DNA of 64,000 nucleotides from Phyllosticta citribraziliensis (GCF_038025025.1 NW_027117343.1:682001-746000), one strand, 5' to 3'; counted from the stretch's first letter, positions 1 to 64,000 are shown. The notes: generated from the letters alone by a model not told the origin. Numbers and translations: made by a program.

Positions 1-377
1 CGCAAGAGCGAGCAGACGTTGGTATAAGCTTTGAGGAAAGCTTTGGGGGAGAAACGTGTCTTGCTCAGAGACATGTCGTCGTCGGCGCGACGTCATTTGG
101 ATGTGGGACGGTGAGGACGTAGTCTGAGACGTGGGGAGGCGAGTTTCAGTCTCTCTTCCTCACGCTTGTTCGTGGTCCGTTCTCGTGGTGTTTTTGAATA
201 TGTGATCGCCATCTGGATGCGGACAGATGGCGTGTTGTAACTTGAGTGATAGCTTGTCTGCTCTCTCGCAAAACGCGCATGTACTTTTCCGTACCGAACC
301 CTAGAAGCACCCGACCAACTCCGGCAAATGCACTCGAATGGACCCTCCAACGCCGTCTTCTCTCGGGCAAGGCTTCG

Positions 378-1189
378 CTAGAGCGTCTTCAAGACCTTGG
401 CCACGACGTCGCGCTGGCCGTCGACGCCCAAGCCCTCGCGATCCGCCTCCTGCAGCGCGCGGCCCACGGCCAACACCACCTTGACGCCCTCGTCGCTCTC
501 GACCCACACGCGGCCGTTCCTGCCGACGGCCATCTCGAAGCGGACGCGCTCGGCCAAGGCCTCGAGCACGACGACGCGGCCGGGGCCGCCGTCCTCGGCG
601 GCGGCGTCCTTCTTCGGCGGCGGCATGAGCAGGCGCCGCGCCATGGCCGGGCTGACGTCGAACACCATGCCGCCCTTGAGCGGGCCCAGCCCGTCGGCCT
701 TGCCCGTCGTCGCGCTCAGGCACTCCAGCTCCGGATCCATGTGCTTGGAGGCGGCGGCGACGCGGGCGTAGACGAGGGCGCCGGGCGCCAGGATCGGGCG
801 CGTCTTCTTGGTTGCGTTTTCGAAGGCGAGGTGCGGCAGCGTTGCGCAGGGCGTGTGCGGCGTCAGGGCGCAGTGGTAGGCGTCGGTGCTCGAGTGGTGC
901 ACTTGGGCGATGACGAGGTCGTTGGTGTGCGGCATGTACTGCGGATAGTCTTGTCAGACGGGCTGATGGCGTGGAGAGACTGGGGACTCACGCGACCGCT
1001 GTTGTATTCAACCCATACGCCGTTCTTCTTGCTGTCGACGTTAAGCGTGCCCGCGACTGTCGCCGTGATGGTCGACGGCGGCGTGTGCCGCACGCCTGGC
1101 CCCAGTTTGAGCGGCTTGTCGGCATTCTTGGAGGTTGGAAGCAGTGAAGGAGGGATCTCCTCTCCCGGGAGCACGACTTCGACGGCCAT
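378..1189 (-). CDS. RRP40: Exosome cap subunit Rrp40 (S1/KH domains); 2 exons, intron 939-991
   Basis: MAVEVVLPGE..LKLGPG..VWVEYNSGR joins YMPHTNDLVIAQV..LAFENATKKTRP..DPELEC..FEMAVGRNGRVWV across a GTGAGT..CAG intron; these motifs are typical of Rrp40. Confidence 0.93.
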
Positions 1190-1451
1190 TTTCTTGCCAA
1201 TGCGCGCTCGACGTTTTGGTTGTCGCAGGTAGCTTTTTCTGTCGGCATGGACCGCCAGTGATGATGTCAGTTTATCCGACGTTCTGCCATGCGGCCGCGG
1301 CCAATTTTTAAAACCATTTGCTGGACATCTGCTTCCACAACACCTTTACTCGAGATACACCGCCCCTCCCCCTCTCCCACGCCCCGTCGAGTTGGAGCGT
1401 CCTTGATCGACCACCTTCAGTCCTATAATCGGAAACGAGATACCTTTCAAA

Positions 1452-3347
1452 ATGAGCGCGGAAGAGAGTGGTCCGTCCAGGGTTGCCATTGGTATTTCCT
1501 TTGGCAACTCGTACAGTTCTATTGCCAGCGTCAATGCTGTACGTCTTTGTCCATATCAGGAGAAAATGGGAGAGGTACTAACTTCATGTAGGAGGGCAAG
1601 GCTCAGGTCATCGCCAACGAGGAAGGAGGTCAGTTGATATTCTTAGTCGACCAGCGGTCCGCGCAAAGAATGCCCAGCTAATCAAATCTCTTTCAGACCG
1701 TCAAATCCCGACCATCCTCTCCTACGTTGCTGGCGAGGAGTTCCACGGCACCCAGGCCAAGGCACAGTTGATCCGCAACCCCAAGAACACCGTCGCCTAC
1801 TTTAGAGATTTCCTTGGCCAAGAGTACGGTCCCGTTTCGCCCTCTGTTGCGCCCACAAGGCTAATGAATGCTGCAGCTTCAAGTCGATAGACCCCACCCA
1901 CAGCCACCAGTCCGCACACCCCAAGGAGCACGAATCCACAATCGCCTTCTCGATCAAGGACACTGAGGAGGACAAGGAGAACACCCGCACCATTTCTGAG
2001 ATCACCACGAGGCATGTCCGCAGGCTGAAGAACTCGGCCTCCGACTACCTGGGCAAGACCGTCACCGCCGCCGTCGTCACGGTCCCCACCAACTTCACCG
2101 AGGCTCAGAAGGAGGCTCTGGTCAAGGCCGCAAAGGACGCCGAGCTTGAGATTTTGCAATTCATCAACGAGCCCACCTCTGCCCTCCTTGCCTACGATGC
2201 CAGGCCCGAGGCCGAGGTTTCGGACAAGATTGTCGTTGTCGCAGACTTTGGCGGCACCCGCTCCGACGTTGCCGTCATTGCTTCAAGAGGAGGCATGTAC
2301 AGCATTCTGGCCACCGTCCACGACTACGAGACCGCCGGCGCGCAGCTCGACCAGGTCCTGATGGACTACTTTGCCAAGGAGTTTATCAAGAAGCACAAGT
2401 CGGACCCCCGCCAAAACGAGCGCGGCCTGGCCAAGCTCAAGATGGAGTCTGAGGCTGTCAAGAAGGCGCTCAGCATCGGCCAAACCGCAAACTTTAGCGT
2501 TGAGAGCTTGACCGACGGCATCGACTACACTGCCACGGTCAACCGCACCCGCTACGAGCTTCTTGCGAACAAGCACTTTGCCAGCCTCACCCGCCTGGTG
2601 ACGCACGCCGTCGAGAAGGCCCAGCTCGACGTCCTCGACATTGACGAGGTCATCCTTTCCGGTGGCACTTCGCACACCCCCAAGGTCGCCCGCAGCATCC
2701 AGCTCGCATTCCCCAAGAGCACCGTCGTCCAGGCCCCCGCGACCTCGACCGCGGCCATCAACCCCTCCGAGCTGGCTGCCCGTGGCGCCGCCATCCAGGC
2801 CTCCCTCATCCAGGAGTTCGACACCGAGGACATTGAGCAGAGCACCCACCCCATGGTCACGCTCACTCCCCACCTCACCAAGGCCATCGGCGTCCTCTGC
2901 ATCTCCGAGACGACCGAGCACGGCATCTTCAGCCCTCTGGTCGCGGCCGAGACGCCGGTCCCCATCCGCAAGACGGCCGTCATCGGCACTCCCCGCGAGG
3001 GCGGCGACGTGCTCGTCAAGATCTGCGAGGGCCTGCGCGAAATCAAGGTCGAGAAGCCCGAGCCCAAGGCCAAGGCGAATGGCGGCGCCGACAAGGACGA
3101 CGAGGACGACTCGGATCTGGACGACAGCGACGACGAGCCCGAGGAGATCCGCAGCAAGGTGTGGAAGGCGGGCAGCGTGCTGGCCGAGGTGGCGCTCAAG
3201 GGCGTCAAGAAGGGCGCCAAGGTCGAGGTGCAGCTCAACATCGGCGCCGACCTGGCCGTCAACGTCGTGGCCCGCGAGGTGGGCGCCAAGGGCGGCGTCA
3301 GGGGCAGCATCGAGAAGCCGGCCGTCGTCGAGAACGGCAGCGCATAA
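1452..3347 (+). CDS. SSZ1: Ribosome-associated complex Hsp70-like subunit Ssz1; 4 exons
   Basis: AIGISFGNSYSSIA, VIANEEGDRQIPT, INEPTSALLAY, VADFGGTRSD, ILSGGTSHTPK. The C-terminus is short and lacks the Hsp70 lid, as in Ssz1. Three short GT-AG introns lie between 1539 and ~1876. Confidence 0.92.
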
Positions 3348-4230
3348 GATTTCTTCTTCTCCCTCCTCGTTTCTTTTAGACAAGTAGAACGTCGTTTTGT
3401 TTTCTTCTTCCAGAGGTGGACGAGCAGCAGCGTGCGTCTGAACATGGCATTTTGAGTGGCATTCTGATCGATGTGTGTGCGTGTGGGTTGAGTTGAGTTG
3501 AGTTGGAAAAGGAAGCAGAACGAGAGGAGAGAGGAGAGAGTGTGTGGGAGACAAAAATCGCAATAAAGGCAAAAGACAGACTCAGAGCCGCAGGATAGGA
3601 TAGCTTCAATGGTTGGTCACTATTTATGAGAGACTGGCGTTCGAGCGGCGACGGGCTTAGATCTGGACGTAGACATACATTATCCCTTTTTTCGTTCCTT
3701 CACCTTGATCATGATTTATCTTTTGCAAGTGTCTTGTGCGGTTTTGGCTTGTAGGTCGTGTCGTGTGGTGATAGTGAAGAAAAACCGCGTGCATGCATGC
3801 GTGGGTGCTCGTAATTCCTGCGTCGTAAAAGGTATTTTAGGCATTTGGTTGGATCGCTTGCTGGCTTGATGCTGGCTTTGCTGTGACTTCCATCGATTCC
3901 AGATCTTCCCCGGCTGATGTGCCTGCCCTGATGGATAATTAATTTCACCTCTACGCCGGGTGTTGGAAAAGATGACAGCTCAATAGGTCTCCGTCGCAAT
4001 GGGAGCTGGCTGTTGTCTGTCACTACAGTTGTGCCTATTTGGGTCGCTGGCGTTTGCTATTTCGGCTAGACTCAGGGAAAGTCACTTCTTCTGGCATTCA
4101 ATGTCCCCCCGTTGCTTGAGCACTGCTGTGATCGAGACAACCGACAGCGGCATCACCACCATCTTAAGGCCATCCTCGCCACGCCTGCCTTCCCTGATGC
4201 CTTGAAGAGCTCGGCTCGGCTCGGCGCCGA

Positions 4231-5538
4231 TTAACACACATGCTCCGGCTCGCCGGCGTCCTCCTCGCGCGGGCCCAAGTCGGACCGCAGCGCGCGGTTG
4301 AACAGCTCGAGCAGCATCTGGAAGCAGATTCCCGAGATGGCGGGGTCGTAGCGGCCCTTAGAGAGCTCGTCGCGGATGAAGGCGTCTGGTCATTGATTGG
4401 GTTAGTCATAGGTACTAGATGCTTGGGAGAGGGCAGGGGATGAGAGGGGAGAGAAAGAGGTGGCATACGCTGCGCCCACTCGGGCTCGTAGAAGCTGAAC
4501 TTGATGCCCGCGTCGTGCAGCGTCTTGCGGATCAGGTCGCGGCCGGCGGGCGGGACGTGAGTGTCCTTTTTGCCGAAGATCTGGGCGGGGTGGAGACGTA
4601 AGCATGTATACCTTTACACACACAGCACACCGCGAGCCTTTGCAGCTTGACAGTCAGACTCTACTCACCATGACCAGCTCGCCCTTGATATCCTTGACTC
4701 TCTGCAACGAATCATCGTTCTTGCCCTTGCCCAAACTGCGGCTGTGGATGTCGGTAGCAAAATAGCACACGGCGGCCGACACGCGGCTGTCGAGCGCGCA
4801 GCGGTACGCCAGGTGTCCGCCCAGGCACATGCCCGTGGCGCCGACGCGGCCGTTGCTCTGCGGCAGCGAGAGCAGCAGCGACACGGACAGCTCGGCGTCT
4901 TCGTCGTACGCTGACACCTCCTTTTCGATCTTCCATGCGTTGCCCGCGTCGGTGCCTGGCCCGTCGTACGCCAGGGGCGCGGGGCCGGTGAATTCGTGGT
5001 AGGAGGATGGCGCCGCGACGATGTAGCCGTGCGACGCGATTTGACGGGCGAAGCGTTGGACGGGTCCAGTCACTGGTGAGGTGCTGGGTTAGAGAGTGTT
5101 TTGATGGAGATGGTGTGACTGTGTAGTAAAGAAAAGGACAGAAAATAAGACATGAACTAGCTGGTCGAAGGTATCGAGAGTACTGATGGCCCTTCATTTC
5201 TTGAGTTTCCCCCGCCAAAGAAAACGAGAATGGGAGATGCTAATGAAAAGAGATGGAAGGACTTTTCCAGAAAAACACAAAAAGGAATGAGGCGGAGCTG
5301 CTCCATAGAACAACCCAACCAAATCATTTACCTTGGTAGATCTCACTGAACACGACAACACCCGGAAACTTGGCCTTGGGGTAGCCAGGCACAACAGGCT
5401 TGAACAAGAAGACGCCTACAAAAAGCACTCAGCACGTCTGATCTCTCTCACAAAGCGGCAGCTGCGGGCGGGCGGGGTCATACGCATGTCTCCACCGGCC
5501 TTGGTGGGCACATCTTGGTGGCTTTCTTCAATGAGCAT
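4231..5538 (-). CDS. Dienelactone hydrolase family (carboxymethylenebutenolidase-like), multi-exon
   Basis: MLIEESHQDVPTK..FPGVVVFSEIYQVTGPV..nucleophile motif GMCLGGHL..YFATDIH..IFGKKDTHVP..ends EPEHVC*. Exons join at GT-AG sites. Confidence 0.88.
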
Positions 5539-6503
5539 TTTGCTGTACAGTCGGAGAGTTGGGCGTAATGCTGGTCTTCTCTCTTTGGTTGTGCTGTTGT
5601 GCGGAGGTTGGTCTGTCGTTGCTGCGTCGTCATTTATTTGGCCCGACGTCCACCGAGGCCGGCGGCCACGACTTTTGGCGTCGTGACTGCTGCCCGCATC
5701 GTCATCAGCCTCAAAGATTTATCTGAATCTGCCGTGCTCGGTGTTGAAAGACATGTGACTGCTTGAGTCTGGTCGTAGTGATTAGTGACAGCTCCTCAAG
5801 CGCATCTGAGGTAGTGGAGGATAATCCCCTGGCCACAACTACGGCAGTTGACTATTATTGTGTTTGGCGTGAGCTTAGAAGTCGCATTTCTTTCAACACC
5901 AATTGTACTGCGATTAGTTGCGATATGATTGCATTGACTCAAAGACTCTTTCCTTCTATTGCGTTAAAAATTTGTAGGGAGAGAGTGTCTTAGCGGGGCT
6001 CACCTGAGTATCTGTTTCTCGTTTCTCTTCTTACTTCCGAAAAAAGCCAATTGAAGAAATCGACACAGATATATTCTGTTTCCCCAAGATTATTTGCAAC
6101 AAAAGACTATGTTCAAAGACTTTGACACGTTTTACTGTTTATAATTATTATGAACAACTAATTGATGTCAATGCAAGCACGCAGGTATTTAGGGCCGTTT
6201 CATCTTCGAGAACCGACACATCCTGCCGTGAAGAGGGTGTTACATCCAAACGTTCGACTTTCATCCACAACAGACCAGAGCCCAGGGAGGGGAAATCATC
6301 AAAGGGCCAGCGCGATAGTATCAAGTAAATCAAGCGTCTCGAGATTCAAATTGAGCATATGCTACGAAGATTCCTCCGGCACATGCGCAACTGACGTCTA
6401 TTAACCCTAACAGGCACCCTCTTCCTCGCGAAATCTTCCTGCGCCGCATTTCACTTCGCGCGCAACTCCACAAGCCTCTAAACAGAAATCTCTGGCGAAA
6501 GCA

Positions 6504-7453
6504 TCATCCATGTCCTTTCCAACAGCGACTATGTACTGGCATGAATCTGACCAAGCACGCCAAGAATACATGTACTTGTCGACGAATTTGGTGCGGATTG
6601 GCGGTTGGGTTTGGCTCATACTGTGATACCTGCTGCTTAGGATGCGGTCGCCTGTTGAACTTATGGTTGAATGGCATCGCTGGCCCCATTTTCGTTGAAG
6701 GGATAGACCGGGGAGCCTATTCCTCTTGTTGCGTAGGTATGTGCTGAGGCTCGAAATCGAGTCGCTCGAAGCGATGCTCGTCTTCCAACGATACTGTGGT
6801 CAGCTTGGGATGCCGTGGTTCGTCGGCCGCGTCATAGAGACCGCGCGTGCTCTTCATGCCGGCTGGAATTTATGCGTGGAGGCTCGGGAACGAGGTCCTC
6901 CAGATAATGCTCGTCTTCGGGTAACATTCGAGTCTGCTGTGGGTGAAGCGCGATGAGGTCAGATCGTGGGTCGAAAACGAGTTGCCTCAAACGACGCTCA
7001 TCTTGGGGTGACGTTCTACTCTGCCGATGCTCCGGTATGGTGAGGCTAGGTCGAGGCTCAAAAACAATCATCTCCTGCCAACGTGCTTCTTCAGGTGACA
7101 GAGTGGGCTGCTCTTTTTCGGGTATCATGGTTCTTCCTCCAACTTGTGATACAATGGGTTGCCGAGGGGTGTGGCTGCAGTTGATTTTTGTTGGAATCCT
7201 GGTAATTGGGACACTTTCTGGGGCGGCAGAGCAACAGTCGACTCGTCTAATGAGACTCCTGTAGATGCTGATGGGAGCAAGGAGTCTTCTTCTGGAGGCA
7301 GCTGGTTCCCGGAGTACACTGTTGCGTTGATGCCATGTATACCTTGTCTTGAATGTGGCTGTTTTGTAGTCGGTGGGCGTTATAATGATGGATGGGAGCG
7401 CTACAAACACTTACCGCGTCGTCAAAGCCTTTCGGATTGTTGCATGGAACCAA
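6504..7453 (-). pseudogene. Candidate degraded orphan gene with an internal ~18-aa repeat motif, frameshifts and in-frame stops
   Basis: The motif xxEDE[RH]xLxxLxF[ED]P recurs four times clearly (plus one weaker copy) across two frames joined by a frameshift near 6835. An in-frame TAG at 6717-6719 is followed by further open frame. No family is recognisable and the boundaries are approximate. Confidence 0.4.
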
Positions 7454-8377
7454 TGGGGAGACCAGCTCTAGAGTTTCGAGGCGGGCACAAAGAGAGTTAA
7501 GAGGGAGTTTGTTGCTGTCAAAGGAATGCGGACTTGAAGAAAAGAGTGAAGTTGATTTGAGACATCTTACCTACAAATATGTACACCCGCTTTAGCAAGG
7601 ATGTCAGCATCGCTCTCACGGTTCAATAATCTCACAGTTCCATAGGCAGGCAAGGCAAGGGAGGCTGTAACGCGTGGCGGAAGTCAAATGCCTCTGGAAA
7701 TCGCGTATATGCTCACGAGTGCTGCAACCCACAACTTATGCTGACAATGGAGCTGGACAGGTAGACCACGTCTTAAGCGCAAGTTTCCAGCGGTCCGGAG
7801 CAACGGGATTCAAGAAGGTAACACCCGTGTCGTCATACAGTAGACAGGATACAACTGGTGGCGCATTGTGTACCCTCGAAGCACAAGTATAGATCGGTCG
7901 GACTCGGTTTCGATTGATTGGCATGGAGCCTATGGCTGGTTAAACAGGTGATTCTGCGGCTTGATCCAGGATTGAAGTCGAAACAGGCGCAAGCCGGACG
8001 TGACGAGATCGAAAGACGAATGCGGGCGCGGACCTTCTGATATGAGTGTATTTGACCGTCAAAGGTGGTATCTCGCTCTCTATTCTCTTCAACGAATCCT
8101 TGACCGAGGGCTGCATGGCTTTTGACGCGGAGGAGCAATTCCATTGGGCAAGTTCTCTGATCTCTGAATCCCATCACATTTTTGAGAATCAAGTCCTCTG
8201 GACGTTTCCATAAAGCCCAGAAAAGAAGCAAGCAGCATGACGAATGCCCGCCCAGAAAATGCTCCGATTTGTGAGTTATAACCCTGTTGTTTCACAAATC
8301 CATCGCGCCTTTTGGTAATCCACCGTTGAACTCTCGTCCGCCTACGACACCATCATCCCGAAGACCGAAGAGGAAAT

Positions 8378-8910
8378 TTACGCCTTGGTCTGGCGCTTGG
8401 CGACACCGGTCTGGAAGTTGTTGCTGGCGCGGCGGGGGAGGTTCTTCATGTACCTCATGCGGCCGGAACCGGTGGTGTGCCTTCTCTTGGCCTTCTCGCC
8501 CCAGTTGACTGCATCGACCTAGTCAGTGATGTTCTCGAAAAAAAGGGCTCTGATTGCGAATATCGTTCCGGGGATGTTCGAATGGGTCGGGGTGATCGAA
8601 GGGCAAACGTACAGCCACGGGTCTTGGCCGCGGGGTAACCGCAGGAAGCGCAGGTGTGCTTCTGGATGTGGAGAGAGCGGCGACCTGAAAATCGCTCCTG
8701 TTAGTCCTTGTCCTCAATCCCACTCGCTCGCGTCCTCCACCGAGCCTGTCGTTGATTCCTGGGACGGTACTAACCGCAACGCCTGCAGAGGGTGTGCGTC
8801 TTGTTGTGGCGCTTGCCGAAGCTGGAGGTACCCTTCGCTGTTTAGGCCGTCAGTCTCGTGGATTGCGATCGTGGTGGTTGGCGCGCAGCGGCGGACGGCG
8901 ACATACTCAT
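8378..8910 (-). CDS. RPL37: 60S ribosomal protein L37 (eL37); exons 8910-8907, 8837-8775, 8684-8613, 8508-8378
   Basis: Manual splicing gives [89 protein letters not shown]. The C4 zinc finger is intact and all three introns are GT-AG. Not in the ORF track. Confidence 0.97.
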
Positions 8911-9100
8911 TTTGAATTAGGGACTGTACGAGCGACTGTCAGTAAATTTCGGCGAATGCGAGAGAGCGACAGGGCTGCTGACCGTTGGTGTTGGCTGTCG
9001 TAGCTTCGAGGTGTCGTCGGTGGTGTCGTCCCGGCGGATCACGAAGGCGAAGCGAAAATGCCGACCTGGAGTGTGTCCGCCGGCCTCGCTAAAAAAAAGT

Positions 9101-9112
9101 AGTCACGTGACT
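9101..9112. promoter_or_regulatory. Perfect palindrome AGTCACGTGACT (E-box/Cbf1-type TCACGTG) upstream of RPL37
   Basis: A 12-bp palindrome about 190 bp upstream of the RPL37 ATG, next to an A8 tract. Confidence 0.5.
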
Positions 9113-9438
9113 CCCGTCGACTCCTCCGCTCTCTGGATGCACCCCCTTCCCGTCAACACCTCAAAACCTGATAAAAATTGAAGAGATCATTCAAAGCTTA
9201 AAAGCGAGGTTCCATTGCACAACCTGAAAGCGTCGCGTTGACCGTCTATTTCCGTGCCGATTCCGTCCACGAGTCACCTGTCTTGGACTACCTCCTTCAC
9301 TGATCATGCACAAAGTGGCAATATATTTTGTTTCCATTAAAACCCCTAGCTATGCGTCGATGCAAATACCGCTACCGCTAGCAATCTGCGTATGCATGCT
9401 TTCGCAGTCTCATCCAAAACCAGCTCAGGCGCAAACAA

Positions 9439-10827
9439 TCAGGTCCCCTTGAGCCTACCCCATTCGGCCTTTAGATCAACAAATCCATCCTCTCCTATCA
9501 CCTTGCCTCTATCCCATTCCCTTGCCTCGCCCTTCTTTCTCCATCTGACGTCTTCCTCTGACTTCTCCTTTCCGCTGGCCCACTTTTCAATCTCCTCGTC
9601 AGTGAATCCTGCAGCCTTGAGCCTCTCTGCGCCTTGCTGCTTCCACTTTTGCCTGTCACGGAGAGCTTCCAGCGCCATGTCCCAGTCGTCTTCTTCCTCC
9701 GAGTCAACACGGACATCTTGTGAAGGATCGTAATCTGCCGCAAAGTGTTTGTCGATGGTATTGTTGAAATTGGTAGCGCCGCGGCCGCGTGGTCGAGAGG
9801 CTGCTTGCTCAAGAGAAGGCGGCATAGGCCCCAAGATCTCTTCCAAGGGATCGGTGTCAGAATCATCATGGTCGTCGCCGTGGGTAATGCGGCTCTTTGT
9901 TGGTAGTGCCCGGCTCCTCCTGCCATCGGTAGCATTGTACGCGCGAGTCGAGGATACTGATGAGGAACGTCGCTTCCGCCGCGATTCGTGCCGATTCTTA
10001 GATCTACTCCGCGACCTGTCGGGCGAGTATGACCTTGGCCGTTTTCTTCTACGCGTATCGTCATCGCGACGTCGTCTCCGGTCCTCTGAATGATCTTCTC
10101 TCCGCCTTGACTTGTGTCGCCGCTCCCTGCTGCTCTCGACTGAGGTACTTCTTTGCCTTTCTCGTCGGCTACGTTCAGTGCGATGGCGGCGTTCACCATC
10201 CTGCCCTTCAGAGAGACTTCTATCGCGATCTCTATGGCTCTTTCGATGATGTCGTGACCGTCGCTCGCTGTCTGCGTCCTCGGCGTCGAAATCGTGGTGC
10301 TTGCGCCGCTCTCCACGACTGTCTCGGTCTCGTGTAGATTCGTACTTTGAACTGTGTGAGCTTCTTTCGGCATCGTGTCGTCTCTTTGAAGTCCCGTCTC
10401 TTTGCGTGTCATCGTCACTCGCGTCTACTCGTTGCCTTTTGGAGGGCCGTTCTTGTCGTCCCCGTCTGCTCTTCTCTGCCTCCCGTAAATCTTTTCCTAG
10501 AATTGACTTGGCATCTCTGGGTGCTCTCTTGTTCTTGAGCGACGTCAACCTCGCCTTGGCCTCAGCTTCTTCCTTGGCCAGAAGCGCTGCATTGTGGCTG
10601 TCCGTTTCTCGAAGGATGTTTCGTAAAAAGCGTGTATTAGGCTTCGGAGCTTTGCTTGTAGGCCTAGGAAAGATTAGTTTCAACTGGCAAGTTGAAGGGC
10701 CGCACGAGACAGACCTTTTGGGTAGTACAGCTTCAAGCCCTACAGCCTCGTAGCGGTTGGAGCTTGCCTTTGCATCCTTCTTGAGCAGCTCGGCAACATA
10801 GTCGTCGGTCGGGTCGTCTGCAGGCAT
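9439..10827 (-). CDS. Conserved fungal RS/RD-rich nuclear protein (often annotated as pre-mRNA splicing factor 38B-like); probable intron 10664-10714
   Basis: N-terminal DDYVAELLKKDA..KPNTRFLRNILRETDSHN, an Arg/Ser-rich middle, and C-terminal DDWDMALEALRDRQKWKQQGAERL..REWDRGK. Confidence 0.75.
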   Translation of the reverse strand: MPADDPTDDYVAELLKKDAKASSNRYEAVGLEAVLPKRSVSCGPSTCQLKLIFPRPTSKAPKPNTRFLRNILRETDSHNAALLAKEEAEAKARLTSLKNKRAPRDAKSILGKDLREAEKSRRGRQERPSKRQRVDASDDDTQRDGTSKRRHDAERSSHSSKYESTRDRDSRGERRKHHDFDAEDADSERRSRHHRKSHRDRDRSLSEGQDGERRHRTERSRRERQRSTSVESSRERRHKSRRREDHSEDRRRRRDDDTRRRKRPRSYSPDRSRSRSKNRHESRRKRRSSSVSSTRAYNATDGRRSRALPTKSRITHGDDHDDSDTDPLEEILGPMPPSLEQAASRPRGRGATNFNNTIDKHFAADYDPSQDVRVDSEEEDDWDMALEALRDRQKWKQQGAERLKAAGFTDEEIEKWASGKEKSEEDVRWRKKGEAREWDRGKVIGEDGFVDLKAEWGRLKGT

Positions 10828-11071
10828 TTTGCGGCAAGATCCTCAAAGATCCAGTGCTGCTCCGCCAGAGTAAAGGAGCTGGCGAGGGCGAAGCGCCATT
10901 TGATGATCAGAAACGCGGAGAGAAAGCGGATGGCTGCAGCGACCATCGACGGGCACTCGGGGCAGGCGCTGAGCATGACGTGGGGGCAAGGGTCGCCCGA
11001 AGAAATCCCGCGCGGCGCCTTTGTCGTCGGCGAAACCAGAAGTAAACAAAGCATTCATCACTGCAAGCGAC

Positions 11072-12054
11072 ATGGCAACCACCCCAGAAGCCGCGATCGA
11101 GCGGCTCCAGGAGCTACAGAAGAACCAGAAAATCTCGATCATCGAATTGAGCGACGACTTTGGACCAAAACCGTCTAGCAATGGAACCAAGCGCAACTCT
11201 ACGGGCTCAGACGCGTCCGCCGAGGATGCGGAGCAGGCTACGTCGCCAGCGACTCTGCAGGCAGATTTGATACACTACAAGGTACTGCGCTTGACTTGAT
11301 GGAATGACCCAGAAGGAAAGCTCATTGTCCTAACAGGAACTGTTCTCGAAACTCCGCTTTAGCTATGTCGAGCAAACCACCAAAGAGAAATTCCTCACAG
11401 CCCTCACGATCGACCCGCCGCAATTCGTCGAGCCGCAAGAAAATCTTGAATTGGAAGCCCAACTAGTCGAAGTAAAAGCCAGCCTCAAGGCGCAAAAACT
11501 CCAGGTCGCGGACATGCTCGCCCAGCTCGAGCGCCGCGGCCGCGAACTCAGCCAACGTGAGTCCGCCACGGCCAAGTTTGGGGGATTTTCCTAGCGTGGA
11601 CGTTTGCGCTGAGTGCAAGTATACAGGCTATGAATCAATACAGCTCCGCACGACTGAGCTCTCTTCTCTTCCCTCCCAAATCTCCGACCTCGACGCCACC
11701 ATCTCCTCATTACGCGAAAGCTCTGCTCCCGACCCTGCGAATCCATCCCTCTCTATGCCGCTTCCTGAGACCCTGCAAGCCTTACAAGCACGAGAAGCAG
11801 AAGAGGCAGCTCTTGACAAACAATTGGCCTCCCTACAGGCAGCGGTGCCGCGCAAGACGCGCGAGTTGGAGAGGTTAGAGGCTGAACTCAAACCGCTGGA
11901 GATGCAGCGGAATGGGACAGTGGCAGCGGCGAAAGAGGCGCAGCGGCGAAGGGAAGAAGGCGAGGCAGGCATGGGCGACGACTTGGAGGAGAGAGGGAGA
12001 TGGTTGACGGCAGTGGAGCAGGGCTTGAGGGGCATGTTGGAGGTGGAGAAGTAA
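11072..12054 (+). CDS. Kinetochore protein Sos7/Kre28-like coiled-coil protein; 3 exons
   Basis: DLIHYK|ELFSKLRFSYVEQTTKEKFL motif after splicing, then coiled coil; ends DDLEERGRWL..MLEVEK*. Confidence 0.75.
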
Positions 12055-13721
12055 GCTACAGCCACATTCTAGGGATTTTCGGGCGTTTGGGTTGGGCATA
12101 TGGGAGCCCGGGGGCTGGTCTCTTTTGGCTTTGAATGATACCATGGGTAGGCTAAGTTCTCCAATTCGTAGTAGGAATATGATTTCGTGTATTACGAGAA
12201 AGCATCCCTTCACCGCTTGCGCAATTCAGGACCAACGTCGAATCCGTCAAACTCCCTGTGCCTCGAATTCGACATGGTGACAATCTGTCTCCCAATTGTT
12301 CGGAGAACCACACATCTTAAACAGCTATTCTGGCAGGACAGAGACAATTCACTCTCATGCGACAAACTCTAAGACATAGCGACAATCCAATCGTTAAACC
12401 CGCCAGTGAGTAGAGACTCCGTTCTAGGTGTGCGATCAAGCCTCGCAAAAGGTCAGCAGGAAAATGCGACCTCAATGCTTCGACAATTGCTTGACATGCT
12501 TAGTCCCTTGATCCCTTGATCCCCAAGCTCTCCACACTATTTCCTCCTTCCAACACACACGACTCGGTGCTAAGCTCTACCTGCTCCGTGCTGCCCTGGC
12601 CAATTGGCAACCACAGCGGCCGCGTAGATCGTTGCAAGACGCACGACATCCATGGCAGTACCGCCGCCAGCCGTCGATGCTATGACGTAACAGCATCTAC
12701 AATTCGACGTGCTGGCACAAAGGCGTTTGGTCGCGTGCTGCTACCTGTTGCTATAACTGCTTGCTTCCCCGCACCTCAGTTCCATCTCATCTGCATCTAT
12801 GTTGCCCCTCGTATTTGACGGGTGTTTCCATATATGCTCCGCACGGAAGAGGAAATTGCTGAGATGCGTCGTCTGCACCGCAATTCTGCACTGCCGTGGT
12901 TTTACGATGGGGAGGTTGACTGCAGACCCTTATCGGCATAGCCATCTCCACAAAACTTTAATGTGACCGACTGGGTGGTCGGAAGGAGGGAGACGTCAAG
13001 GACGGTTGGTGGTGGGCCACTCAGGTACCCCGGGCCGGCGCGCGGCTGTCTTATCTATGGCGAACCACGACGTCTGCCGGGCTCGCTATTACAACCACCA
13101 CGCTCATCAGCGCCCGTCATGGCAGGGCGTGCCGTGCGTATCCAGTGTCGACTACCCTGATTCTGGCTGGGCTGGCCGGGCCAGTCATCAGCCCGCTGTA
13201 GATAATAATGCGCTGCCTGAGTAGTTGGCTGGCCTGCTTTTCCTTGACCGACTATCGCCTGGCGGCGTATCTACTAGTCAACCACACACGGGCTTTTGCA
13301 GACCCTAACTACGTCTGTCATCTTCTCTTTCTTCTTTCATATGCTTGTCTTTTTCCATCTCTATATCCGTCTACCGACCTATCCAAGCGGCTGGGTGACA
13401 CGTGCGACGCAACTCTATACGCTCGACGAACGTGTGTTGGGAGAATCCTGGCACAAGAAGAAGGAGGAACAAGACGCCGCCGATTCGATAAGACGGGTCT
13501 GTCATCGTCCGGAAAACGACGCCAACGCTGTACCGCTGCGGTCGATCCCGGATCATATCGACAGTCACGTCGCGTCGCGTCGCGTCCATCCACAGCCATC
13601 GATCTACCCCTCTCGCTTATCCTCGTCCATCCTTCTCTTTCGACGACTTACTCGTTATTAAGCAAGCATACCTACTTTGGTAGCAAGCCCGTCGACCTAG
13701 ACAACAGCGACAGCCATCAAC

Positions 13722-16497
13722 ATGGCGCGCACTGCGACCAAGGCGGCAAAGATGGGCGTGGGCGTCATAGCTTCGACCCAGCCTGCCATTACTGTCGATG
13801 TGACGACGGCGACGGCGGCTTCGACACCAAGTGGCGGTAGCGGCAGGGAGAATCCGCGCAAGAGGCCAAAGAGCAAGAATGGATGCCAGCGGTGCAAGCT
13901 TAAGAGGGTAAGTGAATGAGTGCGTGAATGAGCTGCACAGACAACGCATTGGTGTTGGCGGAAGGGATAAGTCATGAGCAAAGGCAGCAACTTGGAAGCG
14001 TCCAGAACATCTTCCACAGTCCTTCGGCTCCCACTTCAACTTCTGCCCTTACCTCCGTCACATTCTCCGTCGTCGACATCTCTGAGTTCCCCTCTGACTA
14101 TCGGCTCTCCGAGCACACAAACAGCTCAAATGCGACGAGACCAAGCCTTCGTGCCGCAACTGCGTCGCCCGCCACATCGACTGCCCCGGCTACGGCAAGC
14201 TGCTCAAGTGGTGCGACAAGTACCAGTCCTACCTGTCTGGCGAACGGCCTGGCAGGAGCCAGGGCCAGGCTGGCCAGAGGCAGGCTGCCAAGCGAAGAGC
14301 TGCATCGCGGGCCTCGCCGCTTCCAACGACGACTACAAAGAGAAAGGACGGCGCTGCTGGGAGTAGTGATCAGACCCGAAGGGACGGAGGCCGAGCCAAT
14401 GATACAGCTGATGATCCTCACGCTCATCGCAGAGAAAGCGATGAGCAGCCTCAGAGAGCAGCATGTGGAACGGCGCGGCGGAGAGAGGAGGATGCAGGCA
14501 ACGGGGAAGGGGAGGATGCGGGTTTGGCTGGATGGGATCAGGCGGTGGGAAACCACTTGAGAAGAGTCGTCGAGTGCGTTGCACCACTTGAACGCGAGGC
14601 GAGCAAAACCCACCGAAGGCAGGATGATGAGAGACCAACCGTTGAAGAGGTGGATCCCGGGCCCGCTGACTTGCAACGCGGAGACGTGGAATTGGACGCT
14701 GGGTCGCCGCCCATTGATCCGGATTTGCTGGACATTGAGTTCGATGATCCCGGACTCGCCTATCTCGACCCCCCTGAAATGGGATTTCAAACTCCGGGGA
14801 CCAGTGCGGAAAGCACGGAAGAGCACGGGGACATTGAAGAGATACCTATGACGACGCATCCAGAGAACGTCTTGGACTTTAACGACCCAGCAGAAAATTT
14901 CCTACAAACCTTCTACGCGAGAGCCAACAACGCCCCCAGCTCTTCACTGGCCGATCCAGCGACAAAGCTAGTCACTTACTACTTCAGCAACGTCTGTCCA
15001 CTATACTCGGCCTTCGACTCGGCGTTAAACCCGTTCAGGAGCGCCGTGGGCCAGATATGGGACAGCAGTCCATCAGTGTACTATGCCATCCAGTCCATGG
15101 CGGCGGCGCAACTGGCCAACTTCTACCCGGAAATGATCTTTACTGGCTTGGATATGCAGCGCAAGGCATACCGCTGTCTTCAGGACGAAATGCAGCTGGT
15201 CACGGCCGGATGCCAGAGCAGTGACCGAGCCCTGCTCACGCTGCTGCTTCTGGGACCATCAGCAGCATGGCACGACAGCAGCGACCTGGGCCTCTCGCAC
15301 CTTGCCGCCGCCAGGGCCCTCATATACCCCCGACTCATTGCCCCAGTACCCCCTGGAAACAACCTCCTGCGCCGACGCAACCAATTCTTCGAAGAGGCGT
15401 TGATATACTGGGAGATGCTCATCGGCTTCGTCGAACCCGAGTCCACCTCGTCGTCCAACATTGGCCCCCTGGGTCTCGCCTCCTCGTTCCTCAACGGCAA
15501 CAGCGACAGCCCCGTCGCGCAGGCCAGCAAGCTGCTCCCGCACCCCTGGACCGGCATCGCGCCCAAGGTGCAAACCATCTTCGCCGAAGTGGGCCGGCTG
15601 ATCCGGCAAGAGCGGCTCTCCAAATCGCGTTACGGCGGCGCCAACGACTCATCGACATCATCTCTTTTCGACTTCGGCAGCAGCAGACCCCCGGGTCCAG
15701 CGTCGTCTTTCCGCACCGGCCGCGCGAAAGATGAGGCGGACAATCTGGCCTGGGCGACGGTGCTCGAGGGTCACTTGCTGTCCGCTTCGCTCCCGACGAC
15801 CGACGACCTGATTGACCCCGGCGACGCCAACACCACGCGCGCCGACTTTGTCGCCGTCGGCGAGGCGTACCGCTGCGCTGGGTTGCTGGAGCTGTATCGC
15901 GTTTTCCCGCCGCTGCTGCGCAAGCGGCTGGGCACTGCGAAGCAGACGCCGTCGTCGTCGTCGGCGGCGGCGACTACTGCTCCTCCTGAGCATCACACCC
16001 AAGACAACGACGGCGATGACGAGGACTGGGCCTCAGACGCGCGCGCCTGGTGGCACAGCTCGCTCGGCACCAACGGGCAGCCAACAGCATCGACGACCAC
16101 TCGCAGCACGACATCGACGACGACCAACGAGCGCAGCTTCCTCAACAGCCTCGCGCTGCACATCCTCTCCATCCTCTCCTCGCTCCCGCACAGCTCGGGC
16201 ACCATGTCCACCCAACCCATCCTGCTCGTCGCCGCGGCCTCGGAGCTACGCTACGCGGCGTCGGCGCTCGACTACTGGGACTTTGACGACGAGGCGGCCA
16301 ACGACGCGGGCGGCGCGGCGGCGGTGCGGCGCGCGCGCGCGTTTGTCGTCGAGCGCTTGACTGAGTTCAAGCGGCGCTTGCCGCGGCGCCCGTTGGAGCG
16401 CATGATGGAGCTCGTGCAGGAGGTGTGGCGGAGGGGCGGCGATGCGTTTTGGGTTGATGTTATGGTGGAGATGGGGTGGCAGACGGTTATGGGGTGA
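13722..16497 (+). CDS. Zn(II)2Cys6 transcription factor with a fungal-specific TF domain; intron ~13908-14123 splits the zinc cluster
   Basis: KSKNGCQRCKLKR|LKCDETKPSCRNCVARHIDCPGYGKLLKW reads in frame into the 657-aa ORF (YYFSNVCPLYSAFDSALNPFR..PHPWTG..FWVDVMVEMGWQTVMG). Confidence 0.9.
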
Positions 16498-17208
16498 TTT
16501 AGTGGTGGTGCTACTGTACTTGTGTTGTGTTGGTTGGAATGCGGAGCGTAGGCGAGCAGGTAATGTGCGTGGGTTGAGTTGGGTTGAACAACTCGACAAC
16601 CTACAAGATGGCAGGTGAGAGGAATAGGAGAAGTCCATAGACACCATGAGCATTCAATGGTTGTGAGCCTCAAATTCTACTACCACGCTCCGTCACCCCC
16701 TCACCTGCCACCGACCACCTACCATCTACCTACTCAACTACATACAAATACTGTGATCCCCAAACCACTACTACCCTCCCCGAAAGCAAAACACCCAACA
16801 TCCCTACAAAGCATCGCGCGCGCCCGCTAAAAAGTCGTCCCAATAGTACAGAATTTGTAATTTTACATGCGAGACCCAATTAGTCGTCGCCTCGTTTGAA
16901 GCAAAAGGTGTAGTTATCAGCGATGGATCAACGACGAGATGATATGATGCTCGTCTGGAGAGATGGGAAAGATGATGATGAGGTAGATGAGGCGGAAGAG
17001 GGGGAATGGGGAGCGTTATGGAACGCTTGCAGGACTCCCGCTTCTGCTGGTTCCTCTCTGGTCGTCGCGTCCGCAGCGCAACGCAATACACGGAATACGT
17101 CGTCGTTTTGGCGTTTCGATGTTGGAGTGCTTCCTAGAGAGGGATCTGGCCACTCTGACGCAGGTCACCAGCGCATCTCCAAACACAACCACAGACGACA
17201 AGCCTAGC

Positions 17209-18660
17209 CTAGGTGCTCTTCTTGTCGTCGTCCGCCTCGACGTACGGGTGCTTGATGGACAAGCACCAAATGTCCAAATAATCGCAAATCGTCGTGATGA
17301 CATCGTACACAAAGCTAGCATGGACGCCGACCGCCAGCCCAACACACAAGAAGACGAAAGCGACCTGGTAGACGCCATCGCCGAGGGCGCTGGGCCAGCC
17401 GAGCTTGCTCAGGCCGCCGAGGTAGATGCCGTCGAGGTGGCACTGCAGCAGCGCGTTGCGGATGACGGGGCCGGCCGAGTCGACGACGGCGTAGAGCAGC
17501 GGCAGGATCAGGATGTTGGTGCGCGGGAACGCCGACTTGGTCAGGTGCGCCGTGATCATGCGGCCGACGCTGAAGGCGTTGATGAGGCCTACGTAGAAGG
17601 TGAAGGGCACCAGGTGCGCGTGCAGGATGATCGGTTGTAGGTACAGGTACGCGACGATGAGGACCCACGCCGTGAAGAAGGGGAGCAGGCCGAGCAGCGC
17701 GATGCGGCTGCGCTGGCCGCGGGCGCGGCGAGCTTCGATGACGTTTTGCGCGCTGTGGGGTCGGCGTGTCAGTTGAACGTGGTTCGATCTGGCAAGACAA
17801 AAGAAAAGTGGAAAAGTGGGCATGAATGCAAGGGGAACCGGTTGGTGGACGTGTTTTGCATACTGACCTGACAACGGTGTTGAAGACGAGCATGATGCCG
17901 CCGTAGAACATGTACCAATCGGTCCACTCCATGTTGTACACCAGCTCCGGCAGCCACGCAGGTTTGTTGAGGCCAATCGTTGCCAGCATGCCCTGGTGCC
18001 AGAAGCTGCCGCCGCCCAGGTAGCCGGTCAACGCGTACACAGCACACAAAGTGAGGATCCCTACTGCGCTGTCAGTCTTGCTCAACACAACGGATTCGTT
18101 GAATGCTCCAAGCGTCCGAACATACCCTCAACGGGACCGGACACGATGCCCAGAGTAAGCGTGTGCGTGTGATACTCATCCCACGTCTGCACGTAAAAGG
18201 TGAGCAGGCTGGCAAACAGGATCATGACCGTCTTCCAGCCCTGGCCAAGGTTCATGGCCGCGGCGAACAGGAGCACCTCGAGGCTGGTGTTGATGGCATC
18301 CACGCCGTGGTCAAACAGCTCTCCCAGCGGGCCGCTCTGCCTGGTCCGGCGCGCCTGCGTCCCGTCGACGGCGTCAAACGTCTGGTACAGGAACAGACCG
18401 AGCGCCCACGAGTAGTAGACCCAGGTCGGGCAGTCGACGTCGAGGCCGGGCGAGTACCACAGCATGGTGAGGAAGTTTGCGACGACGAAGGAGAAGCCGG
18501 ACAGCGTGATCATGTTCGGCGCCATGCTCATCGGGAACATCTTGATGACGACATTGGTGTAGAAGGGCTTCATGATGTAGCGCGAGACCAGCGAATGGTC
18601 GACGCCCGAGTACTTGTACTCTTTGAGCCGGGGGAGTTTGTCTTGCCGTATGTAGACCAT
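17209..18660 (-). CDS. EPT1: Choline/ethanolamine phosphotransferase (CDP-alcohol phosphatidyltransferase, Ept1/Cpt1 type); 3 exons
   Basis: YKYSGVDHSL, APNMITL, the CDP-alcohol motif DAVDGTQARRTRQSGPLGELFDHGVD, and ITTICDYLDIWCLSIK. It ends in KKST, a KKxx ER-retrieval-type signal. Confidence 0.9.
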
Positions 18661-19389
18661 CTTGAATGTGAGCCTGCCTCCTTGAAATGTTCAAATCTGT
18701 CCCAGCTCTTTCCAGGCTATGGTGTCGCTAGGCCTTGACGTGGCGGGGTAGCGCGTGGAAGGTGGAGAAAGCAATGTGCGAGTTGTAGGGAATCCAACGT
18801 CGGTCGGTTCTTTGTTTCGTGACTGGCTGCGTAAAACGAGCCGTCGCGGTCGTCAGGTCATTAATGCGTGGTGGGGGAAGAGGGCGGGGAGAGGAAGAGG
18901 ATGTTTGGGACAGGTCCTGTTTCGACGAATTTCTTGATCGGACGCGTTCCATGGGCGTCATCGCTCGGGCCACGCGACTCGAAGACATGTGCGCTCCATG
19001 ATAGGCTACCGCGACAAGAACAACGGCCGCTTCCAAAAGCTTGACTCCACACGGCCACCAACTACTGCCACACGGCACGGCTCGCGTGGCCGTAAGCCAT
19101 GGTACGTACCGTTGCAAGTCACCGTCATTGCATAGCCTGGGCCTTTTGAATCGAATTTTGACCTTTTTCATTTCCTCATTGACCGTATTCCGTTCCTGCT
19201 ACCATACAAAACCCGTTTGAAAGTCCGCCTGCTCAAATGCCTTGACCCTTGGCCACGCAGATCGACCGACACTAGCAACGCGCGGAAAATGCACATCAGC
19301 CATCCATCCGCCCAATCCACCGCCATAAACAATTTCCTCCTGCAGAAGAAATACTAGCATGATCCTCCAGCAGCCCACCGTCTGCCGCC

Positions 19390-20563
19390 TCATGCCACAG
19401 GACTCCACGGCATGGGAATCATGATGCGGCTCTTCATTGTCTGGATCAACGGCACCGTCTTGTGCACAGTCTCGCCCCATCCTTCGACACTCCAGCTCTG
19501 CTCCCGGCGAACCTTGCGCTCCTCGAGGTTGGCAAACTGCCACAGGTGGTGCACCGTGTTGAGGTCTCCAATCTGAACGAACCATGCGCCCACACCCTCC
19601 ATGACTTCGCGCCTGGCCTTGAGTCCCTTTCGCCAGTGCGTCTCCCACTCGAGCAAGTTGCCAGGGTGCAGCGTGTATGAGCGGAGTTCGAAGATGCCGC
19701 CGAGACGGCGGGGCGGAGTGGTGGGCCAGAATGAAAACTCCTGCATCAGCGACGACCGCTTCGAATTGATCAGACTCTTAAGCTTTCTGTCGAAGTCGGG
19801 GAAGTCTTGATGGAATTGGATCGAGTGAAGAGATTCGTGGTAGCCCTCGTAGCGCTGGTACTCCCAGATGTGGACTGTTTGGGTTAGCGCTCGGTCTCGT
19901 TGTCGACGCGCATGGGAACGACTCACCGAACGTGTCGCAGTCTCCAACCTCTGTTCTCCAGCTGCCGACGAGATTGACCTTGTTCTCGGGCTCAGCAGCC
20001 ATGCGCGGATACCACTTGCCCACGAGCTCCACGTACTCGTCGACCTTGTCGGGCTTGACCTCGTGGGTGACGATCGAGTGGACGTACTTGCCGCGAGCAA
20101 GCACCTGGGAAAAGCTCCTCTCCATGTCGCGGTCCAGGTTACGGCCCTCGTGAGTGCCGTAGATGAGGGTCGAGAGCTTGCCCTTGGATTTGCCGCCATC
20201 CTGGGCCTCTTCGCGCTCCTTGGCTTCTCCTGCAAACGCAAAAGGAAGTGAGTTGACGGCTTTGGCAAGCGTTGAATCGGACGAAGCAATTGCAGAGGGA
20301 CCAGACGCAGACACATCACCCGCGGCTGGGGATTGGGATGCAGAAGGTGACCCACTCTCTTCTCTCTCACGCCTCGCGGCCTGCTCCTTCAGCTGCTGTC
20401 GGAAGGCGCGCTGCCTCTCGTCAAACTTGGCGCCTCCATTGGGCTCGACGTCGGCGAGCGATGGAGAGCGCGCGGGTTGACGGTGGGCAGCGAGAGCGGC
20501 GAAGGAGCGCAGCGCTGAAGGCACAGCCTGGGTGCGAAGAGCCGGTGCGATGCGGGGAATCAT
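19390..20563 (-). CDS. NIPSNAP family mitochondrial protein; 2 exons
   Basis: Arg/Ala-rich presequence MIPRIAPALR.., then SFSQVLARGKYVHSIV, LVGSWRTEVGDCDTF|VHIWEY, FELRSYTLHPGNLLEW, and C-terminal IPMPWSPVA. Confidence 0.9.
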
Positions 20564-21691
20564 GGTGCAAGGTTGTTGGAGGGTGGAGCGACGTGTCGCG
20601 TGTTGTGACGGGGGTGGGGAGGAGGAGGGTGAGGGTGTGGTGGTTGTGCAATGGAAGAGTAGAGGCAAGGTTGATGGTAAAGGCGAAGGAGCAGGAGGGA
20701 TGACGTTGGCAGTGGATCGGCTCAGGCGAGTCGAAGGACCAAGTACCTCTGCGGCAGCCTCAGGTCGCCGTGTGGTTCGAGGGGTGGTGTGGACGAGGTG
20801 CGGAGAGGGGAGGGGGAAGCCAAGCGGGTGGGTGGGTGAATGCGTCTCTGGTCTGGTCTGGTCTGTTGTGGAGGGAGGCGGAGGTACCTCTGCACTGCGC
20901 TGGCATTGGAGAGTGACAGACCCTTGGCCTCTCCTCAGCCTGCCTCTGGGCTGCTTTAAAGCTTCCCCGCAAATTGTACGTCAGCAGCAACCACCAATCA
21001 CCACCCCATCGCCCTCGACCGCCAATCCGCCGTCCCTGGACCCCTTTGCTCGTCACGCCCTTCATCGCCTGTCGTGCCATTGGCCCCGTTTCGTTCGTCT
21101 GGTCCAGACGCTGCTTGAGCTACCCCCAGTCCCCCACATCTGAAGCAGGGAGCTTTGACGCCATCCCTAACCTGGCCCTGTCCTCTTACATCACCTGGCA
21201 GTACCCGATGCTAGCCGCTACATCTGACACCGTGATTCCCCCGTCTGTCTGTACTAGACCATTGTACACTCCTTTGCATCTTCAGCGACTGTCAGAATGG
21301 CTGTCATTGCTATGCTGGAAATCCGCACGAGCCTCTCGAGTGCTTTGGCCCCGTCTTCTCCACCAAAGCTCCCCACATCTTCCGACTCCATATGGCGTCA
21401 CCATCACCGACAAATGACGACCACTCTTCCCTGCCCCCTCTACTCTTCATCCCCTTCACCTCCTCCACATAACCCAGAGAATTATGCTATGTACAAAACC
21501 CCCCGCCAAAACCCATCCTTCTAGCGCCAAGGAACCTCGTTTTTTCCCGGACCAAGCCTTAACTGCGTGATCCTAACCGTCATCTTCTCATCATTTCTGC
21601 ACCGCTGCTTCTCCAGGAAACGAAAACTTTTCGTTGCGTGGAAAGATTTTCTTCGCCGTTGCTCCGTGTCTTGAGCAAACGTACCAGGGGC

Positions 21692-24601
21692 CTATGACCT
21701 GACCCGTTGATAGAAGAGAATGTAGGCCACCTTGTTGTCTTTGGCGCCCTTGTCCTGCATCGGCGTTCTCTTGCCCGCCGACGATGGTGTCGCTGTGCCG
21801 TTGACCACTCCGGTCCACTTCTTCCCCGCTGCGCTGGAGCTGCCTGAGCCATTGACTTGGCTCCACCCTCCTTCCGCCTGCTCCTGCTCCTCCTCTTCGT
21901 TCTGATCGAAGCCTGCTTGCTCGTAAATGTTTTTGTTTGCGCTTTGCTCGCGGTTGTGCTGCTCGAGAGCCTTTGCCAGTACGCGAGGGTCCTCTTCGCT
22001 GCCGCCTTCCGCTACGTCTTCAGCACGGATGCGTCGGAGGACTGTGTCGTCCATGCGAATCCACTCCCGCCCGTCTTGACGGCGCACATCGACCGTGTAA
22101 TGACCACCGCTGGCCGTTTTGCCGTGATGGTATACCACTCCCGTCAGGCGGTACTTGGGTTGACCGCCCTTGACGGCAAGTCCAGGCCGCATGTGAGTTG
22201 GGAAGACCTCCTTCGGAATCTCCAGGTCTAAGGGGTACCCGACCTTCTTCCAGATCTTCTGAGTGCCTCCGGTGTTGTCGTACTGGAAACGCTTGAGATG
22301 CAGAATGAGAACTGGTGGCAGCGTCTCAATGAAAACTTGCTTTGTTGCAGACGTCCCCGGACCCCGAGGCGAGTTGAAGTCGCCTTGGAGTGTTTCGGGG
22401 CGAGTAAGCCCCTTGAGCGCCTCAACGATGTTGTTCACGCTGGGCGCTCCAATGTCGAGCTGGAGTGGCTGGTAGGGTTCGAGGGTGACCGAGGGCTTGA
22501 GTCCGGGGACACGAAGTTCCGAACGAAGCTTTCCGCCAAACAGTTTGGTAATGGGAGTTTCAAAGTCGACCATGCCAGACGACCTGGTGACTGCCGCCTT
22601 TTGTTTCGGGCCGACCTCCATCCAGCCATCAACTGTATTTTCTGAGCCCGAGGGCTCGGCGGTTTTATCATTGCCAGTTTTGGCATCTGCCGAAGCCTTC
22701 TTCATCACATGCACGCATTCATCATGAAGACCTGCCAGAAGGAAACCCAAAAACTCCTCAGCATCCTGCTGATGCCCGCGCTGTGAAGAGTCAGCAATGG
22801 TCCTGTTCACTTTGATTGAAAGGCTTACCCTCATGGATGAAAATCGAGGAAGACTTTTAATGACTTCATAAACGAATTCGGGAGTGAATGCATCGCCGTA
22901 CTGCTCCAGCTCCATGTCTTTCAGCCGGAGTTTCAATTGCTCTTGCGAAATAGCAGAATCAATGATAGGAAATTCGCGAACGAACAAAATCCTGTGCTCT
23001 TGTTAGTATAGCGAACCCCAGGAGCAGTTTTACAGAACTTACATGGCGTCGAGCAGGGGAGTCTCGCTTTTGAAGCTGTACGCTGCACGCTTGCCAACCA
23101 GATCGAGAAACTCGTAAAACGGCGTACAGAAAACAAGAGTTTGAAGAATCTGCGGCAATCGTTAGCACTGTAACTTTATCAACCTCATTGAACCACGTAC
23201 CGAATTCATATAACACATGTTGCCGGTATTTACAAGACCGCGCGGCTCGATGAACGCAATCTTGCCGTCATTGATCACCTCAAAAGTTCGAAGGGTGTCT
23301 ATGAGCGAGTCGCTTTTGGGCGGCACAAACCCATTGGGAGCAGATGCACCGTTTGCTGCCGCGGGGGGTGCGGGAGCAGCAGCGTTTTTGGTCCTCACTA
23401 GATCGGCCCAAGACTTGGGGGGTGCTGCTTTGGGAGGGGGGGAGGTGGCAGTCGCAGTTCGCTCGGACACGGGAGATGCCGAGGTCTTTGGGACCGCACC
23501 TTCGTCCTCTTGTTTCGACTCCTCGACAGCAGTGACATGGCGCTCGGCTGTTGAAGCCGTGGCACTGCTTTTCCTTCGAGAAGCAGGTACAGCGGGCACG
23601 ACGGGTTTGATTGGTATGATGGGCACCGCCGGGACAGTGCTCTTGCGGGTTTGAGTCGCTGGGGCTTGTGCGCGAGGCGTGGACGGAGGTAGCGCTGATG
23701 AGGGAGTCGTCGGATGCGTGGAGTCGGTTTCCGAAGGAGCTTGAGATGTACCAGGCGTGTCGAGTTCCGAGGCCGCGGTCGCCGTGGTCTCTGGCGCATC
23801 CCTTGTCTCTTCGTGTAGCTCCAAGCTTTCAACTTGCGTCGCCTCGACAGTTTCTTCCCTGGCAGGCAGCTCTAGCATGGGCTCGTTTGATGCAGGCAGG
23901 TCGCGTCTTCGCCTCCGTTGTCGCCGCGCCTTTGGAGGGAATGGCTCATCGGGGTTGGAGTACCAGGGTAGCTTTGAAAAAGTTAGCAGGTTGTTTGTCA
24001 ACAGTCGGAGCGGATCCTGGGTGGCACGTACCGGAGGATAGAATGGCATCCTGAGTCCCAGCGCCGAAGGCGCGTGTCTGGACGAGAAGGAAGGCCGCGA
24101 GGAACCTGGGATGGGAGGCGTGGTGGAGGTGCTCTGTGTGGTTGTTGGAGTTGAGGGTGATAGCAATGGCTGCGAGTTAACCGAAGGCGTAGAGGGCGCG
24201 GGCTGCGGCGTAAAGGATTGTGCTACCAAGGCTGCCGGCGGCGTGTGAGTGTGGACGACAGGCGGAGTGCGAGCGTGCTGTCGGTGCATGGGACCAACGG
24301 AATGAGCGTGGGGATGAGAAGAAACGACTACGGGTGAGTGCTGCTGGGGCGGCGGTGGCGCCTGCTGCGGGTGGTATGGCCGGGGCGGCAGCGGGTGTTG
24401 ATACTGCGGATGGGCATTGTAGGCAGGATAGTAGTGTTGAGGGTAAGCGTATGGGCTGCCGTGGAAGTGGGCGGGATGGTGATAGCCAGCGTAGACATGC
24501 ATGGGAGCAGGCGAGTGGGCCTGCGGCGGCATGTGGTAGAAGTCGTTCTGTCTCCTCATGGCAGCTCCGGAGGGCATGCCGGCGTGAGGGCCGGGCACCA
24601 T
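21692..24601 (-). CDS. UBP3: Ubiquitin-specific protease Ubp3/USP10-like; 5 exons
   Basis: Pro/Gln/His-rich N-terminus, KSWADL motif, Cys box PRGLVNTGNMCYMNS, QQDAEEFL, His box GVVYHHGKTASGGHY, and AYILFYQR. The start codon is tentative. Confidence 0.88.
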
Positions 24602-24800
24602 GGGTTGATGGAGACGTGTGCCTCACGGTCAGCGCTGGCCGGTCAAGGACCTAGCGACCGACGTGAGGCGGGTTGAAGAGAAGATGAAGGCCGCCAAGAC
24701 GCGCCTTCAAGCAGAGGTGAGGGAGAGCGGCGGCGGGCGGCGCCGGATGCACTGCAGAGGGCGAGAGTTGCGGATGGAGAGGTGGTGATGAGGGTGGAGT

Positions 24801-24824
24801 GGTGGTGGTGGTGGTGGTGGTGGT
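24801..24824. repeat. (GGT)8 microsatellite upstream of UBP3
   Basis: Read directly from the sequence. Confidence 0.9.
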
Positions 24825-25787
24825 CGACGGGGTTGTGTTGGCGGAAGGTTGGCGGGCTAGGTTGGATTGATAATTTGCTGCGGGTGCGTGGTTTGAGGTC
24901 ATCAAGGCAGCGTCAAGCACCGAGAGAGGGACAAGCAGCCGGAAGAGGGCCGACGATCGCGTGGGCAGTGGCACGACGGACTGGACCAAACCACGGCACT
25001 CCGCTCCGCTCCACCAGCAAACGGCCGTGAAGAGACAGACGCCCTGTTGGTTCTTGAACTGGCGTCCGTTCCTTGCCTGCCAAGCATCCAGACGCGCGCT
25101 ACCGGGACATGTATGTTCTCTGTCACTGTAGGCAAGATGAGGCGCCCAGGAACCGCTCGTCAGAAGACTTTTTCCAAATGAATCATTCGACATGCACATC
25201 AACGGGCACAGCGTGAAGATCGAGTTGGTAGTATACGGTAGGGTAGGCATTGGTGGTGGCGGCCTCAACTTTTCTTCTTCACGCGTCAGCCCCGCACCCC
25301 GTGCAAATGTCGCCGCCTGCCTGAAGGACTGCGTCACCTCATCTGCCATCAAATCTGTCCATGACCTGTCTCTCTGCTCTGCTGCTGGGTGACAGACGCG
25401 CCGCCACTCAGCCGCCTCGCCTACATTCAACCGCCACTCGCACAGCTCGTCTCCCTTTCAACCGTCTTCTCTTGCAAGTGGCGTCCGCCCCGGGCACCCG
25501 CCAGACCCAGAACTCGACCTTGCCTTTCCGGTTACCTGTACCGACTTCGCCCGCTGCACGTGATTCGCCCTCTGACAGCCCGACATCAAACGTTCCACCC
25601 ACTTGAGTGACTCTTCCCTCATCCCCCAAAGTCCACCTTCGGGGGACCAGCAGCTTGTCCGAGTACACTCGCGTCCGTTATCCGTTCGACTCTCCATCTT
25701 TCCTCCCTCGGAGCTTCTTGTCGCCTCTTTGCCCCTCACTGAGGTTCTGGTGGCTCCCCCGCAGTTTCGTCATTGCTGGGTACCGCC

Positions 25788-28121
25788 ATGTCTGCGAATC
25801 AGTCCAGCATCGCTACCTCCAAGTCGACAAACACTTCCAATCAGTCCTCTCCAGTCCAATCGCAGGCTGCTTCGTCCGCAACCGGCGACAATTACGGCCT
25901 GCGACGTGCTGGAGGATCAAGTAGTTTCGGTGCTGGTGCGGCTTCGCGTTCCAACCCCTCGCCACGGAACAACCAGACCTCGAAGAAGAAGCACAAAGGC
26001 TCGAAGCGTTTTGCCGTCGCCGACGAGGATGCTCTGGCCGAAGCTGTACGTTCATTCCCATGCGAGACCTGAGCTTCGACATGTCCTAACATGCATCCAG
26101 ATCGCCATGCGCTCCTCGAACAGTCGGAAAGGCCAAACGTCAATCACTCACTTGATGAATTTTAGCCTTCCTCCGCGCCCCCAATCCAATCACTCCGGTG
26201 GCTATGGCCATGGCCGCGCCTATCGAAGGGCTCCAGCCTGGGGTCTTGGATCTGGATACCACGCTGTGGACAAGGCGAGGTATAATCAACCGCAGTGGTG
26301 GTTTCGCCGTCTTCTAACTCCCATCTCAGATACGTTCACGCTAATTACCGATTCGTTGTCGACCCCCGTGCAGACTACCACCCCCAGAGCGCTGACGCCG
26401 ATATCCATCTGGACTGGAATAATGTCTTACAGATCCTGGCCTCGGCCCAGTCTCAGTCTGCCTCTTGTCCGATTTGCCTAGGCACCCCGGTAGCGCCGCG
26501 AATGGCGAGATGCGGGCACATCTTCTGTCTACCGTGCTTGATTAGGTTCATGCACTCCGAAAATGAGGATACCAAGGCACCGGAGAAGCGCGCAAAATCG
26601 AAAAAGTGCCCTCTCTGTGAGGACAAGATTTACGTCTCGGAAACTAGACCAGTGAGATTCTACTGGGGTCAGGAGGGAGAGGCTCCCCGAGAGGGTGCCG
26701 ATGTCGTCCTCCGATTGATAATGCGTCCGGCTGCTAGTACACTCGCCCTTCCAAGAGACGGGGCAGATATTCTGCCCAGAGACGAGGAAATTCCGTGGTA
26801 TATTGCTGCCGAGGTCATGGACTACGCCCGTATCATGAAGGGTAGTGAGGAATACATGACGGATCAGTTCGACGACGAAATTGAGGAAGTGCAAAAGCAA
26901 GGACGAGAGGATGAGCTCATGTTCGGCGAAAGTACCGAGTGGACGCGGAAAGCGGTCAGAATGATAAACGACGCAAAGGAAAAGGTGGCGGGGATTGGCA
27001 ATCCTCCAGCAATGCCCATCAAGCCTTCCGACATGCGATCGAGGAAATCCGCTGCTCCAACCGAGAAACCAGCCGCAGAAGAAGTCACGCCAAGTCTGAA
27101 AGACACCCAAGACAACCACCAGGAAAATTCGTCCGAAACTGCCGCACAAGCCGTGGATGGATCCGGCAACAATCTTACCGCTGTCACAACGGAGCCGGTG
27201 GATGCGTCCGCTGGACAGCCGCAAGCAGTGAGCAACCTATCAACATCGCTTGCGGAGTTTCGAAACCGACAACACGAGCATCAACCACCGTCAGAATACT
27301 TCTTTTACCAAGCCTCCCTGCATTACTATCTCTCCCCTCTCGACATTCGCATTTTGAAGGCAGCCTTTGGCGATTTCGCCTCCTTTCCAACAACAATTCT
27401 TCCACGAGTGGAGCGAATTTCAACTGGGCATGTTGTTGACGACGATCTGAGAAAACGAACCAAGTACCTTGCCCATTTACCGTACGGTTGCGAAGTAGCA
27501 TTTTTAGAGTGTGACTGGACAGACACTGTCGCACCAGAGACTTTAGAGAAATTCAAGTCTGAGATTGATCGAAGGAGGAAAAGAAACAGGGAAAAAGAGA
27601 ACCGAGAAGAAAAGGCACGGATACGGGCTGAAAAGGAAGAGGACCAAAAAACATACGCCCAGGCACGGCGCAAGCGACCAAGCGTATCGGACAATCGGTT
27701 TACTGCAGATGACTTCCAGCCACTGGGTCAATCAGAGCCCTCTGATCCTCTGGACGGTGAACACACATCGACTTCGCCTCCATATGCGCCAAGGAGGCAG
27801 GGCTCTGCGTTCGCATCTCTGGCGTCGCCTTCGACTAGCCCAAGTGCCCCTCGGACTGTGTGGGGGACAACAGCCATAGCTGCTACGACACCACCTCAAC
27901 AAGCATCTTCCCACGATCAAGAGGCACCCGATGATGGCTGGTTGCAAGACTGGGAGAAAGATCTGTTGCAGGAGGATCAAATGATGGCCCAGATGCAAGC
28001 CATGTCGATGGGAGAGGGAGAGAGTTCCAAGAGCGGAGCCGCGGCCAACTCTGGCAGTGGAGGCAAGAAGAAGAAGAAGAAGATTACGTTGATGAGCACA
28101 AATGTCAGGAGAGGAGCGTAG
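25788..28121 (+). CDS. MAG2: C3HC4 RING E3 ligase Mag2/RNF10-like; 3 exons
   Basis: KGQTSITHLMNF, KAR|YVHANYRFVV, RING CPICL..RMARCGHIFCLPCL..KCPLC, FYQASLHYYLSPLDIRIL, LRKRTKYLAHLP, and C-terminal KKKKKKITLMST like the RNF10 tail. Confidence 0.87.
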
Positions 28122-28621
28122 CCAGGGGTTTGGAGAGGAATGCTCTCTTGGTTGGCTGGTTTGGTCTCGGTTATCTTGCAGCGGGTTGTGGATCACAGGG
28201 GCAGGCGTAAGCAGGTCAGCGACCGATTCTTCCGTAGACGAAGTCCACATTGGGCAACATCAAATATTGTAAAAGCCCCTGTCGAGGTCATGGCTTGATT
28301 GCCATGCGCTGCGGTGAGGCCCAGGCGCGACGCAATGTCGTCGAATGATGTAATGCTCGTGCTGTTCTTGCCGTTGCCCCGAGCTGGAGGGCGGCAACGT
28401 TGCCGGGAGCTAAGCAAAGTTTGTCAACACGCCGAGGGCGGCCAACTTTTGGGACTGCACCACCGAATCTCTCCACCGGCCGTCATCGACTGCTACATTA
28501 CCTATACAAGGGGCCGTCGGTCGCCGACACACGCGCGCATCTATCCCATATTTTTCCATCCTTTGTCATCGCCGTCACCGCCGCTGAAAAGCTTCCATCT
28601 GGTTGCTCTGCCGAATCAACC

Positions 28622-30484
28622 ATGTCGCAGAGGATAACCCGGTCACAGACCGGCGCAACGCCCAGGTAATCAACCTCCACCGTGGCCTTGTCGCAATGCC
28701 CTCGCGCATTGCGCTCCACATGGCGCGCAATTTTCGCCAAATCAAGACATCTACCATGCGATACACGGTCTGACAGTAGGCTGTAGGAAACCCACCAATC
28801 CAGGCTATGTGGAAACTCCTGGCCGCCAAAGGCGCACCACGCGCAGATCAGCTGCTCTGAGCGCCGAAGCCGAATCTGGAGAAGAAGAAGCGACACCTGC
28901 GCCAACGTCAAATGGCACCAGTACCTCGTTCGACCATGTCAATGGAGCTGCCCAGGGGCACAAATCGACCAATGGAACCAATGGAGCTGCTGAAAAGCCG
29001 GCCGAACAATACGAGACGGAGAAGAAGGTCGTCGACCCTACACAGCTGCAAAGCGACCACAAGGAGTTTGGTGGCTCTCTCGGCACGGGAGCGATGATGG
29101 TCGGGTTCCCATTGTTGATGTACTACATGTGGGCGGGCGCGACCTACTACGATGGAGCGTTCCCTTTGCCTGCCGACGGCCAAAGCATCCCCGACTTCCT
29201 TCAGCAATTGGTATCTCTCTGCTACGAGGGCGCGTTCCCTCATGCTCGTGCCTGGACCATATACTGGACTTTCTTGGTAATCCAGGTCGTTTTCTACCTG
29301 TTCATGCCTGGAGTCTACGCCAAAGGTCAAGCCCTTCCCCATCTGGGAGGAAAGCAGCTGGACTACTACTGCTCGGCCGTATGGAGCTTCTACGCAAACA
29401 TCGTCCTCGGTCTTGCGCTCCACTACACTGGTTACTTCAAGCTTTACACCCTCATTGACGAATTCGGCCCCATCATGTCCGTCGCGATCATTACTGGTTT
29501 CATGTTCAGCATTTATTTCTACATCAGCGCTCATGTGCGGGGCGTAACCACCAGGATGACTGGATCCCCCGTTTACGACTTTTTCATGGGCTCCGAGCTC
29601 AACCCCCGTCTGTTCGGGTGGCTCGACTTCAAGATGTTTTTCGAGGTCCGCATTCCTTGGTACATGCTCTTCTTCATCTCTCTCGGTACCGCCGCAAGGC
29701 AATATGAAAAATACGGATACGTCAGCGGAGAGGTTGCGTTCCTGCTCATGGCACACTGGCTGTACGCGAACGCTTGCAGCAAGGGCGAACACTTGATTGT
29801 CCCGACCTGGTACGACGCGCCTGCAATCCATCGTGATTGAGCTTTACTGACTGTGGATTCATAGGGACATGTACTTTGAGAAGCTCGGATTCATGCTTAC
29901 CTTCTGGAACCTGGCAGGTGTACCGCTTACCTACTGCCACTGCACCATCTATCTTGCAAACCACCACCCATCCGAGTACGAGCACCCGAAATGGGTGCTT
30001 GCTTTGCTTTTTGTTGCTTACTTGTTCTTCTACTGGATTTGGGACACCACCAACAGCCAAAAGAACCACTTCCGTCACACTGAAAGGGGCAACGGCAAGG
30101 TGCGCAAGACCTTCCCTCAACTTCCGTGGCAGTACGTCGAAAACCCGACGACGATTCAAACCAAGACCGGCAAGAACCTTCTCTGCGACGGTTGGTACGG
30201 CCTGGCCCGCAAAATTCACTACACATGCGACTTTTGGTTTGCGTTCAACTGGGGCTTGATCACTGGCTTCCGCAGTCCGTTCCCCTGGTTCTACCCGGTC
30301 TTCTTCACCCTCATGATCATCCACCGCGCGAGGAGGGACATTCAGCGCTGTCGAGCGCAGTATGGCGAAGCTTGGGAGGAATATGAGCGCCGGGTTCCCT
30401 ACCTGTTCATTCCGGTAAGCACATCTTCCTTGTGGAGATGGTGGGCTTTGAAGCTGACAAAATCTTACACAGTACGTCATCTGA
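28622..30484 (+). CDS. ERG4: Delta(24(24(1)))-sterol reductase Erg4; 4 exons
   Basis: [87 protein letters not shown], and VPYLFIP|YVI*. Confidence 0.95.
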
Positions 30485-31975
30485 GCGCCGAAGCGTTATG
30501 GATAAGCCGTTTGGTTTCACCGACGGGCGTTTGGAAGGCGCAAAAGTCATCAGAGGCTAGATCTTTTTCGAGCAACGTTGCGTGGCGCCTTGCTTGGGTC
30601 TAAAGTCTGTGGCTTGAAACGTATGAAGATTCGAGCTTTTTGGGGCTTCATGCAAAGAGTAAATACGTTAGTGGCTGTGTCCACAAGGCTTCTGCCTTGT
30701 AAGCGAGCGTTGCGCGACCAAGTCTGTGGATGCTGATTTTCAAAGATACGGGGCTTGCGAAGACGGAGCGAGACTTGAACAAAATTTCGGATGCGCAGGC
30801 GAACGGTGGTGTGGCGGTCATGTTGTGCCGTCGTCGACATTAACAATTTTCCTTGGCGTCTGTGGCTGTACCCGGTTGTGGTCTGTTTCGAAGGTAGAGT
30901 GGTTTAATACTCGAACAAGAATAGCACGGGGCTTCGCTGCGCAATGTGGCTGGTCCAGTTTCAAACGGCGAAAACGACTTTCAAGTCACACTGGGAGTTG
31001 CACAATGCGCGCGAGCGCGTGGAACACAAGTTGCATACCATGACCTCACCCCAAGACATTTCAGCAGCATGAACTAGCCACGCGAAAACGAATCAGACCC
31101 GCTGCGACTTTATCGGCTCCTTGGGCCGAAGCTGTCGAGTCGGGATACCGCTCAACCCTAGTCGCCCGGCCTTCCGAGTCTTCCTCGATTGACTTCGACA
31201 AATTGGATGACTTTTGCCCTTTTACCAAGAAAAAGAACCCAGCAAACCATCGCGAGGGCAAATTAATGTCAAAAGGGTTTGCATTTTTATCCAACAGATC
31301 CGCCCGGCCGTAAGAACCTTGTTCAGCCGCTGCAAACAACATGGCCCCCAAGACCCTGAGCTGGCGTCACAACTCAACAGCGAGGATACCATGTGGGTGT
31401 GTCTGTCAAACGGAATACACCCCCTCGAGCAAACACGGGGCGAAATACTCGACTTTGAACGGCCACCGAGGCAGAGCGTGTGCGTTGTGATTGGTCACGC
31501 GCCTCAAACGACAGCGCGAGAATCCCTCCGCGTCGTGCTCCTCCTGGACCTCACTCTAGCACACCCGAAGCCTTCCTCTGATCAACAAGGATGCCCGACG
31601 CGGTTCGGCTGCAGGACATGGCATGGATCCCCAACTGTCCATGTGAGAGCACGATGCTCTTCCCCATGATGCCGACCAGGTGCTCGCTGCCGCTTGCTCC
31701 CCACAATGCCTCCGCTCTTGGATTCTGCCCACCTCCGCCTCCGCCGCCAGCAATGTCGCCTTTCAAGGTTGCGGAAGCTGTGTGCGCCGTTAGGCGGCGT
31801 CGCTGCTGATCAGGGCCCCGTGGTCATGGTGCCTGGGTCCGTCGTGTAGTGCGGACATGGGCTGCGGGAGGAGGCGACCTTGCCCCATAAAGTTCAGTCT
31901 GAACCCAATTTATTTTGAAGCAGCGTTCCTGCACGTACCCTTTTCCAGACGACCTCCTTGTGCGTGCGCTACAGT

Positions 31976-33271
31976 ATGCTGTTTGGCAACAGGATTTTGT
32001 GGCATGCGAGCCTTCTCGCGGCTGGCGTCAGTCTCGCCTCGGGCTTGCTTGAGAAACCAAAGGTCGACGGTATTCCGCAGTACGTTTTGGACTATGGTGA
32101 GTCGCGTCCCACGTCGTGTTCTTGTTGCTACGCCTCGAGTTTTGGTTTGCGCGTTTCTCTGTTGTATTTCCATACTCTCCACTGTCCTTGTTCAAGTCGT
32201 ACAAATCACCTGCTATTTAGTCTGAGAACACCATCAACCAACACTGAACTATTGCAGCGCCCGTGTGCTACCTGCATCATCAAGAGCTGTATTTCCCTTC
32301 GGACTTGCAAGCGCACCTCGACAATACGACGCCACAAGATGACAACTTCAAGAAAATCGATGGTGCTCCGTCGCCGTTGTCCTTGACCAATCTGAACAAG
32401 CTCAACGACTTTGCCGAGGGCGGAAAGAAGGTCTATCTGACATCGAACGATGATATTACCAAGGACCCGGCATGGCTCAAGGGAGCCGCGCCTGATTGCG
32501 ACGGGAAAGCATCAGACATTATTGCTGTTGCTGTTATAGTTGTGGACAAGGGCGACGACAACATCGACGCTTTCTTCCAGTACTTCTATTCATACAACTG
32601 GGGTGGTGTCGTCTTGAAGGCCTTCCAAGCTGGCAACCATGTGGGCGATTGGTAAGTCGCAAAGGAGGAAGCTTTGGTCACCTTGAACTTCCACTGGCAT
32701 TTCGTTGAGGTACACTCTAACGCGAGCTAGGGAACAAAACATGATTCGCTTCGAAAAAGGCGTACCAAAGTACGTATGGTTCAGCCAGCACGGAAACGGC
32801 CAAGCGTTCGCCTACGACGTGCTCGAAAAGGACGGCCAGCGCTTCGTAAACTACATCGCCAACGGCTCGCACGCCAACTACGCCGTCTCGGGCTCGCACG
32901 ATCACACCATCCCCGAACTAAACCTGGGTAAAGGGATCCTGATGGACTACACGGATGGGCCCAAGGAAGGCGGCAAGCTGTGGGACCCGCTCCAAAACGC
33001 CTACTTTTACAAGTTTAGCAACTCGACCGGCAAGCCGACCTTTACTTCTTCTGAGCCTGGCAAATATCCGACCGAGTGGCTCGACTTTTTGGGCAAGTGG
33101 GGCGATAAGCAGTATCCCAAGAGCGACAAGCGACAGCAGGAGATTCTGGGAGGCATCACGGCCAAGTTTGTTGGCGGCCCGACGGGTCCCATCGACAAAC
33201 AGCTGGACCGGAAAGAAGTGTGCCCAGATAACGGCAATCCGTGTATCCTGAGACACATTTTGAGTCCGTGA
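31976..33271 (+). CDS. Vps62-like protein with an N-terminal signal/anchor; 3 exons
   Basis: IPQYVLDY|APVCYLHHQELYFPSD, DAFFQYFYSYNWG, GNHVGDW|EQNMIRF, ANGSHANYA, WLDFLGKWGD, and GGPTGPIDKQLDR. Confidence 0.85.
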
Positions 33272-33979
33272 GGAAGCACCCTGCGGAGTCCAAATCGACA
33301 CGCCGGCTTCTTTCTCTTCTGTCGGCACGGTGGCGGACTCTTGCCTTCTCCGATCTTTTCCTGCATTTTGGTGGAGTTGCGAGGCACGGGCTTCTTTTCA
33401 TGTACAGTCAGTGTACGTTGTACGAATCTTAGACATGACGTGACCATTTGCTTTGTTGCAATGTCACCATTATTTACTATCGCGGGGGGCGCCGCTTTTC
33501 TTGCTACTCCTGTCTTCGTCCAATGCAGTGCGGTGCGGCGGCTGGGCGAAAAGTTAGCATGTGGGCGGATACCACCGGTTAAGCAGATCTCTCCAGAGGT
33601 GGCAGCATCTTGGTGTTGACTTGGAACAATGGTAACCCTGTGAGACAATGAGGCTGGGAAGGTCGTTGGATGCGACAGCCCCACAGGATGGCACGTTCGG
33701 CTTCCGCTTTCGATGTTCCAACATCGCTGAGGCTGGTCGTTGCCGATTCCGCATCTGCGATAAGCTGCGTGTCTTATTCTCTAGTCCAAGTGGAACCTAA
33801 GACGGAGAACGTTGAACATTTAACCAAGTTGAGCTCATTACCACATTGGGCAGCCGGCGATATGATAGGGCTACAGGTATGTCCGTTGGGAGCTCGGGCC
33901 ACCTACATCATCCCCCAACTCGAGCGCATCCCCCAACCATCTCGCCAATCCACTGCACTCCACTCATTATACTATCGCC

Positions 33980-36808
33980 ATGGATAAAGACCTCATCAAG
34001 GTAGAACACTTCCGCCCGTTGACTGTGATCGCACTGACCCATCCCAGTTCAAGGCCTTGCCTGACGAGCTTGTCCATGGCATCTTTGAATACCTGAATGA
34101 CCGCGAGCTGGCGCGAGTGGCACTGACGTGCTCCTGGGGTTACCAGCGCGCGATGCCTCTTTTGTGGAAAGACTTGGAGCTCAAGGACAAATGGACGCTT
34201 CATCCCAAGCATTTGAAGCCCCAAATTTCCGCCAATAGGTGCCGAGATGAAGCTTGCGACGAGCACGATGATACCCCAGTTATCAAGAAGTTGGTGACGC
34301 TGGCCAGGCACGACTCCCCACACCAACCCTCTTCAACCGATAGTGGCAGCTGACGAATCGCAGTAAGCCACACATTGCGTCCCTCGTCCACACCGTCCTC
34401 CACCGCTGCCACCTCCCCACTCCGAGTATCTACCAAGAACTCCCTAAGATCTCGTTCAAGTCGAAGGTCCTGTCGACAGACGTTAGGACTCGCAAGCTTC
34501 TGATGTTGGCCATGTGGAACTTGACAAATGTGCACACTTTGCGCATAGTGTATGGGCACTACAACCTGACACATGTGTTGGTCTGGGGCTTTCTGCATCC
34601 GCACCGTCCGAGGAATATTCCGTTGAGGCGGCTGTGGCTAGAGAATTGCTCGTTGGCCATGCCACGGCCCACCAAAATCGACGGCGGACATTGGCCAGAC
34701 CTTACGGGGATGGAGAGTCTTCGTGTCAGGAGATTGACCATCGTGGACGACAAGACTCGCGGTGTCCTCCACGACGCCATAGCGCCCTCGCGCGGGAAGA
34801 AATGCACGACGATGCAGGATGGAGTCGGTGGAGAGTACAGAACCTACACAACACCGATTGGCCGAGATGGCGAAGTATCCTTGGAGACTTTGAAAAAAGC
34901 CATTTTCTGCGAAAATCTCATTTACAAGGAAATGCCCGAGGCTGAAAAGGTGCTCAAAAAGCAGGAGATACTTTTCTATACTACGGAAGGGGTGTTCCCC
35001 AGCCATGATCCTGCGCCTCCGGTGAACTTTTTACGATACCTTCTGTGGGATACGACGCAGACGCTGACATCGTTGAACCTGGATATGCTACTTACCTTTA
35101 GTTGTCACCAAGAGCGTGACGAGTCGGATACGCATGACCTGCTGAACCATTTAAGTGCACTTCGCTTCCCTCATCTGCGCGCATTTCAAATGCGCAATGC
35201 CGCGACTCCATGGTCTAGGTGAGTAGCAAGTCTTGATCCTGTTTGTAATTGATACCGGCGTACACGTTGAGGCTAACATTGGACAGCCTACCAAAAGGAA
35301 CATATCTCCTTGATGCGCGCGAGTTTGCATCCGACTTTCGCACACTGTCAACCAGCTTTCTTGAGTTTATGGAGGCCCACGACAAATTGCAGTGCTTGGC
35401 CTGGCCCATGGATCGATTCTTCAGCCAACATAGTCAACACAAGGCGATTGTAGAAAGACGCGAACGTGTCCTTGACAATCTCTCTCGAACACTTACCGAG
35501 CTCCGCATCGACATTTCGTTCTCCGAGGACCCGATGGACGAGGGCATGGCAGCATTCCAATCGTCAGTCGGAGCCATTGCACGGAGGCGACGATTTATTT
35601 CCTGGTTTGCATCGCGGATGAAAAAAGTTGAGGTTGTGAAAATGGAAGGTGCGATTCCTCGCGCCGAGAGGCGTGAGATTATACGTGCTTTGCACGCATC
35701 ACCTCTGAAGAAAATCGTCATGATTGGGACTGCGTATCCGCTTGGCAATACTTGGGCTAACAGCGATAATCAAACCGAAGCCGACATTTGGGGGCTCCAT
35801 TTCGAAGATGAAAAGGCGATATCTGCGACGAACAAGGAGCCTTCCACCTACCCAGGCCCTGACTTTGAATTCAATCCTTCCTTTGACTGGCCTAATTCGT
35901 GCTCCATGGCACACACGATAGCATCTTTCCATTCGCAAACCATCACCGAGCTCAAGTTTTGTGGTTACACCGGCGCTCCCATACTCTTTACACCAACACC
36001 CCCGGCTAAAATGCTGCTCGAACCCCTGCGCCACTTCCACGCCCTAGAAAGGCTCACCATGTCGTTTTGGCTTGACACCTACTTCGAAGGCGATCACCGG
36101 GACCTAGAAGTGATATCTTACTGGCTCAACATGCGTTCGCCACAATCGACAGCCCTGGCTGTGGCCCCGGACGCCAACAAACCCATCGACACATACGACT
36201 TCTGCTCCAACATCTTCGACGGCTCCCCCCGCTATCTCACCGACTCAGAAGCTGAAGACGACTATATCCCGAACAAAGTCCCTCGCCGCACGCGCCATCC
36301 CGACCACGTCCTCAACGCCATTACAGTCGACCCCCTGACCGGCCCCGAGCCCCTCGTCGGCATCCCCATTACGTGCGTACACCGCGGCTTCAACGCGAAG
36401 CCGGTACCCCTCAGCAAATGGCCCGACCGCCTGCACGCCCTGTACCTCCCGCGCCACCTGGCAGAGGCAGTCGCGCGCCAGATCGCGCCACTACTCAGCG
36501 ACACGGCCAAGCGGAAAGCCGGCGGCGTGCTCGTCCGCGCCAGCTTCTGCCTCGGTGCCCAGGCCGGCCTCGGCGCCGTGTGGGACGTCGACGTCCGCAT
36601 CGGCGCCAAGCCGCGGTCGAGCATGCGCATCCGGAGAGAGAAGAGGCAGTGGGACCGGCGCGAGCTGAACGGCCGCCCGCACCCTAAGGGAAAGGAGAAG
36701 AGGCATGTCGATCAGTGGTTTGACGTCTTGCTTGATTGGGACGGCCCGAGGGAGGAGGCGGAGCGTAGCCGTTGGTGGGGCAAGATGAAGGAGAGGAGGT
36801 GGTTCTAG
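33980..36808 (+). CDS. Fungal F-box domain protein; 4 exons, intron 2 probably GC-AG (34308-34363)
   Basis: N-terminal F-box FKALPDELVHGIFEYLNDRELARVALTC..LWKDLEL, followed by LRR-like segments (LRRLWLENC, LTSLNLD, LRAFQMRN, ITELKFCGY). Confidence 0.8.
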
Positions 36809-37412
36809 TCGTTGTTTTGGATTGTTTTGATTGTGAGTCTTTGGTTGGTTGGTTGGTTGATTCGTTCATTGGGCTTTTGGAGCCGCTTCTGGGGGAGGCG
36901 ACTACTGGAGCGATCCGGCTATCAACTCAACCCCTTTGCGCACTTGCATTGGCATACACATGGATGGGATCGTGCATCTTGCTGGCTCCTTTCACCATCT
37001 TTCCTTGATTCGTGCCTATCAGCCAGCCAGCAGGTCACTCGGTGACCAGGCAAGCTTCGCTGGGTGTAGGTACTGTACATACGTAGACGTGCTTTCTTTT
37101 CGATGCGTTTGTAGACTTCTTTTCTCTTGGGGGGCCGCCCTCCCTCTTGCGTTCGTTCGGTTGAGATGTAATGGAGAACATTTAAGTGCGACTGCATAGT
37201 TTAATTTTTGCCAATTACAAGAGAGCAGAACAAGGAAGGCGAGAAGATGAGGAACGGGGGAAGAGATGACAAGAGAGGCTTCCAGTAAGGCACGCGCACA
37301 GTAATCCTCAGCGTACTTGAACTAAACACCTTTCAATTTGAAAAAATCACCCGAGTATCACAACCGAATACATATATGAAGACAGATCGAACAATGCATT
37401 CACTCCCCAAGA

Positions 37413-37438
37413 TGCCTGCCTGCCTGCCTGCCTGCCTG
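37413..37438. repeat. (TGCC)6 microsatellite between the convergent F-box and SLA2 3' ends
   Basis: Read directly from the sequence. A (TTGG)4 repeat also occurs at ~36841-36858. Confidence 0.85.
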
Positions 37439-37633
37439 TTATACCCTTTCAGCAACTATGAACAAACGCAAACTACCCGCCCTCCCTACCCACCCAAGCA
37501 AGAAATACACCACCCTACTTCCGAAGCGAGACAGTCAACTAGCTGCCCAAAGATAATTCGAGCATGAGCCTGCAATCTCGGATCTGCAGACGCAAGGCCT
37601 TAGCTGCCATTTTCCTTTCAACACAAGAGAGGT

Positions 37634-40600
37634 TTAGTCCTCCTGGTACGAAATCTTCCGCATCTCGCCCAGCCTCGACCTAGCAGCATTGAGGGCATTT
37701 TCGAGTTGGAGAATTTCGACCTAAAAAGCAGCCAGCGTTAGCATTCGCGGTCGAAGAGGACAAGGGAAAAGGGGAGGACATACCTGCTGCTCCATCTCGC
37801 GGACCTTGAACTCGTGACCAGACAACTTGGCATAATCGACAGCCTCCTCGCCGCCATTGTTCCTCTCCTGGATAATCTGCTGCACCTGCCTGACCAACGC
37901 CCGACACGCCGCCGTGACGGCCTTGGACGCCGCCTCGAGGCGGTCCTGCGTCTTGGACATGAAGCTGGCCTTGACGCGGCTGGCGGCGACGAGCTGCGCC
38001 GTGCTGGCTGCCACGTCGTTGGACGCGACAATGAGCTGCTCGGGAGAGTTGCGGCCAGAGATGACGCCGTCGGCCGTTTCGATGAGCATATTGGTCGACG
38101 TGGCGACGGCTTTGGCCGCCGAAATGAGTCCCTCGGTCCAGCGGTTGTTCTTCTTGTAAAAGGCAGTGCGGGATGACGTTCCCTTGCCCTCGCGCACGAT
38201 TTCCTGTTGCGATTCGGTCGCGGCTTTGATAAGGCGTGCGATGGCGTTGGTGACTTCGATAGCGGCACCGAGGATGGCATCGTGGATGCGGAGCTCGTAC
38301 GTCGAGTAGCTGTCGCGAGACTTTTCCTTGAGCCTAGTGAGGCGCTCTGTTGCTGCGAGGATAGCGTTGGCAGCATTGGACATCTCCCGGTCGACGAGAT
38401 CGCCCAAGTCGCCCTGGTTGTTGGTAATCTTGGTCTTTGGTGCAAAGGCGTCGGCAATCTTGGAGAGCTTTTGGAGGTTGAGCTGGACTTCGCTGTTGCC
38501 GTTCAGGACAACGTCCGTCTTTTGCAAATCCTCCATTCCATCGAGGCGGAACGACTGCAACGAACGGAAAAAGTTGACAGTGGATTCGGCAGCGTGCCTT
38601 GCGGCAAAAATTAGTTGATCGGCCTTCTTCTCGTCAGACGCAAATCTGGTCAGTCCCTTGGTGTTGCTGAGGACATCGGCAATCGCCCCAGAAAAGTTGT
38701 TAACTGTTCGAATAATCTCCGCGTGCGTGCTGTTGGGTCCATCTGCAATGAAGTTGTTGAAGGCTGTAGAAAACTCCATGGCGCACGAAGAAGCTTTCTC
38801 GATCTGCGACAAGACATACGCTCCAGTGGCATTCTGGTTACCAGCCTGCATCGACGATTCGAGCTCATACAAAGAGTCGTCAACTCGTTGGATTCCACTC
38901 TGAAGGACCGAATCAATCATGTCGTTGATCTTGCGCAGATTATCCAGAATGACGGTGTCAATGACGCCGTCCGTGGCATGGTCGGTCTCGTTTTGGTTCA
39001 TCTTGAGCTCGTTGAGCTCCAACAGCGTCTGATCCATGCCAGCCTTGAAGATTTCCAGCTCGTCCTCCTTTTCGCGCAGCTGGCGCTCAAGGTCAGAGTC
39101 GCCCTCTCTGAACTTCATCGACATGTCGTCGAGCTGGCGCGTCTTGTTGCGCAGAGCCTCTTCGAGATCCGCAATCTCACGGTTATGCCTAGAGAGCATT
39201 GCAGACAATTCGGAGCCCTTTCCACGCTCTGCCTGATCTGCCCTGTCCTGAGCAAGTCTGAGCTCGCGCTTGAGCGTCTCGACTTCGTCCTTGTGGCCGC
39301 CCTGGACTCTGTCCTTGTCATGCAGTGCACGATCGCGCTCGCGAATCATGTCCGCAAGCTCCAAGTTCTTGGTCTTGAGCTCCCGCTGGAGCTTCTCGCG
39401 CTGATCAATGGCTTCTTGAGCCGAAGACGCCTTGAGTTGGACCGATTTGAACTTTTGGAGCAATTCCAGATGCTCGTGACGCAACTGCGAATAGAGCTTC
39501 GCCAACGCCTCGTACTTGCTACGCCAGGTGTTTAGTTGCTCCTGCAGAGCGCGAATCTGGTCGTCCTTTGATTGAGACTGCTGCGTAAAGTTTGCCGAGA
39601 TCTGAGAAAGCTCTCCTTCCAGTGCCTTGACACGTTGATCGTACTGCTGCAACATCAGCTGGTCCTGCTGATACTGCATCCTTGCATTGAGATTCTCGCG
39701 TTCGAGCTCTGCTAGGCGACCTTGGGTTTGTTGGGCGAATTGTTCCCTGGCAAGTTGCTCCTGAGCCAGCCTGGCTTGCTCAGCAGCCATTCTCTGTTGC
39801 TCTTCAAATTGCCTCTGCGCATCCAGCTGCGACTGTTGCTGTTGTCTTTGGGCATCTTCCCATTGTTGTTGCAGTCTACGCTGTTCCGCCTCGTACTCTT
39901 GCTGCTGCCTCTTTTGCTCATCCTTCCAAAATTCGTTGATCGGCTCGGGATCAATCGCGGAGATTTTGTGCGGGGGCTCTTCCTCTTTCTTTGGCCGGGC
40001 GGGCAACGCCGGCTTATCATCATCTTCGGAGAGCAAGTTTGGCGGGTCCTGGGGAAGTTTCGGAACAGTAATCAAAGACGTGAGGTATCTCAGATTGGAG
40101 CACTCGTAGTAAAACTTGACCAGGCGGTAGTGCTGGGCATCGTAACGTCCACGGAGAGGAGACAGGGCCTCGTCGTCGCCTAGCGTCGTGTGCATGGCGC
40201 GCAGCATGCTGGTGATGAACTTGTAGATACCATAGCTCTCCTGAACAAGCGGCACCAGCGCCGAAATCCTGCACTCGTTGTTTGTCCCGTTGCGGAAATG
40301 CGAGAAGATGAGCTTTTGGAACGAGTCGATTTGGTCCTGCAACGTCATGAGGTCGGAAATGGTCTCGTAACCCTCGTTCGGATCGTTTGTGGATTTCAGG
40401 CTAATGTACTCCTCGTACTCAAAAGTGCCATTGAACTCGGGGTGCTGGCGGTGGAAAGCGAGCTTGGCCAAAAGGAAATAGACGTATTCCGAGATGAGGG
40501 GGGCATATCCTGAGTATGTCAAGTCAATCGAATTGTTCACAAACCGAAAAGATGTGTCGCGTGCCCCCTTGGGACCAGGGGTTGTAGTCACGTACCCCTG

Positions 40601-41177
40601 AGGCCCTCTCCTCCAGATACGCCTCTTTGCAAGCTTTCAAGAAAGCCAATGTGCGCCTGAGCCTGTTTGAGAACAATAGGGTGTCCTTCTTGAAGCACTT
40701 TGTGTATCGTAATGAGAGCCTTGAAGGTCTGCACTTCGTCGGCCAAGATGGGCTGCCTGCGTCAAGCATCAGAGCCTGGTCTCTGGGCGAGAGTGTCCAA
40801 ATCAACGCTTACACCTTCATCCCCGCCCAGAACGAGTCGGAGTTCTTGTGGTCCCATGTGTAGACAATGGCGGCGCGCACATGTTTCCCTGGCACGTATC
40901 AATTCGGCTCCGAACGGACGCGAGGAAGCACGAGCTTACGTTTTGGTGCGGTCTCATCTGGAGGGACAAAATGTCAGCAAGCTGGCGGCTGCAGGTGACA
41001 AGACAGTGGTCTCACCTATGCTGGTAGCTTTGCGGATGTTGATGGCAAGCTCCGACTCCTATCCAACATTAGTCTATCGCCTGGTGCGCACCGGCGGCCT
41101 AGGACCTAGACGCAGCTTGTCGACGAAGACCTGGGACATACCTGCTTGCCCATATCCACATTCCGTGAGTTGTACAT
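37634..41177 (-). CDS. SLA2: Endocytic adaptor Sla2/End4 (ANTH domain, coiled coil, talin-like I/LWEQ domain); 6 exons
   Basis: ELAINIRKATSI|DETAPKR|KHVRAAIVYTWDHK, QPILADEVQTFK, FYKKNNRWTEGLISAAKAVA, and KVREMEQQ|VEILQLENAL..YQED*. Confidence 0.96.
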
Positions 41178-41807
41178 GTTGGGCGGCGGAGGCTGCCTGC
41201 GGCGGAGCCAGGCGCAGTACTCGGGGGTGGACGGCGGGGAGGTGACGATCTACAGGCAGCCGGAACGTGTCCACGAAGAGAATTGGGGGACGTCTGTGGA
41301 TTGGTAGTACTGGAAGCGAAGAGAGAGGGTATCAAAGAATGAAGCGACAGGCAGGAAGTGCGGGCGCGAGAGAGGTCCAGATGATGAAGCTCAGCGGTTG
41401 ACTGCGGCCTGGGAGTGCAGTGCAGTGGTCGCCAAGATGCGGCGCCACGGACGTGCGTCAGCTCCTGCTCTCTCTCTCTCTCCATTCACTCGCAGCGATC
41501 CCAATCCATGCCCAAACCCTCCCTCCACTCAATTTCGAGGCAGCCATACACGCTCGTCTCTGTGTGCTTTGCTCCATTCTCTGCACGCTTTCGTGTCCCA
41601 TGACGTCGCTCCCGTCACGCCCGCTTCCAATGAAAAGCTGCTAACCCTCGACAACACCCTTCGAAAATGTGCGTCTGCCCGACAATCATCGCCGCCGACG
41701 CTCCTGATCGGAATATCACCCAACCCAACAATCTCATTGGCTACAAAAAGCTATGGACAGAATGTGAACTTCTCTTTCCTTCCAGCCCGTTCCTCCCATC
41801 CTCCGCC

Positions 41808-43625
41808 TCACGGCGTCATGGTCAAATTCAACGAGTTGCCCGGCACCCGCGGATAGAATTCAAACGTCACGTCAACCGCCTGCTCCGCGCTACTCACGGC
41901 CTGCGCAACCGCCCCCTCGAGTATGACATGGCTGTCGTCCCACGTCCACTGGCTCGAATAGGTCATGCGTCCCTGCTCCAGCGGACCAAACCACTGCGTG
42001 TAGTCGTCGACGAGGATCGACCCGTCTTGCTTGACCGCTCGCACCGCTGCAAGCTTCTTGAGGCCCTTGTACACGATGGGGATCTTGAACTGTCCAGTAC
42101 CCGCCACCTTTGCTGACACTGTGTGGTTTCCGATGCTGGGAGTATCCCACTGCACTGCTTGGATGGTTAGGGGAGCAGCGGCCGAGTCGAACTCGAGGGT
42201 CAGGTTCGCCTTGATCCCCGGCGCGCGGTTGGCAAAGACGGTGGACAGGAAACTCTTCTTGAAAATCACGCTGGAGCCATCGACACTAAAGTCTACGCCC
42301 TCGTTCAAGGCCTGTCCGCCCTTGGTTATACGGCTGATTTGGTTGCCGTTGAAATTGAACGGAATCTTCTGATCGCTCACCGTGGCATTCCCTCTTTGCC
42401 AGATGTACGCTGAACTCGACTGGGTCGTCGTCTGGTTGTCCGTGGTGCTGTCAGCCAGTGCATTCGCAACGCCGGCCGAGGCGCTCATCAGAATATCAAT
42501 CGCCGACTGGTCCCGCCAGACATTCGCATTGCGGTCGAAAAAGTCTTGGCCATTGTCCCAAATGACGGTCGACGTGTTGTACATCTTCGCCGTCGACACC
42601 AAGAAATCAAAGTACTTCCACCGCGCCGCAGTTTCCGTGTTGGTAGTCGAGGCAGCCCACTCGCCGATGAGCACGGGGACATCTGAAAAGTTGGAGCGAA
42701 AGCCAGCAATGTCGGCCTCGAGAGCGTTCTTCTCGTCGTCCGATCCCCAAATCGTCCGTCCCCAGGCAGAGAAGATGAACGAGTACGGTGAGTAATAGTG
42801 GTACTGCAGCGCCCAGGGGTTGCTGTACGTGCCGTTCGGTCGCTGGAACCACTGACTGGTCTTGGCCGCGTCCTCTCCCAGTCCAACAAGCGTGACGACG
42901 CGCTTGCTGTTGAAGCCGCCGGCATCGTTGATTGCCCTGAGGAAAACATCGTTCAGTCGGTTCATTTCCGCGCCGGCCTCCGCCGTCGAGCCCGCCGGCT
43001 CATTGAGCGGCTCAAAAGCAACAAGCTCAGACTTGCAAGCCAACTTGGTCCCGATCTGGTACCAGAGGTTGTAGAACTTGTCCTCGATGGACGAGTAGTT
43101 GGCGGGAGTGTCGAGATTGGCCCAGATCCAGCTGTCGTGGTGCACGTTGACAATGGCGTACAGGTCGCGCTCGGTCACCATGTCGATGACGTCGGAGACG
43201 CGCTGCAGCCATGCTGGATCGACCGTGTAGTCTGGCGCCTGCGTCTTAAAGTGGTACGCATATGTTACTGCAATCGAAGCCATGAGCTCCAGCTTCTATG
43301 CAAAGGAACGCGTCTTGGGTACCAACTCACCGGGAATCCTGACACTGTTGAATCCAGCTTGCTTGATGTGGTCAAATGTCTCAGCAACTACTGGAGCATT
43401 ACCCCAATCCCCCTCGTCCGGCGTCGCGTCGAGAGTGTTCCCCAGGTTCCAGCCCGGGTTCAACGCATCGACGAATTCGGACGCCGAGATGTCCTTGAAA
43501 GACGCCGTTCCATTGCAAGTGGAACTCGAGAGAGCTGGTGTAGTCGAATTGGCGTAAGGGTAAGGCGCAATCGATCTCGCAGAGACTGTGGCCGCTACCA
43601 CGGGGGTAAGGAAGGGCAGTTTCAT
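41808..43625 (-). CDS. Secreted GH5 endoglucanase (subfamily 4-like) with C-terminal Ig-like/X2 and CBM46-like modules; 2 exons
   Basis: Signal peptide MKLPFLTPVVAATVSA, PGWNLGNTLDA, FNSVRIP|VTY, NVHHDSW, acid/base EPLNEP, HYYSPY, nucleophile IGEW, WDNG, and C-terminal FEFYPRVPGN. Confidence 0.9.
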
Positions 43626-45660
43626 GCTGGGTGTAAATGAGCGACGACGACCAGCAGAAACAAGTAATGAACGAATGGATGAATGAACGAGAGGGAGTTT
43701 GAACAGGCAGAAGGTCGCCGATTGTATGATGTACCCAGGCTCGTATGTATACACAATACAGTACAATCCAGACCCACTCCGGTCCACCACACCACACTCA
43801 GGCGACCCTCCCTCTCCTCCGAGTAAACGACAAAACCAACCAGCCCACCCATCAGACGCCTTTCTCACGTCTGCCTCCCAAATCACCACCACCGCACCGA
43901 CCCGTGCACACACTTAAGCTGCTAATCCACCCATACGACCACGAAGAAAGCCCACCAACCACAGCCCCGCAGCCCTACGCACAGTCGCTCGCCTCGCAGC
44001 CTGGCGCACTCCTCCAATAACTTACCGGCGTCGCGAGAGGGAAGCCCGCGTTCGCGTAGGCGCATTTGTGGACCGGCCCGGTTGTTAAGCGCAAATATAG
44101 AGTTATTGCGCCGCGCGCAGGGGTCGTCCCCCGCGTGTGGGGCCAGCTGTTTGGGATAGATGCCGGCTGGGCTGGCAGGCTGTCGGATGGGAGCGAGCGG
44201 GCGGCGCTTGGTTAAAGGGACTCTTAGTGAGAGCGTGAGGTGTTGGCTTTGCTGACTGGGTTGCCCGTGAGAGGATTGATTGAGATGGAGCAGTCTCGAT
44301 GTGAGTGGCGGTAATTCGCGGACGCTTCGACGCAGACTGAGAACGTTTTGCTGTGCATCCGCAACTGCATGTTCGCGAGCATGGATGGAGGCAGCCAGTC
44401 TAAGGATGTACTAGCCCGAGCTCTCGGCCTTGATTGCATATGACGCCATTTTGTAGGTACCTGCAGTAGCTTTCGCGAGGCATACATGTCTGTGTCAATG
44501 TACAGCATGCGCTTGCCAAGAGGGCTGCTTGTATCAAAATACGAGAACTACCTATCAACAGGTGATGGTATGTTGATTTGTATATTCCAGCCAGCGAGGA
44601 CGAGCACGGAAAGGGAATCAAGTAGAAAAGGAGTCTGTACGGTAACGTCAAGCAGAAAGTCTGAAAGCTCCTTCATCTCGACAGACACCCTAGACACGAC
44701 CAGGAAGATTTGCAGACAACGCAGGGCGGCTTACTGCTAGCAACAAGACAGAATTTGACACACGTTCCTCCCATCACACGGCAGCAATCGCTCAAAATAC
44801 ACCATCAGCTACGAAGAGCTTACAGTCTAAAATACTCTCTGTCTCCAGCAGCAGCACCCCCGTCCCATCAACGTCATTTAACACCGCCTCATCTGGGCTG
44901 CCAGTAGCTATGTAGGCAGTCAAGTACAATGAAAATATCCTCTCTAGCCCCGACCACTAGAAACAAACACCATATCTTTCGACCGCAACGACCCTTTATA
45001 GCATTATCATCAACATCAACATCATAAACATCGTCAAGCACCACCTCAGCCACAATATTCAGGAGAAAAGAAAAAACAAGACTTTTGTTTTCAAGAAAAA
45101 GACAATCTCGGACATTATCGCGTGTTGGAAGCGACCCGGACGAAGACCATAGGCAACGACCTTCGCTCGTTTGAAAATAATGTGTAACCTGCCTGACTGC
45201 CTGCTGCTGACTTGTTCGTTTTTTTTTTTTTTAGGTACACTGATTTGAGGTAAGACTAAGCTACCGCTGCCTGCGACGAGGGTGCAAAAAACAGCTAATG
45301 AGAGGAAAAGACCATAAGAAGAAGACGAAAAGGGAAAAGGGAAGAAGAAAGGCTAGAGACTCAGGGGGAGCGACTACGACTACTGCCGAAAGCTAAGAAA
45401 AGAGAAAGAGGCGAAGATGAGCAAGGAAATGAAAAGAGATAGTGAAACCTTGTACTTGCTTCTGTTCGCCGGCCAAACGGAGGGGAAAAAACACCAGACG
45501 CCCAAACCAGAGAAGAGCCGTCGTCTGCTAGTGACGGAGTTGTCGCCCGTCTATCGGCCCAAAAAATATTGTAGGGTCGCGCCATCCATCTCAGGCGAGC
45601 CGTGGCGTATTCGGTCGAAAATTCAGATCCAGATATTGGGTAGGTAGAGTCGATAGTCGT

Positions 45661-47189
45661 TTACTCGGGACGCGGCCGCTTTGCACCGTGGGGATTCCAG
45701 TTGCCCTCGCCGCCGGACTGCTGGTTGAAGAACGCCGGGTTGAAATGCCCTTGTCCTCCGGCGCCGCCGAAACCACCTGTGCTCAAAGTCAGCGAAAAGT
45801 CATACTCGCACCGCGCAAGGAGGGGATGAACTTCGCTGCGACGCCAAGATCCGAGGGTTGTTGGCGGAATTGCGGCCTCGAACAGACTGCTGCTGGCCAC
45901 GAAACCCCAATCCTGGTGTGAATCTTGGCGTAGAAGACGAAGTAGGTCGCGAGGCCATCTTTGCCGACTCCAGCGCGACGTGGAGACGTGCCAACTGAGC
46001 CGGTGTAGAGTTGTACTGACCTGCCATGCCGCCCATGCCCATGTTCATATTTCCGCCCATGCCTCCCATTCCACCCATCATGCCGGGATTCATGCCCATG
46101 CCTCCCATAGGACCCATGCCGCCCATCATGCCTGGGTTCATGCCAGTGTTCATGCCGCCTCTTCCACGGCCGCCCATGCCACCTCGCATGCCTCCCATCA
46201 TGCCACCGCGGTTGAAGTTGCTGTTGAAGCCCATGTTGTTCATGGCCATTGGGTTGCCGCCGAAGCCGCCCATTGGATTTCCGTAGCCACCGGTCGGGCC
46301 CATGCCTCCTCCTCCCATGGGGCTGTTGAATCCACCACGGTTGTATCCCATGCTATTCATGCCTCCGCGGTTGAAGCCGCCGCGGCCGCCGCGGAACCCA
46401 CCACCTGGACTCGAGCCCATGTTCATGTTCGAGTTGCCACCGAAAGATCCTGATGTCGAGCGGTTGTCGCTGCGGTTGCCATCTTTCCGGTTGGGGACGT
46501 CCTTTGGCAGCGTGCGGTAGGGGTTGATGTGACGCGCGTGATAGGATGCACCGTGCTTCTTGGCGTACTGCTGGCCCTGGCCAAAAGATTCAATCGTGCG
46601 TTTAAGAGCAGTCGCAGCTTGCGGGGAGGAGAGCTCAACAAAGCATTGTCTGTTCAGACGTCAGCACAGAAACTAGCCCTTGCGGAAAGATAAGACCATG
46701 CCCTTTGCTTTTGCCATTGACTTTGTGTTCGTTAAATGTGATTTCAACAAGCTCATCCTCACATCCACTCTGGTTCGTCCAGCCGCGAACATCGTCTTCG
46801 TTGGTCCACCAGTGGAGGTCGCTGATCAAGAGCGCGGTCGTGGCGTTTTGGTCTACGGGGCGGTCATCGGCACCTTCCTTGCGCTTGACGCCCTGCGCTA
46901 CAGGTGCTTGCCGAGGTGGTTGGAGCTGATTCTGTGACGAACCACCCGTACTCGAGATTTGTTGAGTTTCGTCTCCATTGGCTTGTTTATTATCACCTTG
47001 TTGAGCGCTTGGGTCTGCTGCCGCGCCATTGGACTTGGAGTCTTCAGTTGCTTGATGGGCGTCCGGCATGGATTCGGTGTGGCTTTCAACGTTGGATTCC
47101 TGTTTGATTTCGGAGTTGTCCTGCTGGAAAGATTCTTGTGGGGCGTCATCGCCGTAAATATCAATATCGAAGTTGTCGTCGTCGGCCAT
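45661..47189 (-). CDS. RRM protein resembling the cleavage factor Im large subunit (CPSF6/CFIm68) with a Gly/Met-rich RGG tail; introns 46650-46701 (GC-AG) and 45777-46020
   Basis: MADDDNFDIDIYGD, LLISDLHWWTNEDD, ITFNEHKVNGKSKG|QCFVEL, NPYRTLPKD, GFRGGRGG, and HFNPAFF..NPHGAKRPRPE*. Confidence 0.82.
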
Positions 47190-48227
47190 TGTGGATGTCG
47201 ATGTGAGAGAAGGTCCGCGATGCCTTGAATTGAGACTTCTTGTTCGTATTAGTTTGTCCTAAGATACTTGATTCTGCTTCGAGGTGCACAGGAAGTACAG
47301 AGAATATGTCTGTAGACGTTGAGGTTTGATCAGCAACGTAAGTACAGAGGGTGGGGACAGCCATGGTCCAGGATCTTTCCTCCGCAGAGAGCCACGGCAT
47401 AGGAGAATTCGGAAGGAGCAAGAGAGCGCGAGAAGGAGAGAAGGATCGAGGTACATGCGGTGTGAAGATGGTCATACGTACACTTCCCAACCGTGCTTTT
47501 GGCAGAAACAAATATCGAAATCGGCTCAATGTGTGTGACAGACTTGTTTCTCCGGTTACCTCTGTGGTAGACGCTGGAGACAGAAAGAGGTGGAGGTGTG
47601 ATGAGTGAAGAGACAGGCCTGATGTTTTGTGATGCGCGGGTCCTCGCGTTCTGAAAGTTACAGGATGGCAGCCCTTGAATCCCGGAAAGACAACGCCAAC
47701 TTCCTCTGCTCGCGTCTTCTGCTTCTCAAATGCGTCCACAAGAACCAAGAGGAGCCGATGGAGACGCGCAGTCCACCTGACACCGCGATCTTCGCGGACG
47801 TTGCCGTAGTCAGTAGAGAGGCGCCGCTGGAAGCTTGGTGCGCCGGAGCTTCGAATGGAGAGTCGAGGACGAGGGTGAAGGTGGAATCAAGCGGAGCTGG
47901 GGAAGCTTCTGGGGACGGTCAGCGAGACGGCCGAGTGGAATTCGAGGAGCCGATGATAGGTACCTGAGCATGTCGTGGCTGATGGGAAGGAGGGAGAGGC
48001 GAGGACGCGGCAGACCTGCGCCGTCAGAGCTCGGCTTAGCGGCTTGGCAGCGATCAGCTGGTGGCGGGCAGGGTTCGAGGTCCCGCGGGCGGCTTCGGTT
48101 CCGCCCGGCAGACGAGCGGCAATCTGGCCTCCCGATCCCCAGACTCAACACCAAGCTCACGTCCAGGTCTCGCTGCAACACTACCTGACTACTCCAACAC
48201 CTCCAGCCCCTCCACTCCGCCGTCACC

Positions 48228-48695
48228 ATGTCCGACCAACTCAAGGAACTCGCCGACGTCCCCAAGGACTTCATCAAGGACGGCACCCTCTTCATCAACA
48301 GGTGCGCTCCCCCTTGACACGCTGCCACTTTTTCAATTTATTTCCAATCGTATGCTGACCTTTTCCCAGGTGCACCAAGCGTGCGTATATTTCCGCAACA
48401 CCCCTTCATGAACTTCTCCTACTCGTTGGCACACCTCCTCAGCCCTTCTCGCGCTCTCCACACGGCCCCCGGCGCCGCAAACAAGCATCCACTAACACCA
48501 TTCGCAGCCGACAAGCGCGAGTTTATCAAGATCTCGCAAGCCGTTGGCATTGGATTCGTCGTCATGGGCGCCATCGGCTACATCGTCAAGCTGGGTAGGG
48601 CTCCACTAACACACAATCCTCCGACCGACCAACAAACTGATCCCACTCTTCCAGTGCACATTCCCGTCAACAACATCCTCGTCGGAGGTGCATGA
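48228..48695 (+). CDS. SSS1: Sec61 translocon gamma subunit; 4 exons including an 11-nt micro-exon (48370-48380)
   Basis: Spliced product [70 protein letters not shown]. Confidence 0.96.
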
Positions 48696-49211
48696 GCATC
48701 CAGCTACTCTGTGGAGCTTTTCCGTGCGGTAATAAAAGCTGTGTGCACCGAGTGGGAAGCGCTGCATTCGGGAAGAAGAGAGATTCGATGATACCATATC
48801 GCTCTGGGAACAGGGCGACATTTGTAAGAAATTATACACGCAACGGGCATGGCGGAGTTGGGAACCAAATGAATTCAAAAGTCACAATACGCCTCCGTTA
48901 TCCCGTGAGATCCTGGCGGAATCTTGGAGCTCACTGTTTGGATTCAATAACCAGCCCCGATTGACCAGATGCAAAGCGCCGATCATTATCCACAACGCTC
49001 TATAAGACCTGAGCGTCCAATTCCACTATTCTTGCTATCCACTGTCTCTTCGTCCCTGGCCCAAACGCCTTGAAAACCCCAGATCCACCCATACACATGA
49101 TCCTCCAGTAATGCTAGCAATTCGAGCCGCCAAACGAAAACCAAAAGGAGAAGCATCCAAACCTGCTCCGTACCGAGAATATCATCAAAATAGTTTCTCC
49201 ACCAGCTCGTC

Positions 49212-51484
49212 CTACTCGTCGTCTTCTGCCAGCCTCCTCCTGTGTCGTCTAAACAGGCTTGCAGGACGTCGTTCAGCAGACCCGTAGAGCTCGGGGTCAT
49301 GCTTCAACTCGGAATTCACGCGTTGGCCCATGGCCGGATCTCCTTCGTCGTCTTCCATCCCATCGTTCCACGTATGCACGGTACACGTACCGAGCGAGGT
49401 GCCCCAGCCATTCCACGACGTTGCTGTAAAAAGAGGAGTCAGAAAAATCATAGTCCCTCAAAAGTACAAACGAGACTCACCGGCGATGACTGGGGCATTG
49501 GGATGCCAGCTCGCATCTCTAACGCAAGTCTGCCACTGCCCTCCGTTCCTGCCGATAAAATCGTACGTTTCCGCCAAGAGGTCTGCGTCTCTAGGCCGTG
49601 AGTTGCGGGTCGCGTTGAGCACGTCCACCTTGCCGGCCAAAGTCGCGTCCATGTTCCAAACGTATACTGAGCCATCGTAACTGCCAGAGTAGACAAATCG
49701 CGAGTCTGTGCTACCAGGCGGAGAAAAGTGACAGCGAATCAATGTTTTGAGGACGCTGTGCCCGCGGAAAGTAACGAGAGAGCGGTCATGGGGATGAGGG
49801 CGGTACTCGGTCTCGTCGTACGAGTTGGTGCGGTATTCGAAGCCGGTCGTGTACGCGTTGATGTCAATGCTGTTAGCGTCGCGTGGGCTAAGCATGCTTC
49901 GCAGATCCCACAGCTTGGCTGTTTGGTCTTTGCCGTTGCTAAGAACGTAGCGCCCGTCACCTTTGCTGTCAACGTAGGTCAAACCCTCCGTGTGGCCAAG
50001 GAAAACACCGGCGCATCTGCCATCTCCCATGCTCCGACGATCCCAAACTTTGATTGTTGTGTCGTCAGACCCTGAGTAGAGAATGTGCGGAGAATTGGGA
50101 TCGCCATAGCAAACGGCATTTACGTCGTCGTCATGTCCTTGGATCCGAAGAATTGACCGTTGTTTTTCAATATCGTAGACGTAAACGGATCTGTCTCCTG
50201 TCCCCGCCACGATTTCTCTGCCGTCGCCCGAGAATCTCAATGACCAGATCTGGAACTTGATTTCAGCCACCCTAGTCAGGATGATAGTCTCGGGGGAACG
50301 CTTACACCAAAGTATGGATACGTGTGGAACCCTCGGCGATCCCGGAAGCCTGTGTTGGAAAAGTCGAGCAAGTGTGGGTCGGAGTTGTCACTTGGATCCG
50401 TCGGCGCAAGACAAACTACGCTGCGGATTGAGCTGTAGGCCAGGAATTTGTTGTCGGGGCTCAAAGAGGCATCTGTGATAGTCCATTGACCATATGGGTA
50501 GTCCACAGTCTGCGCGACGTCAGAAACTCGGTCTTCAAAAGCCAGCATTTGCACAGACCTTGTAGTATTTCCATCTATACGGATTCGAGGTGTCGTACAT
50601 CCGTACTTTGAAGTCTTGGGCGCAGGAGAAGAAAAAGTTGCCATCGTTGGAGAATTGTCCAGAGTAGCATCGCGCGTTGTAATGGATGATGGTGTCGGCC
50701 TTGGATGAAGGAATGAGACCCTGAGAAATGACGTTGTTTCTCAACTTTTGACGCCCAGAACATCCCAGCCCGAGTTCCCTATGCATCAGCCTATAGGTCA
50801 GCCTCTTTTTACGCTTGTAAGAGTCGACCGTTCTTTCATTTGCGCCAAAAGTTCCCGAAGCTATGAGCTTCTTCCCTTCAGCACTAGGGGGCTTTTCGAA
50901 TGCCTTGCGGCCTTTGCGCTTCCTCCTTGCACCGAGGCCTCCGTATCCGGTGTTGTCGGTTTCCGAGTCGTCGTCGTCGTCAAGTGGCGCACGACGTTGG
51001 GTGGTGTGGTCCGCGAATATACGGCGAAGTCCCGCATGGCCTAGCAGTTGCATGATCTGCTCCCTCGAAACTGGCGACTGTTAGCCGAGGATCATTGTGC
51101 CCAAGCAGTTGCGACTGGATACTGATGATGGGCGCGCCGCGCTCTTCAGACTCGTCGTCCTCGTTGCCATCTTCTTGGCGAAGAGTCGCAAAATCAATCG
51201 TCACATTGCTCAGACTCTCCTCTGCATCTGAAGAGCCACTCGTCAACCGCAACATCCACCAATTCGGTGGCGAGCGTGGAGGATTTACCATGAAATTCAC
51301 CATCATTGTAATCATCGTCCATCAAGTCGTCGTCTTCCTCCGATTCGGCGGGTGCATAGTCCATGTCATCGGCGTCGGTCTCATCTAGCAAAATGGCACC
51401 GTTCACGTCAAGGTATCTTGGTTCGTTGTCGCTCGGCGGGGAAGTAGCGGAGCGGCCGTTGAGATCCAAAGGAGTGTCGCTCAT
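49212..51484 (-). CDS. WD40 protein WDR23/DCAF11-like (CUL4-DDB1 substrate receptor); 6 exons
   Basis: YSGQFSNDGNFFFSCAQDF, WTITDASLSPD, IWSLRFSGDGREIVAG, GHDDDVNAV, KVWDRR, GHTEGLTYVDSKGDGRY, TFRGHSVLKTLIRCHFSP, and CVRDASWHP. Confidence 0.88.
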
Positions 51485-53013
51485 TTCAGCTAAGAGTCGA
51501 GGGAGAGAGGGACGCCTTCGCTCGCGAGATTCTGAAAACAAGAAATCTTGGGGCGGTCATGAACGCGGGGGGAGAAGGTGAAGGTGAAGGTTGGATATCG
51601 ATGATGGCAAGAACGAATGGCGCGAACGTCGGACGGCAGACGATCCCGGTGATAGTCAGTCTTAAACCCGCCCAGTCACCGGACTCCGTCATCACTCCGC
51701 GGGCAATTGGTTTGTTTCCATCCATTCCCAACAAAGCTCACAATGTCGGCCACTTCGTTTCTTTGCATAATCAAGCTCGTTCAACTTGTCGCTGCCCCTC
51801 TGCCTCTTTGGGAGCCAACAAAGGTTGCAAGGTTTGGTGAGGGGCAACGCCGGTCTTCCGTACACTCATCTCCTTCCGAAGACGCCAACTGATTCCGTCG
51901 TTTGAAGAAGTTCAACACGTATGAACTAATGGATCGTCTGTCTGTCAAAAGCCTGACGTCGTGCCCGAGATTCAGAAGCGTTCCATCTGGTCGCTAGCAC
52001 CAGCACGCGGCTCCGCTTCTTGTACATTCTTCTGACCGAAAAGTGATCGCAGTCCACCAAAATGCCTTGACATGGCAGGCGACATCAGCCGACGTGCTCG
52101 GAAAGGCTAAGATGCCCCTGTGTCGGGTGTCCGAATCCCAGAATTTCAATTCGACATCGTTCGATTTTCTCTGGCTGTCATCCCTGCAAATCCTCTGCGC
52201 CTGAGGCCCTTCAATATGTTGCGGCTGCTACCCCACCTTCTGATTGGTTTGTGGCGCGGAAGCACCAGTCGTTGCACACGCAACACCGAATAGGAGGGCT
52301 GATTGGGAGCATTCATACGCTCAAGCAGGCGAACAAGAGAAACCACTCATCTTACTCGGAAGTAAGTTTCTGGGAGATTTCAAGACCAGCTACATATTCA
52401 AAGGGGATAGCAAAAGGGAGCATTCAAACCCCGAAGTCGCGAAACCTCGCAACCGTGTGTGCCACAACTTCTCCCACCAAGCCTGAGCTGTAGAGGACTA
52501 GTCGATAACATGTAAATGTTTGTGCCCATACTTGAGATGTTTTCATCCAAGGTTCGCCCCTCGGCAATAAGCCCTAAGTCCAGTATTGTTATACTTACGC
52601 TGCGCCTCTTGCCCATATTGATATGAAGAACTAGAATAGATCTACTTCAGGATTAGCTGTGGCTGACACATCCCAGGCAATTCAAGCAATCTTGACATCT
52701 CGAGTAGATTGTTTCGACCGTCAGTGGCGCGAACGTCTGCAATCTTCCAACAGGTTGCCCGACTTTGCCGAGCACCGAAGCCAGCATGTTGGACCCTTGT
52801 ACCCCGGATTCTCGACGTCGTGTGCAGGGTTGAAACGCTTCCAAACAGCACACTTCCAAGCACAAGTGAGCCTCAACATCACCATCGCCACAAGCCCTGA
52901 GGTGCGCAACAGCTGCTTCCATGTTGGATGGCACCACCTAATTTCAAGCTTGCGGAAGAGTCCGCGCCTGCTGCGTGGAATCCATGCCAATAACGGCGCT
53001 GCAGCTCAACAGC

Positions 53014-53027
53014 CGGGTCTCGAGCCG
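53014..53027. promoter_or_regulatory. CGG-N8-CCG motif (ClrB/CLR-2-type site) overlapping a CreA-type SYGGRG site upstream of the GH7 gene
   Basis: CGGGTCTCGAGCCG(GGG) lies about 250 bp upstream of the ATG. The motif is short and could occur by chance. Confidence 0.3.
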
Positions 53028-53267
53028 GGGAAGAGCTGCCTTCAGCGAGCTTGCAACCAGAAGTTTGTCTCCTGATGCGGGAGTCCGCCGGGAAAATGTG
53101 AGTCGGCTGTGCGGACATTACTGCTGTACTGTACCGTACATCCCAGCAAGGAGAGTAAACCGAGGCCGATCTAGAAAGATATAGTTAAGCTGCACACGAA
53201 GCTCCACTTCTTGCAGATCCAACCACATTCACTCCTTCCAGTTACGGTTCTTGTCACTCTTTTCAAT

Positions 53268-54964
53268 ATGCATACTTTTCAGATCGTCTCGTCGCTCTCT
53301 CTACTCCTTGCGGGGTCTCAGGCTCAAAAGTACTACAGCATGAAGCCTGAGAACCACCCCAAGCTCCCAACTCAAGTCTGCACAAAGGACAAGGGATGTG
53401 TCAAGCAAGACACTGCCATAGTCCTCGATTCAAACTGGCGCTGGTGCCACGATGGTAGTGGGTCCAACTGCTATACGGGCAACAAATGGAATGAGCAGTA
53501 TTGCAAGGACGCCAAGACTTGCACAGAGAAATGTGGTCTTGATGGCGCTGGAGACTACGAGAGTACATATGGCATCTCGGCCAAGGGAGATGCCCTTACT
53601 ATGAAGTTCGTCACGCAGGGACAGCAGAAGAACGTCGGCGGCCGCGTTTACCTGCTGGCTCCGAACAGCGATGACAAGTACAACATGTTCAAGCTCAAGA
53701 ACAAGGAATTTACCTTTGACGTGGACGTCTCCGGCTTGCCTTGCGGCATCAATGGTGCTTTGTACTTCACAGAGGTCAGTCAGAAGGAGCATTCATGTGC
53801 GACTGCGGACACTTGACTTTGTCCACCAACGTCATCGTTCACGCCACTGACTATTCTCCAGATGGAAGAGGACGGCGGCAAATCAAAGTACCCTACCAAC
53901 GAGTGCGGTGCCAAGTACGGCACTGGGTGTAAGTGACGCTCCACCGTGCCCCCTGATTCTGCACCCCGCTCGTATTCACTCCCCCAAACCTCAACACCAA
54001 AATTCAACAACACGCCCCAACACCAACCACAACCCCCCAATCTTTTTTCAACACCACACTGACTGTCAAATCACGAAAGATGGAGATGGCCAGTGCGCAG
54101 TAGACGTCAAATGGGTGCATGGAGAAGCCAATTGTGAGAACTGGGTGCCGTCAAAGAGTGATCCCAATGCTGGAACGGGCAGATATGGCTCATGCGCCAA
54201 CGAAATGGACGTTTGGGAGGCCAACAAGATCTCGGCAGCTTACACCTCACACGTGTGCGAAGAGAAGGTAAAGGGCATCTATCGCTGCGAGGGCATCGAA
54301 TGCGGTACCAAGCCCGAGGAGCGCTTCCGAGGCGTCTGCGACAAAGACGGATGCGACTTCAACAGCTACCGCCTGGGCAACGACTCATACTACGGCGAGC
54401 GCAAGATTGTGGACACGAACACCAAGTTCACCGTCGTCACGCAATTCATCACCGTCGACGGCACGGCCAATACGCCTCTGAAGGAGGTCCGCCGCAAGTA
54501 CATCCAGAACGGCAAGGAGATCGCCAACTCCAAGACCAACGTCCCCGGCGTGGCGCCGTACGACTCCATCACCGACCCCTTCTGTGCGGACGTCAAGCGC
54601 GTCTTCGGCGATCCCAACGACTTTGGAAAGAAGGGCGGGCTCCCGCGCGCTGGCGACGCGTTTGACCGCGGCATGGTGCTCGTTCTGTCGCTCTGGTACG
54701 TTAACTCTCCCACCACTGCACCCACAATACCCATCGAACGTCGACTAACACAACACGTACTTCAGGGACGACCACACTGCCAACATGCAATGGCTCGACG
54801 GCGCGTACCCGCCCGGCGCCCCCGAGGACAAGCCCGGCGTCAAGCGCGGCACTTGCCCGCGCGACGGCGGCAAGCCCGAGCAGGTTGAGCAGCAGTTCCC
54901 TAACGCCCAGGTCGTTTACTCTAACATTCGCTCTGGCGATTTGGATTCGACGTACAGGCCGTAA
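53268..54964 (+). CDS. Secreted GH7 cellobiohydrolase without linker/CBM1; 4 exons
   Basis: Signal peptide ending ..[34 protein letters not shown], catalytic [32 protein letters not shown], and YSNIRSG. Confidence 0.95.
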
Positions 54965-57097
54965 AGCGGCCGCCGCTGATGAGGCGGAGAAGGTGGGTTA
55001 GGGGGCTCAGGGGGTGAGGATGCAGTGAGTGTGGTACATGATGTTTTTCACTTCGTTTAGGCACTGGGTGTCTTTCTTCTTTTGACGGGTTGGTTGGTGA
55101 GGGGGAAGGGCGGACGGCTGGGATTTGCACGTTTGTTGCATTTGCGGATATGTGTGTATAGTGAAATAGTTGTACAAATTCACGGCATGCGTCACACATC
55201 ATCTACGACATCCTCTTCGTCTACATCAACATCTCTCCCACACTCACTTCCAAACGCTCCATCAACAGCGTGATTAACAAGTCATTCATGACAGCTACTA
55301 CTATACTAGTACAACGGACGGTGACCACATCACACCGACACCGACTCCGATCCCGTCTCATCCGATCCCATACCAAAACTCAAGCAACGACAACAGCAAC
55401 GACAGCCAGTCAGCTAATCAAGCAAGCAGCAAGAGCAAAAACATCCACAGACAGCGCACATCCATCCTGTTCCATCCCATCTCTCGTGCTTCTTCCTCCT
55501 CATCCTCCTCTTTCTACTCTCATACACGCAACACCTCAAATGCACGCGCCCAGACGCACAACCGACCCACAGACAACCAACCAGCTAGCACCCGCTACTC
55601 CTCACTGCGTTCCATCACGTGCCTTTCAGTTGCTTTCGTGCCGCATGCTCACTCGCTCGCTCGCTCGCTTGCTCCCACACATCAACGTCCACTCCTTCGA
55701 CCACGATACCAGAAGGCCTTGTGACGGCTGAATAACGAGATGACGAACGAACAAACAAGAACAGGAAACACCGTCGAACGTTGGATGTAAGACCGCGAAA
55801 CAAGTAGAAAGGCGTACGCCGCAATCAACGAGCCGTGCCGCCCCAACACGCCACATCCCATTCTCTTTTTCCGCGACCAAACAGCATGAGTACAGGGAGA
55901 CGAGAGCGATTAAAGCCAGACGCCTCCGTCGACACCCCGCCACGGACAACGAGAGCAGTGAACGACGGCCGACGTGTCTGGACGGGCGCGACCGAGCCAG
56001 GTACTCGGCAAACCGACTGGCTGACTACCTGCATAGGTAGGCACACCGACTATAATGCGTAGACAGACACGCAAGACGCAAGACGAACACGACAAGGACG
56101 TGACGGAGAGCACAGCGACCAAGAAATCAAAGACCGCGCGTCGCCAGTCGCCCACGCAACCACAGAGACGTAAACACATATTGACCGGGCCCAGACGGGA
56201 AGGCCAGGGCCTGCCTATGTTGACTAAGGTAGGTAGATGGGTAGGTAGAGAGAGAGAGATAGGGAGAGAGAGGAAAACAAGGTATCTAAACAGCACGCAG
56301 ACTGTAGCTACGAAAACCGGAGAAAAGTCCCATGAACGGTGAAAAAAAAAAAAAAGAGGCAAAGAAGCTCAAAGCTAACAAGAACGTTGAGAGCCCTCAA
56401 AAAGACCCCAGGAGGCCGTCGGTCACCGCTGCCACAGCTGGTGGACCCAATGTTCACATTTACGGCCACGCCAGGAAGCGATGCCCAAGGGGCGTTCGAC
56501 ATCCGCGGCCAGGGAGGGGCGGGCAGAAGATGGAAGAAGAAGAAAGAGAACAAAACTCCAGCAGACCACTAAACAATTAAGGCGTAGAAAGTGGGCAGCC
56601 CCTCTGCCGGCTCGCTCCAGTTGAAAATGTCAAAGAACAAAACCCCCCTTTACCATATCTGGCAATCAGGCGCAATTCAAAAGAACACAAAACAAGAAAC
56701 TAGATAGCCATTTTCCCCCTTTTGAAAATGCTGCCTCTGACCAGACCAAGCCTCGTCCGGCCAGTTTTGTCGGTGAGAGAAGAGGGAGAGAGATTAGAGA
56801 CTAATGGAGTCGTAAGAGGAAGATGGAAAGCAAATCTAGGCGTAAAGGGTTGGGGGGAGCGGTTCGAAGAAATCTTCCGCGTCGTCGCGTCCATACCGTA
56901 ATAGAGAATGAGACCTGAAATCATGTCCGTTGCACTTCGTCACAGAGCGATCATCGTCACGCTCTGCTCCAATGTGTCGTTTCCTGCTGGTGCTTTGTTC
57001 GAAGAGAAGGGGCTCGGGATCCTCCGGACCTAGAAATGAAAAAAGGAAATAATGTCCTATGCTTCTTCATGACTTGACTCCTTCACTTTTTAAGAAA

Positions 57098-60000
57098 TCA
57101 GATCATGGCCGCGCCGCCCGGACCCGGGCCCTTGGGGGAACCAACCTGTTCGCCGTTCACGTTCATCGTTGTCGAAGGCGCCGTAACGGTTTGCGCCTTG
57201 ATGCTGTTCCCGCTGCCTTGCCTCGCGTGGGTCGGGCTTTTGCTCTGAGCCAGCTTTGGGCTGCCCAATGCTTGCCCGTACTGGTTGTCGTCGTCATCGT
57301 CGTCAAAGTTGATGCGGCTTTGCCACTGCGAAAAGCTCTCGCTGAGATCGCCGGCTGCGCTTGTCGGAGTGCGGTCAAAGTCGAAGCGCTCGCTGAGTCG
57401 GTATGCACGATTTGTGCTTTCCCAGTTGCTGCGAAGCGATTCGAGCTCTGTTGCAAGGCTGTCCAAGGCCATGGAACTCCGTTGAGCAGTCATGTTGGCT
57501 GTGTTGGTAGCCTGCGCATCGGGAGTGGGAGTGCGCTGTGTAACGTCCGTCGTCTGGCTATATACGCTTTCTCCGGTGCTGTTGTTGTGACGGTGACCGA
57601 GGTGGTTTGTGCCATTGTCTCCGGGCTGTATGGCCATTGACGACTGGCGGCGGTAGCTGTCGACGCTGGTTTCGAATTGATCCAGGAACATTTGGACGCG
57701 TTGTTCGGCTTCGCGGGCACGTTCCTCAAGCATGGCCCGCTCTTGGCGGAGCGTGTCGACTTCGACACTCTTTTGAGCCATGGTGACTTCGAGTTGCTGA
57801 GCGGTTTGATTGGCAGTCTCTTGTTCGCGGCGTGCCGAGGCTAGATCAGACTGAAGAGACGATATCTGGCTTTCAAGATTAGAAACGTCTTCCTTGAGCT
57901 TGTTCTGCAGCTTCTCCATCTCCTGGCGCATGGGTTCTGATGGCTCCCCTTCGCTGGTGCCGTTCCTCTGCTGCTTCAGATTCTCTTCAAGCTCAGCATT
58001 TTGAGCCTTGTACTTGTCCAGCTCTTGCTTCATCTTGGCCAGCATTTTTTCGGTTCCTCGGAGATACTTGACGGCAGCTTGGTGGTCGTTGTGGAGAGCC
58101 GTGATCTTCTCCTCCCACTCTTTGCTGATCTCAGCTTCCCGGCTTTCGAAATTCGAGCGGATCTCATCATGCGCCTTGAGGCTGGCCTCGAGCTGCTGCT
58201 CCAACTCGCGGACACGGTTGAGTTCGGGAGTGCTGAATCTCGAAATGGGGCTGTCGAGGGCACGCGAGCGTCGATGCGATTCGGCAGTCGTTCCGATCCC
58301 ACGCTCGTCCAAGAGGTTCTTAAGCGTCTTGAGCTGCACCTCGTGGGCATTCGTCTCCAGGAGCTGGCGCTCAAACTGCTGTTGCAGCTCACCCTTCTCG
58401 GCTTGTAGCTGCTGCATCTCGCGCATAGCATTCTGGAGCTGCTTGCGCACCGACAGTCCTTCCCTGCTGGCCTGCTCTTGGAATGTCTCCAGACCTGCGA
58501 TCCGCTCCTCTGCGCGTCGCAATTTTTCAGAGGCCGTGTCAGCAGCTTCTTGGTTCTTGCGCACCATCGCGTTGGCGGCTTCGGCCTGTTCTTGAAGGAT
58601 TTGGATTCGTTCGTCGGTGGCAGTACTACCTTCGCCGTTCCGTTCAGCGATCTGGGCCAATCCAGAGAGCACAGCTTGACGGTGGGTGGCAGCCTCGGCG
58701 GCGTGTTTTGAGGCCATTTCTTCAGCGTCCTTTAGGCGCCTGTTCGAGCTTTCAAGATCTCTACTGCGCTCATCGTGTTCTGAACGCAAGCGGGCCAACT
58801 GCTGTTCAAGCTCAGATCGCTGAGCGCGTTCCTCTTCGAGCTTCTCCTCAAGATGCGTGGCCCTCTCGGAAGAGGCGTTGACAGCTTCTCGCAGGGTCTG
58901 CAGAATATTTGCATGATTGCTAATATCTTCCGAAGATTTGGAAAGCTTCTCAGCCAACTCATTTTTGTCGACGGTGAGCATTCGGGCATTCGCGCTCGCT
59001 TCGGCTGCGTTTGCAGATTCTTCTCTTGCCATCTTCTCAGCCTCGTGCAGCGCAGCCTTCAGAGACTCTACTTCCATGACGCTTCGCTGGCGGAATGTGT
59101 CAAGCTCACCAGCCCGCTTGTTTGCAGCTTCAGCAGTGTCTTCGGCCATCTTGCGAGCCCGCTTCTCCGATTCGATCTCAACCAACAGGCTGTCGACTCT
59201 GGAGGAGAGTTCGCTTTGAGCATTCAGCGATGATGCCAACCTTCTGTTCAACTCGTTCATCCGGTCGATATCAGGCGTCATGTTACCCCTCGCGCTGTCG
59301 GGCTGAGGGGTGCCGGCTTGACTTCCGCCGTGGGCGGCCAGTTTCGTCTTGGCATAGACAGCCTCGCTGATTGCGGCATCTCTTTGCTTCTCAATCTGGG
59401 CAATCTTGTTTGCAGCCTCGACGGCCTGTGCGTCAATGGAGCCTTGAATCTTTGCCAATTCGGCCCTCATCCTGATGAGAGCTTCGACTAATGGGCGATC
59501 GTCATCTCCGAAAGCCTCTGCCGCGCGATCGTCCAAGAATTGACTGGGTGACGAGTTTGCCTGGTAACCAGCTTTGCGCGCGAGAGCTAGTTCAGAAGCA
59601 AGCCATGCATTCCGGCTTCTAGCCGCTTCCAACTCTTTGGCCATCTCGTCGTTTTGCTGCTTGACTGCTGGCGAGGAGCCTACGCCGCTGTCGATCTGCG
59701 GGGCTCGATCTTGGTCGCGGGTTGCAGGCTGTCCGTTGTTGTCACCGGCGGCTGACACACGGGGTGAATTTTGCGCGATGCCGTCGACGGATGGCTTGTG
59801 TCGGTTGGAGCGCGATTCACTGCGAGATGGGGGATTCCTCATTGAGTCCGAGGAAGTCTTGTGTTGGTGAGCCATGCTTCTGACTTGCTGACCCGGTGGA
59901 CTCCTTATGTTCGGGCTCTGCTCTCGCAAGCCGCGCGCAGCTACAATGTTGGAATCGATGGATGGGCTGTCTCTGCGCACAGGAGACATGGTGTCTCTAT

Positions 60001-61894
60001 CCACAACAGGTTTCGGGGCATCCGCGAGCGGACCGTAGCCGCGTTCTGCCTTGGTCGGAGTTTTGCTTCCAGGTCTCGGGGCAGCTCCGTTTCCGTTTGG
60101 TCGTGGCTGTGGAGGTTGTTGTTGGGGAGGAGGCCCGGATGCTCGTGGCAATCTCGAGTTCACAGGACCGTTGGCTGCAACGGGTGGCTCGTTAGGCCTT
60201 GCAGGTCCTCCCATCATGCTCTCTCGTCCACCTCCGCGAGCTTGTGGGATTCCACTGCGTTCTCCGCCGCCGCTTAATTTTCGCATCGGCGCTCTTTCAC
60301 CAGCGGCTGGCTGGTTTTCGCTAGAGGGATACCGAATTTTGGACGTGTCCAGGACGTACGCGATGCTAAGCTCGTTGCGATCTGGTGCGGAGGAACTGGG
60401 CTCTCCGGCGAGAACGATGACGCGTTGGCCGTAGGCTGTCATGCTGTGTCCGGAGCGAGGTGACGGTGACGGGCCCATATTCTGGAACATATACCAACGG
60501 CGGGAGGTGATTCGGAACGCGGCCAGATCTCCCAAATCAGTGCCTTCTCTCGTACGGCCTCCGAAAATATACATGGTGTCGTTGACTATCGCGGCGGCGT
60601 GGCCTTCGCGTGCGAGTGGGATATAGCCTATACAGTCAAGTTCTGACCAGGTGTTTGGCTTGGGATCGAAACACCAGACATCACTGAACCAGTTGATCCC
60701 GTCGGTACCGCCGAACCTTTTGGGATGTCATCAGTCGCCATTCTAGACGCGCGCAACATGTGACTTACAAGTAGAGCTTGTCGTTCCATTGTACCATGGA
60801 ATGGTTCGTACGAGCTGGTGGGATTTGGCCAGCAGGTGGACCCCCTTCGGTACTGTTATTGACGAGAACCTCCCATCGGTTGCTTGGCGACTGAAGCGCG
60901 TTCAGATCGAAACAGGCCAAGTCGTTGAAAAAGGTTCCCTCAACCTGACCACCAAAAACGAAGAGCTTGGACCCCAAGATGTTCAGGGTGTGGCCATAAC
61001 GGCCAGAGGGCCTAGGTCCTGCCGGCAGGGCTCGCGACCACTGCTTGGTTGCTGCTCTCAAGGTTAGCAATGCAGGCGCTGCGAGAAAGCAGACCAGGAG
61101 TCCACGCACAGGTATTGAGAAGGTAAAGGGTGTCGTCAAGAACGTCGCCCTCATCAAGTTTGGTATCACCGCCAAACACAATAAAAGCATTGCCAACAAG
61201 CAAGCTTGCATGGCCAACCCTGGGGCCTGGACCTTCCGAAGTGGTTGAAACGGGGAGACATGCCATGTTTCCGCCGCCAGCTTCCACAATCCAAAGATCC
61301 CCCTTGACGGTTGTGCCATTCACCAAACCTCCCATGATGTATATTGTGCCATCCTTGGAGGAGGCGGAATTGACAGCGGCGCCATAGCGTGGGAAGGGAT
61401 TCGCGCCGGTGGTGAAGTTTAAGCGACGTTGTGACCACGGGTAAGGCGATTCGGACGCGCTGCGCGGCGGATGCGCTTGGACGGGGCGTCCATTCTGGCG
61501 GCGGCTGGTTAGCATTGAAGAGTATGGCGGAGCCGCAAGCAGCGACCAGCAGCAGCGGAGAAGGACGACAGGTGTGTATTTGCAACAATGGAGGAGCGGG
61601 GATCTCTATTACCTGAAGCTCCGAATCGGACCTCTCGCGCGGCGTCGACTTGGGCTCTGGGCTTTGAGTGTCTGTTGCTCCACCCAGGGAGCTCAGGGAG
61701 TTATTGACGCTGGTGCCAGGGGTTGGCGTCTGAGAGGATGAGCCCGTCTTTGGACTGCCGTCGTCTCGCGGTGGTTTGCTGCCATTGGCGGCGGGACTGG
61801 AAGATGATGGCGGACCGTCGGACGAGGTAATGGGCCGCGAGGCAGCAGGGAGGGCCGACGGCTGTTGCTTCTTGGACTTGAAAAGGAAGGACAT
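57098..61894 (-). CDS. Kelch-repeat/coiled-coil cell-end marker, TeaA/Tea1/Kel1-like; 4 exons
   Basis: MSFLFKSKK, YPWSQRRL..PFPRYG, kelch repeats (PRVGHASLLVGN, GRYGHTL, ARTNHS, AREGHAA, PRSGHSM), then a long C-terminal coiled coil. Confidence 0.9.
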
Positions 61895-63166
61895 GGCGGA
61901 CGGCTGCGCCTAATCGAGGGGGGGGCGAGGAGCGAGCGAAACGAGCCAGCGGAGGACTGGCTAAGCGCTCATCCAGTCGCGCGCACAGGGCTCGTGAGGA
62001 GGAGGAGATGCAGTTGTTTGCGGGTGCCGGGGATCATGGACCAGATGTCGTGAGCAGAGCGCCGTCAGGACGTAGGGTACGGTACGGGGACGGGTTGCAG
62101 GGTCTGTGCGGGCTGGTCGAGGGTCGCAGCACAGGGCAGGGCGGCCCAAGTCGCGTGGCGGGGAGCAGCAGAGGGCGATTGGGTCGGGTGGTGAGGCTGG
62201 AGGGGAGAGTTGAGATGGGCGTGGAACGACAGAAGGGGAGGAATGCGAGGACTGGACGATTGAAGGGGGTGAGTAGAGAGTTGGACTGGCCTGGCACTGG
62301 AACTGGAACTGGTGGTTCTCGTCCAACCGAAGCGGACGCGGGAAGAGGAAGGGGCCACCGGGCTGCGACAAAACCGCTGCCACTCAGTCTGCCACAACCA
62401 AATGGCCCGGCTCCGACTTAGCGCACCCTGGACCTGTTGTCTGTGCTAGCAGTGCTTCCCCAGACTCCAGCCCAGCTCTTGCGGCTGCAGTTGCGTTTCT
62501 TTTTTCTTTTTTTCTTTTTCCATTTCCTCTTCGTTTCCTTCATTCCCTCTTGACCTCACGCGACAACAAGTGCTGTTTCGAGCGTGTCCTGTCTGGGCTG
62601 TCCTACCCACCCACTCTCCACCGGTCCCCCTCCCCCTCGCCCTCGCAATGTAGAAACGCCCATCGACGCCATGCGCCGTGGAAAGCTGCGAGTCTGGTCT
62701 CTTTCGACACCGACCGGTACGGCACAGCCAAGGTACAGGTAGCGCTGTCTTGGCCGGTCGCAGGGTTGCCTTCCTTTGCAAACACTTGCGCGTGACAGCC
62801 GTCCACGGTGAAGCTGCATGTACCTAGATAGTCGAGAAATAAAAAAAATCCAGCAGCCCTGCAGTCATCTGGCGCATCCCTGCTCGGGTCCCCAGATGCA
62901 GCGCGATCGAGTGGTCCAGAGTGGCCGTCCAGCCTGTCGGCCCTTGCCCGCATCACGCTGACATAAGGGCCGGTCAACGCTGCTGGAAGCTCCCGCCGCC
63001 GGCTGCAAGCACTGGGACTGTCTGCCTCCAACACCTTCACCGGTGGCCTCTGAGAGCCTGCGTCCACCACCTACCTTACGCTACCTTCCTTATATTGTGC
63101 GCCCTGCCCTCGACGCTGCCTTCACCCCCGTGTGCAAATGGACCCACGCCCGCTGCCGCTGCCGTC

Positions 63167-64000
63167 ATGAGGGTTCTCAACTCGACCTCTGCCATCCACC
63201 ACCATCAGCACCAGCCTTCCAGGGCCAACCTCCCTCACGGCCAACTCCCGCCTGCCATGACCTCAACAGCCACCACCGCCGCCGCCGCCACCACCCACAC
63301 CCAACATCCCGACCCTTCTCGTTCCAACAGCCACGCCGCCGTGCATGACGACCGCGACCTCTCGACCCCAAGCCCGCGCCCCTCATCCGCCTCCGCAATG
63401 CGCGGCCGACGAAGCTCCACCCAAGACAGAAGCCGCCTCGACAGCGCAGACGGCCCCGACACTGCCCGCCCTGGACTTTTGCGCGCAAAAAGCGACTTTG
63501 GCCCGCGCTGGGAAGAGCAGCACAACGACCCAGAAGAACGAACCAGCGAAGCCGAGTGGACCATCCGCCATGGCTGGGAGACGCAGCTCACATCCGAGGA
63601 ATACCAAAACTTTCTCAGCTCAACCTTTTACATGTACTTCACCGACAAGAAGCACGAGACCAATGGCAACCCCAAGCACGACAGCGAAAAATACCCTCTG
63701 CAGGAATGGCGCATGAAGGACAGGCTCAAGACCGTCTCGGCCGTGCTTGCCCTGTGCCTAAACATCGGTGTCGATCCCCCAGATGTCATCAAGACAAATC
63801 CGTGCGCCAAACTCGAGTGTTGGATAGATCCCACCATATCAACCGGCACCTCGGGCCATACGCCCATGAACAATATTGGCAAGGCCCTGCAGACCCAGTA
63901 CGAACAGCTTAGCATGCGCACGAGGTACAAGCTTTGCTTGGATCCCACCGTCGACGAGACTAGGAGATATTGCTCGACCCTGCGCAAAAATGCCCGCAAC
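63167..64000 (+). CDS. KOG1: TORC1 subunit Raptor/Kog1/Mip1, 5' portion (runs off the window end)
   Basis: Open frame from ATG 63167 (or 63257): LLRAKSDFGPR..IRHGWE..FYMYFTDKKH..EWRMKDRLKTVSAVLALCLNIGVDPPDVIKTNPCAKLECWIDP..IGKALQTQYE, the Raptor N-terminal domain. Absent from the ORF track because there is no stop in the window. Confidence 0.93.
   Translation, partial: MRVLNSTSAIHHHQHQPSRANLPHGQLPPAMTSTATTAAAATTHTQHPDPSRSNSHAAVHDDRDLSTPSPRPSSASAMRGRRSSTQDRSRLDSADGPDTARPGLLRAKSDFGPRWEEQHNDPEERTSEAEWTIRHGWETQLTSEEYQNFLSSTFYMYFTDKKHETNGNPKHDSEKYPLQEWRMKDRLKTVSAVLALCLNIGVDPPDVIKTNPCAKLECWIDPTISTGTSGHTPMNNIGKALQTQYEQLSMRTRYKLCLDPTVDETRRYCSTLRKNARN

What the first reader, a model, noticed from the sequence alone, without database searches (positions are those of the whole stretch)
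21692..28121. 40S-ribosome ubiquitin writer (MAG2/RNF10) and eraser (UBP3/USP10) genes arranged head-to-head
Seen: a Ubp3/USP10-type deubiquitinase (minus strand, ATG ~24601) and a Mag2/RNF10-type RING E3 (plus strand, ATG 25788) are immediate divergent neighbours sharing ~1.19 kb of upstream DNA. Established: RNF10 (yeast Mag2) ubiquitylates 40S protein uS3 on stalled or defective small subunits, and USP10 (the Ubp3 orthologue) reverses 40S ubiquitylation, so the two enzymes oppose each other in the same pathway. Inference: this may be a physically linked, co-regulated writer/eraser module for ribosome quality control driven from a bidirectional promoter. I do not know of such linkage being described. 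Chance adjacency is possible in a gene-dense genome.
Basis: partly seen in the sequence, partly recalled or inferred. Interest (0 to 1): 0.72.

Follow-up and report, generated by a model that had tools for sequence, protein, structure and literature searches.

The report
Conserved head-to-head Ubp3–Mag2 gene pair
In this fungus the gene for an enzyme that tags faulty small ribosomal subunits with ubiquitin sits back-to-back with the gene for the enzyme that removes such tags, and this arrangement has been kept in most of a very wide range of filamentous ascomycetes, which suggests that the two opposing enzymes are kept together on purpose.

Summary
A Ubp3/USP10-type deubiquitinase gene (minus strand, 24601 to 21692, 899 aa, four introns) and a Mag2/RNF10-type RING E3 gene (plus strand, 25788 to 28121, 742 aa, two introns) are divergent neighbours with 1186 bp between their ATGs. 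RNA contigs confirm both are spliced and transcribed.

The adjacency is not chance.
- The two genes are neighbours by locus tag or accession number in 22 of 25 species.
- They lie head-to-head in 22 of 26 metagenome lineages (29 of 36 with a looser test).
- These span Dothideo-, Lecanoro-, Candelario-, Eurotio-, Leotio-, Xylono-, Sareo- and Xylobotryomycetes.
- The window's other neighbours are not kept: ERG4 in 7 of 26 lineages, the upstream ORF in none.
- Losses cluster in Dothideomycetidae and Trypetheliales.
- In S. pombe the orthologues are SPBP8B7.21 and .23, one gene apart. In S. cerevisiae they are unlinked.

Co-regulation from a shared promoter remains untested. RNA contigs hint at a weakly transcribed gap of about 0.5 kb. 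The conserved non-coding elements I found are gene-proximal: a hairpin in the Ubp3 leader and a CACGTG/TGACTC module upstream of Mag2.

I found no description of this linkage. It is a new member of a known kind: conserved divergent pairs of functionally related fungal genes.

The parts
21692..24601 (-). Ubp3/USP10-type deubiquitinase gene. CDS exons 24601-24032, 23971-23201, 23149-23043, 22991-22829, 22780-21692. Protein 899 aa: a long Pro/Gln/His-rich N-terminal half, then a UCH catalytic domain (Cys box ...NTGNMCYMNS at the end of exon 2).
   Evidence: ORFs and splice sites. All four introns are removed in RNA contigs of 4 runs. Pfam UCH E 4.4e-32. 96% identical over the last exon to a Phyllosticta citriasiana protein, and 65% to proteins named UBP3 in Aspergillus.
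24620..24669 (-). Hairpin in the Ubp3 5' leader (GCCTCAC, about 35 nt, GTGAGGC). It ends 18 nt before the ATG.
   Evidence: RNA fold -31.9 kcal/mol, z -4.31, 0 of 200 shuffles as good. The same element occurs once per locus, 18-27 nt before the Ubp3 ATG, in 11 other Dothideomycete lineages. 93.4% of cells are paired, and the covariation score is reached by 1 of 500 shuffles. It lies inside RNA contigs. No Rfam match.
24602..25787 (.). Spacer between the two start codons (1186 bp), holding both 5' leaders and the presumed promoter region.
   Evidence: Spacers of roughly 0.45-1.5 kb in 15 other lineages (some start codons approximate).
24786..24836 (.). GGT/ACC-type simple repeat inside the Ubp3-side leader region.
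   Evidence: Sequence printed. The read-laying tool skipped it as a repeat, which cuts the contigs there.
24910..25377 (.). Weakly transcribed core of the spacer, and candidate shared promoter region.
   Evidence: In run X1 the summed contig depth is 94 and 19 in these two bins, against 917 and 2085 in the bins beside them. This is a weak hint only, because contigs cannot show transcript ends.
25403..25787 (+). Mag2 5' leader as far as RNA contigs reach. It contains no upstream ATG; the nearest plus-strand ATG upstream is at 25361.
   Evidence: Contig starts at 25403 (X1), 25637 (X8), 25653 (X2), 25732 (X6). ATG scan and ORF list.
25557..25648 (+). Conserved Mag2-proximal module: CACGTG (25557), TGACTC (25608), GGGGGACC (25641).
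   Evidence: The same order and similar distance to the Mag2 ATG occur in L004, L005, L011 and L014. CACGTG+TGACTC occur in L025, L059 and L073. TGACTC or its complement lies within 450 nt of the ATG in 13 of 15 lineages.
25788..28121 (+). Mag2/RNF10-type RING E3 gene. CDS exons 25788-26045, 26101-26279, 26330-28121. Protein 742 aa.
   Evidence: Both introns are removed in RNA contigs. 87% identical to a Phyllosticta paracitricarpa protein. Collinear with 'Mag2p' and 'RING finger protein 10'.
26466..26630 (+). C3HC4 RING finger (residues 46-100 of the exon-3 translation), preceded by the family's YVHANYRF block at 26331.
   Evidence: Pfam PF00097 1.2e-06 and seven other RING models. The cysteines, the histidine and YVHANYRF are invariant in an 18-sequence alignment.
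28638..30600 (+). Downstream neighbour: ERG4/ERG24-family sterol reductase (context and control gene, not part of the pair).
   Evidence: Pfam PF01222 7e-72 and 1.3e-68. Named Delta(24(24(1)))-sterol reductase next to Mag2 in Diplodia seriata.

Best explanation
This is an ancient, selectively retained divergent gene pair. One gene encodes the Mag2/RNF10-type E3. From its relatives, this enzyme mono-ubiquitylates uS3 (and uS5) on stalled or defective 40S subunits. The other encodes the Ubp3/USP10-type deubiquitinase, which takes ubiquitin off 40S proteins.

Shown:
- Both genes are real, spliced and transcribed.
- They belong to these families.
- The head-to-head arrangement with a 0.5-1.5 kb spacer dates back at least to the common ancestor of the leotiomyceta classes sampled.
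- It has survived while the surrounding genes were reshuffled.

Inferred: the arrangement is kept because the two opposing activities must be produced in a fixed ratio. A compact common control region, or one chromatin domain, gives correlated transcription. Gene-specific elements then fine-tune each side: a hairpin in the Ubp3 leader and a CACGTG/TGACTC module before Mag2.
For: (1) Gene models and transcription. All six introns are precisely removed in RNA contigs of 4 runs from 3 studies.

(2) Families.
- UCH and RING domains.
- End-to-end collinearity with 'Mag2p' of Sugiyamaella (2e-78) and 'RING finger protein 10' of a chytrid (3e-55).
- A hit to S. pombe O94271 (E 6.7e-77).
- Ubp relatives named UBP3, hydrolase 3 or hydrolase 10.
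- MAG2 = YLR427W = RNF10 homologue (table passage in PMC2198940).

(3) Conservation.
- 17 of 20 species with positional locus tags for both genes have consecutive tags.
- 5 of 5 further species have consecutive accession numbers. I chose these because both proteins lay on contigs of equal length, so this set is biased towards linkage.
- 22 of 26 metagenome lineages with at least 4168 nt upstream have Ubp3 upstream of Mag2.
- 29 of 36 do so with the looser test.
- All 34 positive loci are head-to-head.

(4) Controls in the same loci.
- ERG4 is directly downstream of Mag2 in 7 of 26 lineages (Fisher p 5.9e-05). Elsewhere it is moved or inverted.
- The ORF upstream of Ubp3 in the window is found in 0 of 80 loci.
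- Apart from Mag2 and Ubp3, only ERG4 (12 of 27) and a dienelactone-hydrolase-like gene (11 of 27) recur, at changing places and strands.

(5) Breadth. The positives include Dothideo-, Lecanoro-, Candelario-, Eurotio-, Xylono-, Sareo-, Xylobotryo- and Leotiomycetes.

(6) S. pombe. ubp3 is SPBP8B7.21. The Mag2 orthologue is P8B7.23, whose co-directional neighbour is the HDEL receptor. They are therefore one gene apart.

(7) Function of the relatives. RNF10/Mag2 targets uS3 and uS5. Loss of USP10 raises their ubiquitylation and leads to 40S loss when RNF10 acts constitutively (passages of PMC10878831). An imbalance is therefore costly.

(8) Architecture. Both leaders are free of upstream ATGs, and RNA depth drops between about 24910 and 25377.
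Against: - No measurement of co-expression or of start sites was possible. RNA contigs cannot show transcript ends or levels.
- The conserved non-coding elements found are gene-proximal rather than central. The hairpin is in the Ubp3 leader and the CACGTG/TGACTC block is 150-320 nt before the Mag2 ATG. This fits two separate promoters as well as one shared one.
- The pair has been separated repeatedly without loss of either gene: Trypetheliales (2 species), a Dothideomycetidae clade (4-5 lineages), one Lecanoromycete lineage, possibly Xylographa opegraphella, and S. cerevisiae.
- In S. pombe the genes are near but neither adjacent nor, by the naming convention (recalled), divergent.
- Divergent fungal pairs with short spacers are in general the best-conserved class (PMC2871058 passages). 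Part of the retention may therefore need no functional link.
- Ubp3 has other substrates (eS7; Smo1 in Magnaporthe as cited in PMC12295320), so 'eraser of Mag2 marks' is only one of its roles.
- Orthology of the Ubp to yeast Ubp3 and human USP10 rests on names given by sources, not on a reciprocal search run here.
Confidence: 0.55

Rival explanations
1. Retention by regulatory entanglement only. The two genes are kept together because their promoters and leaders interdigitate in a short spacer, so any breakpoint would damage one of them. That both act on 40S ubiquitin marks is incidental, and no coordinated expression is involved.
For: - Divergent fungal pairs with spacers of 100-1000 nt are the most conserved class of neighbours (PMC2871058 passages).
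- Spacers here are 0.45-1.5 kb.
- The conserved elements sit near each gene, not in a common centre.
- Several lineages lost the linkage and kept both genes.
Against: - The same survey reports that conserved divergent pairs in fungi tend to be functionally related.
- The S. pombe orthologues lie one gene apart although no promoter is shared there. Pure promoter entanglement does not explain this.
- The prior chance that the one conserved partner of Mag2 is a deubiquitinase of the same substrate class is small.
Confidence: 0.3
2. Linked but separately controlled. The adjacency keeps the two genes in one chromatin or replication domain or in genetic linkage (co-inheritance, joint copy-number change). 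Each gene has its own regulation: Mag2 by transcription factors at the CACGTG/TGACTC module, Ubp3 mainly at translation through its leader hairpin.
For: - A hairpin conserved in 12 Dothideomycete lineages lies just before the Ubp3 ATG. A different hairpin encloses the ATG in 7 Leotiomycete lineages.
- A Mag2-proximal motif module is conserved.
- S. pombe keeps proximity without a shared promoter.
Against: No evidence for domain-level regulation. Whether the hairpin acts in RNA is not shown: covariation is modest, with 3 of 19 pairs changed on both sides. The transcription factors are inferred from hexamers only.
Confidence: 0.12
3. Chance adjacency in a gene-dense genome, limited to close relatives.
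Against: The genes are adjacent in 22 of 25 species and in 22 of 26 lineages across at least eight classes. The flanking pairs are kept in 7 of 26 and in none.
Confidence: 0.02

Closest known systems
RNF10 (Mag2) versus USP10 (Ubp3) in 40S ubiquitylation (18S non-functional rRNA decay, initiation RQC)
   Same: The same two protein families. By homology, the E3 should mark uS3/uS5 and the deubiquitinase should remove 40S marks (PMC10878831 passages; abstracts of PMC12008924, PMC11604940 and bioRxiv 2021.04.20.440649 in the listing).
   Different: In the organisms where the pathway was worked out the genes are unlinked. In S. cerevisiae they are YLR427W and YER151C. From recall only, the human genes lie on different chromosomes. 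No enzymology exists for the window's proteins.
Conserved divergent gene pairs of fungi (gene-order surveys: PMC2871058; adjacent co-regulated ribosome-related pairs: PMC3500266)
   Same: Head-to-head orientation, a spacer of about 1 kb or less, deep conservation and a functional relation between the partners. These are the properties those surveys describe (passages).
   Different: This pair is not named in the main text of either paper. In the supplementary files of PMC2871058 held as text, P8B7.23 and MAG2 appear only paired with other genes. Here the partners are antagonists, a writer and an eraser, not members of one co-induced regulon.
S. pombe ubp3 (SPBP8B7.21), HDEL receptor, SPBP8B7.23, atg8 region
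   Same: Orthologues of both genes lie within about two genes of each other.
   Different: One gene lies between them. By the systematic names (no 'c' suffix; convention recalled) both are on the same strand, so no promoter is shared.
Classical bidirectional promoters (histone H2A-H2B and H3-H4, GAL1-GAL10, niiA-niaD; recalled, not checked here)
   Same: Two divergent genes of one pathway separated by a short control region.
   Different: Those pairs have shared upstream elements and co-induction shown by experiment. Here that is only a hypothesis.

Membership tests
Mag2/RNF10 RING E3 family | C3HC4 RING finger | tested here: met
   PF00097 1.2e-06 and seven related RING models at residues 44-100 of exon 3. 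The Cys/His ligands are invariant in 18 orthologues.
Mag2/RNF10 RING E3 family | Family-specific regions outside the RING: a pre-RING Y[VI][HN]ANYRF block and the C-terminal FFYQ...LSPLDIRILK...KYLAHLP...FLECDW region, collinear with named members | tested here: met
   BLASTP against 'Mag2p' (P0383) covers query 1-590 at 2e-78. Against 'RING finger protein 10' (P0441) it covers query 1-506 at 3e-55. The names come from the sources. S. pombe O94271 cluster representative: E 6.7e-77.
Mag2/RNF10 RING E3 family | Mono-ubiquitylation of uS3 (and uS5) on stalled 40S/80S | not testable with these tools
   Known for the yeast and human proteins only (PMC10878831 passages).
Ubp3/USP10 deubiquitinase orthogroup | USP/UCH catalytic domain with Cys and His boxes | tested here: met
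   PF00443 4.4e-32. The Cys box GNMCYMNS and the C-terminal His-box region are visible in the translation. PDB relatives are USP15, USP8, Ubp8, USP2 and USP7 catalytic domains, 1e-16 to 1e-11.
Ubp3/USP10 deubiquitinase orthogroup | Orthology to yeast Ubp3 / human USP10 rather than to another of the many USP paralogues | tested here: inconclusive
   Relatives at 64-96% identity over the catalytic exon are named 'mRNA-binding ubiquitin-specific protease UBP3', 'hydrolase 3' or 'hydrolase 10' by their sources. Linkage to the Mag2 orthologue is shared with S. pombe ubp3. No reciprocal search or tree with yeast or human sequences could be run. PDB and Atlas searches were uninformative.
Ubp3/USP10 deubiquitinase orthogroup | Long disordered N-terminal half carrying the Bre5/G3BP (NTF2-like) binding motif | tested here: inconclusive
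   A roughly 470-aa low-complexity N-terminal half is present. No match to any solved Ubp3 or USP10 peptide. The motif itself was not identified.
Bidirectional-promoter gene pair | Head-to-head orientation with start sites no more than 1000 bp apart (definition in the abstract of PMC2648788, listing) | tested here: inconclusive
   The orientation criterion is met. RNA contigs reach 24785 or further on the Ubp3 side and 25403 on the Mag2 side. Depth is low between about 24910 and 25377. This suggests about 0.5-0.6 kb, but contigs cannot fix start sites.
Bidirectional-promoter gene pair | Correlated expression and shared cis elements | not tested
   No expression series was available. The conserved elements found are gene-proximal.

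The most novel reading that the evidence does not exclude
The pair is a self-balancing writer/eraser cassette for 40S ubiquitin marks that arose before the radiation of the filamentous ascomycetes, and possibly before the split from fission yeasts. Transcription of both genes is coupled by the shared spacer. Synthesis of the eraser is additionally gated by a stable hairpin placed 18-27 nt before (Dothideomycetes) or around (Leotiomycetes) its start codon. Output of Ubp3 would then depend on how well 40S subunits scan and initiate, which is the process that Mag2 and Ubp3 police. That would be a feedback loop written into the locus.
Probability: 0.15. Interest if true: 0.85.

Novelty: new member of a known kind. 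Interest (0 to 1): 0.6.

Why it matters
Gene order in filamentous ascomycetes is scrambled quickly, so a pair that stays head-to-head across at least eight classes is a strong, experiment-free signal that the two products work together.

- It gives independent evolutionary support for the idea that Ubp3/USP10 is the dedicated antagonist of Mag2/RNF10 on the small ribosomal subunit, and that their ratio matters.
- It offers natural experiments: lineages that split the pair (Dothideomycetidae, Trypetheliales, budding yeasts) can be compared with those that kept it.
- It points to concrete regulatory elements that can be tested with reporters: the Ubp3 leader hairpin and the CACGTG/TGACTC module.
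- It also corrects public annotation. Two in-frame introns in Ubp3 are easy to miss, and several deposited models fuse Mag2 with the neighbouring ERG4.

Tried and rejected
- The window's own genome is not held, so paralogue counts and a reciprocal best-hit test within the genome were impossible.
- A search of the records behind the metagenome loci for a displaced Ubp3 was not possible because the records are not held.
- PDB sequence searches gave only generic USP and RING hits and nothing for the Ubp3 N-terminal half. They say nothing about orthology.
- The two protein-atlas look-ups returned only generic 'RING-type' and 'UCH' clusters.
- Earlier findings of this scan: three look-ups, nothing.
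- Rfam: no match in 24300-26000.
The tree used is FastTree with local supports only, and its long-branch joins are unreliable.
- Sordariomycetes, Eurotiales, Pezizomycetes, Orbiliomycetes, other Taphrinomycotina, Saccharomycotina other than S. cerevisiae, and Basidiomycota were not tested. I obtained Mag2 orthologues with tags but had no searches left for their Ubp3.
- A paper on fungal UBPs gave no gene identifiers for MoUbp3 or FgUbp3.
- RNA contig depth was not used to compare the two genes' expression, since the tool warns against it.
- The contig stop at 24785 in X1 and X2 is caused by the tool's repeat filter and is not a transcript end.
- The 232-aa ORF at 24651-25349 (minus strand) inside the spacer has no match in any of the 80 loci and lies in the weakly covered part. 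I treat it as spurious.
- No complex or structure prediction was run, because no claim of binding is made.

Full report
**What is there**

The window looks like a filamentous ascomycete: 50-61% G+C and short introns with CTAAC-type branch points. Over the two genes its closest named relatives are Phyllosticta species (Botryosphaeriales, Dothideomycetes). Identity is 87% to P. paracitricarpa over the Mag2 exon and 96% to P. citriasiana over the last Ubp exon.

On the minus strand a gene runs from ATG 24601 to stop 21692. On the plus strand a gene runs from ATG 25788 to stop 28121. The start codons are 1186 bp apart.

**Gene models**

Splice sites read from the sequence were confirmed by public RNA contigs. 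Two runs are identical to the window (X1, X2). Two plant-metagenome RNA-seq runs are 90-95% alike (X6, X8). All four carry contigs in which the introns are precisely removed.

- The Ubp gene has four introns: 24031-23972, 23200-23150, 23042-22992 and 22828-22781. Their lengths are 60, 51, 51 and 48 nt. The first and last are in frame without stops, so an ORF reading overlooks them.
- The Ubp protein is 899 aa. The nearest Phyllosticta models are 895-897 aa.
- The RING gene has two introns, 26046-26100 and 26280-26329, and encodes 742 aa. This is the length of the best database hit, P0001.

**Families**

The Ubp has a UCH domain (PF00443, 4.4e-32) after a long low-complexity N-terminal half. 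Its sources name its relatives as follows:
- 'mRNA-binding ubiquitin-specific protease UBP3' (three Aspergillus species, 64-66% identity over 362 aa);
- 'ubiquitin carboxyl-terminal hydrolase 10' (several species);
- 'putative ubiquitin carboxyl-terminal hydrolase 3' (Diplodia seriata).

I could not run a reciprocal search against yeast Ubp3 or human USP10. Orthology is therefore likely but not proven.

The RING protein is more than a RING.
- A profile-free search of 1.84 billion representatives gave 260 hits below 1e-30.
- Ten of these were looked up by name. They include 'Mag2p' of Sugiyamaella lignohabitans and 'RING finger protein 10' of the chytrid Geranomyces.
- Pairwise alignments run from the pre-RING YVHANYRF block through the RING to the C-terminal LSPLDIRILK / KYLAHLP / FLECDW region, at 2e-78 and 3e-55.
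- A table in PMC2198940 equates MAG2 with YLR427W and RNF10.

**Is the adjacency more than chance?**

Three lines of evidence bear on this.

(a) Locus tags.
- Twenty species appear with positional locus tags in both the Ubp3 list and the Mag2 lists.
- In 17 the tags are consecutive: Candelaria, Candelina, Sarea, Xylographa soralifera, X. trunciseda, Lambiella, Psora testacea, Thelocarpon impressellum, Gallowayella weberi, Squamulea squamosa, Polycauliona sp. 2, Cirrosporium, Variospora, Blastenia, Ikaeria, Onygenales sp. PD_40 and Kalmusia.
- In three they are not. Trypethelium subeluteriae has them 43 tags apart on one contig. Bogoriella megaspora has them on different contigs. Xylographa opegraphella has them 11 tags apart on different contigs, which may be an assembly break.

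(b) Accession numbers.
- I picked five further species because both proteins lay on contigs of the same length. This biases the set towards linkage.
- All five have consecutive accession numbers: Xylona heveae, Lasallia pustulata, Pycnora praestabilis, Diplodia seriata and Phyllosticta capitalensis.
- In a second Lasallia assembly the numbers are six apart.
- In Melanomma the two proteins' longest contigs differ in length.

(c) DNA from metagenomes.
- A scan with an 18-sequence Mag2 alignment gave 80 loci with up to 10 kb on each side. They fall into 49 lineages at 95% nucleotide identity.
- Of the 26 lineages with at least 4168 nt upstream of the Mag2 match, 22 carry the Ubp3 catalytic region upstream.
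- All 34 positive loci have it on the opposite strand.
- If the Ubp3 N-terminus is also accepted as evidence and the threshold lowered to 1750 nt, 29 of 36 lineages are positive.

**Controls**

- In the same loci the window's next pair (Mag2 followed by ERG4 on the same strand) is kept in 7 of 26 informative lineages (Fisher p 5.9e-05).
- ERG4 is elsewhere absent, moved to the far side of Ubp3 (L031, L044, L056-58) or inverted (L053).
- The ORF on the other side of Ubp3 in the window (19778-20563) has no match in any of the 80 loci.
- Of 173 window ORFs between 8 and 42 kb, only those of Ubp3, Mag2 and ERG4 (and their shadow frames) hit more than one locus.
- An all-against-all comparison of 27 representative loci found only four real gene families in eight or more lineages: Mag2, Ubp3, ERG4 (12) and a dienelactone-hydrolase-like gene (11). 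The last two sit at changing positions and strands.
- The neighbourhood is therefore reshuffled in the way expected for these fungi, while the pair itself stays fixed.

**Phylogenetic spread**

A FastTree of Mag2 proteins was built with named references (local supports only). The reference taxonomy was checked.

- Positive metagenome lineages fall inside Dothideomycetes, Lecanoromycetes and Leotiomycetes. Six lineages group with Hyaloscypha, Lachnellula and Hymenoscyphus with support 100.
- Together with the tagged species, the pair is present in Dothideo-, Lecanoro-, Candelario-, Eurotio- (one Onygenales species), Xylono-, Sareo-, Xylobotryo- and Leotiomycetes, and in Thelocarpales.
- The negatives cluster. 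L060, L076, L065 and L068 group with Piedraia, Aureobasidium and Cryomyces (Dothideomycetidae).
- The two Trypetheliales are sisters.
- L049 is nested among positive Lecanoromycetes.
- This pattern means an ancestral pair with a handful of later breaks.

Outside Pezizomycotina:
- S. pombe ubp3 is SPBP8B7.21 (table in PMC3032702).
- The Mag2 orthologue is P8B7.23. In supplementary file 4 of PMC2871058 its co-directional neighbour is the HDEL receptor and its convergent neighbour is atg8.
- The two genes are thus one gene apart. For about 5000 genes this is unlikely by chance (my estimate: about 4 in 5000).
- In S. cerevisiae they are on chromosomes V and XII (YER151C, YLR427W).
- Sordariomycetes, Eurotiales, Pezizo- and Orbiliomycetes, and Basidiomycota could not be tested with the searches left.

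**The spacer**

- Both leaders lack upstream ATGs. On the plus strand this holds from 25364 to the Mag2 ATG; on the minus strand it holds from 24901 to the Ubp3 ATG.
- RNA contigs reach 25403 on the Mag2 side. On the Ubp3 side they reach at least 24785, where the tool's repeat filter cuts them.
- In X1 the depth is 917 in 24676-24909, 94 and 19 in the next two bins, and 2085 from 25378.
- This hints at a weakly transcribed core of roughly 0.5 kb, within the usual definition of a bidirectional pair. Contigs cannot fix start sites, so it remains a hint.
- In 15 other lineages the ATG-to-ATG distance is roughly 0.45-1.5 kb (some starts approximate).

**Conserved non-coding elements**

A k-mer count over 16 spacers found GTGAGGCAA in 9, where 100 shuffles gave at most 4.

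The Ubp3 leader hairpin:
- The k-mer is one arm of an inverted repeat lying 18-27 nt before the Ubp3 ATG. It occurs once per locus in the window (24620-24669) and in 11 other Dothideomycete lineages.
- The window's copy folds to -31.9 kcal/mol (z -4.3) and lies inside the RNA contigs.
- The alignment supports 19 pairs with 93.4% of cells paired. Three pairs have changes on both sides. The covariation score is reached by 1 of 500 shuffles. Slid controls pair at 29-51%.
- This is moderate support for an RNA structure. The outer stem is invariant, so a protein-binding or DNA-level role is also possible.
- No Rfam family matches.
- Seven Leotiomycete lineages have a different hairpin, GCCGGCA(U/C)GAUGA...UCAUCUGCCGGC, that encloses the Ubp3 AUG. 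Its 3' arm is coding.

The Mag2-proximal module:
- On the Mag2 side an ordered block CACGTG, TGACTC, GGGGGACC lies 150-320 nt before the ATG. It is present in the window (25557, 25608, 25641) and in several Dothideomycete lineages.
- TGACTC or its complement occurs within 450 nt of the Mag2 ATG in 13 of 15 lineages.
- From recall, TGACTC is the core of Gcn4/CpcA- and AP-1-type sites and CACGTG is an E-box. No factor was tested.
- The elements I can see are gene-proximal. A Pleosporales-specific central block also exists.

**Interpretation**

Passages of the review PMC10878831 state three things.
- RNF10/Mag2 is needed for ubiquitylation of uS3 (and uS5).
- Loss of USP10 raises these marks.
- Constitutive RNF10 action leads to 40S degradation.

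An imbalance between writer and eraser is therefore costly. That gives a plausible reason to keep the genes under common control. I rate this 0.55.

The main rival (0.3) is that short divergent spacers are hard to break regardless of function, as gene-order surveys describe (PMC2871058). The same survey finds that such conserved pairs are usually functionally related. The S. pombe proximity without a shared promoter is also not explained by this rival.

A third reading (0.12) is linkage with separate control of each gene. Pure chance is excluded.

**Novelty**

The pair did not turn up together in any search.
- Full-text searches for the gene names with each other and with synteny terms found nothing relevant.
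- Two gene-order papers do not name the pair in their main text.
- In the supplements of PMC2871058 held as text, P8B7.23 and MAG2 occur only with other partners. Those files may have been cut when stored.
- Most subscription journals are not in the library.

I therefore class it as a new member of a known kind: conserved, functionally related divergent gene pairs of fungi. It is moderately interesting for ribosome quality control.

Noticed in passing
window 24620-24669 (minus strand); L004, L005, L006/L007, L009, L010, L011, L014-L016, L019, L025, L034, L059: Conserved hairpin 18-27 nt upstream of the Ubp3 start codon in 12 Dothideomycete lineages. The window copy folds to -31.9 kcal/mol (z -4.3). 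Covariation support is moderate, and there is no Rfam match. It may gate translation of the deubiquitinase.
   Followed up: partly
L031, L044, L054, L055, L056, L069, L075 (Ubp3 start regions): Leotiomycete lineages carry a different hairpin, GCCGGCA(U/C)GAUGA..UCAUCUGCCGGC, that encloses the Ubp3 AUG. Its 3' arm codes for RHLPAG, so coding constraint may explain part of the conservation.
   Followed up: partly
window 25557-25648 (plus strand): Ordered block CACGTG, TGACTC, GGGGGACC 150-230 nt before the Mag2 ATG. It is aligned in Pleosporales and other Dothideomycete lineages. TGACTC or its complement lies within 450 nt of the ATG in 13 of 15 lineages. RNA contigs of three runs start at or just after it (25637, 25653, 25732), while one starts upstream at 25403.
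   Followed up: partly
window 28638-30600; loci L022, L025, L031, L036, L044, L053, L056, L059, L063, L067, L073, L074: The ERG4-type sterol reductase and a dienelactone-hydrolase-like gene stay near the pair in about 40% of lineages but change side and strand. This is a small-scale picture of gene-order scrambling around a fixed core.
   Followed up: yes
public proteins P0115, P0490-P0494 (Lasiodiplodia theobromae, Diplodia seriata): Several deposited gene models named ERG4/ERG24 or sterol reductase cluster at 90% identity with Mag2 or hit it at 70% identity. They look like fused Mag2+ERG4 models.
   Followed up: no
window 23972-24031 and 22781-22828 (minus strand): Two Ubp3 introns (60 and 48 nt) are multiples of three without stop codons. 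ORF-based reading adds 36 false residues. RNA contigs show them spliced out.
   Followed up: yes
window 25364-25787 (plus strand) and 24602-24901 (minus strand): Both 5' leaders are free of upstream ATGs over 424 and 300 nt. By contrast, S. cerevisiae MAG2 is listed with a conserved uORF in PMC1964767 (table passage).
   Followed up: partly
window 24786-24836: GGT/ACC trinucleotide repeat in the Ubp3-side leader region. On the minus strand it reads as a run of threonines in a spurious 232-aa ORF (24651-25349).
   Followed up: no
Lasallia pustulata accessions: In one assembly the two genes have consecutive accession numbers. In a second assembly of the same species the numbers are six apart on one 1.7-Mb contig. 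I could not tell whether this is an annotation-order effect or a real difference.
   Followed up: no
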